From Candidatus Latescibacterota bacterium (GTDB taxonomy: Bacteria > Latescibacterota > UBA2968 > GCA-2709665), in the NCBI GenBank assembly GCA_965208835.1, contig OZ242358.1:768001-832000 (forward strand): a stretch of 64,000 nt of DNA, in the 5' to 3' direction. The notes beneath the pieces were generated by a model. That model saw only the letters and a program-made list of their open reading frames with translations. It made no database searches and was not told the origin of the DNA. This document shows, piece after piece, positions 1 through 64,000 of this stretch. Every line of letters starts with the position of its first letter. Position 1 is the stretch's first letter. The translations under genes and the position numbers were made by a program.

Positions 1-1381
1 AGTTCCCGTTCAACATCTCATCCGTAAACGTCACCTCCATGCCGCCCCCCACGCCGTTGTTTACGTAGACCCAGCTTTCCCACGGGACCGTCGAGGTATC
101 CATTTCATTGGCAAGCACGGGCCTGTAGGCGGGCGCCGTGAAGCCATCAAGGTCTTGCGGTCCTCGGATACTGCGAACCGGAAAAGCAACCAGGATGTCT
201 CCCCAGTTCGCAACCTCCGCCGCACCGTGGATCTGCATTGCAAGCGCCTCCTTAACCCTGTGTACATCCACGCTCTGCTGGAAATCCTTCCAGTCCGATC
301 TCGATCGATGGTCCGGCTCTCCGAATCTCACGTATACCTCTCCCCGCGTATCCCAGGGCTGCTGCGATTTGGAAAAATGCCGTCGCGCGAACGACACGCG
401 CCGGTAATGCTCCAGCCGCCGCTCGTTCGCCGCAGTTGTCAGATCCGGGTCCCGGTCTCCCCAGAACCGGGTCAGAGACGCGTCTTTATCCGGCGCCTGG
501 GCAAAAGCCTTGTATTCATCAGCAGAAGCAAGGAGGCGGATATCCTCATACAGCATCCGTTCTGCCGGTTCACAGGCTTCGAAATATCTCTCGAACGCGA
601 CCTCCGCCAGGTCCAGGGAATCCAGTTCCATGTAGGCGTACGCGAGTACGGGCAACAGCCTGATCGCGTCGGGATGGTTCAGCATCTGCGTGCGCATCAG
701 GTCCACAACGCGAGCGTGGTCGCCGGCTTTACCAAGCGCTCCGGCCAGGAGCAGAGTGACGTCCAGATCTTCGGGCCGGAGAGAGAGGTATTGTTCGTAG
801 TGCTCCGCCGCGCGCAGATGATCTTCCTTGAATGTCCCGTACCATTCACCGAGCAGCCGGTGCGCAGGTGCAAACGTTGCATCCATTTGGAGGAGCTTTT
901 CCGCTTCGCGCTTTACATCGTGTTCCCCCAATGCGTACCTCGCCTCGGCGATATGATAACGCGCTTCCAGGTAGTGCCGGTCGTATTGCAGTGCCTTCTT
1001 GAAGTAGTCGATCGCCGTGTACAGGCCCTTGGGTTTTTCTCGCCACACCAACCCGAGTCCGTTGTACGCCGGAGCGTATTTGTGCTGCCTACTCCGCGCA
1101 TCCCCAAATGCCCGTTCGGCGGCTTTCAAATCCCCATCCTTCAAATACACGTGGCCCAAACCCACGTGCGAAGGCGCATGTTTCCTGTCGATCTCGATTG
1201 CCGCGCGGAATCTTGACGCTGCCGCGTCCAGGCTGTCGCTGTCGAGCAGGTTCATACCCTCGCTGTAGAGGTTCTTAACCAACGCCCGATCCTCAGTGGA
1301 CATCGTCGTCGCTCCGGCCTCCGCATTGAAGAACGTCACCGCGGCAATCGCCAGAACATTCATAACCGCTCCTGGTCTCAT
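1..1381 (-). CDS. TPR-repeat + GWxTD domain protein (3' end runs off window)
   Basis: Not in the ORF track; translated by hand at both ends. ATG at 1381 with GGAGG RBS; MRPGAVMNVLAIAAVTF signal-like N-terminus; TPR-like helices (HAPSHVGLGHVYLK); PWDTRGEVYVRFGEPD and VPWESWVY motifs typical of GWxTD domains. Confidence 0.8.
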   Translation of the reverse strand, partial: MRPGAVMNVLAIAAVTFFNAEAGATTMSTEDRALVKNLYSEGMNLLDSDSLDAAASRFRAAIEIDRKHAPSHVGLGHVYLKDGDLKAAERAFGDARSRQHKYAPAYNGLGLVWREKPKGLYTAIDYFKKALQYDRHYLEARYHIAEARYALGEHDVKREAEKLLQMDATFAPAHRLLGEWYGTFKEDHLRAAEHYEQYLSLRPEDLDVTLLLAGALGKAGDHARVVDLMRTQMLNHPDAIRLLPVLAYAYMELDSLDLAEVAFERYFEACEPAERMLYEDIRLLASADEYKAFAQAPDKDASLTRFWGDRDPDLTTAANERRLEHYRRVSFARRHFSKSQQPWDTRGEVYVRFGEPDHRSRSDWKDFQQSVDVHRVKEALAMQIHGAAEVANWGDILVAFPVRSIRGPQDLDGFTAPAYRPVLANEMDTSTVPWESWVYVNNGVGGGMEVTFTDEMLNGN

Positions 1382-1439
1382 TTTGGACCTCCACGAGATA
1401 AACAGTTCTTGCGGTAATCTGGAGCTGTTTCAGGTGCTC

Positions 1440-4400
1440 CTATTCCAATACCAGTTCCACCGACCGCTCACGCTCGGTGCCCGCGTGGATATCGCGGACC
1501 TTTACCTTCAGCAGAAACTCGCCAGAGCCGGCTTTGTTCAGGTCCAGCGCCAGTGACTCCCTTGTATCCGGCGTGTCGCCGATGCGCTCGACCGTGACGG
1601 TCGTGGCGGGCTTTTCGCCGCTGCCGAAGATTCTGAGCAGCCGCCGGATGCCCTGCCGTTTCAGCCGGGTCAACCCGTAGGAGACCTCGAACGACGTCGT
1701 GCCGCGTTCGTCCGGCGTCAGATTGTAAAGCTCGAAATAGATGTACACGGGATCCCTGCGAGAGAACCTGAGCGAGGGATTCGGTACGGCCTGGATTCCT
1801 CGAAGATTGAACCCGTGGGATCCCTCGACGTCGGCCCGGATCACGTGCGCCGGCACGACGCTGCTCATATCCAGTTCGGTCTCCGAGAATTCAGGTATTC
1901 GCATGTCCTGCTTCCAGCCGCCAAGGAGGTTGTCCCGTGAGGGTCTGAGGAAAAACGCCGCGTGCCCTGAATCGGGGTCGGCGGAAAACCGGAGTACGCC
2001 GAAGCTCCGGTCTTCGTAGCGCGACCGTTCGACATGGGATTTACGCACGTAGCCGGTCAGGTTCTCGTACCGGTTCCACTGCATGTCATGCAGCGCAAGG
2101 CCGTATTGGTAGACCGCAGCCGTATCGGGCAATTGACGAAAGTCCTTCTTCAATTCCTTGAATGGCATTCCGTAATAAAGCTCAATGTCGCCCCTGCCGC
2201 GTTCGCCCTTGAAATACGCCAGGTAGGACTCGTAATCGAGGTCATCCACGTCGTCTTCCCAGGTATGGCGGTCTGTCTGGAGCGCCGTCTCCACGGACCG
2301 GCGCACTTCGCGCCTGAGTTTCTCATTCTCCCACCGAAGGCGTCGTCCATAGTTTCCCGAACCGGACAGGGACTCCACAAGACGCCAGTTGGAACCCATA
2401 CTGCTGGGTGTTGCGGCGAAATTGAATAACATCTTGTCAAATGCATCCGTCTTCCAGTAGTGCCAGACTTCGGCCATGGAGAACTTCTGCGTATCTGACG
2501 GTCGGCCGTGACGAATGTATATCAGACCCGGATCGTTGAACCTGTCGTTCAATTCGACCGTAGTCGGGTACGGGATGTCATCGCCCTGGTCCGGATCGTA
2601 GAACCAGGTCCGAAATCCATCGTAAATGTAGTACCGTTCGGCATACAAAATCCGCCGGTAGTGCTCCCCCAGCCGCACGTTGGGAGACACGGCAGGGGTG
2701 GGGTCCCTGCTCGCCCAGAACTTCCGGAAGAACTCCCGATAGGCCTCCGGCGTTTCGAGTTTGGAAAACGCATCCATTTCCTCTACGGTTACGATGTATT
2801 TCACGTCTTCGTACATCAGTTGCGCGTCCAGAGAGTCCCGGATGTTTTCAACCGCCTTGCTGTAATGCCGCTCTCCGGTCTCGAAGGCCTCGCTTCCGTA
2901 AGCGATGCGCGCCAGTGAAAGATAGGCCGGTATTACGCTCAAAGAAGGATCAGACGAAAGCCATGACCGCAGAACCGTATCCGCGCGCGCCGACTGCCCG
3001 GCGAGCCGCAGGGCCTCGCCCTCGAAGTAACGCGCGTATTCGGTACCATGTCTGCGTAACCACTTCAGCGCGTCGTTCGGATCCGTATTGTCCAGGAAAT
3101 ACAGGTACAGACGCCGCAGCCCGCGCCGGTGTATGAATTCATCCGGCTTGATCCGGACCTGATTTTCGCCCAGCCGAATCGCCTTTACGAACGCCTTGTC
3201 ATAACGTTTGAGTACTGCAAACTGATAGAGCACGTCACGGTAATGCGGCGCTTTGTTAACGAGTTGGCTGAATATCCGTTCCGATCGCCTCCAGTCCAGC
3301 CAGCGCGGGACCGTCCCCTTGTGTTTGCCGGATTCCCGGTAGGCGATAGCCCGCCGGTAGAGCGCCTCCAGATTGCCCGGATCGCGCGTCAGGATCTGCC
3401 CCGACCACTTCTTGAGGTCGCTCCAATCCTCCGCCTGCATCGCCGCGTCGCTGAGCGCTTTTAACGCCGCTGGAGACCCTGGCGACCGCTTCAGCGCCTT
3501 CTTCAGGAAATATTCCGCGTCTTCCCGGGCGCCCTGCCCCATATAAGCCCTTCCCAACCCCACAAAGGAAGGCGCGTACCCGTCGTTTTCGGAGATGGCA
3601 TCTTCGAATCGCTGCTTCGCTTCGGCGAAATTGCCGGCGGCCAGCAGACCGACTCCCTGGTTGAATGCGGCCGGTCCCCTGGGGTCGGTTACCAGCGCAG
3701 CGGGCGGCGCAGTGCGTCTGGTGACACCTCGCCGGGAAGATCCCGGTTCGCGCATTGCCGGCACAGGCAGCGCACCGCGTTGCGCCCAGTATCCCTCAAA
3801 TCCCGTTGTCCGCTGGAAAGCCGCGGTCCGCTTCCGTGGCGCGGCCTTCAGGCGCTCCAGCAGCATGCCGCTGTCGACGAGATGGACCACCTGGACGCCT
3901 TCCATGTCCCGAATCGCCACGGGCTCCGCTCGATCCAGCAACAGCCGTTCGGGGCGCGGCACCATCGTGGAAGGAAAGACCACCATCCCGCGCGCGGGCG
4001 GGTCATCCGTGGTGGACCCCGGCGGCGCGTGTACCCCGGTGGGATCCGATACCCAAACCACGGTTATCGCACCGGATATGCCCCCTCCATGGGCTTCATC
4101 GAGTCCCTCAACCGCGGCAGCGACGGCCTCGGCGCTGTGAACGGAAACATCCGCCTTTACATCCGCCGCCTCGTCCAGTGCGTTCTCGTCCGGCATGGCC
4201 TCCTTCGTGAAACCGGAGAACGCGGGAACGTACACCACGCGAATGGTATCGGCGTCCCAGACGTCCGCCGCCAGCTGTCCCCGGGTGCGATTCACGATCA
4301 GGATGTTGGGCGTCGCCGAAGCCGGCATGAACAGGCGCACAGGGTCGCTCCACAGCCCGGACAGGTCCTCATCCTGCGCAACGCGGTTCATAAAGCCCAT

Positions 4401-4772
4401 CAGATTCAGGCTCACACGCGCGTCAATGCGGCGCATCCGGATGTCGGCCAGCAGCAATCGGGTCTCGTCGGCGCCGACCGAGCCCGCCTCCAACGCAAGA
4501 TTCATCGCGTCGACGTCCCGCTTGAGCTCCAAGAGCGACTTGCGGTTCTGGATTCGCAGGTCCTTGAGCATCTCCCGGAAGTCGCCCGGGGTGGACGGTG
4601 TCTCCGGCACGGATCCCACCGTTGAAACAGGCCGTCTTCCGTCCCACTTCAGATGGATGCTGTCCGCCGGTCCCTGCGCTCCCTGAACCTGCACTTCCAC
4701 CGTATCCCCGCGGGCTGAATGCACAAATGCCAATAAAGCAAAGCCCAGGACGACTGAAATCATATGTCGCAT
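1440..4772 (-). CDS. Secreted TPR-repeat + GWxTD-like domain protein with long N-terminal extension
   Basis: ORF 1440..4787; start moved to ATG 4772 (GGAG upstream). Signal peptide, TPRs, FWASRDPTPA..N...EHYRRILYA and D.GLIYIRHGRP GWxTD-type motifs, C-terminal beta-sandwich. Confidence 0.8.
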   Translation of the reverse strand: MRHMISVVLGFALLAFVHSARGDTVEVQVQGAQGPADSIHLKWDGRRPVSTVGSVPETPSTPGDFREMLKDLRIQNRKSLLELKRDVDAMNLALEAGSVGADETRLLLADIRMRRIDARVSLNLMGFMNRVAQDEDLSGLWSDPVRLFMPASATPNILIVNRTRGQLAADVWDADTIRVVYVPAFSGFTKEAMPDENALDEAADVKADVSVHSAEAVAAAVEGLDEAHGGGISGAITVVWVSDPTGVHAPPGSTTDDPPARGMVVFPSTMVPRPERLLLDRAEPVAIRDMEGVQVVHLVDSGMLLERLKAAPRKRTAAFQRTTGFEGYWAQRGALPVPAMREPGSSRRGVTRRTAPPAALVTDPRGPAAFNQGVGLLAAGNFAEAKQRFEDAISENDGYAPSFVGLGRAYMGQGAREDAEYFLKKALKRSPGSPAALKALSDAAMQAEDWSDLKKWSGQILTRDPGNLEALYRRAIAYRESGKHKGTVPRWLDWRRSERIFSQLVNKAPHYRDVLYQFAVLKRYDKAFVKAIRLGENQVRIKPDEFIHRRGLRRLYLYFLDNTDPNDALKWLRRHGTEYARYFEGEALRLAGQSARADTVLRSWLSSDPSLSVIPAYLSLARIAYGSEAFETGERHYSKAVENIRDSLDAQLMYEDVKYIVTVEEMDAFSKLETPEAYREFFRKFWASRDPTPAVSPNVRLGEHYRRILYAERYYIYDGFRTWFYDPDQGDDIPYPTTVELNDRFNDPGLIYIRHGRPSDTQKFSMAEVWHYWKTDAFDKMLFNFAATPSSMGSNWRLVESLSGSGNYGRRLRWENEKLRREVRRSVETALQTDRHTWEDDVDDLDYESYLAYFKGERGRGDIELYYGMPFKELKKDFRQLPDTAAVYQYGLALHDMQWNRYENLTGYVRKSHVERSRYEDRSFGVLRFSADPDSGHAAFFLRPSRDNLLGGWKQDMRIPEFSETELDMSSVVPAHVIRADVEGSHGFNLRGIQAVPNPSLRFSRRDPVYIYFELYNLTPDERGTTSFEVSYGLTRLKRQGIRRLLRIFGSGEKPATTVTVERIGDTPDTRESLALDLNKAGSGEFLLKVKVRDIHAGTERERSVELVLE

Positions 4773-4777
4773 AGCCG

Positions 4778-5251
4778 CTATCTCCACTGTTGCTCCAGTT
4801 CGGCTTCCATATCCAGGATTGATGCCCGGATCTGCGCCAGTTCTTTACGCACCGGCGCAGATTCCCCATTCCCCGCCGGCACGTCCGTTTCATACACCTC
4901 CATTCCCCAGACCGCAAGCATCAGCACCGCTGCTACCGCCGCCGGCGCGAGTACGCCGCGGGGAACCCTCTCGATGAGGTCTTGCAGGCGCCAACGGACG
5001 CGCCCCGGCCGGGCTTCCAACCGTTCCGACAGACCATCCCAGAAGCCGGCTGGCGCCGTCTCGTTCGCGACGGACGCATTGAAATGGCTCCGGACCGCGT
5101 CCTCGCTTCGCCGCAGCCGCTCGAATGCAGCCGCGCAGTCCCCGCACCGAGCAAGGTGAACACGCATGGCCTCTTCCCGGTCCGGCGACAAATCGCCGTC
5201 CAGATAGCCATGCATCAGCTTCTTCGTTTCACGACATTCCAGATTCGGCAT
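4778..5251 (-). CDS. Zinc-binding anti-sigma factor (zf-HC2/ZAS) with TM helix
   Basis: C..YLDGDL...HLARCGDC (HxxxCxxC), one TM segment, directly downstream of an ECF sigma. Confidence 0.9.
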   Translation of the reverse strand: MPNLECRETKKLMHGYLDGDLSPDREEAMRVHLARCGDCAAAFERLRRSEDAVRSHFNASVANETAPAGFWDGLSERLEARPGRVRWRLQDLIERVPRGVLAPAAVAAVLMLAVWGMEVYETDVPAGNGESAPVRKELAQIRASILDMEAELEQQWR

Positions 5252-5275
5252 GTTTTCTGCCCTCTTTCGTTGCGG

Positions 5276-5836
5276 TCAATCCAGCAGACCATGTCTCTCG
5301 ATCTCTTTCTGCAGTTTTTCCCGCGCACGGTGCAGCCGGGATTTGACCGTGCCTTCAGGGATGTTCAGGATTATAGCGATTTCGCTGCCGGCAAGTTCCT
5401 GCAGATAGGACAACACCACAACCTCGTGGAGCTTTCCCGGCAGCCGGTCGATTATCGCCCTCAGGCGGACCTTCACGTCTTGTCTTGCGAACCGGGTGTC
5501 CGGCGATTCTGTCGCGGCCGAAGCCTGGCCGCCGAACCAGGCGGGCGGCGTCAGGCGCTCAAACAAACGTCGTCGCCGTCGCCTGCGCACGTTCAGGGCG
5601 GTCCGAACCGCAATACGGTACATCCATGCCTGAAACGGAACCTTCCCCGAAAACGAACCCAGCCCGCGGTAAGCGCGTACAAATGCATCCTGGGCCGCTT
5701 CCTCCGCCTCCTCACGGTTGCCCAGGATTGAAAGCGCAACCCGGAAGACGAAGTCCTGGTGCGGTTCGATCAACCTCCGGAACGCTTCCTGATTTCCCGA
5801 GAGACACTGCTGAATCAGGAACCGTTCCGTGGGCAT
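5276..5836 (-). CDS. ECF RNA polymerase sigma factor
   Basis: AEEAAQDAFVRAY, FQAWMYRIA, EIAIILNIPEGTVKSRLHRAR (sigma2/sigma4); start placed at ATG 5836. Confidence 0.93.
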   Translation of the reverse strand: MPTERFLIQQCLSGNQEAFRRLIEPHQDFVFRVALSILGNREEAEEAAQDAFVRAYRGLGSFSGKVPFQAWMYRIAVRTALNVRRRRRRRLFERLTPPAWFGGQASAATESPDTRFARQDVKVRLRAIIDRLPGKLHEVVVLSYLQELAGSEIAIILNIPEGTVKSRLHRAREKLQKEIERHGLLD

Positions 5837-6033
5837 GCGGGACTCCGGCGTATTGGCGCGCTGAGGAATCGGTATCGTAAACTGCCTTTTAAGATCGACG
5901 GATAACACTTCATTACCCAAAAACGTAGTGTTCTGACCCGGAAACGGGTTGACTGAAATCGGCGGTATATCGGCGAGGAATTATTGCGACACGACTCCGG
6001 ACACGCGATGTGTTCCCTGTCTCACATCCTGCA

Positions 6034-6060
6034 AGACACGCCTTCCGTCTAAACGGTTCA
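6034..6060 (-). promoter_or_regulatory. Possible ECF-type (autoregulatory) promoter
   Basis: Minus strand TGAAC-N17-TGTCT upstream of the ECF sigma gene. Confidence 0.35.
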
Positions 6061-6174
6061 TTATAAATTCGCCAGATCACTGGAAAAAGCAACAGTTATT
6101 GCCAGAAAAAAAAGAATGGATGTGCCAATCCTGGGCGTCACGCGCCCGCCCGCTGCTCGCCGCAGAATAATCCC

Positions 6175-6203
6175 TTGACGCGTATATGCCATGTCCGTAC
6201 TTT
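6175..6203 (+). promoter_or_regulatory. Putative sigma70 promoter
   Basis: TTGACG-N17-TACTTT about 70 nt upstream of ATG 6274. Confidence 0.45.
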
Positions 6204-6273
6204 TTCGATTGTTGAGGCGCAAGAAAGCGAACACGCCCTGCCCCTGCTCACCATCTATACGGAGACTTGTGCT

Positions 6274-7644
6274 ATGCCGGACCCGAAATACCTCCTCGAC
6301 GACGCAAAAATGCAGGAATTCATCGCCAACGGGTTTATAACGATCAAGGTGAACCTCCCGCCCGAGTTCCACGAGGAAATCTACAGAAAGACCGACGAAG
6401 TCTTCATCAAGGAAGGCAACCCGGGCAACAACGTCCTTCCCCGCATTCCCGAAATCCAGACGGTCTTCGACCAGCCCGAAGTCCACGGCGCCTTTTCGTC
6501 CATCCTGGGTCACGACCATGCCATGCACATCCACCGCCACTGTCATTTCAACAAGCCCAACGGCCCGGGCGGAGGATGGCACAAGGACAGCTATTGGGGG
6601 TACTACAAGCTGCGTTATCACCGCAACCGGTGGGCGATGGCCTTCTACTATCCCCAGGACGTGGAACTGATTAACGGTCCGACGGGGGTCATACCCCACA
6701 CGCATTGCTACATGGACCGCCTCGAAGATCCGGACGACGCCGGAGTTTCCGTGTGCGGCGAAGCCGGAACGATCGCAATCGTCCACTTCGACATCTGGCA
6801 TCGGGCTATGCCCAACCTAGTGGACAAGACACGGTATATGATGAAGTTCCAGTTCACGCGCATGTCCGAGCCCACGCAGCCTGATTGGTACCACACCGAC
6901 GAGGCATGGAGCAACTCGCACGTGGGCGAAAGGCACCCGTTTGTCTGGAACAGCATCTGGGAGTGGTCGCGCGGTTCGAACGCCAACGGACACGCCGGCA
7001 ACGTGGAGGCGCTTACCCGGACGCTTCACGACGGCGACGAACATGCCCGGCTAAACGCGGCTTACGAACTGGCCGCAACCGGTGAGCCGGCTGTCGGTCC
7101 GCTCTGTCGGGCCCTTCAGTCTGAGGACGACGGCGTAAAACTCAACGCCGCCTACGCGCTGGGCGCGATTGGAGAGCCCGCCGTGCCCGACCTGGAGGCA
7201 TCGCTCGGTCATGACGATGAGAAAGTGCGCGGCCATGCCGTCTTCGCGCTGGGCGACGCGGGCTCGGCGGCAGTCGAGGCGGTATCCGCGATCGCGCATA
7301 CGCTGAACGATCCGTCGGAATGGGTCCGTCACCACGCGGCCGAAGCCCTAGGTACCATCGCCGGCAATCCGGACGTGTCCGTGACCGCATTGGCGAACGC
7401 GCTGAAAGACGACGACGACCAGGTCCGTTACACCGCGGCGTATGCCCTGGCGCGATTCGGAACGGACGGCGAGTCCGCCATCCCTGCCCTGCGTGACGCC
7501 CTGGAAGACGAGAACCGCTACGCCTCCGGTCACGCTGCGGTTGCGCTCCAGTATATCGGCACGTCCGATGCGCTCAACATCCTCCTGGACCATCTCAACA
7601 CCGCCCGGTGGTGTCCGATAACGACGCGGGAAGATCTGTACTAG
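6274..7644 (+). CDS. Phytanoyl-CoA dioxygenase (PhyH) family protein fused to HEAT/PBS-lyase repeats
   Basis: WHKD and distal WHR Fe(II)/2OG motifs; C-terminal repeats such as VRxxAAYALG. Confidence 0.85.
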   Translation: MPDPKYLLDDAKMQEFIANGFITIKVNLPPEFHEEIYRKTDEVFIKEGNPGNNVLPRIPEIQTVFDQPEVHGAFSSILGHDHAMHIHRHCHFNKPNGPGGGWHKDSYWGYYKLRYHRNRWAMAFYYPQDVELINGPTGVIPHTHCYMDRLEDPDDAGVSVCGEAGTIAIVHFDIWHRAMPNLVDKTRYMMKFQFTRMSEPTQPDWYHTDEAWSNSHVGERHPFVWNSIWEWSRGSNANGHAGNVEALTRTLHDGDEHARLNAAYELAATGEPAVGPLCRALQSEDDGVKLNAAYALGAIGEPAVPDLEASLGHDDEKVRGHAVFALGDAGSAAVEAVSAIAHTLNDPSEWVRHHAAEALGTIAGNPDVSVTALANALKDDDDQVRYTAAYALARFGTDGESAIPALRDALEDENRYASGHAAVALQYIGTSDALNILLDHLNTARWCPITTREDLY

Positions 7645-7715
7645 ATATGATCCCAGTCGGGAAATCATATACGCGTTGCGAGGCTGCCTTTCTCGAATGG
7701 AGACTTGAATCCGTT

Positions 7716-7838
7716 AGACGCAAGACGGGAGAGGGGAGAGATTGTCTGCCTTGTTAGGCTTCTTCTCGTGCCGGAGACAAGGGAAAATAACATAACGGGC
7801 AAGGATTTCTTCTACCGTCTAACGTCTCCCGTCTACCC
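7716..7838 (+). repeat. Dispersed repeat family R1 (heptamer-flanked element), copy 1
   Basis: Core GAGAGATT..CCTTGT..CTTCTCGTGCCGGAG..GGGCAAGGATTTCTTCTACCGTCT, shared with 5 other intergenic sites. Confidence 0.8.
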
Positions 7839-7869
7839 ACTTACCGGGTGGTGTGTACGCGAGGTGTTT

Positions 7870-9003
7870 ATGCCAACATCGTTGTGCAAGCTGCTCACCT
7901 GTCTCGGCGTACTGATTCTCCTTTCGGCCTGCGGCGGGGAGGAAAAGCCCGCCGCCCCTGCGCCGGAGCCGACGCCTGCCGAGACCACGGATAGCACCCC
8001 CCGGCAGCCCAGGCCCCTGCTGTCGGACAGCACGTTTGGCGCCGACTCGAACCCCACGGGCAATCCCATCGGTGGGGGTGAAGGATACGACCGACTGGTC
8101 GACGAGTACGACTATTTCGTCAACAACCGGGCGGAACTGCTGGATGCGCTCAAGCAGGCGACCCAGGGCAAGGTGGTCTATCTGGCGGACACCGCCAGGG
8201 TGGACCTTACGGGCGACCAGAAAATCGAGATTGGCGCCGGTGTGACGCTGGCCAGCGGACGTGGCAAGCCCGATACCGAGGGCGGCCTGGTCTACTCGAA
8301 GGAACTGGAGACGATTCCACTCTTTGTCGCCACCGGTCCCGGCGTGCGCGTTACCGGACTCCGGCTGGAGGGCCCGGACACGATGAGACGCACGGAGCAA
8401 ATGAGGCAGCTCAGTGCGGAAGGACGGTATTACAGCATCCCCAACTCCCGGGGCATCGAGACCTCCGAATCCCGACTTGAAGTGGACAACTGCGAGCTCT
8501 TTGGCTGGAGTCACGGCGCGATTTTCCTGAGGGCCAATTCCACGGACAACCACATTCACCACAACTATTTTCACCACAACCAGCGCCACGGTCTGGGCTA
8601 CGGCGTGGTCATGGACCGGTCGGAAGCGCTGATCGAGGCCAACCTGTTCGACTGGTGCCGGCACCACATCGCCGGTACGGGCAGGCCCGGCACGAGCTAC
8701 GAGGCCCGCTACAACCTCGTCCTGGAAAACGCCAACAGCCACAGCTTCGACATGCACGGCGGCAGGGACCGGGGCGACGGTACGGACATCGCCGGGACGG
8801 TCATTACCATCCATCACAACACGTTTCTGGCCATCGATGTGGCGGCCGTCGTCATCCGGGGCGTTCCCGAGGAATACTGCGACATCTACAACAACTGGTT
8901 CATCCACTTTGTGCCGAGCGTCGCCGTCAAACAGACCAACGCCAAGGGCAACGTCCGGCACTATTCGAACCAGTACACCAACGATCGGGTCGTCAAGGAC
9001 TGA
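7870..9003 (+). CDS. Lipoprotein with right-handed parallel beta-helix domain (paralog 1)
   Basis: GAGG RBS, lipobox LSAC, Pro-rich linker, beta-helix-like repeats (HIHHNYFHHN, IEANLFDW, FDMHGG). Confidence 0.75.
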   Translation: MPTSLCKLLTCLGVLILLSACGGEEKPAAPAPEPTPAETTDSTPRQPRPLLSDSTFGADSNPTGNPIGGGEGYDRLVDEYDYFVNNRAELLDALKQATQGKVVYLADTARVDLTGDQKIEIGAGVTLASGRGKPDTEGGLVYSKELETIPLFVATGPGVRVTGLRLEGPDTMRRTEQMRQLSAEGRYYSIPNSRGIETSESRLEVDNCELFGWSHGAIFLRANSTDNHIHHNYFHHNQRHGLGYGVVMDRSEALIEANLFDWCRHHIAGTGRPGTSYEARYNLVLENANSHSFDMHGGRDRGDGTDIAGTVITIHHNTFLAIDVAAVVIRGVPEEYCDIYNNWFIHFVPSVAVKQTNAKGNVRHYSNQYTNDRVVKD

Positions 9004-9069
9004 GAAGAATGCGATGGACGATCTGTTGATGAGATACGCGATGGTGAGCGGATCGATCTTTTCCACGGG

Positions 9070-10209
9070 ATGAGGCCCGATTTGCCAACATCCATCTGCA
9101 AGCGGCTTGCCTGTCTCGCGGCGCTGTTTTTTATCGCGTCCTGCGGCGGCAAGGAAACGCCCCCGGCGCCCGAACCGCAGCCAACCGAACCGACGGGCGG
9201 GCGGGACCTGAGCAACCGCGCGCTGCTTTCCGACGACAAGTTCGGGGCCGACTCTAACCCCACCGGCAATCCGATCGGCGGCGGCGAGGGATACGATCAA
9301 CTGGTTGAGGAGTACGATTTCTTCGTCACCAACCGGGCGGAGTTGCTGGATGCGCTCAAGCAGGCGACGGGGGGGCAGGTGGTCTACGTGGCGGATACCG
9401 CGAGGGTGGACCTGACCGGGGATACGGACATCGAGATCCGTGCGGGCGTCACGCTGGCCAGCGGCCGGGGCAAGCCCGATTCCGACGGCGGCCTCATTTT
9501 TTCTGAACTGCTGGATACGGCGCCGTTGTTTGTCTCCGTCGGTCCCGACGTTCGGCTTACCGGCCTCAGGCTGGAGGGACCGGACTCGATGAGACGCACC
9601 GAACAGATGACGCAGCTCCTGAGGGAAGGGCGGTTCTACAGCATACCCAACTCCAGGGCCATCGAGACCTTCCAACCGAGGCTGGAAGTGGACAACTGCG
9701 AACTCTGGGGCTGGAGTCACGGCGCGATTTTCCTCCGGAGGAATTCCACGGACAACCACATCCACCACAACTATATCCACCACAATCAGCGCCACGGCCT
9801 CGGCTACGGCGTGGTGATGGACAATTCCGAAGCGCTCATCGAAGCCAACCTGTTCGACTGGTGCCGGCACCACATCGCGGGCACGGGCAGGCCGAACACC
9901 AGCTACGAAGCCAGATACAACATGGTTCTGGAGAACGCCAACAGCCACAGCTTCGATATGCACGGCGGCAGAGACCGCGAAGACGGAACGCACATTGCCG
10001 GAAACCTCATTCTCATCCACCACAACACGTTTCTAGCCGTCGACGTGGAAGCGGTGGTCATCCGGGGCATACCACAGGATATATGCGAAGTCTACAACAA
10101 TTGGTTTATCCACTGGCTCCCGGCTACGGCCATCAAACAGGTCTACGCTACGGGAAATATGAGAAACTACTCAAACCAGTACACGCATACCCGGGTCGTG
10201 AAGGACTGA
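9070..10209 (+). CDS. Lipoprotein with right-handed parallel beta-helix domain (paralog 2, tandem duplicate)
   Basis: Lipobox IASC; long identical stretches shared with 7870..9003. Confidence 0.75.
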   Translation: MRPDLPTSICKRLACLAALFFIASCGGKETPPAPEPQPTEPTGGRDLSNRALLSDDKFGADSNPTGNPIGGGEGYDQLVEEYDFFVTNRAELLDALKQATGGQVVYVADTARVDLTGDTDIEIRAGVTLASGRGKPDSDGGLIFSELLDTAPLFVSVGPDVRLTGLRLEGPDSMRRTEQMTQLLREGRFYSIPNSRAIETFQPRLEVDNCELWGWSHGAIFLRRNSTDNHIHHNYIHHNQRHGLGYGVVMDNSEALIEANLFDWCRHHIAGTGRPNTSYEARYNMVLENANSHSFDMHGGRDREDGTHIAGNLILIHHNTFLAVDVEAVVIRGIPQDICEVYNNWFIHWLPATAIKQVYATGNMRNYSNQYTHTRVVKD

Positions 10210-10346
10210 GCGACGAAGAATGCACACCGTCTGGCGTCCAGAAGAGCGCTTTCCCTGATCCCGTCGCACATCGGCGGGATTCTTGCGAATCTTTCAGAAA
10301 CACAACGCCAGGGAAGTTTCCATATTCGAGGAGAGGAGTCCGGCGA

Positions 10347-10799
10347 ATGTCGAAATGCTGGAAGGTCTACCTGGCCGGCGAAATCCACAGCGACTGGCGG
10401 GACCGGATCGCAAGCGCGGCGGCGGAAAGGGAGCTTCCGGTTTCCTTCACGGCTCCGGTGACCGACCACGCCGCCAGCGACAACTGCGGCGTGGATATCC
10501 TGGGTCCGGAGGAGTCCTCGTTCTGGAAGGACCACAAGGGCGCGAAGATCAATGCCATCCGGACCCGGACGCTCATTGGCGACGCCGACGTCGTGGTCGT
10601 GCGTTTCGGAGACAAGTACCGGCAGTGGAACGCGGCGTTCGACGCCGGGTTCGCCGCTGCCCTGGGCAAGCCGATAATTGTGATACACGACGCAGGCATC
10701 GCCCACGCGCTCAAGGAAGTCGACTCGGCGGCCCTGGCGGTGGCGGAGACGCCCGAACAGGTGGCGGACGTACTCGGTTACGTTGTCCATGGGACCTGA
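10347..10799 (+). CDS. YtoQ family protein (nucleoside 2-deoxyribosyltransferase-like)
   Basis: VYLAGEIHSDWR, PVTDH..SD.CG, RFGDKYRQWNAAFDAG; GGAG RBS before ATG 10347. Confidence 0.88.
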   Translation: MSKCWKVYLAGEIHSDWRDRIASAAAERELPVSFTAPVTDHAASDNCGVDILGPEESSFWKDHKGAKINAIRTRTLIGDADVVVVRFGDKYRQWNAAFDAGFAAALGKPIIVIHDAGIAHALKEVDSAALAVAETPEQVADVLGYVVHGT

Positions 10800-11037
10800 A
10801 AGTCGCATTCCGAAATCCCATTCTTCCCGACGCCCCTCGTGCCGGCGTGCAAAAAACACCTTGAAAGATGAACAAAGATGCACTATATTTAGGTGCTGTC
10901 TTTCCCCTTTATTTCCCCACAGTTAGGTTCCTTTTAGGCCCCATTCCGACCTGATTCCGCGTCAGGTTCGTCTGTCTCCCCGGTTGTACATTCGCCGCGC
11001 GGGGTCGCATCATCCAGCGATCCCGAAAAGGTGGGTT

Positions 11038-12939
11038 ATGCCCGAAACAAATCCGACGATTCAGAGTCCAGGTCAGCTCTCGCTCTCCATCAACGGAAAA
11101 CCCGCGACCACCCGTCGATCCTCCGGCAGGAACACCAACGGCGCGTCGCCCGAACACGGGTACGACGAGTCCAAGGTCAAAACGCTCAGCTCGCTGGAAC
11201 ACATACGGCTCCGCACAGGCATGTACATCGGCCGGCTGGGCGACGGTTCCAATCCGGACGACGGCATCTACGTCCTGCTCAAGGAAGTCATCGACAACGC
11301 CGTAGACGAATTCATCATGGGTTATGGTAAAAAGATTGACGTCAGCATCGAAGACAACCGGGTCCGTGTCCGGGACTACGGCCGCGGCATTCCGCTGGGC
11401 AAGGTCATCGACTGCGTTTCCATCATCAATACCGGCGCGAAGTACAACGACGACGTCTTCCAGTTCAGCGTGGGCCTCAACGGCGTCGGCACCAAGGCCG
11501 TCAATGCCCTCTCTTCCGATTTCAGGGCGGTCGCCTACAGGGAGGGAGAATTCTTCGAAGCCCGCTTCGAGCGCGGCCGGTTGAAGAAGAAGCTGAAGGG
11601 ACGGAAACCCGGGGAACCCGACGGCTCCTATTTCGAGTTTCTTCCCGATGTTCAGATCTTCGGCGATGACTTCGCGTTCAACTTCGATTACGTCCGGCAG
11701 CGGCTGTGGAATTACGCATGCCTGAACAGTGGACTTTCGCTGGTCTTCAACAAGGAACGATTTGTATCCAGGAACGGATTGCTGGACTTCCTCACACGCG
11801 AAGTCGGCGAGACCGCCCTCTATGAGCCATTGTATCACAAGTCCCAATACCTGGAGTTCGCGTTTAGCCACACGGCCAGCTTTGGGGAGACGTATTTCTC
11901 TTTCGTCAACGGCCAACACACCAGCGACGGCGGGGCCCACCAGAGCGCCTTTCGCGAGGGCATCCTCAAGGGTGTGAATGAATTCTACAAGAAGAACTAC
12001 AACGGCATCGACGTGCGGGAGAGCATCTCCGGCGCCGTTGCCGTCAAGCTCAAGGCGCCTGTCTTCGAGTCGCAGACCAAGAACAAGCTTGGGAATACGG
12101 ATATTCGGGGGTGGATTGTCACGGAGGTCAAGAGCGCCGTGGTCGACCTCCTTCACAAGAACCAGACCGCGGCCGGGCGCCTGTCCGAGAAGATCGCCCA
12201 GAACGAAAAGTTGAGAAAGGAACTCAACGCCGTAAAGAAAGAAGCCAAGGAAGCCGCCCGGAAGATCGCAATCAAGATTCCGCACTTTAAAGACTGCAAG
12301 TTCCACCTGGGCCAGAAGAAGCATGGCGAAGACTCAACCATCTTCATCACCGAGGGCCCGTCCGCGGCGGGGTCCATGGTCGCTGCGCGCGACGTCCTCA
12401 CCCAGGCGATATTCGGCCTGAAGGGCGTTCCATTGAACGTATTCGGCAAGAACAAGGCCGCGGTGTACAAGAACGAGGAATTGTACAACCTCATGATGGC
12501 GCTGGGTATCGAAGACAGCATCGAAAACCTGCGTTTTAACAAAATCGTCATTGCCACCGATGCCGACCACGATGGTTACCATATCCGGTACCTGCTCCTC
12601 ACGTATTTCCTGAACTACTTCGAGGAACTGGTGCTGGCCGGCCATCTCTATATCCTCGAAACCCCGCTGTTCCGCGTCCGGAACAGCAAGGTCACGCGCT
12701 ACTGTTACAACAACCGGGAGCGCGACAGCGCCGTTGCGGAGGTCAAAAACCCGGAAATCACCCGCTTCAAGGGGCTTGGGGAAATCTCGCCGAAAGAATT
12801 CGGTCAATTCATCGGCGACGACATGCGTCTGGTCAAAGTCAATATCCGCTCCATATCCGAAATCGCCAACACGCTCAGCTTCTACATGGGCAAGAACACC
12901 CCCGAACGCAGGGACTACATCGTCGAAAACCTGATCTGA
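11038..12939 (+). CDS. parE: DNA topoisomerase IV subunit B
   Basis: HIRLRTGMYIG, EVIDNAVDE, DYGRGIP, GLNGVG, TEGPSA, DADHDG; short GyrB/ParE type paired with a short subunit A. Confidence 0.88.
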   Translation: MPETNPTIQSPGQLSLSINGKPATTRRSSGRNTNGASPEHGYDESKVKTLSSLEHIRLRTGMYIGRLGDGSNPDDGIYVLLKEVIDNAVDEFIMGYGKKIDVSIEDNRVRVRDYGRGIPLGKVIDCVSIINTGAKYNDDVFQFSVGLNGVGTKAVNALSSDFRAVAYREGEFFEARFERGRLKKKLKGRKPGEPDGSYFEFLPDVQIFGDDFAFNFDYVRQRLWNYACLNSGLSLVFNKERFVSRNGLLDFLTREVGETALYEPLYHKSQYLEFAFSHTASFGETYFSFVNGQHTSDGGAHQSAFREGILKGVNEFYKKNYNGIDVRESISGAVAVKLKAPVFESQTKNKLGNTDIRGWIVTEVKSAVVDLLHKNQTAAGRLSEKIAQNEKLRKELNAVKKEAKEAARKIAIKIPHFKDCKFHLGQKKHGEDSTIFITEGPSAAGSMVAARDVLTQAIFGLKGVPLNVFGKNKAAVYKNEELYNLMMALGIEDSIENLRFNKIVIATDADHDGYHIRYLLLTYFLNYFEELVLAGHLYILETPLFRVRNSKVTRYCYNNRERDSAVAEVKNPEITRFKGLGEISPKEFGQFIGDDMRLVKVNIRSISEIANTLSFYMGKNTPERRDYIVENLI

Positions 12940-13148
12940 GAAGCTGTTTTAAAATTCCCGGTGAGTCCCGAGCGCGAGCGAAAATGTGTCGGTTATGAGG
13001 CGCGAGGGGCGCGCAGCGCCGACGGGCAAAGGCGCCTAAGAGAGGCGAGCAAGCGCAGCCTCGACCTCTCGATACGGGTGCTTTTGACCAACGCAGACCG
13101 ACGGGTTTGCAGCCGCGCGAAGACCGCTGAGGGTTTTAAGACAGCTTC
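12940..13148. mobile_element. MITE family M1, copy 1 (209 bp)
   Basis: TIRs GAAGCTGTTTTAAAA / TTTTAAGACAGCTTC; homologous inverted copy at 24492..24676; flanks TGA / CGA. Confidence 0.8.
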
Positions 13149-13244
13149 CGAACACCGGGTCAACCCCAATGCAGGGGTCAGGAGAAAACCGTGTTTCCGT
13201 CTTTTCCTGGCCCCTGAGTTCTTACGCGGCAAAGAGGAGAAACC

Positions 13245-15134
13245 GTGGCGTTCGTAGACACCCTTTACGAAAAATACTACCTCGAATTTGCGTCCTATTC
13301 CATCAAGAACCGGGCGATACCCAGTATCGACGACGGTTTCAAGCCGGTTCAGCGGCGCATCCTGCACGCCCTCCACGAGATGGACGACGGCAAGTACCAC
13401 AAGGTTGCCAACGTCGTGGGCCAGACCATGAGGTACCATCCCCATGGGGATCTCTCAATCTTCGGCGCCCTCGTCAACCTGGCGAACAAGGAGCTGTTCA
13501 TCGACAGGCAGGGCAACTTCGGCAACATCTTCACGGGCGACGAGGCCTCCGCGGCGCGCTATATCGAATGCCGGCTCACGCCTTTGGCCAGAGAGGTCCT
13601 GTTCAACCCTGAGACGACCGAATTTGAAGATTCGTACGACGGCCGCAACCGTGAGCCACTCGCCTTTCCTGCGAAGATCCCGGTCCTGCTCGCCATAGGC
13701 TCCGAGGGCATCGCCGCGGGCATGACCACCCGGATTCTCCCGCACAACCTGATCGAACTGCTCGAGGCGCAGATCGCCTGCCTGCAGGACAGGCCCTTCC
13801 GCCTCCATCCCGACTTTCCCACGGGCGGGATGGTGGATGTCTCTCAATATGACGACGGCAACGGAAAGGTTCTGGCCAGGGCAAGGCTGGATACAAAGGA
13901 TCCGAAACGCATCATCGTGCGTGAACTGCCATTCGGTACGACAACCGAGACCCTCATCGCCTCCATCGAAGACGCATCCAAAAAAGGCAAACTCAAAATC
14001 TCGGGTATCAGCGACTATACGACCGATCAGGTGGAAATTGAAATCCAGCTCGCCCGCGGCGTGCATACCAGGGATACCGTCGACGCCCTGTATGCGTTTA
14101 CGGACTGCGAGACGTCAATTGCGGCGAATCTGCTGGTCATACGCGAGAACCGGCCGCAGATCACCACCGTGACCGATGTGATCCGATACAATACGGACCG
14201 CCTGGTCGAGCTGCTCAGGACCGAACTCAAACTCGAAGAGCGACGGTTGACCGCGCGCCATCACGCGAAGACGCTCGAACAGATCTTCATCGAAAACCGG
14301 ATTTACAAGAGCATCGAGGAGGAGACCACCTCCGAGGATGTGTACCGTGCGGTATTCGAAGGGCTCGAACACTTCAAGGAGAGCATCAGGGCGGAAGTCT
14401 CCCATGAGGACGTGGATAACCTGCTCAAGATCCCCATCAGGCGCATCTCGCTCTACGATATCAACAAGGTCCAGGAAGAAATGCAGGAAATCCGCAGGCG
14501 CCTCAGGGAGGTCCGCGCCAACCTGCGCGGCATCCAGGCCTACGCCATTGCATTTCTCGAGGGAGTCATTGAGAAATACCGCGTCGATCACCCCCGGAAG
14601 ACCGAGGTCGCAAGCATCCAGAGAGTCGACGTCCGGGAAGCCGCCCAGCGAAATCTTAAGCTGCGCTACGACAAGAATACCGGTTACCTGGGCCACCAGG
14701 TCAACGGCGTCGCCCTTTTCGATGTGTCTGCGTACGACCGTGTTCTGGTGATCCGCAAGTCCGGAATGTACTCCGTGGTGGACGTCCCTGAAAAACTCTT
14801 CGTGGACAAGGGCATGCTTTTCTGCGGTTTCGTGGTGGAAGACCGCGTCTACAACGTCTTCTACAAAGAGAACAGGACCGGATATCTCTACATCAAACGG
14901 TGCAGGATCGACAAGTTCATCCTGAACCGGGGGTACGAACTGGCGCCCGAAGGCTGCCGCATACTGAAACTCACCACGGATTCCAGCCGCACGGTCCGGG
15001 CTTTCTTCAAACCCAAACCGCGGGTGAGAATCACCGAAGAGGATTTCACAATCGACGAGTATCCCGTTCGCGGCAACAAGGCCCGGGGAATCCGCCTGGC
15101 CAACCGCGAAGTCCGGAGCGTGAAGTTTGTCTGA
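13245..15134 (+). CDS. parC: DNA topoisomerase IV subunit A
   Basis: RAIPSIDDGFKPVQRRIL, YHPHGD, SAARYIECRL (catalytic Tyr); short C-terminal domain. Confidence 0.88.
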   Translation: MAFVDTLYEKYYLEFASYSIKNRAIPSIDDGFKPVQRRILHALHEMDDGKYHKVANVVGQTMRYHPHGDLSIFGALVNLANKELFIDRQGNFGNIFTGDEASAARYIECRLTPLAREVLFNPETTEFEDSYDGRNREPLAFPAKIPVLLAIGSEGIAAGMTTRILPHNLIELLEAQIACLQDRPFRLHPDFPTGGMVDVSQYDDGNGKVLARARLDTKDPKRIIVRELPFGTTTETLIASIEDASKKGKLKISGISDYTTDQVEIEIQLARGVHTRDTVDALYAFTDCETSIAANLLVIRENRPQITTVTDVIRYNTDRLVELLRTELKLEERRLTARHHAKTLEQIFIENRIYKSIEEETTSEDVYRAVFEGLEHFKESIRAEVSHEDVDNLLKIPIRRISLYDINKVQEEMQEIRRRLREVRANLRGIQAYAIAFLEGVIEKYRVDHPRKTEVASIQRVDVREAAQRNLKLRYDKNTGYLGHQVNGVALFDVSAYDRVLVIRKSGMYSVVDVPEKLFVDKGMLFCGFVVEDRVYNVFYKENRTGYLYIKRCRIDKFILNRGYELAPEGCRILKLTTDSSRTVRAFFKPKPRVRITEEDFTIDEYPVRGNKARGIRLANREVRSVKFV

Positions 15135-15226
15135 TCGCGCCCGCGGGCACCAATCGGGATGAGGCGACACGGCCGGAATAGCCTCTGTTTACGTATCCGG
15201 GCATCACTATAGAAGAATACCCCCAA

Positions 15227-15991
15227 ATGTTCCAGAAACCTCTTGCCGACCTTCTGGACCTGTCCGGACAGGTCGCCATCGTCACCGGCGCAAGCCGGGG
15301 CATCGGAAAATGCATCGCCGAGGTGTTCCATCAGGCGGGCGCCCGCCTCACGCTGGTTGCGCGAAACGCGGGTCCATTGGAAGCGGTCGCCGATGCGCTG
15401 TCTGCCGGGGAAGACGTACTCCCCGCGCCGGCCGACGTTGCGGACGAGGCCCAGGTCAACGCGTTCGTGCAAAGGACCGTGGACGAATTCGGCCGCGTCG
15501 ACGTCCTGGTCAACAATGCCGGGGTGTCGAGCCCGGGACCCTATACGGGCGTGGATCACGCCGAGTGGCAGCGGGTGATCGGCGCCAATCTCACCGGCGC
15601 GTATCTCTGCTGCCTGGCGGCGGCCCCTTACCTGGAAAAACAAAAAAGCGGCCGCATCATCAATATCTCATCCATAAGCGGCCAGACGGGCGGGGTCGCC
15701 GGCGGCGTCCACTATGGCAGCTCGAAGGCCGGAATGATCGGGATGACAAAGACCCTCTCCCGCGACCTGGCTGCCAGCAACGTCACGGTCAACGCAATTA
15801 CTCCGGGCGTCATCGAAACCAGCATGCAAATCCCTCCGGATACCCGAAGCCGCATCAACGAACTCATTCCTCTGGGTTACGTGGGCCAGCCCGAGGAAAT
15901 CGCCTACGCCGCCCTTTTCCTGGCGTCGCGGATGGGCGCGTATATCACCGGCGCCACGATCGACGTGAACGGGGGGATTTTGAAGCGGTGA
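15227..15991 (+). CDS. SDR family oxidoreductase (FabG-like)
   Basis: TGASRGIG, NNAG, YGSSK catalytic motif. Confidence 0.92.
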   Translation: MFQKPLADLLDLSGQVAIVTGASRGIGKCIAEVFHQAGARLTLVARNAGPLEAVADALSAGEDVLPAPADVADEAQVNAFVQRTVDEFGRVDVLVNNAGVSSPGPYTGVDHAEWQRVIGANLTGAYLCCLAAAPYLEKQKSGRIINISSISGQTGGVAGGVHYGSSKAGMIGMTKTLSRDLAASNVTVNAITPGVIETSMQIPPDTRSRINELIPLGYVGQPEEIAYAALFLASRMGAYITGATIDVNGGILKR

Positions 15992-16255
15992 GAAAACCGG
16001 GTAGGCGTAAGCCGGGAGAGGGTAGAGAACCACACCCCAGCCCACCACCTGGTGAGAAGGAAGACGGGAGAGGGGAGAGATTGGACGCCGTAAAGGGTTT
16101 TTTTCATGCCGCAGGCAAGTCGGGGCAACAGATCGGCAAGGGCGTCTTCTCCCGTCTCACCTCTACCGGCTCCCCGCATTTCTTCTACCCTCTTCCCTCT
16201 CACCGCCTCTAACCGACCTCTCCCCCCGGCCCCCTCTCCTGAAGGAAAGGGGGAG
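15989..16255 (+). repeat. R1 copy 2 (extended, with CCCTCTCC..GGGG hairpin)
   Basis: Degenerate R1 core 16061-16167; 41-nt module shared with 36150/36202; begins at the SDR stop codon. Confidence 0.7.
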
Positions 16256-16339
16256 AAGAATCAGGAAGACCCGGCTCACACGGAGACACGAAGACACAAA
16301 GAAAGGCAAGGAAGAACGAAAACCGAACAGGAGATGAAT

Positions 16340-17530
16340 ATGGATGCTCGACAAGCCCGATGGAAACCCGGTCCGGAGACGATTAAGTCTCTGCTCTCGC
16401 TGATCAAGTCCGATCCCGAAGAAGTACGGTGGACGGATATCGGCTGGGAGACCGACCTCTGGGCGGCCCGCCGCCGCGCGGCCGCGGTGCGGAGACCGCT
16501 GTTTATCTGGGCGATGAACGGCAACCCGCTCGGCTGCGTCTGAAACAACGGCATCGCGGGCCGTGAGTCCGTCTTCTCCCATCCGAAAATTATCCGGATC
16601 CTGAACGAATCCTACATTCCCGTTGCGGACAACTGCAGCTATACCCAGACGCAGAAAGACGCCAAGGGCGAGTTCTTCCGCCTCGTGGCCGAACAGGGCC
16701 ATTACGGTGGAGTCACCGAACCCACGGCCACCCGGCAGGGCCTGTACGCGTGTACCTCGGACGGCGAGCTGCTGGGGTCCATCAACACGCGGGATGCAGC
16801 CCCGCTCCTGGAAGTACTCGAGCAAAGCCTGGAACGGTGGCGGAAACGCCCGGATGCCGGCGATTCGACCGACATTCCCGAATCCTATCCCGTCGATCCC
16901 ATGCTCGGTTGGTCCTATCCCGAAAACGGCCTTGTACTGAAAGTCACGGTTCGCGACCTTCCGCGAAACTCCGGCGGCGTCGACCCCCGGCACAACATCG
17001 ACTTCGCGTGGTTTACCGAAGAGGAGGCCCTGTCACTCGTGCCTGAAAATGCCGGGCACGGTCAGACCTTTCGCGCGCCGGATTTTTTCACGAGGCGTCT
17101 GGCCCTGAATCAATTCATCGATACGGCCCGCGGTCAATCGCACGGATGGAAGGATGAAGACCTGAAAGACGGAGAGATCAGCCTGACGGTCGAATCTTTC
17201 CAATCCGACCTCGTCCGGCTCCGCATGGAGGGCCGCATCCACCTGGAAGGGGAACCCAATTTCGAATCCAATCCCCACAGCGGCCTGACGGTTGACAAGC
17301 CTCGCGGATTGAAACTGGATCTGTATGGGCGGCTCGCGTACGATCCGATTCGGCGAAAATTCAAGGCTTTCGATGCCGTCGCGACCGGTGACCGCTGGGG
17401 CTGCACCACCTACAACGTTCGCTTCGACGACCCAGGCCCCGCGCCCATCGGCTTCGCCTTCGAACTCGCGTCTGACGATCTCATCGAACGCACCCCTCCC
17501 GCATCAATCCGGCGGAATTATTTCGAATAA
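16340..17530 (+). CDS. Putative selenoprotein (Sec at UGA 16541-16543), thioredoxin-like fold, Selenoprotein N-like
   Basis: ORFs 16106..16543 and 16685..17530 are in frame and joined by 47 stop-free codons; AGGAG RBS before ATG 16340; GNPLGCV-UGA-NNG; hairpin 12 nt downstream of the UGA. Confidence 0.8.
16556..16572 (+). promoter_or_regulatory. Candidate bacterial SECIS apical stem-loop
   Basis: GCGGGC-CGUGA-GUCCGU (6 bp including 2 G.U pairs) starting 12 nt after the UGA. Confidence 0.55.
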
Positions 17531-17595
17531 CGATGCCGTTGGGGATTTAGAAAAAGAATCGGATTGTTGCTGCAACCAGTCGTTACCGGTAAACC

Positions 17596-17628
17596 AAAGG
17601 CGCCTCGGCGAAGAGCCGAGGCGCTTTT
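17596..17628 (+). terminator. Rho-independent terminator-like hairpin
   Basis: AAAGGCGCCTCGGC-GAAGA-GCCGAGGCGCTTTT downstream of 17530. Confidence 0.7.
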
Positions 17629-17668
17629 AACGTCCATATATACTGCTTTACCCGCGAATCATTCATCA

Positions 17669-17692
17669 AGCGCGGCTGAGCGGAGCGAAGCC
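17669..17692 (+). repeat. Small hairpin element (S23 family)
   Basis: GGCT-GAGCGGAGCGA-AGCC; same 11-nt GAG..CGA loop as the 30548 and 32211 units. Confidence 0.5.
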
Positions 17693-17806
17693 ACACAATT
17701 GGGGTGCAGGTCGCGTCGCTGCGTCCTTGACACCGGCGGCCACTGAGGTTTTATATGGTATGTCGTCCGGTACGACCGACTTCACAACCAATGAAGGAGC
17801 GTTTCA

Positions 17807-18787
17807 GTGAACGTCCCGCCGAAAGACGGTATTCGCGTCCCTGTCGAAGACCTGCGACACCTCGTATGCGCGATCTACGAGGCCGTACCTCTGCCACGGG
17901 ACCACGCCCGATTGATCGCCGACCTGCTGGTCGACACCGAATTGCGCGGCGTGGTCAGCCACGGCGTTTTGCAGGTGGAGCGATACGTCCGCTCATTCCA
18001 GGATGGACGCGCGAATCCTGATCCGGCCATCCGGGTCCTGCACGAAGGCCCGGCGACCGCCGCGCTCAACGGAGACGGCGGCCTGGGGATGATCGTCGCG
18101 ACCCGGGCGATGCAGTTGGCCATTGCCAAAGCCAAAGAACTCGGCGTTGGCGCGGTCACCACTGTCTATCACGACCATCTGGGAAGTTCGGGGAAGTACG
18201 TGCGGATGGCCCTCAAGGAGGACCTCGTCGGCATCAGCCTCTCCGGCCGGAACGCCGCGCCGTCTTACAATCGCGCCGACAGCATCCGCGGCTCGATCCA
18301 GGGCAGCCCGCCGCTGGCCTTCGGGATGCCGTCGGGCCCCGGTCGGCCCAACTTCCTGCTCGATTATGCCAGCCATTTCGTGGTGGAAGACGAAGACATC
18401 CGCAGGAATCCGGCGGTATTTATGAAGGCCATCGGCATGTCTCACGTGGCCAACATCCTCTCGGGGACCCTGGGGGGTCAGATGTTGCCCGAATTCGACC
18501 GGAGATCCACAAAGTTCCAGGGCGCCGATCAGTCCGGATTTCACATGGCCCTGGACGTGAGCCGCTTTACCTCTCCCGGCGCGTTCAGTGCGGACATGGA
18601 CTACCTGATGGACGAGACCGCGAAGATGGAGCCGCTGCCCGGACTTTCGGATGCGGGTCTGCCGGGGCAGAGGGCCTGGAAGAAGGAGGCCGATTATCGG
18701 CAGAACGGCATTCCCATCAGTGCGAAAGCAGTAACGTCGCTCGAGGGTCTCTCCCAAGAGTTCGATCTCAAGGTACCCTGGACGTAG
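17807..18787 (+). CDS. Ldh_2 family oxidoreductase (malate/L-lactate/L-sulfolactate dehydrogenase-like)
   Basis: LVDTELRGVVSHG, DGGLG, GSPPLAFG, LPGQRA. Confidence 0.88.
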   Translation: MNVPPKDGIRVPVEDLRHLVCAIYEAVPLPRDHARLIADLLVDTELRGVVSHGVLQVERYVRSFQDGRANPDPAIRVLHEGPATAALNGDGGLGMIVATRAMQLAIAKAKELGVGAVTTVYHDHLGSSGKYVRMALKEDLVGISLSGRNAAPSYNRADSIRGSIQGSPPLAFGMPSGPGRPNFLLDYASHFVVEDEDIRRNPAVFMKAIGMSHVANILSGTLGGQMLPEFDRRSTKFQGADQSGFHMALDVSRFTSPGAFSADMDYLMDETAKMEPLPGLSDAGLPGQRAWKKEADYRQNGIPISAKAVTSLEGLSQEFDLKVPWT

Positions 18788-18829
18788 GATCCCGGCACAA
18801 CCGGGCGATACGGGACGGGATTTCGTTTT

Positions 18830-19951
18830 CTAACGGAACCAGTCGTAGTTCAGCCCTAGTGAACGGTCTTCAAGAGGAAGCTCCACGCGCTCTCCGCCTC
18901 GCGCCGAGGAAAGCTTCAACGCAATCTCCACTTCCAGGGCCACGGCAATCCGCCGTCCCGAGTTCTTCGGTTCCTCCAGCCGACCTTCCATGCAGTCGAT
19001 CACGTCGTTCAGCGAGTAGACAGCGCCGTACGGATGCACGAACTGCGGCTCCGGCCACGGCATTTCCACGCGAATATTGCCGGTCGTCTCCAGCTGCTGG
19101 CTCAGCCGCCATCGACGGCCCGCCCTGAACTCGATCTCACCCGTACTCCCCTCCAGCCGGACCCCCGGCGCTCCCGCCCGAAAGTGTACGACCGTCTGGT
19201 CTGCCGTGACCATGATTCCCTGGCCCCTGAATTCGTCGCTTCCTCCAGGTCCCGCGAACTCGTCGGTGCCCGCTCCACGACGGGGAAGGTCTCCGATTCC
19301 TGAGACCCAGGCAGGGGCGCTATCCAGGAAATACGACCAGTTCTGATGTTGCGCGAACGGCGAGTTCGCCTCGATCGACAGGATCTCCCCGATGGCACCG
19401 CTTTGCACCAGTTCTCTGGCTTTTCCGAAAGAGGGGTGGGTCGTCGAGATCGCGCCGCAATTGAGGGGGACGCCCGCATCCGCGCAGGTTGAAACCATGC
19501 GGTCCGCCTCCTCGAGCGTGTGGCACATCGGCTTGTCGGTAACGATGCCGCGTGCGCCGCATTGTACCGCGAGACACGTCAGGTCGGCGCGACCCTTTGT
19601 ATTCGTGGCAATGGCCACGATGTCCGGGCGCTCGGCGCGCAGCATCGCTTCGGCATCCTCGTAAGTCGCCTCGATCCCGTAGCGTTCGGTGAACGCCGCG
19701 AGTCGCTTCGGGTCCCGGTCGGCCGCAGACGCCAGCTCCACCTCGGGTCGGCTGTGCAGCGCCTCGGCATAGGACGTCGGATTTCCTTCGGTGCCCGGAT
19801 GGTCGTGGTGATAGAACCGGCGATGGACGTCCAGTTCGGGCGTCGGGCGGTGCACGTCGTCGATTTCGAAGAGGTCCGGGATACGCTCCGCCAGATCGTA
19901 GAGCATGCCCATCCATCCCAGGCCGATCACTCCGGCTCGATATTTGGCCAT
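18830..19951 (-). CDS. Gfo/Idh/MocA family oxidoreductase
   Basis: GVIGLGWMG, PDIVAIAT, DKPM; start ATG 19951 with GGAG RBS. Confidence 0.88.
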   Translation of the reverse strand: MAKYRAGVIGLGWMGMLYDLAERIPDLFEIDDVHRPTPELDVHRRFYHHDHPGTEGNPTSYAEALHSRPEVELASAADRDPKRLAAFTERYGIEATYEDAEAMLRAERPDIVAIATNTKGRADLTCLAVQCGARGIVTDKPMCHTLEEADRMVSTCADAGVPLNCGAISTTHPSFGKARELVQSGAIGEILSIEANSPFAQHQNWSYFLDSAPAWVSGIGDLPRRGAGTDEFAGPGGSDEFRGQGIMVTADQTVVHFRAGAPGVRLEGSTGEIEFRAGRRWRLSQQLETTGNIRVEMPWPEPQFVHPYGAVYSLNDVIDCMEGRLEEPKNSGRRIAVALEVEIALKLSSARGGERVELPLEDRSLGLNYDWFR

Positions 19952-20279
19952 GGTATCTCCTATCGCTGTGGTACTCAAACGGGCTGGCAACTTTCGGCAT
20001 AAACCACAATCAGCTACAATCGAACATCAACTCACACGAAGACACAAAGACACAGAGTAAAACAGAGATCAACGGTCGGTTAAATCAGCTATCAGCCGTC
20101 TGCTTAAATCAAGAATTAAAAGCCGAACAGCAAAGCCCAAGCAGCGTAAATGTCAACGCTGTTGTTGCTTTCGCAGGGTGCCCATGGTTCGCCCGCCCGG
20201 TGGATTGCCAATTTTCGATTGCCTAAGCCAGAGCGGTAACGCTATCCGCATTTCGCTCTATCTGATTAAAGCCTGTCGC

Positions 20280-20531
20280 TATCTCACGCGATATCTCTGG
20301 AGAGCACGATCAGAGCAGGGCGCGTTGTTCCGTCCGGCACCGAACTAATTCATCTTCCGTGGCTGGCAGGCCAACGTATCGGGTGAGTCCTATGTGGGTA
20401 TTCGCGCCATGCATAAGGCAGGCCCCGCGCCCAGCGGCGACTTTTGGTTCCTTTTGGTCGTTTCAAAAGGAACACGCCGTAGGCAGGGAATTTTGGGAAA
20501 AGGGGATTATTGGTTTTGTTTTTGACCTTTG
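20280..20531. repeat. Structured ~250-nt element E1, copy A (candidate ncRNA or mobile element)
   Basis: Collinear homolog at 56469..56720; conserved CGGCG..GTTCCTTTTG-N7-CAAAAGGAAC..CGCCG stem. Confidence 0.75.
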
Positions 20532-20586
20532 CTATCAGCCGTCCGCCGTCAGCAAAACCGTCAAAACCTGCACCTGTTATGCGTTT

Positions 20587-20614
20587 GTAGGGGCAACACT
20601 TGTGGCTGCACGCC
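20587..20614 (+). repeat. GTAG-type REP element
   Basis: GTAG GGGCAACACTTGTGGCTGCAC; related copies at 27498 and 31372. Confidence 0.65.
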
Positions 20615-20855
20615 TCGTCGTGTTTACGGTTTTCCCTTTGTGGCCCTTTGCGCCTTCGTGTCTCCGTGTGAGGATTCTCTGTCCCGACATCCTCGTCAGA
20701 AGATGCTGGTGTTCCTGTCGCGTATCCTGTATGGTATACACTTCTGCGAGACGGGATAAATCGGCGGTCGAGTGGTGAGGAATTGTTGGGACAGGACACT
20801 ACATCCGACTCGAGGGACCCGGAAGGATTCAATCCACACGCCAGGAGTCACCAAT

Positions 20856-21632
20856 ATGCGCAAAAGCAAACTGCTTGCGAAAATACGCGATGGCAGGCCG
20901 GCCCGGATCTGCGGACTCGGTCACTTCATACCTGCGTACATCCGAATGGCTGCAGACGCGGGCTACGACTGTATCTGGCTGGACGGGGAGCATCGCTGTT
21001 TCACCGACCGGGAAATCCAGTCCATGCTCGCCTACTTCCACCTGTTCGACATCGACTGCATGTTCCGACCTCCCACCACGGAGCGGACCAGGCTGTATCG
21101 TTACCTGGAAGACGGCGCTACAGGCCTCATGATACCCCACGTCTCGACGCCTGAGAAGGCGGGGATGCTGGTTGACGCCGTCAAGTTTCCGCCGGTTGGC
21201 GACCGCGGCCAGGACGCGGCCGGGCTCGATGCCGACTTCTATATGTCAGGCGGGGAAACATACGTGGACGATGCCAACCGCGAGACCTTCCTCGTCGTTC
21301 AGATCGAAACGCCCCTGGCCCTGGAAAACCTGGACGCGATCGTATCCGTCGAGGGCGTCGACGGCCTGTTCATCGGACCGGGCGACCTCGCTTTGAGGAT
21401 CGACCGGCTGAAACCGGGATACACACTTGACGAAGCTATCAGGAAGGTGGCGGCCGTCGCGGGCGAACGGGAGCTGGCGTGGGGCTGTCCGGCGGCCTCC
21501 GTGGAGCACGTTCAGGAGCTGCACGACATGGGCGCGAGGTTGATCGCGTACGGCAGCGAGTTTTTTGCGCTGACACAGATGCTTGAAGCGTGTTCGCACG
21601 ACCTCGACCGGGCCTACGGCGACGACGACTGA
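20856..21632 (+). CDS. HpcH/HpaI aldolase family protein
   Basis: WLDGEH, LEDGATGLMIPHV, KFPPVGDRG, VQIET, FIGPGDL. Confidence 0.9.
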   Translation: MRKSKLLAKIRDGRPARICGLGHFIPAYIRMAADAGYDCIWLDGEHRCFTDREIQSMLAYFHLFDIDCMFRPPTTERTRLYRYLEDGATGLMIPHVSTPEKAGMLVDAVKFPPVGDRGQDAAGLDADFYMSGGETYVDDANRETFLVVQIETPLALENLDAIVSVEGVDGLFIGPGDLALRIDRLKPGYTLDEAIRKVAAVAGERELAWGCPAASVEHVQELHDMGARLIAYGSEFFALTQMLEACSHDLDRAYGDDD

Positions 21633-21649
21633 AATGCGCGGCTGCTAAC

Positions 21650-22657
21650 TCAGTTCCCCTCGAACCGGGCCAGCAGTTCGGCCGCCCTTTCCCGCATCGC
21701 CGGATCGTTGTGCCGCGCGATGATGCGCTGGAGCGCGGAGACGGCGGTCTCGTCTCCCGCCTCGGCCAGGTCGAAAGCCATCCGGTCCCGCCTGTCGTGG
21801 TAACTGTTGTCGTATTCCACGACATCCAGTTCGTGATTCTCCCAGTAATACTTCAGCGATTCGTCTCGCCAGCCTCGATAGATCTTCTCCCAGGTGTTCG
21901 GCTGGCTGTGGGGAAGGATGCTGCCCGGCGCGATGGGATCGCTGGTCCTCTGATATCGCGCGTCGATGGACATGCGGAGACGGTCGGAGCGGTTCGGCAG
22001 GCCCTTGTGGACGAGCATGCTGTGGAAGAAGAGGACGTCGCCCTGCTCGAACGGACTGTTGACCCAGGCGCCTTCCAGGGGATCGGTAATCTCAATACCG
22101 CCTGCGCCGAGGGCCGGCTTGAAGTCGTACACGCCGTGGCGATGGGAACCGGCGGCGACCTGCAGACCGCCCATCTCCGCAGGCAGTTCGCTTAGCGGTA
22201 TCCACGCGGTGTACGTTTCCGCTGTCCCTTGGATGGGGATGAAGTCCTGGTGGGCGGGGGTCGTATACGCCTCCCGCTGAGGAAAGATGGTCCTCGCGAT
22301 AATCCGCGGATGTGGCAGAATCGGCTCGCCGGCCATACACTCGAGGAGCCTGACGACGTTCGGGTGATGCTGGAGTTCGTGAAAGGCCTCTATCGCGTAC
22401 ATATCTGCGTAGACGTCCATGTAGGCCGCCTCCGGCTCCACGCAGAAACCGTTGAGATCCGCGATGCCATCCTCCGGCGGCGTGTCCGCCCTGGCCCATC
22501 CGGCTTCGCGGGCGGTCTTGAGGAACGCGAGCCGCAGTGCCTCCAGGATCTCTCCCGGCAAGAGGCTGCGGATGTAGAGGTATCCGTCCTCATGCATACC
22601 CTGTCGCAGAAGAGATCCGTCTCCCGCGATGTCAGTGGAATCCTTGAAAGGCTTCAA
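21650..22657 (-). CDS. PhyH family Fe(II)/2OG dioxygenase
   Basis: PAHQD, TAWIPL, GDVLFFHSMLVH, RMSIDARY. Confidence 0.88.
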   Translation of the reverse strand: MKPFKDSTDIAGDGSLLRQGMHEDGYLYIRSLLPGEILEALRLAFLKTAREAGWARADTPPEDGIADLNGFCVEPEAAYMDVYADMYAIEAFHELQHHPNVVRLLECMAGEPILPHPRIIARTIFPQREAYTTPAHQDFIPIQGTAETYTAWIPLSELPAEMGGLQVAAGSHRHGVYDFKPALGAGGIEITDPLEGAWVNSPFEQGDVLFFHSMLVHKGLPNRSDRLRMSIDARYQRTSDPIAPGSILPHSQPNTWEKIYRGWRDESLKYYWENHELDVVEYDNSYHDRRDRMAFDLAEAGDETAVSALQRIIARHNDPAMRERAAELLARFEGN

Positions 22658-22702
22658 AACCAGTCCTCCCTGTCAGGTGCGTCTGAGATGCGTCGTGTAC
22701 GA

Positions 22703-23560
22703 TCACGCCAGATGGGGGAAGAAGAAACGCTGCGCGGTGCCCCATAGAATGGCGTCTTTCTCGGCGGGGCTGAGGAAGCTCGCGTGGTCCCGGATCAGGG
22801 CGACGGAAGCAGGAAAATCGGTCATCGGGTCCTCCATCTCAATGGGTCCGCCGCTGTCGGACTCCCACATGCAGCGATGGGCGCCGTACGCTTCGACCAC
22901 CCGCCGGATCAGCGGCAGCACGTCCAGGTAGGGTGCGCGGCGCGAACACAGCGCCTGGAGCGGACCGATCTTGACCATCACTTTCTTGTGCCTGGCAAAT
23001 CGGAGCAGCGCTTCCAGGTCTTGCTCGCTGTAGTCTGCCTCCCGGATGCCCACGTGGCAAACGTGGTCGAGAATGACCGGCGTATCCGGGAATCGGGTGC
23101 ACAGCCCGTCCAGATCGGGCAGCAGATCGACCTGCATGTTGAAGCTGAGGGCGAGTTCGTGTTCGGCTCCGACCGCGAACATTTTCTCGAATACCGGATG
23201 ATCCAGCGCGGAGGGCGGCTCGCGAAAGGCGAAACATCCCTGTTGCGCGAGTTCGAGCATGGTCCTGTCCGGCTCGGGATCCTCCAGGCTGATCATGCCC
23301 GTGCCCGCGTACGTCTCCGGATCGTCGGCGATGAGGTCGAGGATGTAGCTGTGGTCGTAGTCGTACCAGATCATCTGGACGAGGTTGATGCGCACGTTGC
23401 CCACCGACCGGCTGTAGCTGAAGTACTCGTCCGGCGTGAAGGTGGGATGCCAGAGGTCTTCTACTTTGACCCTTGGGGACAGCGGGTAGCGCGCAAAGTC
23501 ATCGGTCCAGACGTGGATGTGCGCGTCGACAATCCGACGGGAGGATGACTGTTCCGCCAT
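22703..23560 (-). CDS. Amidohydrolase_2 family protein
   Basis: DAHIH, VILDH, MWESD. Confidence 0.88.
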   Translation of the reverse strand: MAEQSSSRRIVDAHIHVWTDDFARYPLSPRVKVEDLWHPTFTPDEYFSYSRSVGNVRINLVQMIWYDYDHSYILDLIADDPETYAGTGMISLEDPEPDRTMLELAQQGCFAFREPPSALDHPVFEKMFAVGAEHELALSFNMQVDLLPDLDGLCTRFPDTPVILDHVCHVGIREADYSEQDLEALLRFARHKKVMVKIGPLQALCSRRAPYLDVLPLIRRVVEAYGAHRCMWESDSGGPIEMEDPMTDFPASVALIRDHASFLSPAEKDAILWGTAQRFFFPHLA

Positions 23561-23706
23561 AGATACGCTCCCTTTTTTGATTCTGGGCGGGCCTCGAAAA
23601 ATCCGCCGTCCCTGTCATTCTTCTCCGCCAGTTTTGCGTCTTCAGGTCGGATTGTATATATTAGTCCGAACCTGCAGATCACCGATCCTCTTAACCGGAA
23701 ATCGAT

Positions 23707-24465
23707 ATGACAAGAGAAGGAACCGACGCCGTCTGGCAGCCCGATATGCTGGACCGGTATCCGATGAATCCCAACGTGATGGTGCGGGACCTGGACGAGG
23801 AACGGCTGGACCTTCTCCTCACTTACGTGGCGGAAACGGGCCGCAGCGAATCCCTTTCCGCGTTCATATCGGGAGTTGTGGATCGTCACCCGAAGTATCT
23901 GCGTGTGAAAGAACTCTTCGAAACCTTCGAGGCATACAGGCGCATCGGCCAGGCCATCTACGAACAGTGGCGCGAGGGAAACGTGGAGACGATCTACGAC
24001 CTGGCCTGCGGCCACGGTCTGCTGGGCATTCTGCTGGCCTGGCGGTTCCCTGCGCTTCGCGTTGTCTGCGTGGACCGGGAACGCCGGCCGGCCTTCGACC
24101 ACTACCTGGAGATCGTGCGCGAACAGGCAGTGCCGATGGAGAACGTCGAGTACATCGAATCCGACTTCAATGACGTGGAACTGGGCCCAAGGTCCTACGT
24201 CATCTGCATCCACGCCTGCAACGAAGGCACCCGGGATGCCCTGGATATGGCCGGCGCGGCGAACGCGTGTTTCGCGGCCATGCCCTGCTGCATCCGGGAC
24301 CGGCTCTACCTGCGCCGCATCAACCACCTCGACGACGACAAACGATACACGGCGGCGGTAGGCGTTATTGCAGGCCGGTACGGGGCCTACAAGATCACCG
24401 CGATCGACGAGCGCATCACCAACCGCAACCTCATCATCCTCGGCGCGCCCGCGCCGTCATCCTGA
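23707..24465 (+). CDS. SAM-dependent methyltransferase (Methyltransf_32-like)
   Basis: DLACGHGLLG, IHAC, MPCC. Confidence 0.8.
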   Translation: MTREGTDAVWQPDMLDRYPMNPNVMVRDLDEERLDLLLTYVAETGRSESLSAFISGVVDRHPKYLRVKELFETFEAYRRIGQAIYEQWREGNVETIYDLACGHGLLGILLAWRFPALRVVCVDRERRPAFDHYLEIVREQAVPMENVEYIESDFNDVELGPRSYVICIHACNEGTRDALDMAGAANACFAAMPCCIRDRLYLRRINHLDDDKRYTAAVGVIAGRYGAYKITAIDERITNRNLIILGAPAPSS

Positions 24466-24491
24466 TCCGTGAAACGCAACGCCGCCCCTAA

Positions 24492-24676
24492 GAAGCTGTC
24501 TTAAAACACCCAGCGGTCTTCGCGCGGCTGCAAAAGCGTCGGTCTGCGTTGGTCATATCCACCCGTCTTACGAGATCGAGGCTGCGCTTGCTCGCCTCTC
24601 ATAGTCGAATCTGCCCGTCTTGACCGACACATTTTCGCTCGCACTCGGGACTCACCAGGAATTTTAAAACAGCTTC
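24492..24676. mobile_element. MITE family M1, copy 2 (185 bp, inverted)
   Basis: TIRs GAAGCTGTCTTAAAA / TTTTAAAACAGCTTC; TAA on both flanks (24489-91, 24677-79) = 3-bp TSD. Confidence 0.85.
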
Positions 24677-24733
24677 TAACTGCCGGACCGTCCAGTCCTC
24701 CGCGCAGCATCGATATTTCCCCGACGTCGTCTC

Positions 24734-25738
24734 TCACCACCGGTAGTCCATCTCTCCGGCCTCGAAGGCCGCGGCCGACGCCATCATTGTCTCCAGGTCT
24801 CCCCTGGGCCGGAATCCGATCAGCGATTTCGCTTTCGTGATGTCGTGGTCGTACATCCAGCGCACCGGTAACGTCACCTCCAGGGGTTCCCGTCCCCTGA
24901 CTTCCCCGAGCAGCCGGGCGCCCTCGGGATACGTGAACGGGGCCGGGGCGCCGCCGTTGAAGGACTCGCCAACCGCATCCGGAGACCGCAGCGCGCACAC
25001 GATGCAATGTGCGATATCCCGCGCGTCGTTCGGCTGGTAGTACCAGGGCCGCCCCGCCTCGTCACGCGTGGCGCACGGTTGATCGGGATCTTCGGCCCGC
25101 GCCTCGACTTCGTGCCACAATTCGGTTCCGTCGGCCATATACATCTCCGTACGCGGCCCCACCTGTCCTGCTTTCAGGATCGAGCAGACCCGTCCGGTCG
25201 TGAACTGATCGAAAATCGCGCTTCCGGACAGCACGTGGCTGGGCCGTACGATGGAAATCCGCAGCCCGGTCTCGCGGGACGTTCGTTCGGCCATCAGTTC
25301 CCCGATGTATTTGGAGAGGGAATACTCGTTATCCGGCCGCTTGGGATGCAGTTCATCCACCGGATGGTAGGCGCAGGCGATGTTCTCGCCGTTATTCGGA
25401 AATACGCCGGACGAGCTCACGTACACGTAGCGCTCCAGACTGTCCGCGAACTGCCCGCACGCCCGAGATACCTCCAGGTTGATCTGCGTGTTGATCTCGA
25501 AGTGCGGTCCCACCAGGTTGGCCGTGTGGATCACGGCATCCGCCCCCGAAACCACCCCCTTGGTGAACTCTCCGTCCGTCAGGTCCCCTTCCACGAGTTC
25601 CACGTCCAGGCCGTCCAAACGGCTCAGAAAGGGATCGCCCGTCAATACGGAACCCCGGACCTCCAGGTTCAGGTCCAGAAGCTGCCTTACCAGCCGGCAG
25701 CCCACCTGACCCGCGGCGCCGGTAACCAGTACTTTCAT
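24734..25738 (-). CDS. NAD-dependent epimerase/dehydratase
   Basis: MKVLVTGAAGQVG, YSLSK; start ATG 25738 with GGAGG RBS. Confidence 0.9.
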   Translation of the reverse strand: MKVLVTGAAGQVGCRLVRQLLDLNLEVRGSVLTGDPFLSRLDGLDVELVEGDLTDGEFTKGVVSGADAVIHTANLVGPHFEINTQINLEVSRACGQFADSLERYVYVSSSGVFPNNGENIACAYHPVDELHPKRPDNEYSLSKYIGELMAERTSRETGLRISIVRPSHVLSGSAIFDQFTTGRVCSILKAGQVGPRTEMYMADGTELWHEVEARAEDPDQPCATRDEAGRPWYYQPNDARDIAHCIVCALRSPDAVGESFNGGAPAPFTYPEGARLLGEVRGREPLEVTLPVRWMYDHDITKAKSLIGFRPRGDLETMMASAAAFEAGEMDYRW

Positions 25739-25873
25739 GGCTGACCTCCTGATCGATATGCGGGAAGGCAGAAAATCCCTCTTCCGTCGCAAGGGACGGA
25801 CGAACGACTCCAATATATCCCCCGCAATCAGGAATCGCAACCCCTGCGCCAACACACGGGTATTCCTGATTAT

Positions 25874-26040
25874 CCTCCCCCTATCCCCCGGGAGAAGGGG
25901 TCGAGGTATAGGTCGCCTAAATGCGGTAAGAGGGTAGAGGGAAGACGGTAGAAGAAATCCTTGCCCGATATTTTTTCCCTCCTTGCCTCAGGCACGAGAA
26001 GAGACCACACAAGGCAGGTAATCTCTCCCGTCTCACCTCT
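25874..26040 (-). repeat. R1 copy 3 (extended)
   Basis: AGACGGTAGAAGAAATCCTTGCCC..GGCACGAGAAGA..CAAGGCAGG.AATCTCTCCC. Confidence 0.8.
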
Positions 26041-26254
26041 CCCCACATTTGAGGGGCCGGGGCGAGAGTTCCCGCGGATGATTGAGATCGCATGTCCCGA
26101 CGCGCTCCCTTTGTTCTAATGGAAAGTGTCTGTCCGATTTGCTAAATTGGCTGGACGTAACGTGCGGATCTTCGCGATTTCGAAACCGCAGCGCGAATCC
26201 AATATGCCCCTGCCGTTCGTCCTGGCAGCCCATGCCCTTCCCGGAGCGCAGACC

Positions 26255-27325
26255 ATGTCCACCGCACAACGCTTCCGCCCCGCGCACATGCATGCCGTCT
26301 CCCGCAATCTGCTGATGGCTTCAGGCGCGCCCCGCCACGTTGCGGACGTCGTTTCCGAAATTCTGGTCGGTGCCAACCTGTGTGGCCACGATTCCCATGG
26401 CGTGCTACGTATACCGACGTATCTAAACGGTATCGAAGGGGGCTCCATTGTGCCGGCGGCGGAACCCGAGGTTGTCCAACGGGGCGGGAATACGATGATT
26501 GTGGACGGCCACAACGGGATGGGCATCTACACCGCGCGAAAGGCCATCGACCTGGCCATTGACAAAGCCGCGGGATCGGGCGTTTGCTGCATCAGTTTCA
26601 GACGCATCGGCCACTTCGGCCGGCTCGGCGAGTACGCGGAGGTCGCCGCTCGCGCCGGATGCATCGCCATCATCACCATCGGCGTGGGGACGGTGGACGC
26701 CGTCGCGCCATACGGCGCGGCCCGCGGTCCGCTGGGCACCAATCCGATCGCGGTGGGCGTACCGACAGGCGACGCCACCCCGTTCATCCTGGACATCGCC
26801 ACGAGCGTCGTTGCCGAGGGCAAACTACAGGTCGCCCGCGCCGAAGGGTCGTCAATTCCGGGAGGATACATCCTGGACAAACACGGGAAATCCAGTACGG
26901 ACCCCCAGGACTTTTACGACGGCGGATATCTCCTGCCATTCGGGGCCCACAAGGGCTCCGGTCTCCTGCTGCTGACCTGCCTGTTGAGCGGGCTGTCGGG
27001 TGTTCCGGAAGTGGAAGAGGGTACACTTTCAGGCGCATTCATGCAGGTGATACGCGTCGACGCCTTCACCCCGCTCGAGCCCTACCAGCGGGGTATCCGC
27101 GCCTTCCTGGACATGATCAAAGCCATCCCCCCGGCACCCGGCTTCGATGAGGTTCTCGTGCCCGGGGACTTCGAACACCGCACCCGCGTGCAACGCCTGC
27201 GAGACGGATTCGACGTTCCAGGCCCCATTATCGAGGCGTTAAAGGATCGCGCGGACCGGCTGAACGTCTCCGTGTCGGAAGACAACGTTGAACCGGGAGA
27301 TGAGGAAAGGTATATAGGGCGGTGA
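26255..27325 (+). CDS. Ldh_2 family oxidoreductase
   Basis: GHDSHG, GHFGRLG, GTNPIA, LDIATS, GAHKGSGL; start uncertain. Confidence 0.9.
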   Translation: MSTAQRFRPAHMHAVSRNLLMASGAPRHVADVVSEILVGANLCGHDSHGVLRIPTYLNGIEGGSIVPAAEPEVVQRGGNTMIVDGHNGMGIYTARKAIDLAIDKAAGSGVCCISFRRIGHFGRLGEYAEVAARAGCIAIITIGVGTVDAVAPYGAARGPLGTNPIAVGVPTGDATPFILDIATSVVAEGKLQVARAEGSSIPGGYILDKHGKSSTDPQDFYDGGYLLPFGAHKGSGLLLLTCLLSGLSGVPEVEEGTLSGAFMQVIRVDAFTPLEPYQRGIRAFLDMIKAIPPAPGFDEVLVPGDFEHRTRVQRLRDGFDVPGPIIEALKDRADRLNVSVSEDNVEPGDEERYIGR

Positions 27326-27447
27326 GACGGGAGAGGTGAGACGTTAGAAGAAATCCTTGCCCGGTATTTTATTCCTCCTTGCCTCCGGCATGAGAAGAAA
27401 CCTCACAAGGCAGGCAATCTCTCCCATCTCCCGGCTTGCGTCTACCC
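27321..27447 (-). repeat. R1 copy 4
   Basis: Same core as copies 3 and 6; overlaps the TGA of the upstream gene. Confidence 0.8.
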
Positions 27448-27497
27448 GCTATTGATGGTCCGGGGGGAGAGGTCCCGTGTGCACCGACGTTGCATCT

Positions 27498-27522
27498 GTA
27501 GGGGCGTCCCTTGTGGGCGCCC
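27498..27522 (+). repeat. GTAG-type REP element
   Basis: GTAG GGGCGTCCCTTGTGGGCGCCC hairpin. Confidence 0.7.
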
Positions 27523-27606
27523 GCCTCTCCGGTGTTCCTCTCACCTAAATAAAAACGGGGGCGATCAGTCTCGCCCCCGTTTCTCTTTCGCTTTTCTTCT
27601 CCGCGC

Positions 27607-28200
27607 CTATACGTGCGGCCCGCGTTCCCTGATGATCCGTAACGCCAGGTCCGGATCGACCTGCACAATCATCTCCGGTTCGATCTTGCAATGGCCCGGA
27701 AGGTCGAACCCCGCCACCGCGCTCCTGGCGTGCCATCCCGACAGCGACGCGTCCATCCCGTCCTCCCCGAACCGCGAACCCGGACCTCCGAACACGTCGT
27801 GAAAGACTGTGCTGTACCCGTCCACGACCTGGGGTGACTTGGAAAAGGATCCGCCGCCGGCGGAATTCACCATCCCTATGCATTTTACGCAATACCACAC
27901 GTCATTCAGCGTGCCGTACGGGTCCAGCGCCCAATGCAGCGTCACGACGTGGGAAATGCCCGCCTCTCTGCCCGCCTCGAAACCGGCTTCCACGTCCGCG
28001 TCGTCGTTGGTGACCGCGCCGACCCCACCGCCTGTGCCCGATGTAAACACCAGACCGGAAGGTGTAAACGTGGCCATGCAGATCCGCCTTCCCTGAGGCG
28101 CCGGACACGCGTCCTCCCTCGATCCCAGATCGATCCCCAGTTCCTCCAGACGGTCGTAAACGTCAAAATCCCGATGCCACGAACTGTGCAGCTCTGCCAT
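27607..28200 (-). CDS. RidA/YjgF-like family protein
   Basis: RLEELGIDL, VFTSG, GMVNS, VVDGYS..F.DVFG, HARSAV; GGAGG RBS before ATG 28200. Confidence 0.7.
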   Translation of the reverse strand: MAELHSSWHRDFDVYDRLEELGIDLGSREDACPAPQGRRICMATFTPSGLVFTSGTGGGVGAVTNDDADVEAGFEAGREAGISHVVTLHWALDPYGTLNDVWYCVKCIGMVNSAGGGSFSKSPQVVDGYSTVFHDVFGGPGSRFGEDGMDASLSGWHARSAVAGFDLPGHCKIEPEMIVQVDPDLALRIIRERGPHV

Positions 28201-28323
28201 TTGCTTTCCTCCGTGTGAGTTGGCGTTTTTCAATTAGGTCCCTTCAAAATAAGGTCTGTATGCGCGATGTCAAGCCCCGATAAAGCCAGGCGTCGCGGAA
28301 TCCGGTCCCTCTTCGCGTTCCCG

Positions 28324-29394
28324 TTACCAGATGGTGGCGGCGATATAGCGCTCGCCGTCGGGTTCGTCGTCATAATAATATGCGGATACGACCCTGCCGT
28401 CCGGCCGCTGCACCGCGCGTGGATACCCGACGTCGTGATCACCGCCGTCATCCCTCAGGATAACGGGCTCGGACCACGTCGCTCCCTCGTCTTCGCTCAA
28501 TACTGCCCGCAGCCCCGAGGGCGCGTCGCGATATCCGTATACCAGGCACAGGCGCCCGTCAGCCAGCAGCATCATCGCGGGCGGATTGCCTCCGGTCCCG
28601 GTTTCGGCGACCGGCCGGTTGACGTAACGCCAGCTCGCCGCGTTGTCGTCCGAACAGTAAAGGTCGATCCAGTTGCCCTCCCTGCTTCCGCCGCCTCCCC
28701 TGCACCGCACGGACACCAGGATGCGCCCTCCGGGAAGCCGGACGCTGGCGGGCATGATTGCGAAGCCCGCGGGCTCCTCTCCGATCCACGACAGAAAGTG
28801 GAATGTCCTCCCGCCGTCCACCGTGCGCGCACAGAACACCCTTCCCTCGCGCCCGTTGGACTTGGCCGACGTGAGGAATAACGTGCAGGTGTCGTTTCCC
28901 TCAGTCAGGTAGTCGGTCCGCGCCGCGATTCCCGGCAGCCCGAACATGGGCAGACCGAACGGTCCGTCCCATGACCGGCACCTGTCGGTCGACGTGTAGA
29001 ACCACGACCGCGCGCCCGCCGCGAGTCCCGTCCGGGCGCACATGAGGGCGGAATCCGGGTGGCTGAAGTCGATCCCGCTCGGGTGTCCCGTCGGCAGCGC
29101 AACCGCCATTTCAATCTCCAGCGAGCGGTTCACATGCTCGTTCGCCGATACCCCCTTGCCTTCCGGAGAGGCGATCGGTACCGGTTCAACCGTCCAGGTC
29201 CCGCCTCCGTCGAGGCTGCGGGCCTGCATCGTCTCGAACGGCCGGTCACGGTCTCGCCGGTGAAATCCCCCGTCCGATTTGTGATACCCCAGCGTGAAGC
29301 CCACCACGATCTCGTCTCCCCACGACCAGATCCCGTAGTTCGCCGGCCACCCGGCGTATCGCCCCTGTTCCCTGTAGATGACAACGTGTTCCAT
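28324..29394 (-). CDS. Sialidase-like BNR/Asp-box repeat protein
   Basis: Asp-boxes SLDGGGTW, STDRCRSW, TVDGGRTF, SDDNAASW, SEDEGATW; DVGYP. Confidence 0.85.
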   Translation of the reverse strand: MEHVVIYREQGRYAGWPANYGIWSWGDEIVVGFTLGYHKSDGGFHRRDRDRPFETMQARSLDGGGTWTVEPVPIASPEGKGVSANEHVNRSLEIEMAVALPTGHPSGIDFSHPDSALMCARTGLAAGARSWFYTSTDRCRSWDGPFGLPMFGLPGIAARTDYLTEGNDTCTLFLTSAKSNGREGRVFCARTVDGGRTFHFLSWIGEEPAGFAIMPASVRLPGGRILVSVRCRGGGGSREGNWIDLYCSDDNAASWRYVNRPVAETGTGGNPPAMMLLADGRLCLVYGYRDAPSGLRAVLSEDEGATWSEPVILRDDGGDHDVGYPRAVQRPDGRVVSAYYYDDEPDGERYIAATIW

Positions 29395-29592
29395 TCCTAA
29401 TCCTCCCAACGTCTGAATTTTGCGCCGCGCCAACCGGTTTCTGACGCTTCCCGTCAAATCATCCGTCTGGCGACCACGGTTATCGCCCATAACGGGACTT
29501 CACAACACCAGCCCGCGCAAATCCGCCTTGTGCGCCGTGTCGGGCGGCATTATTCTATACCGGCCATGGCATCTGGATTTCCACGCCCTTGG

Positions 29593-29738
29593 CAGCCCGT
29601 TGAAAAAGCCCATCCGGGCTACGGCCGGCCCTTGCGGTCGAAATACTGCGTTGCGCTCCCTCGCCGAATCGCAGGATGGGACTCGGTCGCGCGCCTTGTC
29701 TTCGGCCTCGCCTGCAGAGCGACTTAATCAACGGACTG
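29593..29738. mobile_element. MITE family M2 (146 bp)
   Basis: TIRs CAGCCCGTTGA / TCAACGGACTG; right-end fragments at 33049..33102 and 38351..38382. Confidence 0.7.
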
Positions 29739-29776
29739 TAAGCGTCCGGACCCAATAAGAGAGAAAGGACTCTTCG

Positions 29777-30421
29777 ATGGATACACTGCAACTCGCGGCG
29801 CCCTCTAATGCCTTTTTCCTGTTCAACGGCAGGGACCTCAGCAACTGGACCGCCCGGGACGGCGGCGATCCCGGCTGGACCGTGGAAGACGGTGTCCTTC
29901 AGGTCGCGCCCCGGACGGGTGACATCATCCACACCGAGCCGCTGACCGATTTCTATCTTCACCTGGAATTCCGTTGTCCCGACATGCCCGAAGCCACGGG
30001 ACAGGCCAAAGGCAACAGCGGGGTGTTTTTGCAAGCCCTCTACGAGATTCAGGTCCTGGATTCCTCCCACGTCAACATTCCGGGCACCGGCGACTGCGGC
30101 GCTTTTTACCTTGAGTCCGCCCCACTCGTGAACGCCTGCAGACCCGCCATGGAGTGGCAGACGTACGATATCTGCTTCCGGGCGCCCCGCCTTGACGAGT
30201 CCGGCGACGTGTCCGAACACGCCCGCGCCACCGTTCTCCAGAACGGCATCGTGATTCAGAACAACGTGCAGATATCAGGCCCCACAGGATCCGCCTCCGG
30301 AATGACGGTCGGAACCTCCGGGCCGCTGCGCCTGCAGGACCACGGAGACCGCGTCGCCTACCGCAACATCTGGGCCGTTCCGCTTCCGTCAAAGGGATCC
30401 GATACGTACGAACCGCAATAA
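29777..30421 (+). CDS. DUF1080 (3-keto-disaccharide hydrolase-like) protein
   Basis: LFNGRDLSNW, GNSGVF, YEIQVLD, WQTYDI, LQDHG...YRNIW. Confidence 0.9.
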   Translation: MDTLQLAAPSNAFFLFNGRDLSNWTARDGGDPGWTVEDGVLQVAPRTGDIIHTEPLTDFYLHLEFRCPDMPEATGQAKGNSGVFLQALYEIQVLDSSHVNIPGTGDCGAFYLESAPLVNACRPAMEWQTYDICFRAPRLDESGDVSEHARATVLQNGIVIQNNVQISGPTGSASGMTVGTSGPLRLQDHGDRVAYRNIWAVPLPSKGSDTYEPQ

Positions 30422-30547
30422 CATTCGCGACGGGAGAAAAGCAAACCGGCAGATTAGACTTTCGGATACTGTCCCGAGAACGCATCACTATTCTGCTGCC
30501 GATTTATCCCGACCAGATGCGCCGGTGTAGGTGGAGTCTTGCGAAAC

Positions 30548-30650
30548 GTGGTCATTGAGCTTGTCGAAATGCCCGCGTTTCGATACCCCCTTGAACAGGC
30601 CGGGTCTGCTTACTTACCTTCGCCGACCCTTCGACAAGCTCAGGGAGCGG
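30548..30650. repeat. Inverted pair of S23 hairpin units
   Basis: TGAGCTTGTCGAA (30556-68) / TTCGACAAGCTCA (30630-42). Confidence 0.75.
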
Positions 30651-30672
30651 CTCAGATCTGAGAAACGATCCC

Positions 30673-31269
30673 ATGACCGACACGATCGACCTCGCCAGCC
30701 TTGACACAGACGCCGACCTCCTCAGGTTCGCTCTGAACGGAAGCTGCGTCGACGGCCCGTCATTCGAGACCTGGAGGCGGGCGCGATCATTCATCGCATC
30801 CGAGATCCATCGCCCGGGAACCGTGCTGGATATCGGCTGCGCCAACGGTTTCCTCCTGCGGTGCCTCCAGGAATGGTCCGATCACGCGCTCACGCCGTTC
30901 GGTATCGACTCCAGCGCGGGCAGGGCTCGGGATATCGCCAGGTTCTTTCCCTCGCAGGGAGACCATTTCGCCCGTCTTCCCGCGGAGCGGTTGGGCGAAA
31001 TCGACGCTCAGGGTCTTCCCGGAAAGTACGATTTCATCTATTGGGCCGTCTGGGACAATTACGCATTCGATTGTCAGGACCGGATCGATCTGCTTACACA
31101 CGCTTACGATAGCGTGAAAGACGACGGACGGCTGATTCTGGGTTTCTACGACCGCGAGCCCGAGATAATCGAAAACAAAATCGCCCGGATTCAGGACATC
31201 AATCTCGGGCACGCGGTCCGCGTGGCGAATCCCGACGGGCCGCAGGTACTTCTCAGGATATCAAGATAG
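30673..31269 (+). CDS. Class I SAM-dependent methyltransferase
   Basis: VLDIGCANGFL, GID, YDFI, GRLILG. Confidence 0.75.
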   Translation: MTDTIDLASLDTDADLLRFALNGSCVDGPSFETWRRARSFIASEIHRPGTVLDIGCANGFLLRCLQEWSDHALTPFGIDSSAGRARDIARFFPSQGDHFARLPAERLGEIDAQGLPGKYDFIYWAVWDNYAFDCQDRIDLLTHAYDSVKDDGRLILGFYDREPEIIENKIARIQDINLGHAVRVANPDGPQVLLRISR

Positions 31270-31313
31270 CAGAGGCTGGAAGAGAGGAGCAGATCCGACA
31301 GGACGAAATTCGG

Positions 31314-31410
31314 CTCACACAAAGACACAATGACACAAAGACGCAAAGGAAAACCTGGAACAGCAAAAGGCGGGCAACCACAAGGGTTGCCCCTACAAAT
31401 GCAAAACAGG
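31314..31410 (-). repeat. Composite module: 8-mer GACACAAA array + GTAG REP (31372-31396)
   Basis: Reverse-complement homolog of 20573..20672. Confidence 0.7.
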
Positions 31411-31535
31411 CGCAGAAAAGCCGGTGACCGGCCGGTCGCCCCTGCCACGAATCGACATCGCCTGGTCATTTCGCTAACCGCGGGTCGCGGAGGGGTCCTC
31501 TTCCGTCTTACCTCTCCCGTCTACCCTTGTTTCAT

Positions 31536-32000
31536 TCATCTCTTGATGACGTCCTCGAACTCCTGGAACATCTCGATGCTGATCCCGTCCGGATCCAGTG
31601 CATACATGGCGCGGGCAACCACCACGCCGTCGCGGTCCACGTCAGTGGGCGGATTGATGGACCCGAACCCCGCCTCTGTAAGTTGTGCGTACATCGCGTC
31701 CACGTCGTCCACTTCGAACGCCACGTGCGATGCGCCCAGGTACCTGTTTTCCTGGGGTCGCGCCTCAACCTCCGGATGGACGTATTGAACGAGTTCAAGT
31801 ATAAACTCGTTCACGGGATGCCGAAGAATCGCAATATTCAGATGGACCTTGTCGTAACCCAGAATCGTATCGTACGCAGGCAGGTCCCTGCGCTCGGATA
31901 TCCGCACCAGTTCCATCCCGAGCAGGTCCCGGTAGAACGAAACCGAACGATCCAGGTCCGAGACGGTAAATCCATGGTGGTGCCCCATTACAATGCCCAT
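31536..32000 (-). CDS. VOC/glyoxalase family protein
   Basis: HHGFTVSDLDRSVSFYRDLLG, HVAFEVDD, DPDGISIE. Confidence 0.92.
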   Translation of the reverse strand: MGIVMGHHHGFTVSDLDRSVSFYRDLLGMELVRISERRDLPAYDTILGYDKVHLNIAILRHPVNEFILELVQYVHPEVEARPQENRYLGASHVAFEVDDVDAMYAQLTEAGFGSINPPTDVDRDGVVVARAMYALDPDGISIEMFQEFEDVIKR

Positions 32001-32210
32001 GTCTCTTCACTCCCTGAAAGCCGACGGCGGTGAGGATGAAATTGAATCACCTGCCGAAAAGGCGCCATCGATTGCTGTTCGTACGAAAATCGTACCGATA
32101 TTTACCTCTCTATGTCATACGAAGTTATAGAGACCGCTTTAGTCAATATATAGCCGGGAGTGATAAAATGCCGACATTTTTCGCGCCTCTCGGACGTGCA
32201 TTTTCGTAGC

Positions 32211-32286
32211 GTGTTCATTGAGCTTGCCTGCATTGCGTGTGCTGAGCCGGTCGAAGCGAGTCTGTCGAAATGTCGAAATGCCCGCG
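32211..32286 (+). repeat. Three nested 23-nt S23 hairpin units
   Basis: Removing two 23-nt inserts restores a sequence matching 30548-30577 at 29/30 positions. Confidence 0.8.
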
Positions 32287-32349
32287 CTACACTATCCTGT
32301 CGTTGCCGCTCGGCGACCCTTCGACCCCGACGTTCTTCCGTGGATTCAG

Positions 32350-32376
32350 GGAACCCGCGGCCCTTAACCGTCGTAT
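32350..32376 (+). promoter_or_regulatory. Possible ECF-type promoter
   Basis: GGAAC-N17-CGTAT upstream of the secreted thioredoxin gene. Confidence 0.3.
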
Positions 32377-32596
32377 ATAAGGCATCAGTCACGGTGACCC
32401 GTCGACTGTTCGGAATGCAACCCGGCAGACGCCGGGCCGTCCGGCGCGAATATCTGCTGACCCTTTCGTCTCCAATGAGGGGGACCGGAGCAGCGGCCAT
32501 GCGTCCATTCCGAAACCCGTCCAGGCAAGGCGCGCGTCCATCATCGGGCCGCCGCCGGCCTGGTCCTATTTCATTCCGTTTCAAAGGAGTTGTTCC

Positions 32597-33034
32597 ATGC
32601 GCATCCGAAACACGCTTTCTCTCGCAACCCTTTCGTTCTTTCTGATAGCCGGATCCAGCCTTGCGGGCGCCGTGGAGGTGCCGGGCGATGGCGATCCTGC
32701 CCTGTATGTCGTGAAGGTACACGCCGACTGGTGCGGCTCCTGCACGGCGCTGATTCCCGTCCTCGATGAGGTCCGGACCTCTCTTGCGGACAAGCCCGTC
32801 CTCTTTCTCGAGCTCGACGTGACCGACGCGAAGCGCACCTCCCAGTCCCGCCTGCTGGCCGCCGCGCTCGGATTCGAGGAGCCGTTCAAGGCCAACAACA
32901 AGACGGGCCTGGTCCTGCTCATCGATCCGGCGAAGAAGTCGGTCGTGGAAACCCTGACGCGTAAGAATCCCGCGGACGAGATGACTGGCAAGATCAAGGG
33001 GCACATCGCCGCGAGCTGCACGACGACCGAGTGA
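32597..33034 (+). CDS. Secreted thioredoxin-family protein
   Basis: AAGGAG RBS, signal peptide, HADWCGSC. Confidence 0.88.
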   Translation: MRIRNTLSLATLSFFLIAGSSLAGAVEVPGDGDPALYVVKVHADWCGSCTALIPVLDEVRTSLADKPVLFLELDVTDAKRTSQSRLLAAALGFEEPFKANNKTGLVLLIDPAKKSVVETLTRKNPADEMTGKIKGHIAASCTTTE

Positions 33035-33048
33035 CGGCCTGCACCCGG

Positions 33049-33102
33049 GGTCGCGCGCCTTGTCTCAGGCCTCGCCTGCAGAGCAACTTTTCCAACGGAC
33101 TG
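33049..33102. mobile_element. M2 right-end fragment
   Basis: GGTCGCGCGCCTTGTC..GGCCTCGCCTGCAGAGC..CAACGGACTG matches 29686-29738. Confidence 0.7.
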
Positions 33103-33191
33103 TTGAGGTTTCGTTCTGATCCTCACATTCAGACGTCAGACCGATTTACGCACCCTGGAACCGCGCGTCTCCGTCGAAGAGGAACCGTACG

Positions 33192-34259
33192 ATGATCATT
33201 AAGAATATCACGGCAACCAGCGTCAGCATCCCCTATGCCGCGCCCGTCGGGCCGTACGTCGGTCGCGGCGCCGGAGGCGGCACGCTCGGCGGAACCGGGC
33301 TCATCGTCAGGATCGAAAGCGACTCCGGTCTCGTGGGATGGGGCGAGGGCACCGGTGGCTTCGACACCGATCCGAACGGCGTCCTCTCAGGCGCCCACGT
33401 TTCCGACATCGAAAAGGCAATCGGCCTGATGGATAGTGCAGGCATCCCGAGGGGCCCGATGTCCGGGGTCGAAATGGCGCTCTGGGACCTCCTCGGAAAG
33501 CACGCGGGGCTGCCCCTCTGCCGCCTTATGGGGGGCATCGTTCGTACGGAGGTCGACTTCACGGCGTGCATGGGCCTGAAGGAACCCGAACAGTCGGCCG
33601 CCACGGCCCGCGAATACATCGACCGGTGGGGGTTCCGCGTCATCAAGACGAAAGCCGGCAACGACCCCGCGCAGGACCTGGCCATTGCCGAAGCGGCCTG
33701 TAGGGAGATCGGGGACGAAGCCGCATTCCGGCCCGACGCGAACGGCGGATATCCCCCTGGAGAGACGCTGGAGATTATGAAGAAAATGGCGGACCTGGGC
33801 GTCAGGCACTTTGAAGACCCGTGCGACACGGAACACGTGGAAACGCTCGCACGGGTGAGGGCCGAAGTGGGCACTCACATCCTCGTGAACGGCGGCGTGG
33901 CCCTGCCCGGCAGCATCAGGCCCTTTCTCGAGGCAGGATGCGCCGATTCTCTAATGCCCGATACCCCGGCCGCAGGCGCGATCCTTCGCGTCAGGAAAAT
34001 CGCTGACGCGGCGGAGCCGTGGGATGTCCCGTGCCTGATGCACTGTTCGCACGACCTGGGCCTCAAGACCGCCGCGATTACCCATATCGCCGCCGCCACG
34101 CCCAACTTCTCGGGGCCCAACGACACGTGCTACCACGGGTTGGTCGACGACGTTCTCGCCGAACCGTTCAGGTTCGAAAACGGACAGTTGAAGGTTCCCC
34201 TCGGGCCCGGTCTCGGCGTGGAAGTCGACGAATCCAAGGTCGAGAAGTACCGGGTCTGA
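33192..34259 (+). CDS. Mandelate racemase/muconate lactonizing enzyme (enolase superfamily)
   Basis: GWGE, EMALWDLLGK, KTK, DANG, EDP, GPGLGVEVD. Confidence 0.9.
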   Translation: MIIKNITATSVSIPYAAPVGPYVGRGAGGGTLGGTGLIVRIESDSGLVGWGEGTGGFDTDPNGVLSGAHVSDIEKAIGLMDSAGIPRGPMSGVEMALWDLLGKHAGLPLCRLMGGIVRTEVDFTACMGLKEPEQSAATAREYIDRWGFRVIKTKAGNDPAQDLAIAEAACREIGDEAAFRPDANGGYPPGETLEIMKKMADLGVRHFEDPCDTEHVETLARVRAEVGTHILVNGGVALPGSIRPFLEAGCADSLMPDTPAAGAILRVRKIADAAEPWDVPCLMHCSHDLGLKTAAITHIAAATPNFSGPNDTCYHGLVDDVLAEPFRFENGQLKVPLGPGLGVEVDESKVEKYRV

Positions 34260-34349
34260 TCCTCATGCGGTCCGAAATCCGTCTCGCGCCGGGGCAGGAC
34301 ACGGCCGCATATATCACCTTGGATTCCAATCCGAACTGAGGGGTGAGGC

Positions 34350-35189
34350 ATGGACGCCGTCCGCGTCGACGACCGCGACTGGTCCAGGCTCACGCTGGGC
34401 GATCGCATCCGGCAGATCGAACTCGACGGATACGTGGTCCTGCCGGATCTGCTTGCGCCAGGACACGTTGCCGAGCTCAAGGCGGAGACCGCCAGGCTCG
34501 AGACCCGCGCGGTGGACTACAGCGTACACCAGCAGGTCTGTCCGAACCTGCAGTTCACCGGCGGTCCCATCACCGAACTCATCGCACATCCCCCCACCCT
34601 CGTCTTCCTGAACGAACTCTTCGGCGGCGCGACCATCTTCATGTCATGCACGTACGCCCGCTCCGAGCCCGGCCATCCCGGCATCAGTCTGCATACCGAC
34701 GGCCAGCCCTACGGTTCCCGGATCTTCGGCTACGGCGGCAGCGTACCGTTCATGGTGAGGGTACTCTATTACCTGGACGACCTCACGCGGGATGTCTCGC
34801 CGTTCCGCGTGATACCCCGTTCCCATCTGTCCATGCACGCGGACGCCAACCCGTACAAACGCTACGAGGACCATCCCGAACAGGTCATGGTCCCCGTTGA
34901 ATCCGGCGGCGCCGTTCTGATCAACCACAAGGTCTTTCACGGGAACTTCCCGAACACCGGCGCCCACGCACGTGAAATGCTCGCCATCGCGTACCGCCCC
35001 GCCTGGGCGGGGCCCATCGACGAAGTCCCCGCGTGGGACGAGGCCGATCTCTCCGCCCTGCCCGATTCCGTACGCCCCCTGTTCGCGGATCCCAACACCC
35101 GCCACTGGGACTTCCACGGCGGCAACAAGCCGGCCAATATGGCCAGCGAAGCACCGGGACTCAACCCCAGCCGGTGGGACCGCCGATAA
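34350..35189 (+). CDS. PhyH family Fe(II)/2OG dioxygenase
   Basis: LHTD, YYLDD, VIPRSH, FHGNFPN. Confidence 0.85.
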   Translation: MDAVRVDDRDWSRLTLGDRIRQIELDGYVVLPDLLAPGHVAELKAETARLETRAVDYSVHQQVCPNLQFTGGPITELIAHPPTLVFLNELFGGATIFMSCTYARSEPGHPGISLHTDGQPYGSRIFGYGGSVPFMVRVLYYLDDLTRDVSPFRVIPRSHLSMHADANPYKRYEDHPEQVMVPVESGGAVLINHKVFHGNFPNTGAHAREMLAIAYRPAWAGPIDEVPAWDEADLSALPDSVRPLFADPNTRHWDFHGGNKPANMASEAPGLNPSRWDRR

Positions 35190-35230
35190 GGACGACCAGC
35201 GGCCTGACGGAAGCGATCCTCAACCGCACT

Positions 35231-36118
35231 TCACGTCAGCGAGTTCCACTCCGCTCCCAGCGCATCGAACTGCCCGTAGAACGCCTCCAGTACAGGGTCT
35301 GCGAGAGGTCCTTTCGTCGTCAGCGCCAGGTTATTCCGTGCGTGATCCGGATTCGTGGTCCCCACGATAGCCGTGTCGACAGCCTCCTGTGAGAGCGTAA
35401 AACGAAGCGATAACTCGATGGGATCCTTCGGGGCCCCATCCGGGATCTCGAGTTGCTGCGCCCGCTCCCAGTACGCATCGGCGTAACCGTACGGCGACGC
35501 GGACTTACCGATCGCTCCGTTGGCGATCGGCCTTTTGACGATCACGCCCATCCCCGCCTCCTGCGCCTCCGGCAATACGTCGGCGCGTCCTTTCTGGTCC
35601 ACCAGGTTGAACGACGTTTGCAACGTGTCGAATACCCCCATCCGGATGGCCACAAGCGCGTCTTCGCCGTCGCCGCTGTACCCCACGTATCGCGTCTTGC
35701 CCGTTTCCTTCGCCCGCATCACCGCGTCCACCGCCTCGCCCGTCCTGAGTACGTCGGCCGAACACGTGTGAAGCTGGACCAGGTCCACGCAGTCCGTCCT
35801 CAGCCGTTTCAGCGACCGGTCGATGCTCTCATCGATCACCTCACCCGACCAGGGCTCCCCGGTTGCGTCGCCGATTACCTGGCCGCACTTCGTTGCCAGA
35901 ACGTACTCGTTCCGGCGAGATCCGATGTGCCGGCCGATCAGTTCCTCGCTGTTGCGATAGCTGGCCGCCGTGTCAATCAACGTGATCCCGTCGTCCAGCA
36001 CGCGGTTCAGCAGTCTGCCAACCCGGTTCGGGTCCACGTCTTCAAGTCCGATCCTGGCGCCGCCGAACCCAAGGCGGGTCACCTCCATGTCCGTCCTGCC
36101 AAGCGTGCGCGTTTCCAT
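35231..36118 (-). CDS. Aldo/keto reductase
   Basis: LGFGG, IDTAASY, LATKCG, SLKRLRTDCVDLVQLH; start ATG 36118 with GGAGG RBS. Confidence 0.92.
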   Translation of the reverse strand: METRTLGRTDMEVTRLGFGGARIGLEDVDPNRVGRLLNRVLDDGITLIDTAASYRNSEELIGRHIGSRRNEYVLATKCGQVIGDATGEPWSGEVIDESIDRSLKRLRTDCVDLVQLHTCSADVLRTGEAVDAVMRAKETGKTRYVGYSGDGEDALVAIRMGVFDTLQTSFNLVDQKGRADVLPEAQEAGMGVIVKRPIANGAIGKSASPYGYADAYWERAQQLEIPDGAPKDPIELSLRFTLSQEAVDTAIVGTTNPDHARNNLALTTKGPLADPVLEAFYGQFDALGAEWNSLT

Positions 36119-36139
36119 TGTGATACCTCCGATAAAGGC

Positions 36140-36398
36140 GTGAGACGTAAGAGGGTAGAGGACCGCACCCCGCCCCACCACCTGGTGAGAAGGTAGACGG
36201 TAGAGGGTAGAGGACCACACCCCGCGCCACCACCTGGTGAGACGCAAGACGTGAGACGGGAGAGATTTCCCGCCTTGTAAGGATTCTTCTCGTGCCGGAG
36301 GCAGAAAGGAAAAACACACCGGGCAAGGATATCATCTACCGTCTACCCTCTTACCTCTACCCGTCTTTTTTCTCCCGTCTTACGTCTCCCGTCTCCCC
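36140..36398 (+). repeat. R1 copy 5, with tandem duplication of a 41-nt module (52-nt period)
   Basis: AGAGGGTAGAGGACC.CACCCCGC.CCACCACCTGGTGAGA at 36150 and 36202, then R1 core and heptamer tail. Confidence 0.8.
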
Positions 36399-36576
36399 GC
36401 ATTCCGGGTTTCGGGAAGATAAGGTCACGGACGGGATATTGCAAGAGGTTACCCCTTGATCCCGTTTTGGGTTGACAGAAAAACCCGCCTGGCTTAGGTT
36501 TGAATGACGCGATACGGAACGAACCCGCGAGAGAATGGACAGTTATTTTTGGGTAAGGACACCAGGAGAGATACCG

Positions 36577-37443
36577 ATGGAACAGACCCGTGAGCGGGTG
36601 GCCTTCGACAACTACGTCGACGACGGCGGCTACACCGCGGACCTCTACGAATACCACGAAATCGACGAAGGAATCGAAAACCTGGATGCCGCAACCGATG
36701 CTGACGTGGATTTCTTTCATCGGAACGGCTATCTGGCCGTAAGAAAAGCCTTCAGCAGCGCCGAAGTCGACGGCATGCTGAATGGCCTCATGGATCTCAT
36801 CAAGGGGAAGAATCCGGAATTCAAGGGCGTTCAATTCGAGTCAAGCTACAAGGACACCCTGCATGGGCTTTCGGACGACGAACGGTGGGACGCCGTTCGC
36901 AAGCTCCAGTATTTCATGGGTTACGACCACCGCCTGACCGCGGTGGCCGAACACCCGAAAATTCTTGACGTCATGGGGCGGATCATCGGCGAGGAACCGG
37001 CGCTCTATTCCCACCAGGCCATCCTCAAACCGCCGCTGGTCGGACGTGAGAAACCCTGGCACCAGGACCACGCCTATTTCAATCTGCCCATGGGTACGCA
37101 GATTGTCAGCATGTGGATATCCCTGGATCACGCCACGCCCGAAAACGGATGCATGAGGGTGATACCCGGTACGCATCTGCGGGGTCCCGTGGTCCATTTC
37201 AAGCGCCGCGACTGGCAGTTGTGCGATACGCACGTGGTCAGGGACCGCGTCGTGGCGGTCCCGCTCGAACCCGGCGGCTGCCTCATCTGGTCCGGGCTGA
37301 TTCATCACGGCACCCCTGCCAACACCACGCCACAGCGGCGCCGCGCCCTTCAATTCCACTATTTCCCCGCGCGGGTGAAAGAAACCACATCACAGGATCG
37401 CCTGGCCGTATTCGGCAGCGAGGGCAAGGACGTCACCTGCTGA
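36577..37443 (+). CDS. PhyH family Fe(II)/2OG dioxygenase
   Basis: KPWHQD, WISLDHATPENGCMRVIPGTH, HHGTPAN, RRALQFHY. Confidence 0.9.
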   Translation: MEQTRERVAFDNYVDDGGYTADLYEYHEIDEGIENLDAATDADVDFFHRNGYLAVRKAFSSAEVDGMLNGLMDLIKGKNPEFKGVQFESSYKDTLHGLSDDERWDAVRKLQYFMGYDHRLTAVAEHPKILDVMGRIIGEEPALYSHQAILKPPLVGREKPWHQDHAYFNLPMGTQIVSMWISLDHATPENGCMRVIPGTHLRGPVVHFKRRDWQLCDTHVVRDRVVAVPLEPGGCLIWSGLIHHGTPANTTPQRRRALQFHYFPARVKETTSQDRLAVFGSEGKDVTC

Positions 37444-37470
37444 CGCAATCCAAAGTTTTCGCGCCGAATA

Positions 37471-37508
37471 GAAAAAGCCCCGGTGAATTTTCCTCCGGGG
37501 CCTTTTTC
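37471..37508. terminator. Bidirectional terminator-like hairpin
   Basis: GAAAAAGCCCCGG...CCGGGGCCTTTTTC. Confidence 0.65.
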
Positions 37509-37522
37509 GCCTTAGTCGAAAT

Positions 37523-38350
37523 ATGGACTCCAAACTCCACATTCTGATCCGAATCCTTCTCGGCGGCATGGCGCTCTACATCTTTTACGGCGCTGTCCTT
37601 TTCTTCGCGCAGCGCCGCTTCATCTTTCCTCGCCACCTGGTCCGGACGCCGCCACCCCCTTCGGATGCATCCGGAATGGAACGCATCTGGCTGGAAACGC
37701 GCGCCGGTCGAACGGAAACCTGGCTTCTTCCGCCCGAAAACGACCCGGGCCCCGCTCCGGCGGTTATCGTCGCCCATGGCAACGCCGAACTTATCGACCA
37801 CTGGGTTGGCGAAATGGGGGCGCTCAGGCGTCTGGGATTCGCCGTCCTTCTCGTCGAATACCCCGGCTACGGACGGTCCGAGGGCTCGCCGACGCAGGGC
37901 AGCGTCACCGAAGCCTTCGTGGCCGCGTACGACATGCTGGCGTCCCGGGAAGACGTAGACCCGGACCGGATCGTATTCCTGGGCCGCTCCCTCGGCGGTG
38001 GCGTGGTGTGCGCGCTCGCGGCCGAACGACCGCCCGCCGCGCTGGTGCTGATTTCCACCTTCAAGAGCGTCAATGCCATGGCCGCGGAGAAATTCTTCGT
38101 CCCCCCATTCTTCGCGCGCGACCCTTTCAACAATCTGAAGACACTGAGAAACTATCCCGGGCCTGTACTCATCGCGCACGGAACAAGGGATTCACTGATC
38201 CCGTTCAGCCACGGCGTCGCGCTTCAAAAGGCGGCCAGACGCGTCCGTCTCATCACCTACGATGCCGGGCACAACAACTGTCCTCCCGACTGGCCGACCT
38301 TCTGGGAGGAGGTCGAACGATTTCTGCGCGAGGAGGGAGTCGTTCAGTAA
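37523..38350 (+). CDS. Alpha/beta hydrolase with N-terminal TM helix
   Basis: HGNAE, EYPGYGRSEG, GRSLGG nucleophile elbow, HGTRD, GHN. Confidence 0.9.
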   Translation: MDSKLHILIRILLGGMALYIFYGAVLFFAQRRFIFPRHLVRTPPPPSDASGMERIWLETRAGRTETWLLPPENDPGPAPAVIVAHGNAELIDHWVGEMGALRRLGFAVLLVEYPGYGRSEGSPTQGSVTEAFVAAYDMLASREDVDPDRIVFLGRSLGGGVVCALAAERPPAALVLISTFKSVNAMAAEKFFVPPFFARDPFNNLKTLRNYPGPVLIAHGTRDSLIPFSHGVALQKAARRVRLITYDAGHNNCPPDWPTFWEEVERFLREEGVVQ

Positions 38351-38382
38351 CAGTCCGTTGATAGAGTCGCTCTGCAGGCGAG
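38351..38382. mobile_element. M2 end fragment (inverted)
   Basis: CAGTCCGTTGA..AGTCGCTCTGCAGGCGAG directly after the TAA of the upstream gene. Confidence 0.6.
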
Positions 38383-38391
38383 AGCCGGTCT

Positions 38392-40074
38392 TCAGCCCCG
38401 CGGTAATTCCACGCTGGTCCCCGGTTCCAGATCCATCGAAACGGCGCGGAACTGGAATCCGTATCGCTCCACCACGTCCCCGTGCGTGTCACCTTTAACG
38501 TCAAGCAGTAACACCGTCGCGCCCTCCAGGTTCGCACTGGCGCTGACTTCGTACGCGCCGTTATCGCGCAGTCCGAACCGCACCGTGCGCCGCGCGCGTT
38601 CCCACGCGTCGATCCGGGCCGCGGTCCACCAGGGCATTCCCTTGTCCCTGGTGTACCCGACGATTTCCCTGAGCCCGCCTCGAACGGCCGGATCCCCGAC
38701 GTGGGCGGGGTGAAAGAGAAAATGCGCGATACCGTGGTGATCGAACGCCCGGTCCGCGAAGCAGTGCGCCAGGCGGGTGGAACACCGCTTGTGGATATCC
38801 TGCACGGTCAGGTTCACTTCCAGCACGTCGATCGGCGGACCGCCGGGCGCTTCGTCGTCAATCGGAAACCAGGGGTGGCACCCGCCGAAGGGGAAGCCGT
38901 TGGTATAGGGCGTATTCGGCCCGCGGCTCTGCTCCAGGGTGATGCCCAGGCGTTCGCACCATCGGAAGAACTCCAGCCGGCCCTGCCAGCGCAGCGTATG
39001 GTTCTTGTTCGTGGTGACCGGCCGTCCCGCCGCTTCCGTAACCGTCTTCAACTGACCCGCCAACTCTTTATATCCCCATTTCAGATGTGCGGTGTCCGGC
39101 TTCTGGTCGTCAGACGCCGTCTGCCAGGTCTGGGCGTCGTAGTGAAGGGCCACTTCCGAGCCGTAGTCCTGGATGGCGCGGTAGAACGCCGGCAGGTAGT
39201 GTCCCGCCATGTTGCACCACGTCGTACGGATGTCCACCTCTTGCGTCAGACGGAGCAAAGACCATCCCAGCGCTTCGTCTCCGCCGTCCGAGTCGTGCGA
39301 CATATGCGCGACGGCGGGCAGATTGTCGGGCCAGTACCACAGGACGGGAAGGGCGACGCCGCACTCCCGGCACGCGTAAAGAACCGCCTTGATGATCAAT
39401 TCCCGGAACTCGTCAGCTATAGGCTCCAGGAAGACGAGGTTTTCCTCCTCGCCGGGCACGGGCGACCTGTCGCGGTCCAGATCCAGCGCCAGCCCCTGGA
39501 TCACGTCGATCCGGGTGGGACCGGTCGCAGGGGGAATGGGGTGCCCCTGCTGGATCTGCACGATGGACCGGACCACGTCCGGGCCCACGGCGATTGCCAG
39601 GCCATTCCCGGCGCGGTGCTCCACCACCCCGTCGCTGGCGCCGATCACGCGCGCGAGCGCCGTACCGTCCGCGGCCTTGATGCGCCGCCCGCCGAAACAG
39701 TGCAGACTGCTGTTAAACCCGGAGGTGACCGGGTGGTCCTTCGCCGCCGCCTGCACGTATCCGTCCGCCATCTCTCCCCTGTCCGCCGCGCCGAACACGT
39801 CGTCGAGCCCCGACATGCCTCCCAGGCCGATCAGCGCGCCACCCGACTTCACGAATTCCGCAAGCAGGGTCCGCTCCGACTTTGCCAGCGGCATATGCCA
39901 TGGCAGCAGTACCACGCGACTGCCATCCAGGCCGGGCAGGGGACGTTCGACCTCGTCATAGGGAATCCCGGCGTGCGCGAGAATCTCCCGGATGTAGATC
40001 CCGCCGTGATACCGCGATCCGTCCGGCGCCGTCTGCCCATCCGGGTCCGTTATAACGCACAATGGAAGACTCAT
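38392..40074 (-). CDS. Hypothetical protein: GATase-like N-domain + polysaccharide-deacetylase-like barrel
   Basis: LAEFVKSGGALI; SHDSD, ALHYD, NHTLRW, FLFHP. Confidence 0.55.
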   Translation of the reverse strand: MSLPLCVITDPDGQTAPDGSRYHGGIYIREILAHAGIPYDEVERPLPGLDGSRVVLLPWHMPLAKSERTLLAEFVKSGGALIGLGGMSGLDDVFGAADRGEMADGYVQAAAKDHPVTSGFNSSLHCFGGRRIKAADGTALARVIGASDGVVEHRAGNGLAIAVGPDVVRSIVQIQQGHPIPPATGPTRIDVIQGLALDLDRDRSPVPGEEENLVFLEPIADEFRELIIKAVLYACRECGVALPVLWYWPDNLPAVAHMSHDSDGGDEALGWSLLRLTQEVDIRTTWCNMAGHYLPAFYRAIQDYGSEVALHYDAQTWQTASDDQKPDTAHLKWGYKELAGQLKTVTEAAGRPVTTNKNHTLRWQGRLEFFRWCERLGITLEQSRGPNTPYTNGFPFGGCHPWFPIDDEAPGGPPIDVLEVNLTVQDIHKRCSTRLAHCFADRAFDHHGIAHFLFHPAHVGDPAVRGGLREIVGYTRDKGMPWWTAARIDAWERARRTVRFGLRDNGAYEVSASANLEGATVLLLDVKGDTHGDVVERYGFQFRAVSMDLEPGTSVELPRG

Positions 40075-40197
40075 CGGTAGTCTCCTGGTTTGAAAACGGG
40101 TCGCCCGACCTATCGGCCCCGACGACCCGTAACGTTACAGAAGGTATTAAGAAACGGTTTCCTGCCGCCATCCTCGATCCCTATCCGGGACCGGACA

Positions 40198-41211
40198 TCA
40201 TTGTTCCGCCATTTCCTTCAACCGGTTCAGCTGACTGTCGCTGCCCAGTGCGATGAGCACGTTGTCCTGATGAATCGTGACGCCCGAAAGCCCGGCCGAG
40301 GCTGCGGGGTCAACCCGGGGCTTCCCGTCCGGTCCCTGGATGCCCACGACAATCGCACCGGTCTGCTGACCGATATCCGTATCTTTCAATTGCTTGCCGA
40401 CCAGTGGCGACCCCTCGTCTACGTGAAACTGCTCCAGCCGCATCGCCGCATCGCCCTTCCCCACGACGACGTCCAGAAAGTCCACGATCGACGGACGCAG
40501 AAGCACCGACGCGATCCGCCGCCCCGCAAGCTGGTAGGGCGACATCACCCGGTCGGCGCCTGCCGTCATCAGCTTTCCGATGGTCCGCTCCTCCGCCGCC
40601 CGCGCGACAATCGTCAAATCGGGATTCGCCTGCCTCGCTGAAAGGACTACGAACACATTGAGTGCGTCCTCCCTGAGCACGGCAATCAGACCCTTTGCAC
40701 GATGGATGCCGGCTTCGACCAGCACCTCATCGTCCTCCGCGCGGCCCTCGACGAACAGGACCGATTCGTCCCGGCCCAGTTCAGAGCGCGCGGGATCCTT
40801 GTCCACGATGACGAAGGGCATACCCGCCCGCTTCAGTTCCTGCGCCACCTCCTTGCCGACCACCCCGCCGCCACAGATGATGTAGTGATCTTTCAGGTTT
40901 GAGATCATACGTTTCATTCTGCGCCCCCGCATCGCATGGACAATCTGACCTTCGAAAACGAAGCTGATAAACGTCGTCACCGAATACCCGACGGCGATAA
41001 AACTGAACATCAGAAGCAGGACCGTGAATCGCTGACCCGTCGGCGACAGCGGATGCACCTCTGCGTAGCCGACCGTCGTAATCGTGATCACCGTCATGTA
41101 AAGACCTTCCCAGAACTTCCAACCCTCGATCCATACGTAGCCCAGCGTGCCGCCCAGTACCAGCAGAATCGGGACCATGAGCGCAAACGCAAAGCGAACG
41201 AACAGCGACAT
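40198..41211 (-). CDS. Potassium channel (2TM pore + TrkA-N/TrkA-C RCK domains)
   Basis: YMTVITITTVGYAE pore, HYIICGGGVVG, C-terminal TrkA-C. Confidence 0.9.
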   Translation of the reverse strand: MSLFVRFAFALMVPILLVLGGTLGYVWIEGWKFWEGLYMTVITITTVGYAEVHPLSPTGQRFTVLLLMFSFIAVGYSVTTFISFVFEGQIVHAMRGRRMKRMISNLKDHYIICGGGVVGKEVAQELKRAGMPFVIVDKDPARSELGRDESVLFVEGRAEDDEVLVEAGIHRAKGLIAVLREDALNVFVVLSARQANPDLTIVARAAEERTIGKLMTAGADRVMSPYQLAGRRIASVLLRPSIVDFLDVVVGKGDAAMRLEQFHVDEGSPLVGKQLKDTDIGQQTGAIVVGIQGPDGKPRVDPAASAGLSGVTIHQDNVLIALGSDSQLNRLKEMAEQ

Positions 41212-41364
41212 CCGGAAACTCCGGAAAGGAAACCGCCAACCGGGAGCCGGTGAAGGCGGGCCCGACAGGGCGCAGGACAACCCCGCGCGCTACGCGGGCG
41301 GCGGAGCGGTACGGCCATCGCTGAGAGAAACGACGACCGACTTACAGGATTACGAGGAACTCAT

Positions 41365-42429
41365 TCAGTTACCCACGTCCGCGTTGGCCACCAGAACCGG
41401 CTCCGCGAGCCCGTAGGCGTTGTTCCGGACCCGTGTCTTTCCGTCGGACCGTACCGACAGTTCGTCCGGTCGCTGGTAGAGCCAGTTGTGGTGGACATCG
41501 ACGCCTTCTTCAGGTACGCCCCGTATGACGACGGCGGTCTTGGGACAGCGGAATGTGTTGTGATGCACGTTCATCCAGGTGCCCGCGACGTCAGTCCCGT
41601 CCTTCCGGTCCCTGCCGCCGTGCATATCAAAACAGTGGCTGAGCGACTCGCCGATTTCCACGTTGTGCCTCGCCTCATATCCGCTGCCCGATCTGCCCGT
41701 TCCCGCCAGTGAGTGCCGGTTGTAGTCGAACTGGTTGTATTCGATCAGCGAGAAAGCCTCGTCGTGACTCACGCCGTATCCCAGGCCGTTGTACTGGTTG
41801 TGATGGATGAAATTGTGGTGTACATGATGACCGTCTCCGGCGCTGAGGTAGACCGCCGCGTGGCTCCAGCCCGCAACCTCGCAATTGTCCACCTCCAGCC
41901 CCGGTTGTCTGGTGGTGATCCCATTGGATGTAGGGAATTTATAATAATACTCGTGCCCCCTGCCTTCGCGGAACGACCGGTTGTGGTGTTCCAGGCACCG
42001 TTTGGGATTGGGTCCCTTGATACGCAATCCGGAGACCCGCACGTTCGGCCCCGTCACATGGATCAGGGGATTTGTATCGAATGTGTCGCTCAGGATCATC
42101 CCGCCGTCCGAACCGTCAGCGCCGCGGTCGCTGGCCAGGGTGACGCCTTCGGGGATTTCCAGCACGAGGGACTCGATATACACGCGTTCGGTGCAGTCGA
42201 TTTCCGCCGCGCCGTCTATGTAGACCACGTCTCCCGATTTCGCCTGCGCCAGCGCCTCGAGGAGGTCGTCCAGCGTGGAGACGGTGTCCGCCGGTGCGGA
42301 TACCGCGCATTTATATCCCTCGCCGCCGCCGATGGGGCCGCGTGCGTCTGCCCGTGCGCCGCAGGATTCGCCTTCGATTTCGGTCCAGGTCTGTCCCAGC
42401 GGTTCCATTTCGCTACCGAACATCGCCAT
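41365..42429 (-). CDS. Right-handed beta-helix protein (paralog 3, no lipobox)
   Basis: PIGGGEGY, GVTLASDRG, HHNQYNGLGYG, FDMHGGRDR shared with the 7870/9070 paralogs. Confidence 0.75.
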   Translation of the reverse strand: MAMFGSEMEPLGQTWTEIEGESCGARADARGPIGGGEGYKCAVSAPADTVSTLDDLLEALAQAKSGDVVYIDGAAEIDCTERVYIESLVLEIPEGVTLASDRGADGSDGGMILSDTFDTNPLIHVTGPNVRVSGLRIKGPNPKRCLEHHNRSFREGRGHEYYYKFPTSNGITTRQPGLEVDNCEVAGWSHAAVYLSAGDGHHVHHNFIHHNQYNGLGYGVSHDEAFSLIEYNQFDYNRHSLAGTGRSGSGYEARHNVEIGESLSHCFDMHGGRDRKDGTDVAGTWMNVHHNTFRCPKTAVVIRGVPEEGVDVHHNWLYQRPDELSVRSDGKTRVRNNAYGLAEPVLVANADVGN

Positions 42430-42446
42430 CCTCCTTTTTATGTCGG

Positions 42447-43409
42447 CTACTCACTCAGGGAAACCACGTATCCCCTCTTGTTATCTACGACGTTCAACAG
42501 CGGTTCGCCGTCCCGGAACCGCTGTATGTTTTCCAGAATCAGGCCGATCCGTCGATCCTCGATCCGGTCCGAGATTGCCGCAACGTGCGGGGTGATCATC
42601 ACATTCTCCATCGCCCACAGCGGATGCCCTTCCTGTAACGGCTCTTCCTCGAAGACGTCCAGACCGGCGCCCGCGATTTCTCCGTTCCCCAGCGCCCGGG
42701 TGAGCGCGGCCAGGTCCACCACCTTTCCCCGGCCGATGTTGATGAATATCGCACTCGGTTTCATCGCCTCCAACGCCGCGGCATCGATCATCCGGTCGGT
42801 CTCGCCGGTATGCGGGGCGCAGATGACGAAGAAATCCACCTCACCCAGCATCTCGTGCAATTCGTGTATGCCGTAGATACGTTCCACGTAGTCGGGACGT
42901 CCCTTTGGGGCCGGATCCAGGGCGAGTACGCGCATCCCGAATGCATGGCCCCGTTCGGCAACCGCCAGCCCGATGCCGCCCAGACCCAGCACGCCGAGGG
43001 TTGTGCCCGCCACGTGGATTACCGGTACGCTTTTATTCTCCCATCGACCCTCCAGCTGGCTCCGGAAATATGCCGGAATGCCCCTGGCCATGGATAGCAG
43101 CAACGCAAACACGTGCTCTGCAATGACGTCGCTGTAAATCCCGCGCAGGTTGGTGACGGTTACGTCGCTGTCTCTCAACTCAGGGAAATAGTAACCGTCG
43201 AGGCCCGCGCTCGTCGCCTGTATCCACCGCAGCTTCTTTCCGGCCGCCAGCAGCGCGGGCGTCATGCGGCCGTAATATGCGTCCGCGTCGGTGATCAGGT
43301 CCAGCGAAGCGGCCTCGGAGTCCGCTTCGTACGCCTCCACGCCCAGTTCCCTGACCCGTGCCATCCATTCCGGCTTGAACGCCGGCCAGAATACCATTTT
43401 TACGGCCAT
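42447..43409 (-). CDS. D-2-hydroxyacid dehydrogenase
   Basis: GLGGIG, NIGRG, LDVFEEEPL, TPHVA. Confidence 0.92.
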   Translation of the reverse strand: MAVKMVFWPAFKPEWMARVRELGVEAYEADSEAASLDLITDADAYYGRMTPALLAAGKKLRWIQATSAGLDGYYFPELRDSDVTVTNLRGIYSDVIAEHVFALLLSMARGIPAYFRSQLEGRWENKSVPVIHVAGTTLGVLGLGGIGLAVAERGHAFGMRVLALDPAPKGRPDYVERIYGIHELHEMLGEVDFFVICAPHTGETDRMIDAAALEAMKPSAIFINIGRGKVVDLAALTRALGNGEIAGAGLDVFEEEPLQEGHPLWAMENVMITPHVAAISDRIEDRRIGLILENIQRFRDGEPLLNVVDNKRGYVVSLSE

Positions 43410-43410
43410 C

Positions 43411-44283
43411 TCAGAGCTCCTCCACCGGAGTGTATTCACCCCTGTCGTCAATCGTGATGTAGGCCCAAACCTGCTCAGGGTCGTGCGGCCACGCCACCAG
43501 CCAGCCTTCGTCGGCCGCTCGCTTCAACACCTGCTGCCGCACCTTGAACGTCTTCCTGGGATACAGGTCGAACGCCATGATGTAGACCGGGTGCATGTGA
43601 TGTCGCGTCGGGACCAGGTCCCCAATGAAGCAGACGGCCTCGCCGCCCGATTGTACGAGTACCGACTGGTGAGCCTTCGTGTGCCCCGGCGTGAGAAAGA
43701 CGTGAACGCCGCCGCAGACCTCCGTGTCGCCCTCCACCAGCTCCAGCACACCCGCGCGTTCCAGCGGCAACAGGTCCGACTCGGCGTTGTATCCGTGAAC
43801 GGTCTGCCGGTCCGCGCCAACGGCATCTACCCATTCCTGTCGTTGCACGATGTACCGGGCGTTCGGAAATGCGGGCACATATCCTTCGTCCGTCTGAACC
43901 GTCGTCCCGCCCGCGTGGTCCATGTGAAGGTGGGTGAGTACCACCCGGTCCACCGCCTCCGGCGCAACGCCCGCATCGGCCAGCGCGTCGACCACGCCCC
44001 GAGAAGGGTCCACACCATAAATATCCCTGTGTTTCCCGGACAGCTTCTCGGCGCCGACGCCGGTTTCAACCAGAACCGTCTCCGCAGGTGTCTCCACCAT
44101 CAGGCAGTTCAGGCCGAGTTGAATCCGGTTCCGCTCGTCGGGCGGGATCTTCTTTTCCCAGATCGACCGGGGGACCACGCCGAACATCGTGCCCCCGTCC
44201 AGACTGAACCGCCCCGCGTCCAGCGAGGTTAAGCGGATGTCCCCGACGACCCTCGAATCGCCTTTTCGATTGGATTCGCTCAC
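43411..44283 (-). CDS. MBL-fold metallo-hydrolase (YtnP/lactonase-like)
   Basis: LDGGTMFGVVP, THLHMDHAGG, GHT, GDL. Confidence 0.9.
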   Translation of the reverse strand: MSESNRKGDSRVVGDIRLTSLDAGRFSLDGGTMFGVVPRSIWEKKIPPDERNRIQLGLNCLMVETPAETVLVETGVGAEKLSGKHRDIYGVDPSRGVVDALADAGVAPEAVDRVVLTHLHMDHAGGTTVQTDEGYVPAFPNARYIVQRQEWVDAVGADRQTVHGYNAESDLLPLERAGVLELVEGDTEVCGGVHVFLTPGHTKAHQSVLVQSGGEAVCFIGDLVPTRHHMHPVYIMAFDLYPRKTFKVRQQVLKRAADEGWLVAWPHDPEQVWAYITIDDRGEYTPVEEL

Positions 44284-44782
44284 CCGGCTCCGGCGGTGAA
44301 GAGACTGCGTTACGATTGCGTTTCCTGCCCATTCTCAAGTGCAAGCGTGCGGGTTCGCACCGCAGTCATTATGTATGCATCGTTCGCTGGATGTCAAGCG
44401 CAAAAACAGCGCCGGTTTGCACATCCGGCGTTGCAGAAGACCGGCGCGGACTACCCGTCAATCCGGCCGTCAGCGGACCAACCAACTATTCCTGACTTGC
44501 GATCGCGGGTTTTTCCGGATTACGGCGCTGGATGCGAACATAGCGCGTCGTCAATTGGCGAATCTACATTGCCGTAGCGATGGGCGGTTCGGTCCACAAT
44601 TGATCGGAATTAGCGCAGGATGGTGTCTTCCCACGCAGGCAACCGATCTGTTGGTGCGACGCGGATTTCTGGGGATTTAATTTAGGATTCGCGTCCGGGC
44701 GTCACTATTATTGTAGGAGCAGGGATTGATACACGGATCTCTGGCTGTGTGCCCGGACTGATCCCTCTGACGTGGAGAGCTT

Positions 44783-46087
44783 ATGGACGTTGCAGACGGC
44801 ATTTTTGTCAAGCGAGTCTTGTCGGGCGACAAAGACGCTCTTGAACCGCTTGTTGAACGTTACAAAGGGATGGTGTACGCCCAGGTTGTGGGAAGGACGG
44901 GAAATTTCGACGCTTCGGAGGACATCGTCCAGGCGACTTTCGTAGATGCATACAGGAATCTTGGATCGTTGAAGGACCCAGCGAAGTTTCGTGCGTGGGT
45001 TCGGGGAATCGCTATGAATCATTCAAATGAATGGATTCGAAAACGCAAGACGAACTTACCTATTGGTAATTTGGACGATACGAAGGAAGCCTCTCTTCAC
45101 AACGAAGTCCTGCCGGATGCGTTCGTTCGCCTGCCGACTTCGCCGGACAGTGAATACGAAATGGAGGAGATGCGTAACCAGATCTTTGGGGCCGTCGAAC
45201 GGCTTCCGGAGAAGTATCGAGAGGTGGTGCTTCTGCACTACATGGAGGGGTTGAAGTACAGGGAAATCGCCGAGATGCTGGAAGTTCCCGAAAGCACGGT
45301 GCTTGGCAGGCTTCAAGTGGGCCGCGACCAGCTTCGTGAAGACCTGATGCCTATTGTCGAGGAGACATTGAAGGAGCACCAACCGACGTCCGAACTGACG
45401 AAGAAGGTAATGGCCGCACTGCCGCCAATGCTCCTGTTGACACCGGATTCGATCTGGGCAAGTGCAAAGCGGTTCTTTTCGCGAAGTCCATACTGGCGAA
45501 CAGGCGGTATTCTGGCGGCGGCGGTCGTTGGAACGGGGATTTACTATTCCGGATTCGTCGCCATTGTCCAGTGGGAAAACGGTTCGGATTCGTCACCGAA
45601 GCCGGGTGCGACCACCGCTGAGATGACAATTGAATTAGAAAAAGACGACGTGTCTATCCCCGTCGACCGCCCCAAACAGGCCGAAGTTTCCCTTCAACAA
45701 AACGCAAAGAAGGTTAACGCAAATGGGCAGAAGGATAGTGCCGACACCACGGGATCCAAGGAGCAGCGCAAGGCTTCGACAAAAGATCCTGCCAGGCCGA
45801 CGCTGACCCTATCCCATTCTCCAACGGACTCCGTGGTTACGATCAATTACACCATTCCGGAGTCTGGCTCGAAAGATTCCGTTCACGTTGAACTCATAGT
45901 ATACAATTTCTCGGGTGACATATCCGCAGTTCCCGTAAACACGAAGCAGGCTGTGGGGGCATATACGGTTCTACTTGAGAAACGGCACCTTTCGGACGGG
46001 CTATATTATGTTTCACTCAAGCTGAATCGGTCCAGCACACATACTGCAATTCGGCAACTGAATCTTTTGTGGGAAGGCAGAAATTAG
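44783..46087 (+). CDS. ECF sigma factor with C-terminal TM and Ig-like extension
   Basis: SEDIVQATFVDAY, FRAWVRGIA, EIAEMLEVPESTVLGRL; TM near aa 241-262; C-terminal beta-rich domain. Confidence 0.85.
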   Translation: MDVADGIFVKRVLSGDKDALEPLVERYKGMVYAQVVGRTGNFDASEDIVQATFVDAYRNLGSLKDPAKFRAWVRGIAMNHSNEWIRKRKTNLPIGNLDDTKEASLHNEVLPDAFVRLPTSPDSEYEMEEMRNQIFGAVERLPEKYREVVLLHYMEGLKYREIAEMLEVPESTVLGRLQVGRDQLREDLMPIVEETLKEHQPTSELTKKVMAALPPMLLLTPDSIWASAKRFFSRSPYWRTGGILAAAVVGTGIYYSGFVAIVQWENGSDSSPKPGATTAEMTIELEKDDVSIPVDRPKQAEVSLQQNAKKVNANGQKDSADTTGSKEQRKASTKDPARPTLTLSHSPTDSVVTINYTIPESGSKDSVHVELIVYNFSGDISAVPVNTKQAVGAYTVLLEKRHLSDGLYYVSLKLNRSSTHTAIRQLNLLWEGRN

Positions 46088-46099
46088 AGGGAGGTCCGT

Positions 46100-47422
46100 A
46101 TGTTGAATTCCAGTACAAAAATGGCGGATGGTAGGTGTCAGGTCAGGAATTTCGTCCTTCCGATTCTGGTCGCAATATTGCAGATTTCGCAAGCTTCGGC
46201 CGAACCGCCGACGCATACTCGCGAAGAAATAAAGCGGTTTACCGACGCGACATCGCAGCTCGTTATGGCAGAAGGAACGGAGGATCGCTGGAATGGAATA
46301 CTGGCACTGGAAAAATTCCGCGGGGAGTTTCCAAAGACTTTCTTAAGGGGGGATGCCGCGGAAGCGTTGTTCCGTTCGTACGGCGATGTGGTGGACGATC
46401 CCGAATTCCTGATTCGATTGGCTGAGGAAGCAATCGCGCTGCTTCCGAATCGTAATGGTCTTTATAAGCAGGTGGTACAGACTTTCGTTGACAAGGGGAT
46501 ATTTCCTGATCGGACTCTGGAATACGCGCAAAAATCACTGGAACTGGCCGAAAAAATGCAGGCAAATGCTGGCGAATATTACCAGCGAGAGGTCATCGAA
46601 AGGCTCGGACTCTTGAGCCGTGCTTTTCAGTTGGCGAACCGGCCGGAGCGGGCACTGGAAGTAATGCGACGCAGTTTGAAGCAGGCGGAAAACCTCTCTG
46701 TAACGGCCTTCCCGGATCAAGCAACACGTCAGAAAAGGATTGACGGGATCGGTCTGGATTTGCTAAGGCTTTACATCGATCAGCGCCGATGGAATCCTGC
46801 GTATGAACTGGCATGTAACCTTCTGAAGAAATCGGTGACCCGCGAACCCGTCTACGAACTCTGGAGCAGAGCGTATGTCGGGAAGTTCGGTTCTGCGGAG
46901 GGGATTATTAATGCTTACGCCGATTTGAAGGCCGAGATTGAAGAATCGCGCAAAGCCCGCCTGATCGAAGAGCGAGTGAAGCGTCCCGCGCCGGCTTTCG
47001 CCTTAAAGACATTGAAGGATGAACCGGTGAGCCTGGACGGGCTGAAAGGGAAGGTTGTGTTGATCAATTTCTGGGCGAACTGGTGCGGACCATGCCTGGA
47101 CGAATTGCCTCAACTCGAAGCTCTGTCGCGTACCTATAAACAGGAGTCGATCAAGTTTCTGGCCGTCAATCTGGATACGCAGGACGAAGAGAAGCGTAAA
47201 TACATGGTGTCAGGTGCAAAGGCGCGGTTGGCGCCCAGTCTGACCTATTTGATGGGCAATGAGGAAGTGAGGCGTGAATTCGGTTTCGATAGTATACCGT
47301 ACACGTGTATTGTAGATCAAGACGGGTACATCCGTTACGAAAAAACCGGCCTGAGCAGCGATTTCAATGCAACTGTCAAAGATCAGCTGACGTGGGTGAT
47401 GGGACTATCTGAGGCTGAATGA
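46100..47422 (+). CDS. TlpA/ResA-like thiol-disulfide oxidoreductase with helical (TPR-like) N-domain
   Basis: Signal peptide; APAFALKTL, NFWANWCGPC, SIPYTCIVDQDG. Confidence 0.88.
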   Translation: MLNSSTKMADGRCQVRNFVLPILVAILQISQASAEPPTHTREEIKRFTDATSQLVMAEGTEDRWNGILALEKFRGEFPKTFLRGDAAEALFRSYGDVVDDPEFLIRLAEEAIALLPNRNGLYKQVVQTFVDKGIFPDRTLEYAQKSLELAEKMQANAGEYYQREVIERLGLLSRAFQLANRPERALEVMRRSLKQAENLSVTAFPDQATRQKRIDGIGLDLLRLYIDQRRWNPAYELACNLLKKSVTREPVYELWSRAYVGKFGSAEGIINAYADLKAEIEESRKARLIEERVKRPAPAFALKTLKDEPVSLDGLKGKVVLINFWANWCGPCLDELPQLEALSRTYKQESIKFLAVNLDTQDEEKRKYMVSGAKARLAPSLTYLMGNEEVRREFGFDSIPYTCIVDQDGYIRYEKTGLSSDFNATVKDQLTWVMGLSEAE

Positions 47423-47770
47423 CGGAGGTTCGCTTGGGCTGGGAACCGTGACAGTATAAAGCGCAGTAAAAAGCGGATTCCGTTTCTGATATATCGTCGA
47501 CATTTACGCTCCTGAGAGTCGGGCCTCGGGAGCGTTGCTTGTTTTCGGCCGTTGTCACGTGACGTTGCACTGTCAAGTGGCCCTACTTATATTGAAATTA
47601 GTCGAACTGATGTTTCTGCGGGCGATTAATTGACCCGGTAAGGTATCTCAGATGAAGCTGCAGCCGCGCTCGGTCTGGAATCTGAACCTGATATTCAAGA
47701 AGCATACGAAACCACACCCGTCCAAAATCGTCTTTTCCAATCGCTATCAACACATGATCCACCTGTAACC

Positions 47771-47797
47771 GGAGCGAGGGCATCCTGCCCTCGCTCC
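47771..47797. repeat. REP-like palindrome
   Basis: GGAGCGAGGGC-ATCCT-GCCCTCGCTCC perfect 11-bp stem. Confidence 0.55.
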
Positions 47798-47957
47798 CGG
47801 AAACGCCAGCCACGCCCGTCCGAATTCGATTCCTACCTTGGACAGCCGTGGCCAATGGAAGGTGGAATGGTAAAATTGGGCGCGATTCCATGTTTTGAAA
47901 GGTTGTGAAGATTCGGCTATCTCTTGAAGACTAAACTGTGGTCACCAGAATCGCCCT

Positions 47958-48659
47958 ATGGGAAGGTGCGGTATGGAATCCTGGAGAATAATGGCCTGGT
48001 TGATCGTCATTGGCTCTGTGATTATGGTCGTGACGATTCTGGTTATTCCACCCATTGCCTGGTGGTTTTACAGAAAATATCCCGCCTATCCTGATCAGAA
48101 GTATCGGACATTCTGGCCGAGGTTCTGGGCTGGTATTACTGATGCCCTGGTGCTTTCGCCATTGGCTCTGATTGCACAATACATCTTGACACTCGATGAT
48201 TCATTCTGGGATACGGCACGTTGGCTGTATGTAGTGGTTTTTATCTTGAATTACACGCATGCGTGGGTCTATTCAGTTTATGTGCATGGTCGATTCGGGC
48301 AAACTGTGGGGAAGATGTCTACACGCGTTCGAGTTGTCGATGTCAAGACGGAAGGACCGATTACGTTCAGACATGCCTTGCTTCGAGACAGTGTTCCAAT
48401 ACTCATCTCGGTTTTTTTGCTCCTCTATGAGTCTTACCGACTGATAGCGGGACTGCCTGTCAGTGAGCCTATAGCCAGAATCAGTTCTGATTCGAGTTTA
48501 ACCACTTCAGGTCAGATGTGGATTGCTCTTATCGTGCAGGTTTGGTGGTTCGCTGAAATCGTCACCATGCTCACGAACGATAAGCGTCGAGCGATCCACG
48601 ATTTTATCGCCGGTACGGTTGTGATACGTACGAATATTGAAGCGGAAGAGGGAGATTGA
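47958..48659 (+). CDS. RDD family membrane protein
   Basis: FWPRFWAGITD, GQTVGK...VRVV, RRAIHDFIAGTVV. Confidence 0.9.
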   Translation: MGRCGMESWRIMAWLIVIGSVIMVVTILVIPPIAWWFYRKYPAYPDQKYRTFWPRFWAGITDALVLSPLALIAQYILTLDDSFWDTARWLYVVVFILNYTHAWVYSVYVHGRFGQTVGKMSTRVRVVDVKTEGPITFRHALLRDSVPILISVFLLLYESYRLIAGLPVSEPIARISSDSSLTTSGQMWIALIVQVWWFAEIVTMLTNDKRRAIHDFIAGTVVIRTNIEAEEGD

Positions 48660-48707
48660 ACGGGTGGGATTCGGCGGCAAGGATTACACAATGCAGGAAG
48701 AACATCA

Positions 48708-49883
48708 ATGAGCAGGGTTCGCACCTATACTGATTCGGGTTCGACGTTTCCTGTGCACGTCTTTCTGATCGCAGGCGCGCTCATGGTGGGTACTGTTGCC
48801 GGGTGCGGATGGACTGGTGCTCTGGATGAAATACCGGATGAAGAGCGCATTCCGGAAAAGCCACTGCGATATGTTGGGAAAGTGGCGCTTGAATTGCGAG
48901 AAAGCGTCGAGCTCGTGTTTGATCGGCACATGCCTGAGATTGGGGATGTTGAGTGGATGGGTATTTCACCTGAGGGCACCTTGATGGTCACCGACCGTGA
49001 AAGCCATCAGGCGCACGAAATCAGCTACCGGGATTTAAAGTACATTCGCTCATTCGGGCGCACAGGCAGAGGTCCAGGGGAGCATTTGTCGGCTGACAAT
49101 ATGACGATGGATCCTGAGGGCAGGGTCTATCTCCTTGATGGGGTTCAAGGGCAGATCCTCCGGTATGATCGCAAGGGCCGTTTCCTGGATCGGACCCAAT
49201 CTATCGGGGTATCGAAGATTCACGCCGGTCGCAATGATGGGGTGTTTTTTCTACGTGTAAACTCAAGTCTTATCATGGAATTGCAGCGCCGGGACCCGGC
49301 GACGTGGGCAGTCTTGAGCCGTACACCGCTTTCCGATCCGAAACAGAGTTACGTGTCGTTTCGGATGAGACATCTCGCAAAGTTGTGCTATAACGCTTCG
49401 TTGCAGGTGTTTTATTATCTGGGCCCGAACGACTACATGATCAAAGAGATCGATGCGGTAACAGGTGAGATTTCGGCAAGATTCGGCCGGCGCCCGAAAG
49501 AATTCGTTGCGGTGCCCGATCTCTACCACCATATCGGGCGTGGAACCTTTGACGAATTGAGACCATTGGACATTACCACTGTAGGATCTATGACATTGGT
49601 TGAGGATCGATATCTGTTCGTCTCATACGACCACCCGGAAACTCTAACGAGGGAATGGGTCGTCTATTTGATAAGTCCGTCCGGGACGTTTGATGTGTTC
49701 GATCTGGATGACGTTACGAGTGGACGCCTTCGGCGATTCAGCGGCCACGGCGGTGTAACGACGATGGGAGCAATCACCTCCGCAAAAGAGTCCATATATA
49801 TCTGGAGACCACCTCGTAGAGAAGTTGCGGACAAATCCATCGGCACAATAGAAAAATACGAGGTAGTGCTGGACCTGAATTAA
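48708..49883 (+). CDS. 6-bladed beta-propeller (NHL-like) lipoprotein, copy 1
   Basis: Lipobox VAGC; FGRTGRGPGE; DPEGRVYLLD. Confidence 0.75.
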   Translation: MSRVRTYTDSGSTFPVHVFLIAGALMVGTVAGCGWTGALDEIPDEERIPEKPLRYVGKVALELRESVELVFDRHMPEIGDVEWMGISPEGTLMVTDRESHQAHEISYRDLKYIRSFGRTGRGPGEHLSADNMTMDPEGRVYLLDGVQGQILRYDRKGRFLDRTQSIGVSKIHAGRNDGVFFLRVNSSLIMELQRRDPATWAVLSRTPLSDPKQSYVSFRMRHLAKLCYNASLQVFYYLGPNDYMIKEIDAVTGEISARFGRRPKEFVAVPDLYHHIGRGTFDELRPLDITTVGSMTLVEDRYLFVSYDHPETLTREWVVYLISPSGTFDVFDLDDVTSGRLRRFSGHGGVTTMGAITSAKESIYIWRPPRREVADKSIGTIEKYEVVLDLN

Positions 49884-50111
49884 GCAGGGTCGCCGGGACA
49901 CAGAGGCATTTCGCCAAGGTTCATTTCATTCATCTTCCAGGCTGTCAGCACCCGATTTCCGCGCCGAAGAGTCTATGCGAATCAAAATTGCCATCGCTAC
50001 TATTCTCGGTCGCGCGCCGACATTGCGGCAAGCCTCCTGAAGGCCGTGGGTTGCGACCGAAGGGATTCTCGAGGACGGCGGCAAGGTACAATCAATGAAT
50101 GGAGAACGCCA

Positions 50112-51281
50112 ATGAGCAGGGTTCGCACGTATATTAATTTGAGCTCGATATTTCCTGTTCGCGTCTTTTGGATCGCTGGCGCGGTCATTGTGGGTATTAT
50201 TGCAGGATGCAGAGGGGATCGGGTCTTGGAAGGGGTATCGGATGACGAGCGCATTCCCGAGAAGCAACTGCGATATGCTGGGAAAGTGGCGCTTGAATTG
50301 CAAGAAACCCTCGAGCTTGGGTTTGATCAGGACATGCCCGGGATCGGGCTTGTTCGTTGGATGGGTATTTCACCTGAGGGCACCTTGTTGGTTACAGACT
50401 TTGAAAGCCATCGGGCGCACGAAATCAACTACCGGGACAACAGGTACATTCGCTCATTCGGGCGTACAGGCAGAGGTCTAGGGGAGCATTTGTCGGCTGA
50501 AAATATGACGATAGATCCTGAGGGCAGGGTCTATCTCCTGGATCCGGCTCGAGGGCAGGTCCTCCGGTTTGATCGCATGGGCCAATTTCTGGATCAGGCC
50601 AAATCTACCGGTGCATCGAAGATCCATGCCGGTCGCACAGGAGAGATATTTACTCTACGTGTAAACTCGAGTCTTATCATGGAATTGCAGCGCCAGGACC
50701 AGGCGACGTGGGGCGTTTTAAGCAGTACACCGCTTTCCATTCGAAAGCAGAGTATTGTGTCGTTTCGGTATAGAAGTGCGGCGCAGTTGTGCTATAATGC
50801 TTCGCTGCAGGTGTATTATTATCTTGGCCCGAATGACTACATGATCAAAGAGATCGACGCGGGAACAGGTGAGATTACGGCGAAATTCGGTCGGCGCCCG
50901 AATGGATTCGTTGCGTTGCCCGATCGCTACCACGATATCGGGCGTGGAACCCTAGACGATTTGGAACAACTGGATTTTTCCCGTGTAGGATCGATGACAT
51001 TAATCAGGGATCAATATCTATTGGTTTCATACGACCATCCAGGATCTCGAAGGTGGGAATGGGTCATGTATATGATAAATCCGTCCGGGTCGCTTGATGT
51101 GTTTGATCTGGATGACGTTACGAGTGGACTCTTTCAGCCGTTCAGCCACGACGGTGTGGATATGGGAGCCATCACGGCCGCGCAAGAATTCCTATATATT
51201 TGGAGACCACCTCGTAGGCGAGTTGCCGACAGATCCAGCGGTACCATTGAAAAATACGCGGTTATGTTGCACCGGAACTGA
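50112..51281 (+). CDS. 6-bladed beta-propeller lipoprotein, copy 2
   Basis: Lipobox IAGC; collinear paralog; start set by homology. Confidence 0.75.
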   Translation: MSRVRTYINLSSIFPVRVFWIAGAVIVGIIAGCRGDRVLEGVSDDERIPEKQLRYAGKVALELQETLELGFDQDMPGIGLVRWMGISPEGTLLVTDFESHRAHEINYRDNRYIRSFGRTGRGLGEHLSAENMTIDPEGRVYLLDPARGQVLRFDRMGQFLDQAKSTGASKIHAGRTGEIFTLRVNSSLIMELQRQDQATWGVLSSTPLSIRKQSIVSFRYRSAAQLCYNASLQVYYYLGPNDYMIKEIDAGTGEITAKFGRRPNGFVALPDRYHDIGRGTLDDLEQLDFSRVGSMTLIRDQYLLVSYDHPGSRRWEWVMYMINPSGSLDVFDLDDVTSGLFQPFSHDGVDMGAITAAQEFLYIWRPPRRRVADRSSGTIEKYAVMLHRN

Positions 51282-51510
51282 GAAAGGTCGCTGGGACAAC
51301 CAGGGATTTCGCGGTGGTTGATTTCAATCATCCTCCAAGCTGTCAGCGGGCGACCCGCGGGCCGATGTGTCTATACGAATCGAAACTGGCATCGCTGCTA
51401 TTCTCGGTCGCACGCCGACATTGTGGCAAGCCTCCTGAAGGCTGTGGGGTTGCAACCGAAGGGTCCGTCGAGGCCCGCGGCAAGGAACACTCAATAAAGG
51501 GAGAACGCCA

Positions 51511-52689
51511 ATGAGTATGGATCGTGTGTACACTTATTTGAGCTCGATATTTCCTGTGCGCATCTCTCTGATCGCTGGCGCGCTCATCGTGGCGACTATT
51601 GCCGGGTGCGGAGGGGAACGCGTTTTGGAAGGGGTATCGGATGACGAGCGCATTCCCGAGAAGCCACTGCGATATGCAGGGAAAGTGGCGCTTGAATTGC
51701 AAGAAACCTTCGAGTTTGGGTTTGATCAGGACACGCCTGTGATCGGGCGTGTTGATTGGATGGGTATTTCACCTGAGGGCACTTTGATGGTTACCGACTT
51801 TGAAAGCGATCAGGCGCACGAAATCAACTACCGGGACAATATGTACATTCGCTCATTCGGGCGCGCAGGCAGAGGTCCAGGGGAGCATTGGTCGGCTGAA
51901 AGCATGTCGATAGATCCTGAGGGCAGGGTATACCTCCTTGATGGGGTTCAAGGGCAGATTCACCGGTATGATCGCAAGGGCCGGTTTTTGGATCGGACCG
52001 AATCTATCGGCATATCGAAGATTTATTCCGGTCGCCAGGGAGAGATATTTTCACTACGCGTAAACCCAACAAGCCTCATCATGGAACTACAGCGCCGTGA
52101 CCCGGCGACGTGGGGCGTCTTAAGCAACACGCCGCTTTCCAATCCGAATCAGAGTTTCGTGTCGATTCGGATGAGGAAATTCGCGAGGTTGTGCTATAAT
52201 GCTTCACTGCAGGTGTTTTATTATCTGGGCCCGAATGAATACATGGTCAAAGAGATCGATGCGGCAACAGGTGAGATTACGGCGAAATTCGGCCGGCGCC
52301 CGAATGGATTCGTTGCGTTGCCCGATCGCTACCGCGATATCGGGCGCGGAACTTATGAGGATTTGCAAGAAGTGAGAATTACCCTTGCAGCATCTATGAC
52401 ATTGGTTGAGGATCGATATTTGTTTGTCTCCTACGACCACCCGGAATCTCCAATGAGGGAATGGGTCGTCTATATGGTTAATTCGTCCGGGTCGTTTGAT
52501 GTGTTCGATTTGGATGAAGTATCGAGTCTACGGCTACAGCTAATCGGCGGTCACGGCCGTGTGCCGATGGGCGCCATCACCGCGGCGCAAGAATCCATAT
52601 ATATTTGGAGACCGCCTCGCCATAACGAAGTTGCGGAGAATTCCAACGGAACGTTAGAAAAATACGCGGTTGTGTTGGACCGGAACTAA
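51511..52689 (+). CDS. 6-bladed beta-propeller lipoprotein, copy 3
   Basis: Lipobox IAGC; collinear paralog. Confidence 0.75.
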   Translation: MSMDRVYTYLSSIFPVRISLIAGALIVATIAGCGGERVLEGVSDDERIPEKPLRYAGKVALELQETFEFGFDQDTPVIGRVDWMGISPEGTLMVTDFESDQAHEINYRDNMYIRSFGRAGRGPGEHWSAESMSIDPEGRVYLLDGVQGQIHRYDRKGRFLDRTESIGISKIYSGRQGEIFSLRVNPTSLIMELQRRDPATWGVLSNTPLSNPNQSFVSIRMRKFARLCYNASLQVFYYLGPNEYMVKEIDAATGEITAKFGRRPNGFVALPDRYRDIGRGTYEDLQEVRITLAASMTLVEDRYLFVSYDHPESPMREWVVYMVNSSGSFDVFDLDEVSSLRLQLIGGHGRVPMGAITAAQESIYIWRPPRHNEVAENSNGTLEKYAVVLDRN

Positions 52690-52805
52690 GAAGGGTCGCC
52701 GGGACACAGAGGCATTTCGCGAAGGTTCATTTCGTTCATCCTCCAGTCTGTCAGCAACCGATTCCCGGGCCGAAGTGTCTACACGAATCGAAACTGGCAT
52801 AGCTG

Positions 52806-53480
52806 CTATTTTCGGTCGCGCGCCGACATCGCGGCGAGCCTCTTGAAGGCCGTGGGTTCGGGGCCGTGTTTTAGATGTTTCAGTATTACCTGGCTGCATT
52901 CCTCCGGACTCATCTTCTCGGTATCTACCTGGAGGTCATAGATTCCGGGTCTGTGCACTTCGCGATCCCATCGATGCACGCTGTAAGGCGGAGGCGTGTC
53001 ATCGGGAATTCGCTGCTCCTTGAGCCACGTGTTGCGCCGCCGTTCCCATACGATTTCAACAGGACAACGCACGCCGACGAACAGAACCGGCAGACCTTCC
53101 ATTCGCCGGGCGCATTCGTAAAGGAGTCCCTGAGGAACATCGTAGTCGTCATGGTGGCCGACGTCGACAACGACGTTTACACCCAGACTACTGTGTACCG
53201 CAATCGACTCATACATCGCTGCATACATTGTTGGCACCAGGGCTTCGACATTCTCTCTTCGTACGAACGGTTTTGCTTCCATTTTCTCAATCCCGGCCGG
53301 CCGCAGCCCGATGCCCGGACGATACTGTTCCGGTGTAATGCGTATGTAACGATCTGCACCCAGATTCATCCATAATTCATCCGACGCTTCCTGGATCGCA
53401 GTGGCAATGCTCGACTTCCCGGATCGCGGAGCGCCGTTCAGAATGACGATCTGTCCCAACCGTGTTTCCTGTGCCATCAT
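52806..53480 (-). CDS. Chloramphenicol phosphotransferase (CPT)-like P-loop kinase
   Basis: ILNGAPRSGKS, LFVGVRCP, YDLQVDT...SPEEC. Confidence 0.85.
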   Translation of the reverse strand: MMAQETRLGQIVILNGAPRSGKSSIATAIQEASDELWMNLGADRYIRITPEQYRPGIGLRPAGIEKMEAKPFVRRENVEALVPTMYAAMYESIAVHSSLGVNVVVDVGHHDDYDVPQGLLYECARRMEGLPVLFVGVRCPVEIVWERRRNTWLKEQRIPDDTPPPYSVHRWDREVHRPGIYDLQVDTEKMSPEECSQVILKHLKHGPEPTAFKRLAAMSARDRK

Positions 53481-53601
53481 CTATCGTGCCTCAACAGTCG
53501 TAATCATGCCTTAAACAGCTATTGATCGCCGAGTCCGCCACATCCAAGGACGCCCGTAAAATAACTCGCGAAAAACCGTCGCGCGCTCTTCAACGGTGAT
53601 C

Positions 53602-54021
53602 TCATATCCTCCTCACGACTTCCACAACGCCTTCAGCCGGGCGCATGCGGACGGTATCGCCGGTCCGGATGGTCGCCAGCGGGTCAGGCTCGAGTTCGTG
53701 CATCAACGCCACGTTCGCCAGCACCGCGCCCTGCACCATCACCGGATTGGTACGACCGAAGATGAACCCCGCCGGGCAGGTTTCCCTCTCAACCATGTCC
53801 AGCATCATCCACGACGTGGCCACGCCCCCTTTGGACGTGCGGAACACGACGATTTTTCCGGAGATCGACTGCCCGTATAGCGGATGGGACTCACGGCTGA
53901 TCACGCCCCGGTACCGGTCATAGTCATACCGCGCGCTGAAGCCCTCGTCGCATACCAGCGCGACCCCTTCCGCGTTGGGTCCGACACCCGGATGCCCGCG
54001 AAGAATAGTAGTCTCAAGCAT
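53602..54021 (-). CDS. Aconitase X swivel subunit (DUF126)
   Basis: HPLYGQSISGKIVVF..SKG, IRTGD. Confidence 0.85.
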   Translation of the reverse strand: MLETTILRGHPGVGPNAEGVALVCDEGFSARYDYDRYRGVISRESHPLYGQSISGKIVVFRTSKGGVATSWMMLDMVERETCPAGFIFGRTNPVMVQGAVLANVALMHELEPDPLATIRTGDTVRMRPAEGVVEVVRRI

Positions 54022-54084
54022 TGTTGATTACTCGCTACCCAACGGCGAAGCGTCGGAAGGAAAGTTTCCGTCTCCACCCCCTCT

Positions 54085-55323
54085 TTACCCGACTCTTCCT
54101 GTCACCGCCGCATCGATACACGTTTCCACCGGCCGGAATATCGGGTTGTATCCATATCCGGAAATAATATTCGCCAGCTTCGCCGAATTCGTTACCAGCG
54201 TGCGGTAATGAAAACGCTCTTGCAGGACTCGGGCGTTCATAATATAGAAACAGACCCCCGCAAGGATCCTCCCTCCCGCGTTTTCCACGATATCCGTATG
54301 TCCCATCCGGTCAGCCAGCGCTTTGATCTGATAATTCGTGGTCAGATACAGCGTTGTGTCGGGATGCACGCGCCGACCCCTCAGCAGTTCCGCGATCGAC
54401 TGAAGTTCGAAGAGCGAAAGTTGCGGCGTGCCGCACACGACGAGGTCGACCGCATCTTTCTCAGGCTGGAAGGAATCATACGCCGCCCGCAGCGTTCCCT
54501 GCGATATCACGATCGTCTCCTCCGGCTCTGGACCTCCATAAGCCTCTTCGGCCGTTCGGGCCTCGGGCGTCACCCCCACCATATGAAACATCGCCAGCGA
54601 CCCGTAACTGGCCAGCGCCGCGCCGAGGTGCTTCAGGTCGTCGGTCGACGGCCTTTCCTGAATGCCCTCGAATACCGGAACACGCCAGTAGTCGTCCACC
54701 CGCCGCCCCACAACGCAGCCGAGCGCGCCCCAATCGCTGTTCGACTTCGGTGGGTCCTCAACCATCACGCGAACGGTGCCCCGCCGCTTTTCAGGAAGGT
54801 GAAACCCGTAGCGCGGCACCCGGCCCGTAAGGCCCGACCACACGGCCGCGGGCCCGGCCTCGAAGTTCGATCTTGCGCCGGCAACGGAGTTCGCAAAGAT
54901 CACCGTGCCCGTATCGCCCCAGCCCAGATGCTCGCCGAATCGCGGCGGGTCCACGGTCTGATAGTTGATGCAGGTGTTGCACGGCAGCGCACCCATCGCC
55001 GTCAGTGCGTTCACGATACGGCGTTCCCTGTTTACGGTATCCTCGTCCTGCCCAACGTCCCGCCACATGGCGAAATCCACGCTCCGGGGATTGGTCGTCA
55101 CCGGGACCCGGAAACGCGCGCCCGCGGCGGCGGTTTCTTCCAGATAACGCAACCCCGGTTCCGCCAGCGCTTCGATGTCCGCCATCGCGTGTGCCGTTTG
55201 GACCGGCACGAAGTCCTCCGCGCGGAAGAACGTCCCCACCTCCATCTGCCGAGCAAGCGCTTCGCGGGCGGCAGGTCCCATCTCTCCTGCCAGCATCGCC
55301 TTCTCTTCACACGTCAACTTCAT
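54085..55323 (-). CDS. Aconitase X catalytic subunit (DUF521)
   Basis: FANSVAGARSN, LKHLGAALAS, FHMVGVTPEA, TNSAK. Confidence 0.9.
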   Translation of the reverse strand: MKLTCEEKAMLAGEMGPAAREALARQMEVGTFFRAEDFVPVQTAHAMADIEALAEPGLRYLEETAAAGARFRVPVTTNPRSVDFAMWRDVGQDEDTVNRERRIVNALTAMGALPCNTCINYQTVDPPRFGEHLGWGDTGTVIFANSVAGARSNFEAGPAAVWSGLTGRVPRYGFHLPEKRRGTVRVMVEDPPKSNSDWGALGCVVGRRVDDYWRVPVFEGIQERPSTDDLKHLGAALASYGSLAMFHMVGVTPEARTAEEAYGGPEPEETIVISQGTLRAAYDSFQPEKDAVDLVVCGTPQLSLFELQSIAELLRGRRVHPDTTLYLTTNYQIKALADRMGHTDIVENAGGRILAGVCFYIMNARVLQERFHYRTLVTNSAKLANIISGYGYNPIFRPVETCIDAAVTGRVG

Positions 55324-55461
55324 GGGCGTCCCCGAAAACTCTCGAGCATACTATGAATTGAAACTGCGACTGGCCCGGTTACAGCTCTACCCCAAAGTGG
55401 CATTCCGTACCCCGGTCGCCGAGATGTGAAGTCCAGTGACTGGGCGAAACCTGCCTTTCCT

Positions 55462-55637
55462 CCCTCTCTCCCGCGGGAGAGAGGGCCGGGGAGAGAGGTC
55501 GCCTAAAAGCGGTGAGAAGGTAGAGGGAAGCCGGTAGAAGAAGCCCTTGCCCGATTGATAATTTTTCGTTGCCTCCGGCACGAAGAGAAACCTCACAAGG
55601 CAGGAAATCTCTCCCCTCTCCCGTCTAACGTCTACCC
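55462..55637 (-). repeat. R1 copy 6 (extended)
   Basis: CCCTCTCTCCCGCGGGAGAGAGGG hairpin + R1 core + GTCTAAC/GTCTACC heptamers. Confidence 0.8.
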
Positions 55638-55655
55638 GATTTTGATTGTTTCTTC

Positions 55656-56192
55656 CTATCCGATAGTCTTCACCATATCGATCAGGTCGCAGGTCTCGCC
55701 GGAGTCCATCAATACCCAGTCCGGACGGCGGCCGGATTCCACGTAGCCGACTTTCCGGTAGACGTGGACCGCGGAGACATTGGCGGACCACACGGTGAGA
55801 TACAGCCTGCGCGCGCCGAGCTTCCGGGACTCGTCTTCCAGGATCTGCATAAGGCGAGTGCCTATTCCACGGCCACGCGCTCGTGCCACCAGGGCAAGTC
55901 CGATTGTACAATAGTCGTGCCCGCTTCTTGTTGTGAATCCTTCGCCAACCAGAACGCCGTCCTGCTCCACGAGGAGATAACTCGACTGCTTCTGTCTAAG
56001 CCCGACCAGGGCCTGTGAGAGTTCGCGGCCCCCGGAGGCGGCGTCGAGTTCAAGGCGCCTGCACATGACGTTCTCGCGCGTAAGCGTCAGGTGCATGTCG
56101 ATGAAGGCGTCCAGGTCGCTCCAGCGAGGATACCGGAAACGCGTCTCGGTTCCTTCAATCGAAAAGGATTCGATGACGTGACCTTCTTGCAT
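55656..56192 (-). CDS. GNAT family N-acetyltransferase
   Basis: ARGRGIGTRLM, N.SAVHVYRKVGY. Confidence 0.9.
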   Translation of the reverse strand: MQEGHVIESFSIEGTETRFRYPRWSDLDAFIDMHLTLTRENVMCRRLELDAASGGRELSQALVGLRQKQSSYLLVEQDGVLVGEGFTTRSGHDYCTIGLALVARARGRGIGTRLMQILEDESRKLGARRLYLTVWSANVSAVHVYRKVGYVESGRRPDWVLMDSGETCDLIDMVKTIG

Positions 56193-56468
56193 AACAGAAA
56201 CCCTGAATTCTGAAGTTCGAATCTCCGCGACAGGAATTCCCGATCAAAATAACCCGGCGCACGGACTGGCGCAAGCCCGGTGGGACCGAGTACCCCGTCC
56301 CGGACATATCTTGCAATTCATTCCGTCTGGCCCGGTTGTAAAGCCAAAGCTTGTGGAAGCGCCCGTGATTCGCTACGCGTGACGTCGAATAACCGCCCCT
56401 CCAACGGCCCCTTTTCGTTAGGATTGGGGGCCCGGTGCAGACGTCTCGCACTCAGTAAACGACGATGG

Positions 56469-56720
56469 TATCTAACGCGATGCCACTCAGGAGCACGACC
56501 AGAGCAGAGCGCGCTATTCCGTCCAGTACCGGCGTTCGCTGTTCTTCCGTGGCTGACAGGGCGGAAGTTCTAGTGCGAACCGTGGGTGTATTCGCGCTAT
56601 GCATAACGCAGGCTCCGCGCCCAGCGGCGACTTTTGGTTCCTTTTGGTCGCTTCAAAAGGAACACGCCGTAGGCAGGGAAATTGGGGAGATGTGGATCTT
56701 GAATTTGGTTTTAATCTTTG
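56469..56720. repeat. Structured element E1, copy B
   Basis: Homolog of 20280..20531. Confidence 0.75.
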
Positions 56721-56882
56721 GTTCCTTGACGAACCTCTCGGCGCAGGGCCAGGGTGAGAGGTCTTGCTTTTAGCCGACTGCCAATGGCTTCTCGCTCAAG
56801 GTTGTCTTTGCTACTTCTGATCGGCCGAATTTCGGCCATCTGTTTACGGGAGAGAACACAGCCTGAAAGTTCCTTTTTGCGC

Positions 56883-56911
56883 TTGACGCGTGCGTATTGC
56901 GGTGTTAAAAT
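56883..56911 (+). promoter_or_regulatory. Putative sigma70 promoter
   Basis: TTGACG-N17-TAAAAT upstream of the gene cluster starting at 57061. Confidence 0.6.
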
Positions 56912-57060
56912 GCATCCCTCCGACCCCTGAAGTACCACCCGTGGAAGACTGAAATACGAAAGCCGGCGTTGAGGGGCCGGGCGTGCTGAACACTTACGGC
57001 TGAAAGCTGATCATCGGCCTGGACGGGCTTCATTTACGGACGGGTAAAGGGAGCAGACTT

Positions 57061-58104
57061 ATGAAGACGTATCGTGTTGCGATTGTCGGTTTGGGGCGAA
57101 TGGGCAGTACGATCGACGAGGAAGTGGTGGGCTATCCATCCATCACGCTGCCGTATTCGGTGGCGGCGTCGTGCAAGGCGAGCGAGCGCCTGAAACTCGT
57201 GGCGGGGTCGGACCTCGTGGAGGAAAAGCGGCGCGCATTCGGTGAAAAGTGGGGGGTGGCGGCGTTGTACGAGGATTATCTCGAGATGATCGAAGTGGAA
57301 CGGCCAGATATGGTCGCGGTGTGCACGAAAGGGGTCCTGCACGCCGAGATGGGGGTGGCGGTCGCCCGGGCGGGCGTGCCCATGCTCTACCTGGAGAAGG
57401 CAATGGCGTGTTCGATGGCCGAAGCCGACGCGGTCCGGGATGCCTGCCGGGAACACGGGACCGTGTTCAATACCGGCGTCCTGCGGCGGTTCGACAACCG
57501 CTACCACGCGGCGAGGGCGCTGATCGCGCAGGGGGAAATCGGCAAGGTCAGTGTGGCGGTGCATTTTTCCCGTTCGAATCTTCTGCACGGACACGTCCAT
57601 TCGATAGACACGCTTTCGTATCTGCTGGGAGATCCGAAGATCGCGCGGGTGCGGGGAGAGCTGCTTCCGGAAGACCTGGCGATGGAGAACAACCGCCTGG
57701 ATGAAGATCCGGTTTCGAGGTATCACCTGGAATTCGAAGACGGCGCGGAAGCGTGGACCATTCCCGCCGGTCATTGGGAGTTCGAGGTTGTGGGGAGCGA
57801 GGGGGCGATTCGGTCGCGGAACAACGGTGTAGGCTGGGAATTGCGCAAGGTGGAACCCGGGAGGGGAGTTCGTCCGTCCGTGGAAGCTGCCGCATTTCCG
57901 GAGGTGGAACCGCGGAGCGCCGTGGTCGAGTGCCTGGAGGACCTGGTGGCCGCCCACGAATCGGGAGCGCCCTCGCTGGGCAACGTGGAGGTCACGCATC
58001 ACGTCACGGAGGCCTGTTTCGCCGTGGCCGAGAGCCATCGCCGGAACGGCGCACGGGTGGCGCCATCCGAAGTAGACCGGGATCTGTACATCTTTCACGT
58101 GTGA
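57061..58104 (+). CDS. Gfo/Idh/MocA family oxidoreductase
   Basis: VAIVGLGRMG, PDMVAVCT, LEKAM. Confidence 0.9.
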   Translation: MKTYRVAIVGLGRMGSTIDEEVVGYPSITLPYSVAASCKASERLKLVAGSDLVEEKRRAFGEKWGVAALYEDYLEMIEVERPDMVAVCTKGVLHAEMGVAVARAGVPMLYLEKAMACSMAEADAVRDACREHGTVFNTGVLRRFDNRYHAARALIAQGEIGKVSVAVHFSRSNLLHGHVHSIDTLSYLLGDPKIARVRGELLPEDLAMENNRLDEDPVSRYHLEFEDGAEAWTIPAGHWEFEVVGSEGAIRSRNNGVGWELRKVEPGRGVRPSVEAAAFPEVEPRSAVVECLEDLVAAHESGAPSLGNVEVTHHVTEACFAVAESHRRNGARVAPSEVDRDLYIFHV

Positions 58105-58147
58105 CAGGCGCGTCTGGCGCCGACACCGCTTCCATAAACGAGGTTTT

Positions 58148-59275
58148 ATGAAGATTGCACCATTGATATCGCCCGACGAATTCGTGGGGCTTGAAGGGAT
58201 TACGCATCTGTGTACGGGAGGAGAAAGTCCGTGGCTGAAGGCGCAGGAGTCGGTCTATGCGGAGTTCGCGCGCCTGAAGAGCGGGGGATACGACGGGCGG
58301 GACGTGATCTACACGATCGGGAACAGGTGCCGCGGCCGCATGGGTGACTTGTGGGGCGTGCCCGCAAAGCGCATTGCGTTCGTGCCGTCAGCGGCCGAGG
58401 GCATCAACTGGCTGGCGAGGGGGCTGGACTGGCGTGACGGGGATAACGTGGTGACCACGAACCTGGAGTTCCCGTCGGTGGCTTACGCGTGGAAGCAGCT
58501 GGACCGGCTGGGTGTGGAGGTCCGGTTGGTTCCGCACCGCGACTGGTTCGTCCACGAAGCGGACCTGCTGGCTGCCGTGGATTCGCGCACGCGGGTGCTG
58601 GCCGTGAGCCAGGTGAGTTTCTACACGGGGCAGAACCTGGACGTGGCGCGGCTTTCCGAGGGGACGCGTGGAAGAGGTGTGCTGCTGGCGGTAGACGCCA
58701 CCCATGCCACCGGCGTGGTGCGGGTCGATGCCGCGCTGGCGGATATGACGGTGAGCAGCAGCTACAAATGGCTGCTGGCAACGCACGGCGTCGCTCCGTG
58801 CTACGTGAGCGAGCACGCGGAGTCCCAGATTGGGACGACGTGTTTCGGCTGGCGGAACCTGGCAGTTTGGCCGGCCCAGCGCGCCGAGTGCCATCCCGAC
58901 GTGGATGAAAAACCGATGCCGGACCGGATGGAGCCCGGGAATCCGGCGATGATGGTGGTCATGCACCTGGACAAGGCGCTGGAGGTCCTGCTGGGCGTTG
59001 GAATGGACCGGATCGACACGCATGCGCGCGATCTGTCGGAGCAGGTGAGCGCGGGCCTGGACCGGCTCGGATACACGGTGATCAGCCCCAGGGAACGCGT
59101 AGCACGATCGGGAAACACCTGCTTTGCGGTAGACGACGCAAAGGGGCTCGAAACGGCTCTCGCGGCGCATAATGTGCTGTGCTGGGGGGAATACGGCCGG
59201 CTGCGGGTGTCCACGCATCTGTACAACGGCAGCGCGGACGTCGACAGGCTTTTGGAAGTCCTGGCGCAGGTTTAA
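58148..59275 (+). CDS. Class V PLP-dependent aminotransferase-fold enzyme
   Basis: EFPS, VDATH, SSYKW, LRVSTHLYN. Confidence 0.88.
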   Translation: MKIAPLISPDEFVGLEGITHLCTGGESPWLKAQESVYAEFARLKSGGYDGRDVIYTIGNRCRGRMGDLWGVPAKRIAFVPSAAEGINWLARGLDWRDGDNVVTTNLEFPSVAYAWKQLDRLGVEVRLVPHRDWFVHEADLLAAVDSRTRVLAVSQVSFYTGQNLDVARLSEGTRGRGVLLAVDATHATGVVRVDAALADMTVSSSYKWLLATHGVAPCYVSEHAESQIGTTCFGWRNLAVWPAQRAECHPDVDEKPMPDRMEPGNPAMMVVMHLDKALEVLLGVGMDRIDTHARDLSEQVSAGLDRLGYTVISPRERVARSGNTCFAVDDAKGLETALAAHNVLCWGEYGRLRVSTHLYNGSADVDRLLEVLAQV

Positions 59276-59321
59276 TTCGCGAACGGGCCGGGACGGACTG
59301 TTAATCGAGGAGATCGGCGGG

Positions 59322-60152
59322 ATGATGAAACTGGGCTGTATGTCGCTGAGCTACAAGGACCGGTTTGCGGACGGCAAGATGGACCTGGAGGGGTTTATCG
59401 ACCGGGCGCATGAGTTGAGGCTGGATGGCATCGATATCCATACGGGGGCGTTCGCCTCCAAGGAACCGGCGTACCTGCGGAATATCAGGATGCGGTGTTT
59501 GAAGCGCGGGTTGGCGATCTCCTATATCGGGGTGAGCAACGATTTCGGCAGGCCGGAGCCGGAGCTTGCCGGCGCGGTTTCCGAGGTCAGGGAGTGGGTG
59601 GACGCAGCGGCCTTCATGGGGGTCCCGATGGTGCGGATATTCGCGGCGTGGGTGCGCGGCGGCGCGACGGAGGAGGAGGTGTGGGCGCGGATGATGCCGT
59701 GTATGCGGGAGGTCGCCGCCTATGGCGAAGAGAAGGGCGTGGTGCTGGGCCTGCACAACCACAACCACGGGTGCGTGACGCGAACGGGAAAGGATGTGCG
59801 CCGCATCATCGAAACCGTGAACAACGCCTATCTGTCCCATATCCTGGACACCGGTCAGTACGTCGGGTCGCCCGGCGCCAGCGGCGCGAACGGCAGGGAG
59901 GACCCCGCGCTGGATTTCTATGGAAGCATCGCGGAAACGGCGCCTCTGGCCGTACACGTGCGCGCGAAGATCTACCGGATTCAGACCGGCGAGGAGGCCT
60001 GGCTGGACTATCCCAGGATTTTTGAAATTTTGAGAAGCGTGGACTTTAATGGTTGGGTTTCCGTGGTCTACGAAGGTCAGGCGGTGGAGGCGGAGGACAC
60101 GGCGGTCCCCAAAGCCGTGGATTATCTGAGGCGGTTTGTTCCTGGCGGATGA
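59322..60152 (+). CDS. Sugar phosphate isomerase/epimerase (xylose-isomerase-like TIM barrel)
   Basis: LHNHNH, LDTG, VHVRAK, SVVYEG. Confidence 0.85.
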   Translation: MMKLGCMSLSYKDRFADGKMDLEGFIDRAHELRLDGIDIHTGAFASKEPAYLRNIRMRCLKRGLAISYIGVSNDFGRPEPELAGAVSEVREWVDAAAFMGVPMVRIFAAWVRGGATEEEVWARMMPCMREVAAYGEEKGVVLGLHNHNHGCVTRTGKDVRRIIETVNNAYLSHILDTGQYVGSPGASGANGREDPALDFYGSIAETAPLAVHVRAKIYRIQTGEEAWLDYPRIFEILRSVDFNGWVSVVYEGQAVEAEDTAVPKAVDYLRRFVPGG

Positions 60153-60211
60153 GACGGCCGGGATGACCGAACCACCGGCAGCCCGCCGGTTTCGCCGGGG
60201 TACCGGTAATT

Positions 60212-62212
60212 ATGGCTCAGGCGCGTCTTGACGATCACCGGAACCGTTCTGGAGAACCCGATTCCGCGGGGAGCGGTATCACCGCGCGGTCGGTGGTTCT
60301 GGGTTTGTTGACGGCTGCCGCCTCGGCCTATTACGGCATCGCCGGATCGATGGTTCTGCACGTCGGGTCGCTGGTCAAGTCCAATTTCCCTGTATCGCTG
60401 ATACTGGTATTTGTAATCTGGGTGGTCATCAACATGGTGATCGCCCGGGTCGCGCCCGGGAGCGTGCTTTCCCGCACGGAGATGATGGTTATCTTCGCCA
60501 TGGCCTGGATCGCGGGGATGATGCCCGGAGTGGGGTGGACGGGGTATATGACGGGCGCGCTGCCCGCGCCGCATTTCTTCGCAACCCCCGAGAATCGATG
60601 GGCCGACCTGTTCCTTGACGAGCTGCCGCACTGGGCGTTCCCCGAGCCCGTGCCGGAAATCGTGGACCGGTTCTATTTCGGGTTGCGCAAGGGGGAGTCA
60701 GTCCCCTGGTCCGGGTGGCTGGCGCCGGTGGGCTGGTGGCTGGCAGGCAGCCTCGCCATGGTAGGCGTGGCTTTTTTCGTTACGACGATTTTTCATCGAC
60801 AGTGGGCCGACGCCGAGCGGCTGACCTATCCGCTGGTCAGTTTTCCCTCTGATCTGACCGACGGGATCGGACCCGGCCGCGCCATTCCGAGGCTCTTCCG
60901 GTCGCCGTTGTTCTGGCTGGGTTTTGCCTGGACGGCCGGCATCATCTGCTGGAACATCATCACGTTCTGGTACCCCCAGGTGCCGCGCGTCACGCTGTTC
61001 GACTCGGTGAACACCAAGTGGATGGTGGTGGCCCACAACTTTCCCCGCGTCTACTATCGGGTTTTACCGCTCGTGATCGGTCTGGGTTATCTGTGTCGCC
61101 TGGACCTGCTGTTCAGTTTCTGGTTCATGGGCCTGCTGGCGGTGGTGAAGGTGGGCGTGATGAACCGGACCGGGTTCACCGTGGGCATGGCGGGGCAACC
61201 CTCGACCGGCAACGAGATCGTCAATCTGGAGAGCCACGGGGCAATGACGGTCCTGGTGGTGTGGTCCCTGTGGATGGCCAGGCGTCACCTCGCGTACGTC
61301 TGGAAGAAGGCCTGGGAAGGCGGCGGGGAGGGGGAGGGTCCGGTTACCTACCGGACCGCGGTTGCGGGGCTGCTGGTCTGCGCGAGTTTCGTCTGTGGTT
61401 TCTTCATGGCCGTGGGCCTCTCGTTCAGCCTTGCCCTGGGTCAGATGACGTTGATGTTCATTGCGTATTTCACGGTGGCGAAATACATGGCGGCGACGGG
61501 CTTCGGATATCTGGTCCCAGTGGGCGGCAAGGGCGGATGGTGGCTCAAGTCCATCACGGGCACGGCCACGATGGATACCCGGAACCTGGTTGGATTGGGG
61601 CTCCTGAACAGCAGCGTCTTCTTCGGAGGAGGCCGGCTGCAGACGATTCAGATGCTTCCCCATCATCTGAAGGCGATGGACCATCTGAAGTCCCGCCGGG
61701 GATGGGTCGGCGGCACGGTCTTTGTCGGATTCGTGGTCAGCTTTCTGGTCTGCGTTGGCTTCATTGTCTTTTACTGCTATACGGAGTCCGCACTCTTTTT
61801 GAGATCGTGGACCTTGTGGGAGGGGCCGCACGGCATATTCAACGGTCTGGCGACGTCCATCGGAGAAACGGATCGAACCGTTTTCGACCCGCAGAAGCTG
61901 GGGATCTGGCTTATCGGCGCTGGAGAGGCGGGTCTGCTCGCGCTGCTGCGGACGTGGTTTCCGTGGTGGCCGCTGCACCCGCTCGGCCTGGCGTTCCAGT
62001 ATACGACGGGACCCCGGTATTACGTGCTGAGCATCATGCTGGTATGGGCGGCCAAGCTGCTGATCGTGCACTATGGTGGGCCTCGGATGTACGAGAAGGC
62101 CAAGCCGTTCTTCTACGGGACCGTCATCGGGTATTGCGTTGGCATCGGCATCGCACAGGTTGTCGACCTGATCTGGTTTCCCGGCCAGGGACACGGGTTT
62201 CATAATTATTGA
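60212..62212 (+). CDS. Polytopic membrane protein, DUF6785/DUF6784-like (putative OPT-related transporter)
   Basis: Many TM helices; QWADAERLTYPL, FPWWPLHPLG, HYGGPRMYEKAKPFFYG. Confidence 0.65.
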   Translation: MAQARLDDHRNRSGEPDSAGSGITARSVVLGLLTAAASAYYGIAGSMVLHVGSLVKSNFPVSLILVFVIWVVINMVIARVAPGSVLSRTEMMVIFAMAWIAGMMPGVGWTGYMTGALPAPHFFATPENRWADLFLDELPHWAFPEPVPEIVDRFYFGLRKGESVPWSGWLAPVGWWLAGSLAMVGVAFFVTTIFHRQWADAERLTYPLVSFPSDLTDGIGPGRAIPRLFRSPLFWLGFAWTAGIICWNIITFWYPQVPRVTLFDSVNTKWMVVAHNFPRVYYRVLPLVIGLGYLCRLDLLFSFWFMGLLAVVKVGVMNRTGFTVGMAGQPSTGNEIVNLESHGAMTVLVVWSLWMARRHLAYVWKKAWEGGGEGEGPVTYRTAVAGLLVCASFVCGFFMAVGLSFSLALGQMTLMFIAYFTVAKYMAATGFGYLVPVGGKGGWWLKSITGTATMDTRNLVGLGLLNSSVFFGGGRLQTIQMLPHHLKAMDHLKSRRGWVGGTVFVGFVVSFLVCVGFIVFYCYTESALFLRSWTLWEGPHGIFNGLATSIGETDRTVFDPQKLGIWLIGAGEAGLLALLRTWFPWWPLHPLGLAFQYTTGPRYYVLSIMLVWAAKLLIVHYGGPRMYEKAKPFFYGTVIGYCVGIGIAQVVDLIWFPGQGHGFHNY

Positions 62213-62253
62213 AATACAAACACCCTATGCGAATTGAAATCGATATTTACCAC

Positions 62254-62282
62254 TTGACTTCCCAGATCGTATCCCTTACATT
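62254..62282 (+). promoter_or_regulatory. Putative sigma70 promoter
   Basis: TTGACT-N17-TACATT. Confidence 0.55.
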
Positions 62283-62298
62283 CCTGCCTGCCAAAAAA

Positions 62299-62320
62299 TG
62301 ATAATGAGTTATCAATATCA
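62299..62320. promoter_or_regulatory. Fur-family operator 1
   Basis: TGATAATGAG-TT-ATCAATATCA upstream of the fur-family gene. Confidence 0.7.
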
Positions 62321-62500
62321 CATCAAGGGTTGTGCTCTCCCTTGAATCACCGTCAACTCGCGGCAACTGCAGGCGGTTGGGCGTGCTCGTCTAATGCCAC
62401 TGACGATCACCAGGGCTTGGATCAGGTGTGCGCTCTGAGAGCCAGGCGACTGAAGACCGTCGAGCCGATCCGGCATCAAGCGGCCAAAGGAGGCATACAT

Positions 62501-62881
62501 ATGAGCAACAGACTCACCAGCCAACGCAACGCCATCGTGAGGGTTATTCGCGACGCCCCCGGTCCACTTCGCCCCATGGGAATCCTCGACCTGGCGTCCC
62601 CCATCGTGCCGACGCTGGGCATTGCAACGGTTTATCGGCAACTCAGGCGCCTGCAAGACTCCGGTGAAGTGCGTGCCGTGGAAATGGGCGTCAATGATGT
62701 GCGCTACGAGCCGACCGACCGGGGCCATCATCACCATTTTCTCTGTCGTGAGTGCGACGAAGCGTTCGACATCCCCGGGTGCCCGGAGGGTATCGCGAAC
62801 CTGGCCCCGCCGGGCTTCGAGCTCGAAGAGCACGAGATCACGCTCTACGGACAATGCCGCGATTGCAGCGCGGGGAATTGA
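62501..62881 (+). CDS. Fur family transcriptional regulator
   Basis: GGAGG RBS; TSQR, IATVYR, HHHHFLCREC, C-terminal CRDC. Confidence 0.92.
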   Translation: MSNRLTSQRNAIVRVIRDAPGPLRPMGILDLASPIVPTLGIATVYRQLRRLQDSGEVRAVEMGVNDVRYEPTDRGHHHHFLCRECDEAFDIPGCPEGIANLAPPGFELEEHEITLYGQCRDCSAGN

Positions 62882-62970
62882 AACACGTTTGAACAGTGTG
62901 GCAGGGTTGAAGTCGCGGCGAAGGGAACCGTTGAGGTGGTGACCGCAGGCAGCTTTCCTCGACTACTTAT

Positions 62971-62992
62971 TGATAATGAGCACTCATTATCA
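62971..62992. promoter_or_regulatory. Fur-family operator 2
   Basis: TGATAATGAG-CA-CTCATTATCA perfect 10-bp inverted repeat upstream of the TBDR. Confidence 0.85.
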
Positions 62993-63030
62993 TAACATCA
63001 CGCGCATTTGCGCACACTACAGGAGGAGAA

Positions 63031-64000
63031 ATGCAAAAGTTCCGGAAGATTTCGTTGCTGCTGAATGCCTCAAGGGTCCGATCCATTCCCCTTTCCGCGG
63101 CCGTGATCCTCAGCGCCCTGTGCAGTCCCGTCTGGGCCGAGAAAGAAGCAGTCAAGACTGGCGCGGTCGTCTCCGCCGAACCTGACACGGGCTATTCCTC
63201 GCAGGAAACGAGTGTGTACGCACTGCCTGAGTTGGTCGTCTCCGCCGAACCCGATACGGGCTATTCCTCCACGCACAGCGGCACGGCTCTCGGGATTCCC
63301 ATTCCGCTGGAAGACACACCGCAATCCGTCCTGACCATCAAGAGACAGGTACTCGAAGATCAGCAGGCCACCACCCTTTGGGACGGCCTGAAAAATGTGA
63401 GCGGCGTTTTCAGTCGCGGTACGAATTCGGCAGTCTCCGAAGATTTCGTCATTCGCGGCTTCCGGTTGGATCCCAGGCGCAACTACTACCACAATGGAGT
63501 GCCGTACTACAATCGGTTTGCCGCTGAGCCGGGCAATCTCGAACGGGTGGAGGTGCTCAAAGGCCCGGCCTCCATCCTCTATGGCGCGATTGAGCCGGGG
63601 GGGATTATTAACACCATTACCCCCCAGCCGTCTACAATCTCCACGCGCCAGATGTACCTGAGCGCGGGCAGCTACGGCCACATGAGCCCCCGATTTTCGG
63701 CGTCCGGTCCGCTCGACCGCGAGGGCAGGGTGCTTTACAGGCTGTACGGCTCTAGATTGACAACGGAGAGTTTTCGCGATTTCGTTGAGCAGGATCGCTG
63801 GTACGTCAACCCTTCCGTCTATTGGGGCTGGTCTCAATCGACAACGCTGGAACTGAATTTTGAGTTATTGCGCGACGAAAGAACGGCCGATGCCGGCATC
63901 GTCGCGATCCTCGATCAGCCTGCGTCGGTACCCATCGATCGCTTCTACGGAGACCCGCTCTACAACAAGGAGACCATGAGCAACGGCGCTGTCACCCTGC
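63031..64000 (+). CDS. TonB-dependent siderophore/metal receptor (runs off window)
   Basis: Not in the ORF track. AGGAGG RBS; signal peptide; LPELVVSA TonB box; DTPQSV; ERVEVLKGPASILYG..EPGGIIN plug motif. Confidence 0.92.
   Translation, partial: MQKFRKISLLLNASRVRSIPLSAAVILSALCSPVWAEKEAVKTGAVVSAEPDTGYSSQETSVYALPELVVSAEPDTGYSSTHSGTALGIPIPLEDTPQSVLTIKRQVLEDQQATTLWDGLKNVSGVFSRGTNSAVSEDFVIRGFRLDPRRNYYHNGVPYYNRFAAEPGNLERVEVLKGPASILYGAIEPGGIINTITPQPSTISTRQMYLSAGSYGHMSPRFSASGPLDREGRVLYRLYGSRLTTESFRDFVEQDRWYVNPSVYWGWSQSTTLELNFELLRDERTADAGIVAILDQPASVPIDRFYGDPLYNKETMSNGAVTL

What the first reader, a model, noticed from the sequence alone, without database searches (positions are those of the whole stretch)
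32211..32286. Matryoshka of 23-nt mobile hairpins inserted into one another
Seen: the region parses as GTGTTCATTGAGCTT[GCCTGCATT{GCGTGTGCTGAGCCGGTCGAAGC}GAGTCTGTCGAAAT]GTCGAAATGCCCGCG. The inner unit (32235-57) and the reconstituted middle unit are each exactly 23 nt. Removing both restores a sequence matching the uninterrupted site 30548-30577 at 29/30. All units share an 11-nt GAGnnnGTCGA-like loop closed by co-varying stems: ATT/AAT, GCT/AGC, CCCT/AGGG at 30627-45, and GGCT/AGCC at 17674-92. Both insertions occur at TT^G without a clear TSD. Established: very small (~21-27 nt) dispersed mobile repeats are known from Nostoc genomes, with mechanism unresolved as far as I recall. Inference: an ultra-small element mobilised in trans by an unknown enzyme.
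Basis: partly seen in the sequence, partly recalled or inferred. Interest (0 to 1): 0.78.

Follow-up and report, generated by a model that had tools for sequence, protein, structure and literature searches.

The report
Nested 23-base hairpin repeats, recently gained
A spacer between two genes holds tiny 23-base DNA hairpins sitting inside one another like nested dolls; close strains lack them, so they arrived recently by a copying process whose agent is unknown.

Summary
Window 32216-32280 is a 19-nt hairpin (4-bp stem, 11-nt loop). Its loop carries a 46-nt insert: a 23-nt unit with a second 23-nt unit inside it. Genome-wide, deleting exactly 23 nt around a perfect hairpin restores a perfect host hairpin in 23 of 149 cases. 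Other lengths give 0, except 24 nt, which gives 1. At the orthologous site three sister species are empty, one has one unit, and this genome has two. Contigs from two other samples, about 98-99% identical, skip exactly these 46 nt. So the gain is recent, and it is neither an assembly artefact nor slippage.

The loop core is not genus-specific. Nesting was found in far fewer: 15 of 15 genomes of this genus and one other of the 132 searched in the class.

First-level hairpins ride on a MITE-like element with inverted ends. No Y1/Y2 HUH, IS110, reverse transcriptase or TnpB gene was found.

The mechanism is unresolved. I favour loop-directed insertion by an unidentified activity; short-homology copy-choice is the main rival.

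The parts
32216..32226 (+). Outer (host) hairpin, 5' half: stem CATT plus loop positions 1-7 (GAGCTTG).
   Evidence: Read. It joins directly to 32273-32280 in the X5 and X6 contigs and in the G006, G002 and G012 orthologues.
32227..32272 (+). 46-nt insert. This is the middle 23-nt unit (leader CCTG, stem CATT/AATG, loop GAGTCTGTCGA) interrupted after its loop G1 by the inner unit.
   Evidence: Two near-identical contigs skip exactly 46 nt (joint 32224>32271, ambiguity 2 nt). The same composite is a paralogue in another host at G000:1830842-1830912.
32236..32258 (+). Inner 23-nt unit: leader CGTG, stem TGCT/AGCG (the outer pair is T.G), loop GAGCCGGTCGA.
   Evidence: All 7 of 7 units of this type in the genome sit after loop position G1 of a host hairpin.
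32273..32280 (+). Outer (host) hairpin, 3' half: loop positions 8-11 (TCGA) plus stem AATG.
32206..32213 (+). 5' arm (GTAGCGTG) of the longer palindrome that encloses the host hairpin.
   Evidence: It pairs with 32283-32290 in the DNA and RNA folds. Other copies of this hairpin family carry different but again complementary arms.
32283..32290 (+). 3' arm (CGCGCTAC) of the enclosing palindrome.
30553..30571 (+). Un-nested copy of the same host hairpin (CATT GAGCTTGTCGA AATG). It serves as the empty reference site.
   Evidence: The orthologous site in G009 carries a 23-nt unit after loop position 7.
30616..30659 (-). Inverted partner module. A CCCT/AGGG hairpin (30627-30645) with leader CGCT sits between the arms CTGAGC and TCGGCGAAGG.
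   Evidence: There are 24 copies of this arrangement in the genome. No copy of the outer arms without the inner hairpin was found.
17674..17692 (+). Related hairpin: GGCT GAGCGGAGCGA AGCC.
   Evidence: It has a 4-bp stem and an 11-nt loop of the variant form.

Best explanation
What it is. Window 32216-32280 is a resident 19-nt hairpin module. It has a 4-bp variable stem closed by T-A and a conserved 11-nt loop, GAGCYTGTCGA. The module is part of a larger dispersed repeat. It has recently received a 46-nt insert in its loop, between loop positions 7 and 8. The insert is itself a 23-nt module (4-nt leader plus 19-nt hairpin) that already carried a second 23-nt module between its loop positions 1 and 2.

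Shown:
- The units are discrete.
- The 23-nt period is specific.
- The stems co-vary.
- The insert is absent from near-identical strains and from three sister species.
- A few unit types recur, each with its own insertion position in the loop.
- Nests occur in every genome of the genus that was searched.

Inferred mechanism. A non-autonomous hairpin module is copied or moved as single-stranded DNA into the exposed single-stranded loop of another hairpin, or into other slipped or looped DNA. A nick-and-join activity supplied in trans does this. It measures its cuts from the base of the hairpin, 4 nt on the 5' side and 0 nt on the 3' side, and it leaves no target duplication. The agent is not any recognisable HUH, IS110, TnpB or reverse-transcriptase protein of this genome, so it is either an unrecognised enzyme or a general host activity.

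First-level hairpins are spread separately, as cargo of a roughly 200-270-nt MITE-like element with inverted ends.
For: - **Specific 23-nt period.** Of 149 perfect hairpins, removing 23 nt restores a perfect host hairpin in 23. Removing 24 nt does so in 1. Removing 17-22 or 25-29 nt does so in 0.
- **Orthologous site.** It is empty in G006, G002 and G012, holds one unit in G011 and two in G000. The reference site 30548-30577 is filled in G009.
- **Near-identical strains.** Contigs of runs X5 and X6 join 32224 to 32271, skipping 46 nt. An X1 contig carries the nest with 0 differences over 1001 nt.
- **Insert rather than local duplication.** Nested units have stems different from their hosts. 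The host flanks identify the host family; for example, CATT units lie inside hosts with CCCT stems and the flanks typical of those families.
- **Type-specific positions.** All 7 of 7 TGCT-type units lie after loop G1, in hosts with three different stems. Of CATT-type units, 6 of 9 lie strictly after loop G7.
- **Unit conserved with its leader elsewhere.** The unit CGGT plus the CCCT hairpin occurs as 3 head-to-tail copies in viral contig L239.
- **A target that is not a hairpin.** In L066 the unit lies inside a heptamer tandem array.
- **Nesting needs more than hairpins.** The nest junction pattern occurs in 16 of 132 genomes of the class: 15 of 15 in the genus and G033. It occurs in 0 of the other hairpin-bearing genomes.
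- **Stem co-variation.** There are 7 distinct perfectly paired stems in G000, 10 in loci from other phyla and 9 in viral loci.
Against: - **No enzyme found in G000.** The searches gave 0 hits for Y1_Tnp, IS110, RVT_1, the TnpB zinc ribbon, Transposase_31 and DDE_Tnp_1. Y2_Tnp also gave 0 hits, but its control rang in no genome.
- **Few insertion sequences.** The only ones seen are an IS3-family pair and an IS1595-family pair.
- **No recurrent neighbour gene.** At most 5 of the other-phyla genome loci share a protein family. The viral loci share only a phage head module.
- **Nests favour related loops.** Nearly all nests lie in loops homologous to the donor's own host loop. Few junction types recur. 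The host loop beside an insert often differs from the empty orthologue: GAGCAT in G011 and GAGCAG in G009, against GAGCTT. These points fit copying of a donor nest together with its flanks.
- **No strand or direction bias.** There is no bias with replication direction and none with gene direction (63 same, 53 opposite).
- **Weak predicted folding.** The hairpins are not unusually stable (z from -0.4 to -1.4).
- **No intermediate seen.** Only contigs could be laid, so no excision or insertion intermediate was observed.
Confidence: 0.4

Rival explanations
1. Copy-choice, or short-patch ectopic gene conversion. No dedicated enzyme is involved. During replication or repair the nascent strand copying a hairpin loop switches to a paralogous hairpin that already carries a nest. 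It uses the conserved loop halves (TGAGCnTG on the left, TCGAA on the right), or the longer flanks of the repeat family, as homology. It copies the nest and then switches back. Empty donors would remove nests in the same way.
For: - Nests lie almost only in homologous loops, in one register, without target duplication.
- The repertoire of junctions is small and shared across all 15 genomes of the genus.
- A 46-nt composite moves as one piece.
- The loop positions flanking an insert differ from those of the empty orthologue and match a common nest-bearing subfamily, GAGCATG+CCTG+CATT.
- Partial forms exist that lack the 8-nt right arm (G000:4166425).
- No candidate transposase, HUH enzyme or reverse transcriptase was found.
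Against: - The homology would be only 5-8 nt where host and donor stems differ.
- It does not explain how the first nest of each type arose.
- It does not explain why the unit always starts 4 nt before the stem.
- It does not explain the unit inside a heptamer array or the head-to-tail arrays.
- Genomes with 20-40 hairpins and no nests exist.
Confidence: 0.3
2. The nest is ancestral and static. The nested forms spread only as parts of the larger MITE-like repeat. The empty sites in other strains and species would then be precise secondary deletions.
For: - The carrier element is itself present or absent between species and has inverted ends.
- In G033 one 24-nt junction type recurs on one larger repeat.
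- The direct repeats inside a nest (15-nt left arms, 8-nt right arms) could drive deletions, and partial forms exist.
Against: - A precise 46-nt loss needs only 2 nt of junction homology. It would have had to happen in X5, X6, G006, G002 and G012, while the surrounding repeat stayed intact.
- The same unit types sit in host families with different flanks.
Confidence: 0.1
3. REP/REPIN-like elements mobilised by a RAYT or another IS200/IS605-type HUH tyrosine transposase acting on single-stranded hairpins.
For: - They are short extragenic hairpins: 136 of 151 core motifs are intergenic.
- Inverted doublets are common.
- Insertion occurs at a fixed place without target duplication, as with IS200/IS605. 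That property of IS200/IS605 is my established knowledge, not a result obtained here.
Against: - There is no Y1_Tnp match in the six-frame search of G000, while the control rang in 6 of 14 genomes.
- There is no Y2_Tnp match (weak, because the control was silent).
- I saw no GTAG tag at the unit ends in the listing. The tag is defined in passages of PMC3733652.
- No gene is flanked by the hairpins in the REPtron manner.
Confidence: 0.05
4. An RNA intermediate. The hairpin is transcribed, inserted at the RNA level or reverse-transcribed, and fixed in DNA. This was suggested for the Nostoc small dispersed repeats (recalled; that paper could not be read here).
For: Among stems with one non-Watson-Crick pair, T.G is the most common type: 9 of 19, against 1 C.A. 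That would be tolerated in RNA, although G.T pairs also form in DNA.
Against: - There is no RVT_1 match in G000, while the control rang in 3 of 14 genomes.
- There is no orientation bias relative to the flanking genes (63 against 53).
- Most of the T.G pairs are at the outermost stem position.
Confidence: 0.04
5. Assembly artefact or simple replication slippage.
For: The region is repetitive.
Against: - An independent contig of run X1 spans 31800-32800 with 0 differences.
- The three stacked units have different stems and leaders, which tandem slippage cannot produce.
- The same architecture recurs in all 15 genomes of the genus that were searched.
Confidence: 0.01

Closest known systems
Small dispersed repeats (SDR) of Nostoc punctiforme and relatives (Elhai et al. 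2008, Genome Res 18:1484). Content is recalled from the abstract. The paper is not held. I saw only its entry in a reference list and one mention in the Discussion of PMC3116915.
   Same: Units of 21-27 nt. A predicted hairpin supported by compensatory changes. Copies found inside copies of themselves (nested insertions) and inside heptamer tandem arrays. Evidence of recent mobility. Mechanism unknown.
   Different: The SDRs were reported as confined to one cyanobacterial subgroup. Here the host's relative is labelled Candidatus Latescibacterota, and the loop core occurs in many phyla and in viral contigs. I could not compare the sequences, because no SDR sequence is at hand. An RNA route, as proposed there, is disfavoured here because no reverse transcriptase was found.
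REP / REPIN elements with RAYT transposases (PMC3116915: abstract and passages seen).
   Same: Short extragenic hairpins, often as inverted doublets, with tens to hundreds of copies and differences between related genomes.
   Different: There is no GTAG tag and no RAYT or other Y1 HUH gene. REPINs are not reported, in the passages I read, to nest inside each other's loops. Here the conserved part is the loop and the variable part is the stem.
CGTC-tagged REPs (Di Nocera et al. 2013, PMC3733652: abstract and passages seen).
   Same: A hairpin repeat superfamily spread over several phyla that lacks any dedicated transposase.
   Different: Those have an unpaired terminal CGTC tag, 8-9-bp stems and 4-5-nt loops. 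Here the stems are 4 bp, the loop is a conserved 11 nt, and there is no CGTC tag.
Bacterial interspersed mosaic elements and MITEs. Classical MITE properties and the loop-specific insertion of IS1397 into palindromic units are recalled; I saw only the reference-list title.
   Same: The first-level hairpins are modules of a mosaic element of about 200-270 nt with inverted ends. That element is present or absent between species. A hairpin loop serves as the insertion target.
   Different: What inserts here is a 23-nt hairpin without inverted ends or a transposase gene, not an insertion sequence.
Rfam RF02901 AaHKsRNA41 (Aggregatibacter sRNA 41).
   Same: Its consensus holds an inverted pair of the same core, CUGAgCUUGcCGAAG ... 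gUUCGgCAAGcUCAg.
   Different: The match is far below the family threshold (16.8 bits against 97; E = 0.65). This is not a member; the shared part is the repeat core only.

Membership tests
Very small nested dispersed repeats (Nostoc SDR type) | Unit length of 21-27 nt, dispersed in many copies. | tested here: met
   23-nt units. Seven unit and context families with 7 to 27 copies each in G000.
Very small nested dispersed repeats (Nostoc SDR type) | Copies inserted within copies of themselves. | tested here: met
   29 nests in G000. Nests in 15 of 15 genomes of the genus.
Very small nested dispersed repeats (Nostoc SDR type) | Hairpin supported by compensatory changes. | tested here: met
   131 of 214 motifs are fully paired, against a shuffle maximum of 51. 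There are 7 distinct paired stems in G000 and more elsewhere.
Very small nested dispersed repeats (Nostoc SDR type) | Recent mobility shown by filled and empty sites. | tested here: met
Very small nested dispersed repeats (Nostoc SDR type) | Sequence relationship to SDR1-8 and a cyanobacterial host. | not testable with these tools
   The paper and its sequences are not held. The host's relative is labelled Candidatus Latescibacterota, so the host criterion is not met.
REP/REPIN-RAYT | A RAYT (Y1 HUH transposase) gene in the genome, flanked by the repeats. | tested here: not met
   0 matches to PF01797 in G000, with a positive control. The 3 genes flanked by motifs are an ABC-type permease, a lectin-fold protein and a protein with no family.
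REP/REPIN-RAYT | A conserved GTAG tag at the 5' end of the palindrome. | tested here: not met
   Leaders are CNTG, CGGT, TGGT or CGCT. The tag is defined in passages of PMC3733652.
CGTC-tagged REP | A terminal unpaired CGTC tag, 8-9-bp stem and 4-5-nt loop. | tested here: not met
   4-bp stems, an 11-nt loop and no CGTC tag.
MITE (applies to the carrier element, not to the 23-nt unit) | Terminal inverted repeats, no coding capacity, and presence or absence at orthologous sites. | tested here: met
   Ends TGTCCC..AAAT and its complement in 4 of 6 aligned copies. The element of about 200 nt is present in G000, G011 and G013. It is absent in G006, G009 and G008 by reading and in G012, G010, G014 and G003 by abutting matches. 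A possible 6-nt duplication, GGTGTC, was read once.
MITE (applied to the 23-nt unit itself) | Terminal inverted repeats and a target-site duplication. | tested here: not met
   TGCT-type junctions are unambiguous and show no duplication. The unit is asymmetric: it has a leader on the 5' side only.
Any Rfam family | A score at or above the family's gathering threshold. | tested here: not met
   0 hits over the whole window. Only sub-threshold hits in 30400-32450.

The most novel reading that the evidence does not exclude
The 19-nt hairpin, with its conserved 13-nt core TGAGCYTGTCGAA and free stems, is a replicator found across phyla and carried by phages. In some lineages it multiplies by inserting 23-nt copies of itself into exposed single-stranded DNA (loops of its own kind, slipped tandem repeats). 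It does so without any transposase, HUH enzyme or reverse transcriptase of a known family, that is, by using a general host activity or an unrecognised enzyme class. That would make it the smallest mobile DNA with a distribution across phyla, and it would tie the unexplained Nostoc elements to a general bacterial phenomenon.
Probability: 0.2. Interest if true: 0.9.

Novelty: new variant of a known kind. Interest (0 to 1): 0.72.

Why it matters
Mobile DNA is normally defined by the enzyme that moves it. Here a 23-nt unit, far too small to encode anything, has been gained within a species in a genome where I found none of the usual candidate enzymes.

If the units truly insert, an unknown DNA-joining activity is at work, either a new enzyme or a new use of a host one. 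This genus would then be a workable system for finding it: it offers many filled and empty sites, unit types with different insertion positions, and related genomes that have hairpins but no nests.

If the units instead spread by template switching across 5-8 nt of loop homology, they are a natural reporter of hairpin-induced copy-choice.

In either case, the loop core's presence in many phyla and in viral contigs suggests a widespread hairpin module. My four full-text searches by sequence and peptide strings and by topic found no description of it.

Tried and rejected
- **Rfam.** There were 0 hits at gathering thresholds over the window. In 30400-32450 only weak chance-level hits appeared: isrG at E = 0.058 and AaHKsRNA41 at E = 0.65.
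- **Thermodynamic folding of 32205-32292.** The fold is not better than shuffles as DNA or as RNA, on either strand (z = -0.94, -0.38, -1.42). The hairpins rest on co-variation, not on predicted stability.
- **Expression.** No RNA holder was listed among the runs, so nothing can be said about it.
- **Replication-strand bias.** None was seen.
- **Gene-direction bias.** None was seen. The gene calls come from my own crude caller.
- **Recurrent neighbour genes around the 19-mer.** At most 5 of the other-phyla genome loci share a family. In the viral loci the shared genes are portal, protease, major capsid and adaptor. That marks a vehicle, not an enzyme.
- **Indel spectrum of G000 against 400 kb of G009.** The two are too diverged (about 87% identity) for a clean spectrum. 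Only one clean 23-nt event and one 45-nt event were found.
- **Orthologues of a hairpin with unusual flanks at G000:844831.** The region is not conserved in the genus.
- **Un-nested copies of the outer arms of the CGCT+CCCT module.** None were found.
- **Literature.** The paper on the Nostoc elements is not held. Searches for the core DNA strings, for short peptide strings and for small dispersed repeats with nesting found nothing relevant.

Full report
**Observation.** Reading the window confirms the parse. The host is CATT GAGCTTG / TCGA AATG (32216-32226 and 32273-32280). A 46-nt block (32227-32272) interrupts it. The block is a unit with leader CCTG, stem CATT/AATG and loop GAGTCTGTCGA. 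That unit is itself interrupted after its first loop base by a 23-nt unit (32236-32258) with leader CGTG, stem TGCT/AGCG and loop GAGCCGGTCGA. Removing both gives a 30-mer that matches 30548-30577 at 29 of 30. The stretch lies in the spacer between a glyoxalase-fold gene (31536-32000, minus strand) and a thioredoxin-like gene (32597-33034, plus strand).

**Chance.**
- TGAGNNNGTCGAA occurs 3 times in the window against 0.15 expected, and 0 of 100 shuffles reach 3.
- The genome (G000) is one contig of 5,180,620 bases with 59.5% G+C. It holds GAGCTTGTCGA 107 times; I calculate about 2.5 expected.
- Of 662 GAGnnnGTCGA sites, 129 have exactly 4 flanking complementary pairs and 8 have 5.
- Of 214 core motifs, 131 are fully paired, against a mean of 34 and a maximum of 51 in 500 shuffles of the 3' stems. 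They use 7 different stems.
- The pair next to the loop is always T-A in the perfectly paired G000 hairpins, so the conserved core is 13 nt there and three pairs co-vary.

**The 23-nt rule.** I took each of the 149 perfect hairpins in G000, removed a block of 17 to 29 nt containing it, and asked whether a perfect hairpin forms across the joint.
- Removing 23 nt restores a hairpin in 23 cases with a 4-nt leader, 19 with a 3-nt leader and 8 with a 2-nt leader.
- Removing 24 nt restores one in 1 case. All other lengths give 0.
- When G.T pairs are allowed there are 29 nests, and the frame of a 4-nt leader plus the 19-nt hairpin is valid in 28 of them.
- Nested units often have stems unlike their host's. 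Where they do, the flanks outside identify the outer hairpin as the resident one. This excludes tandem slippage and local self-duplication as a general origin.

**Filled and empty sites.** Synteny around the finding is kept in all 14 other genomes of the genus.
- At the orthologous place G006, G002 and G012 have the plain hairpin. G011 has one 23-nt unit and G000 has two. G009, G005, G004 and G007 have a different, shorter spacer.
- Public runs add a closer comparison. The stretch is held whole by X1-X4 (organism A, probably the source) and in part by other sponge and marine metagenome runs.
- A contig of X1 covers 31800-32800 with 0 differences.
- A contig of X5 (14 other letters over 955 laid bases) and a contig of X6 (5 other letters and one gap over 670) both join 32224 to 32271, skipping exactly 46 nt.
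- These are contigs, so minor variants cannot be seen. They do show that near-identical strains from two other studies have the empty site.
- Gain in the lineage of G000 is the economical reading. Because 46 nt are missing at once, and the same middle-plus-inner composite sits in a hairpin with a different stem at G000:1830842-1830912 (with a decayed copy near 4604767), the two units probably arrived together.

**Unit types and targets**.
- The TGCT-type unit (leader CNTG) has 7 copies in G000. All 7 lie between loop bases 1 and 2 of a host, and the hosts have three different stems. Their junctions are unambiguous and show no duplication.
- The CATT-type unit (leader CCTG or CTTG) has 9 copies. 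Six lie strictly between loop bases 7 and 8, and the rest lie in decayed loops.
- The CCCT-type unit with leader CGGT has 9 copies, 4 of them strictly at that place.
- Other hairpins are fixed parts of larger repeats, with leaders TGGT, CGCT and CTTG and 8 to 27 copies each.

**Carrier element.** Six copies of a composite align over about 270 nt with ends TGTCCC..AAAT and its complement, seen in 4 of the 6. A roughly 200-nt member is present in G000, G011 and G013 and absent at the same place in seven other genomes of the genus. I read the empty site in G006, G009 and G008. For G012, G010, G014 and G003 I infer it from abutting matches. So the first-level hairpins are spread as cargo of a MITE-like element, and nesting is a second layer on top. 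Of 151 core motifs, 136 are intergenic, although only 18% of the genome is intergenic by my crude gene calls. There is no bias in direction.

**Distribution.**
- The CATT 19-mer is found in 14 of 14 other genomes of the genus, 0 of 4 from other genera of the family and 0 of 12 from the neighbouring family.
- A looser 15-mer is patchy across the class. It gives 38-146 copies per genome in this genus and 14-39 in a few others (G015, G021, G031, G033, G046, part of genus g25). It gives 0-4 in most genomes, and the reversed-pattern control gives 0-1.
- The nest junction pattern occurs in 16 of 132 genomes: all 15 of the genus, and G033. In G033 the insert is 24 nt and is one junction type riding on a larger repeat.
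The record titles name, among others, Bacteroidota, Cyanobacteria, Actinomycetota, Pseudomonadota, candidate-phyla-radiation lineages, NC10, Planctomycetota, Acidobacteriota, Dehalococcoidia and Armatimonadota. I calculate about 9 matches expected by chance under uniform composition. The flanks have each host's own composition, so this is not contamination.
- One of these records, labelled Candidatus Latescibacterota, is syntenic with G000 at 80-86% identity. This places the window's organism.
- Outside this lineage nesting is rare. Among 139 perfect hairpins in 79 loci, only one (L080) shows a 23-nt nest.
- L066, a Chloroflexaceae record, has the unit inside a heptamer tandem array.
L239 has three head-to-tail copies of the CGGT+CCCT 23-mer. 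In about ten contigs the hairpin lies beside the major capsid gene of a portal-protease-capsid-adaptor module. Phages are therefore a plausible vehicle between hosts.

**Search for an agent.** Six-frame family searches of G000 gave the following.
- No Y1_Tnp.
- No Y2_Tnp, though the control was silent and this negative is weak.
- No IS110, no RVT_1, no TnpB zinc ribbon, no Transposase_31 and no DDE_Tnp_1.
- One GIY-YIG domain, in a 651-aa ORF.

Self-comparison shows no insertion sequence with three or more copies. There is one IS3-family pair and one IS1595-family pair with a DNA methylase. Only 3 of 3439 gene calls have motifs within 300 nt on both sides, and none is recombinase-like. No protein family recurs near the hairpin across phyla.

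**Mechanism.** Two readings fit most of the facts.

1. **Loop-directed insertion of a single-stranded hairpin module by a nick-and-join activity.**
   - This activity would measure from the hairpin base.
   - It explains the fixed unit with its 5' leader, the type-specific positions in hosts with unrelated stems, the heptamer-array and head-to-tail cases, and why many hairpin-bearing genomes have no nests.
   - It lacks an enzyme.
2. **Copy-choice or short-patch conversion between paralogous hairpins through the conserved loop halves.**
   - It explains the restriction to homologous loops and the small shared repertoire of junctions.
   - It also explains the 46-nt composite moving as one piece, the changed loop bases next to the insert in G011 and G009, and the absence of an enzyme.
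   - It needs only 5-8 nt of homology in hosts with different stems. It does not explain the first nest of each type.

I put the first at 0.4 and the second at 0.3. The remaining routes are less likely:
- An RNA route is unlikely without a reverse transcriptase.
- A RAYT route is unlikely without a Y1 gene.
- Ancestral nests with repeated precise loss would need several independent 46-nt deletions.

**Comparison with known systems.** The closest described case is the set of small dispersed repeats of Nostoc. These are 21-27 nt long, hairpin-forming, nested within themselves and within heptamer arrays, and their mechanism is unknown. I recall this from the abstract, because the paper is not held.
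- The present units match that behaviour point for point, but they lie in another phylum, with a loop core found far beyond it.
- They are not REP/RAYT elements and not CGTC-tagged REPs (passages of PMC3733652). They do share with the latter the lack of a dedicated transposase.
- Rfam has no family for them.
- My searches of the held literature for the core strings and for nested small repeats found no description. Papers outside that library, figures and supplements were not searchable.

**Verdict.** This is a real, recently active, self-nesting family of 23-nt hairpin units. It is a new variant of a rarely described kind. The breadth of the core motif across phyla was unexpected, and the mechanism is still open.

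Noticed in passing
window 7811-7837, 36337-36397; genome-wide: Heptamer tandem arrays (TCTACCG, TCTCCCG and variants) lie at gene borders. The 10-mers AGACGGGAGA and AGACGGTAGA each occur about 240 times in the genome. This resembles the heptamer arrays that I recall being described alongside the Nostoc small repeats.
   Followed up: partly
window 36143-36242: A 52-nt unit is repeated 1.9 times at 91% identity, next to the heptamer arrays.
   Followed up: no
window 31296-31416: A dispersed repeat of about 110 nt between two genes, with many copies at 82-89% identity in all genomes of the genus (query positions 1597-1717).
   Followed up: no
L026 (G009:C1:709200-709370) and many places in G000: A repeat family of about 170 nt is the most abundant repeat in the genome: 4303 self-match pairs of 150-199 nt. 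Its relation to the hairpin modules was not examined.
   Followed up: no
window about 32300-32330: Compared with G011, G006 and G002, G000 has lost the inverted partner module downstream of the nest. The break lies at a shared TCGACCC.
   Followed up: partly
window 32014-32329: Four genomes of the genus (G009, G005, G004, G007) have an unrelated, shorter spacer in place of this whole stretch. A contig of run X8 joins 32014 to 32329, skipping 314 nt; what lies between is not known.
   Followed up: partly
G000:C1:219708-222275 and 5118790-5121357: Two identical inverted 2.5-kb copies, each holding an IS1595-family transposase gene and an N6/N4 DNA methylase gene.
   Followed up: partly
G000:C1:3663635-3665878 and 3760603-3762848: A duplicated (98% identical) 752-aa ORF with no Pfam or NCBIfam family.
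   Followed up: no
L056, L098: In a candidate-phyla-radiation record and an Acidobacteriaceae record, the hairpin lies directly beside what looks, by eye, like a tRNA gene end. This was not checked with the tRNA finder.
   Followed up: no
L053, L230: Head-to-tail arrays of the hairpin occur with periods other than 23 nt: 24 nt in a cyanobacterial record and 21 nt in a viral contig.
   Followed up: no
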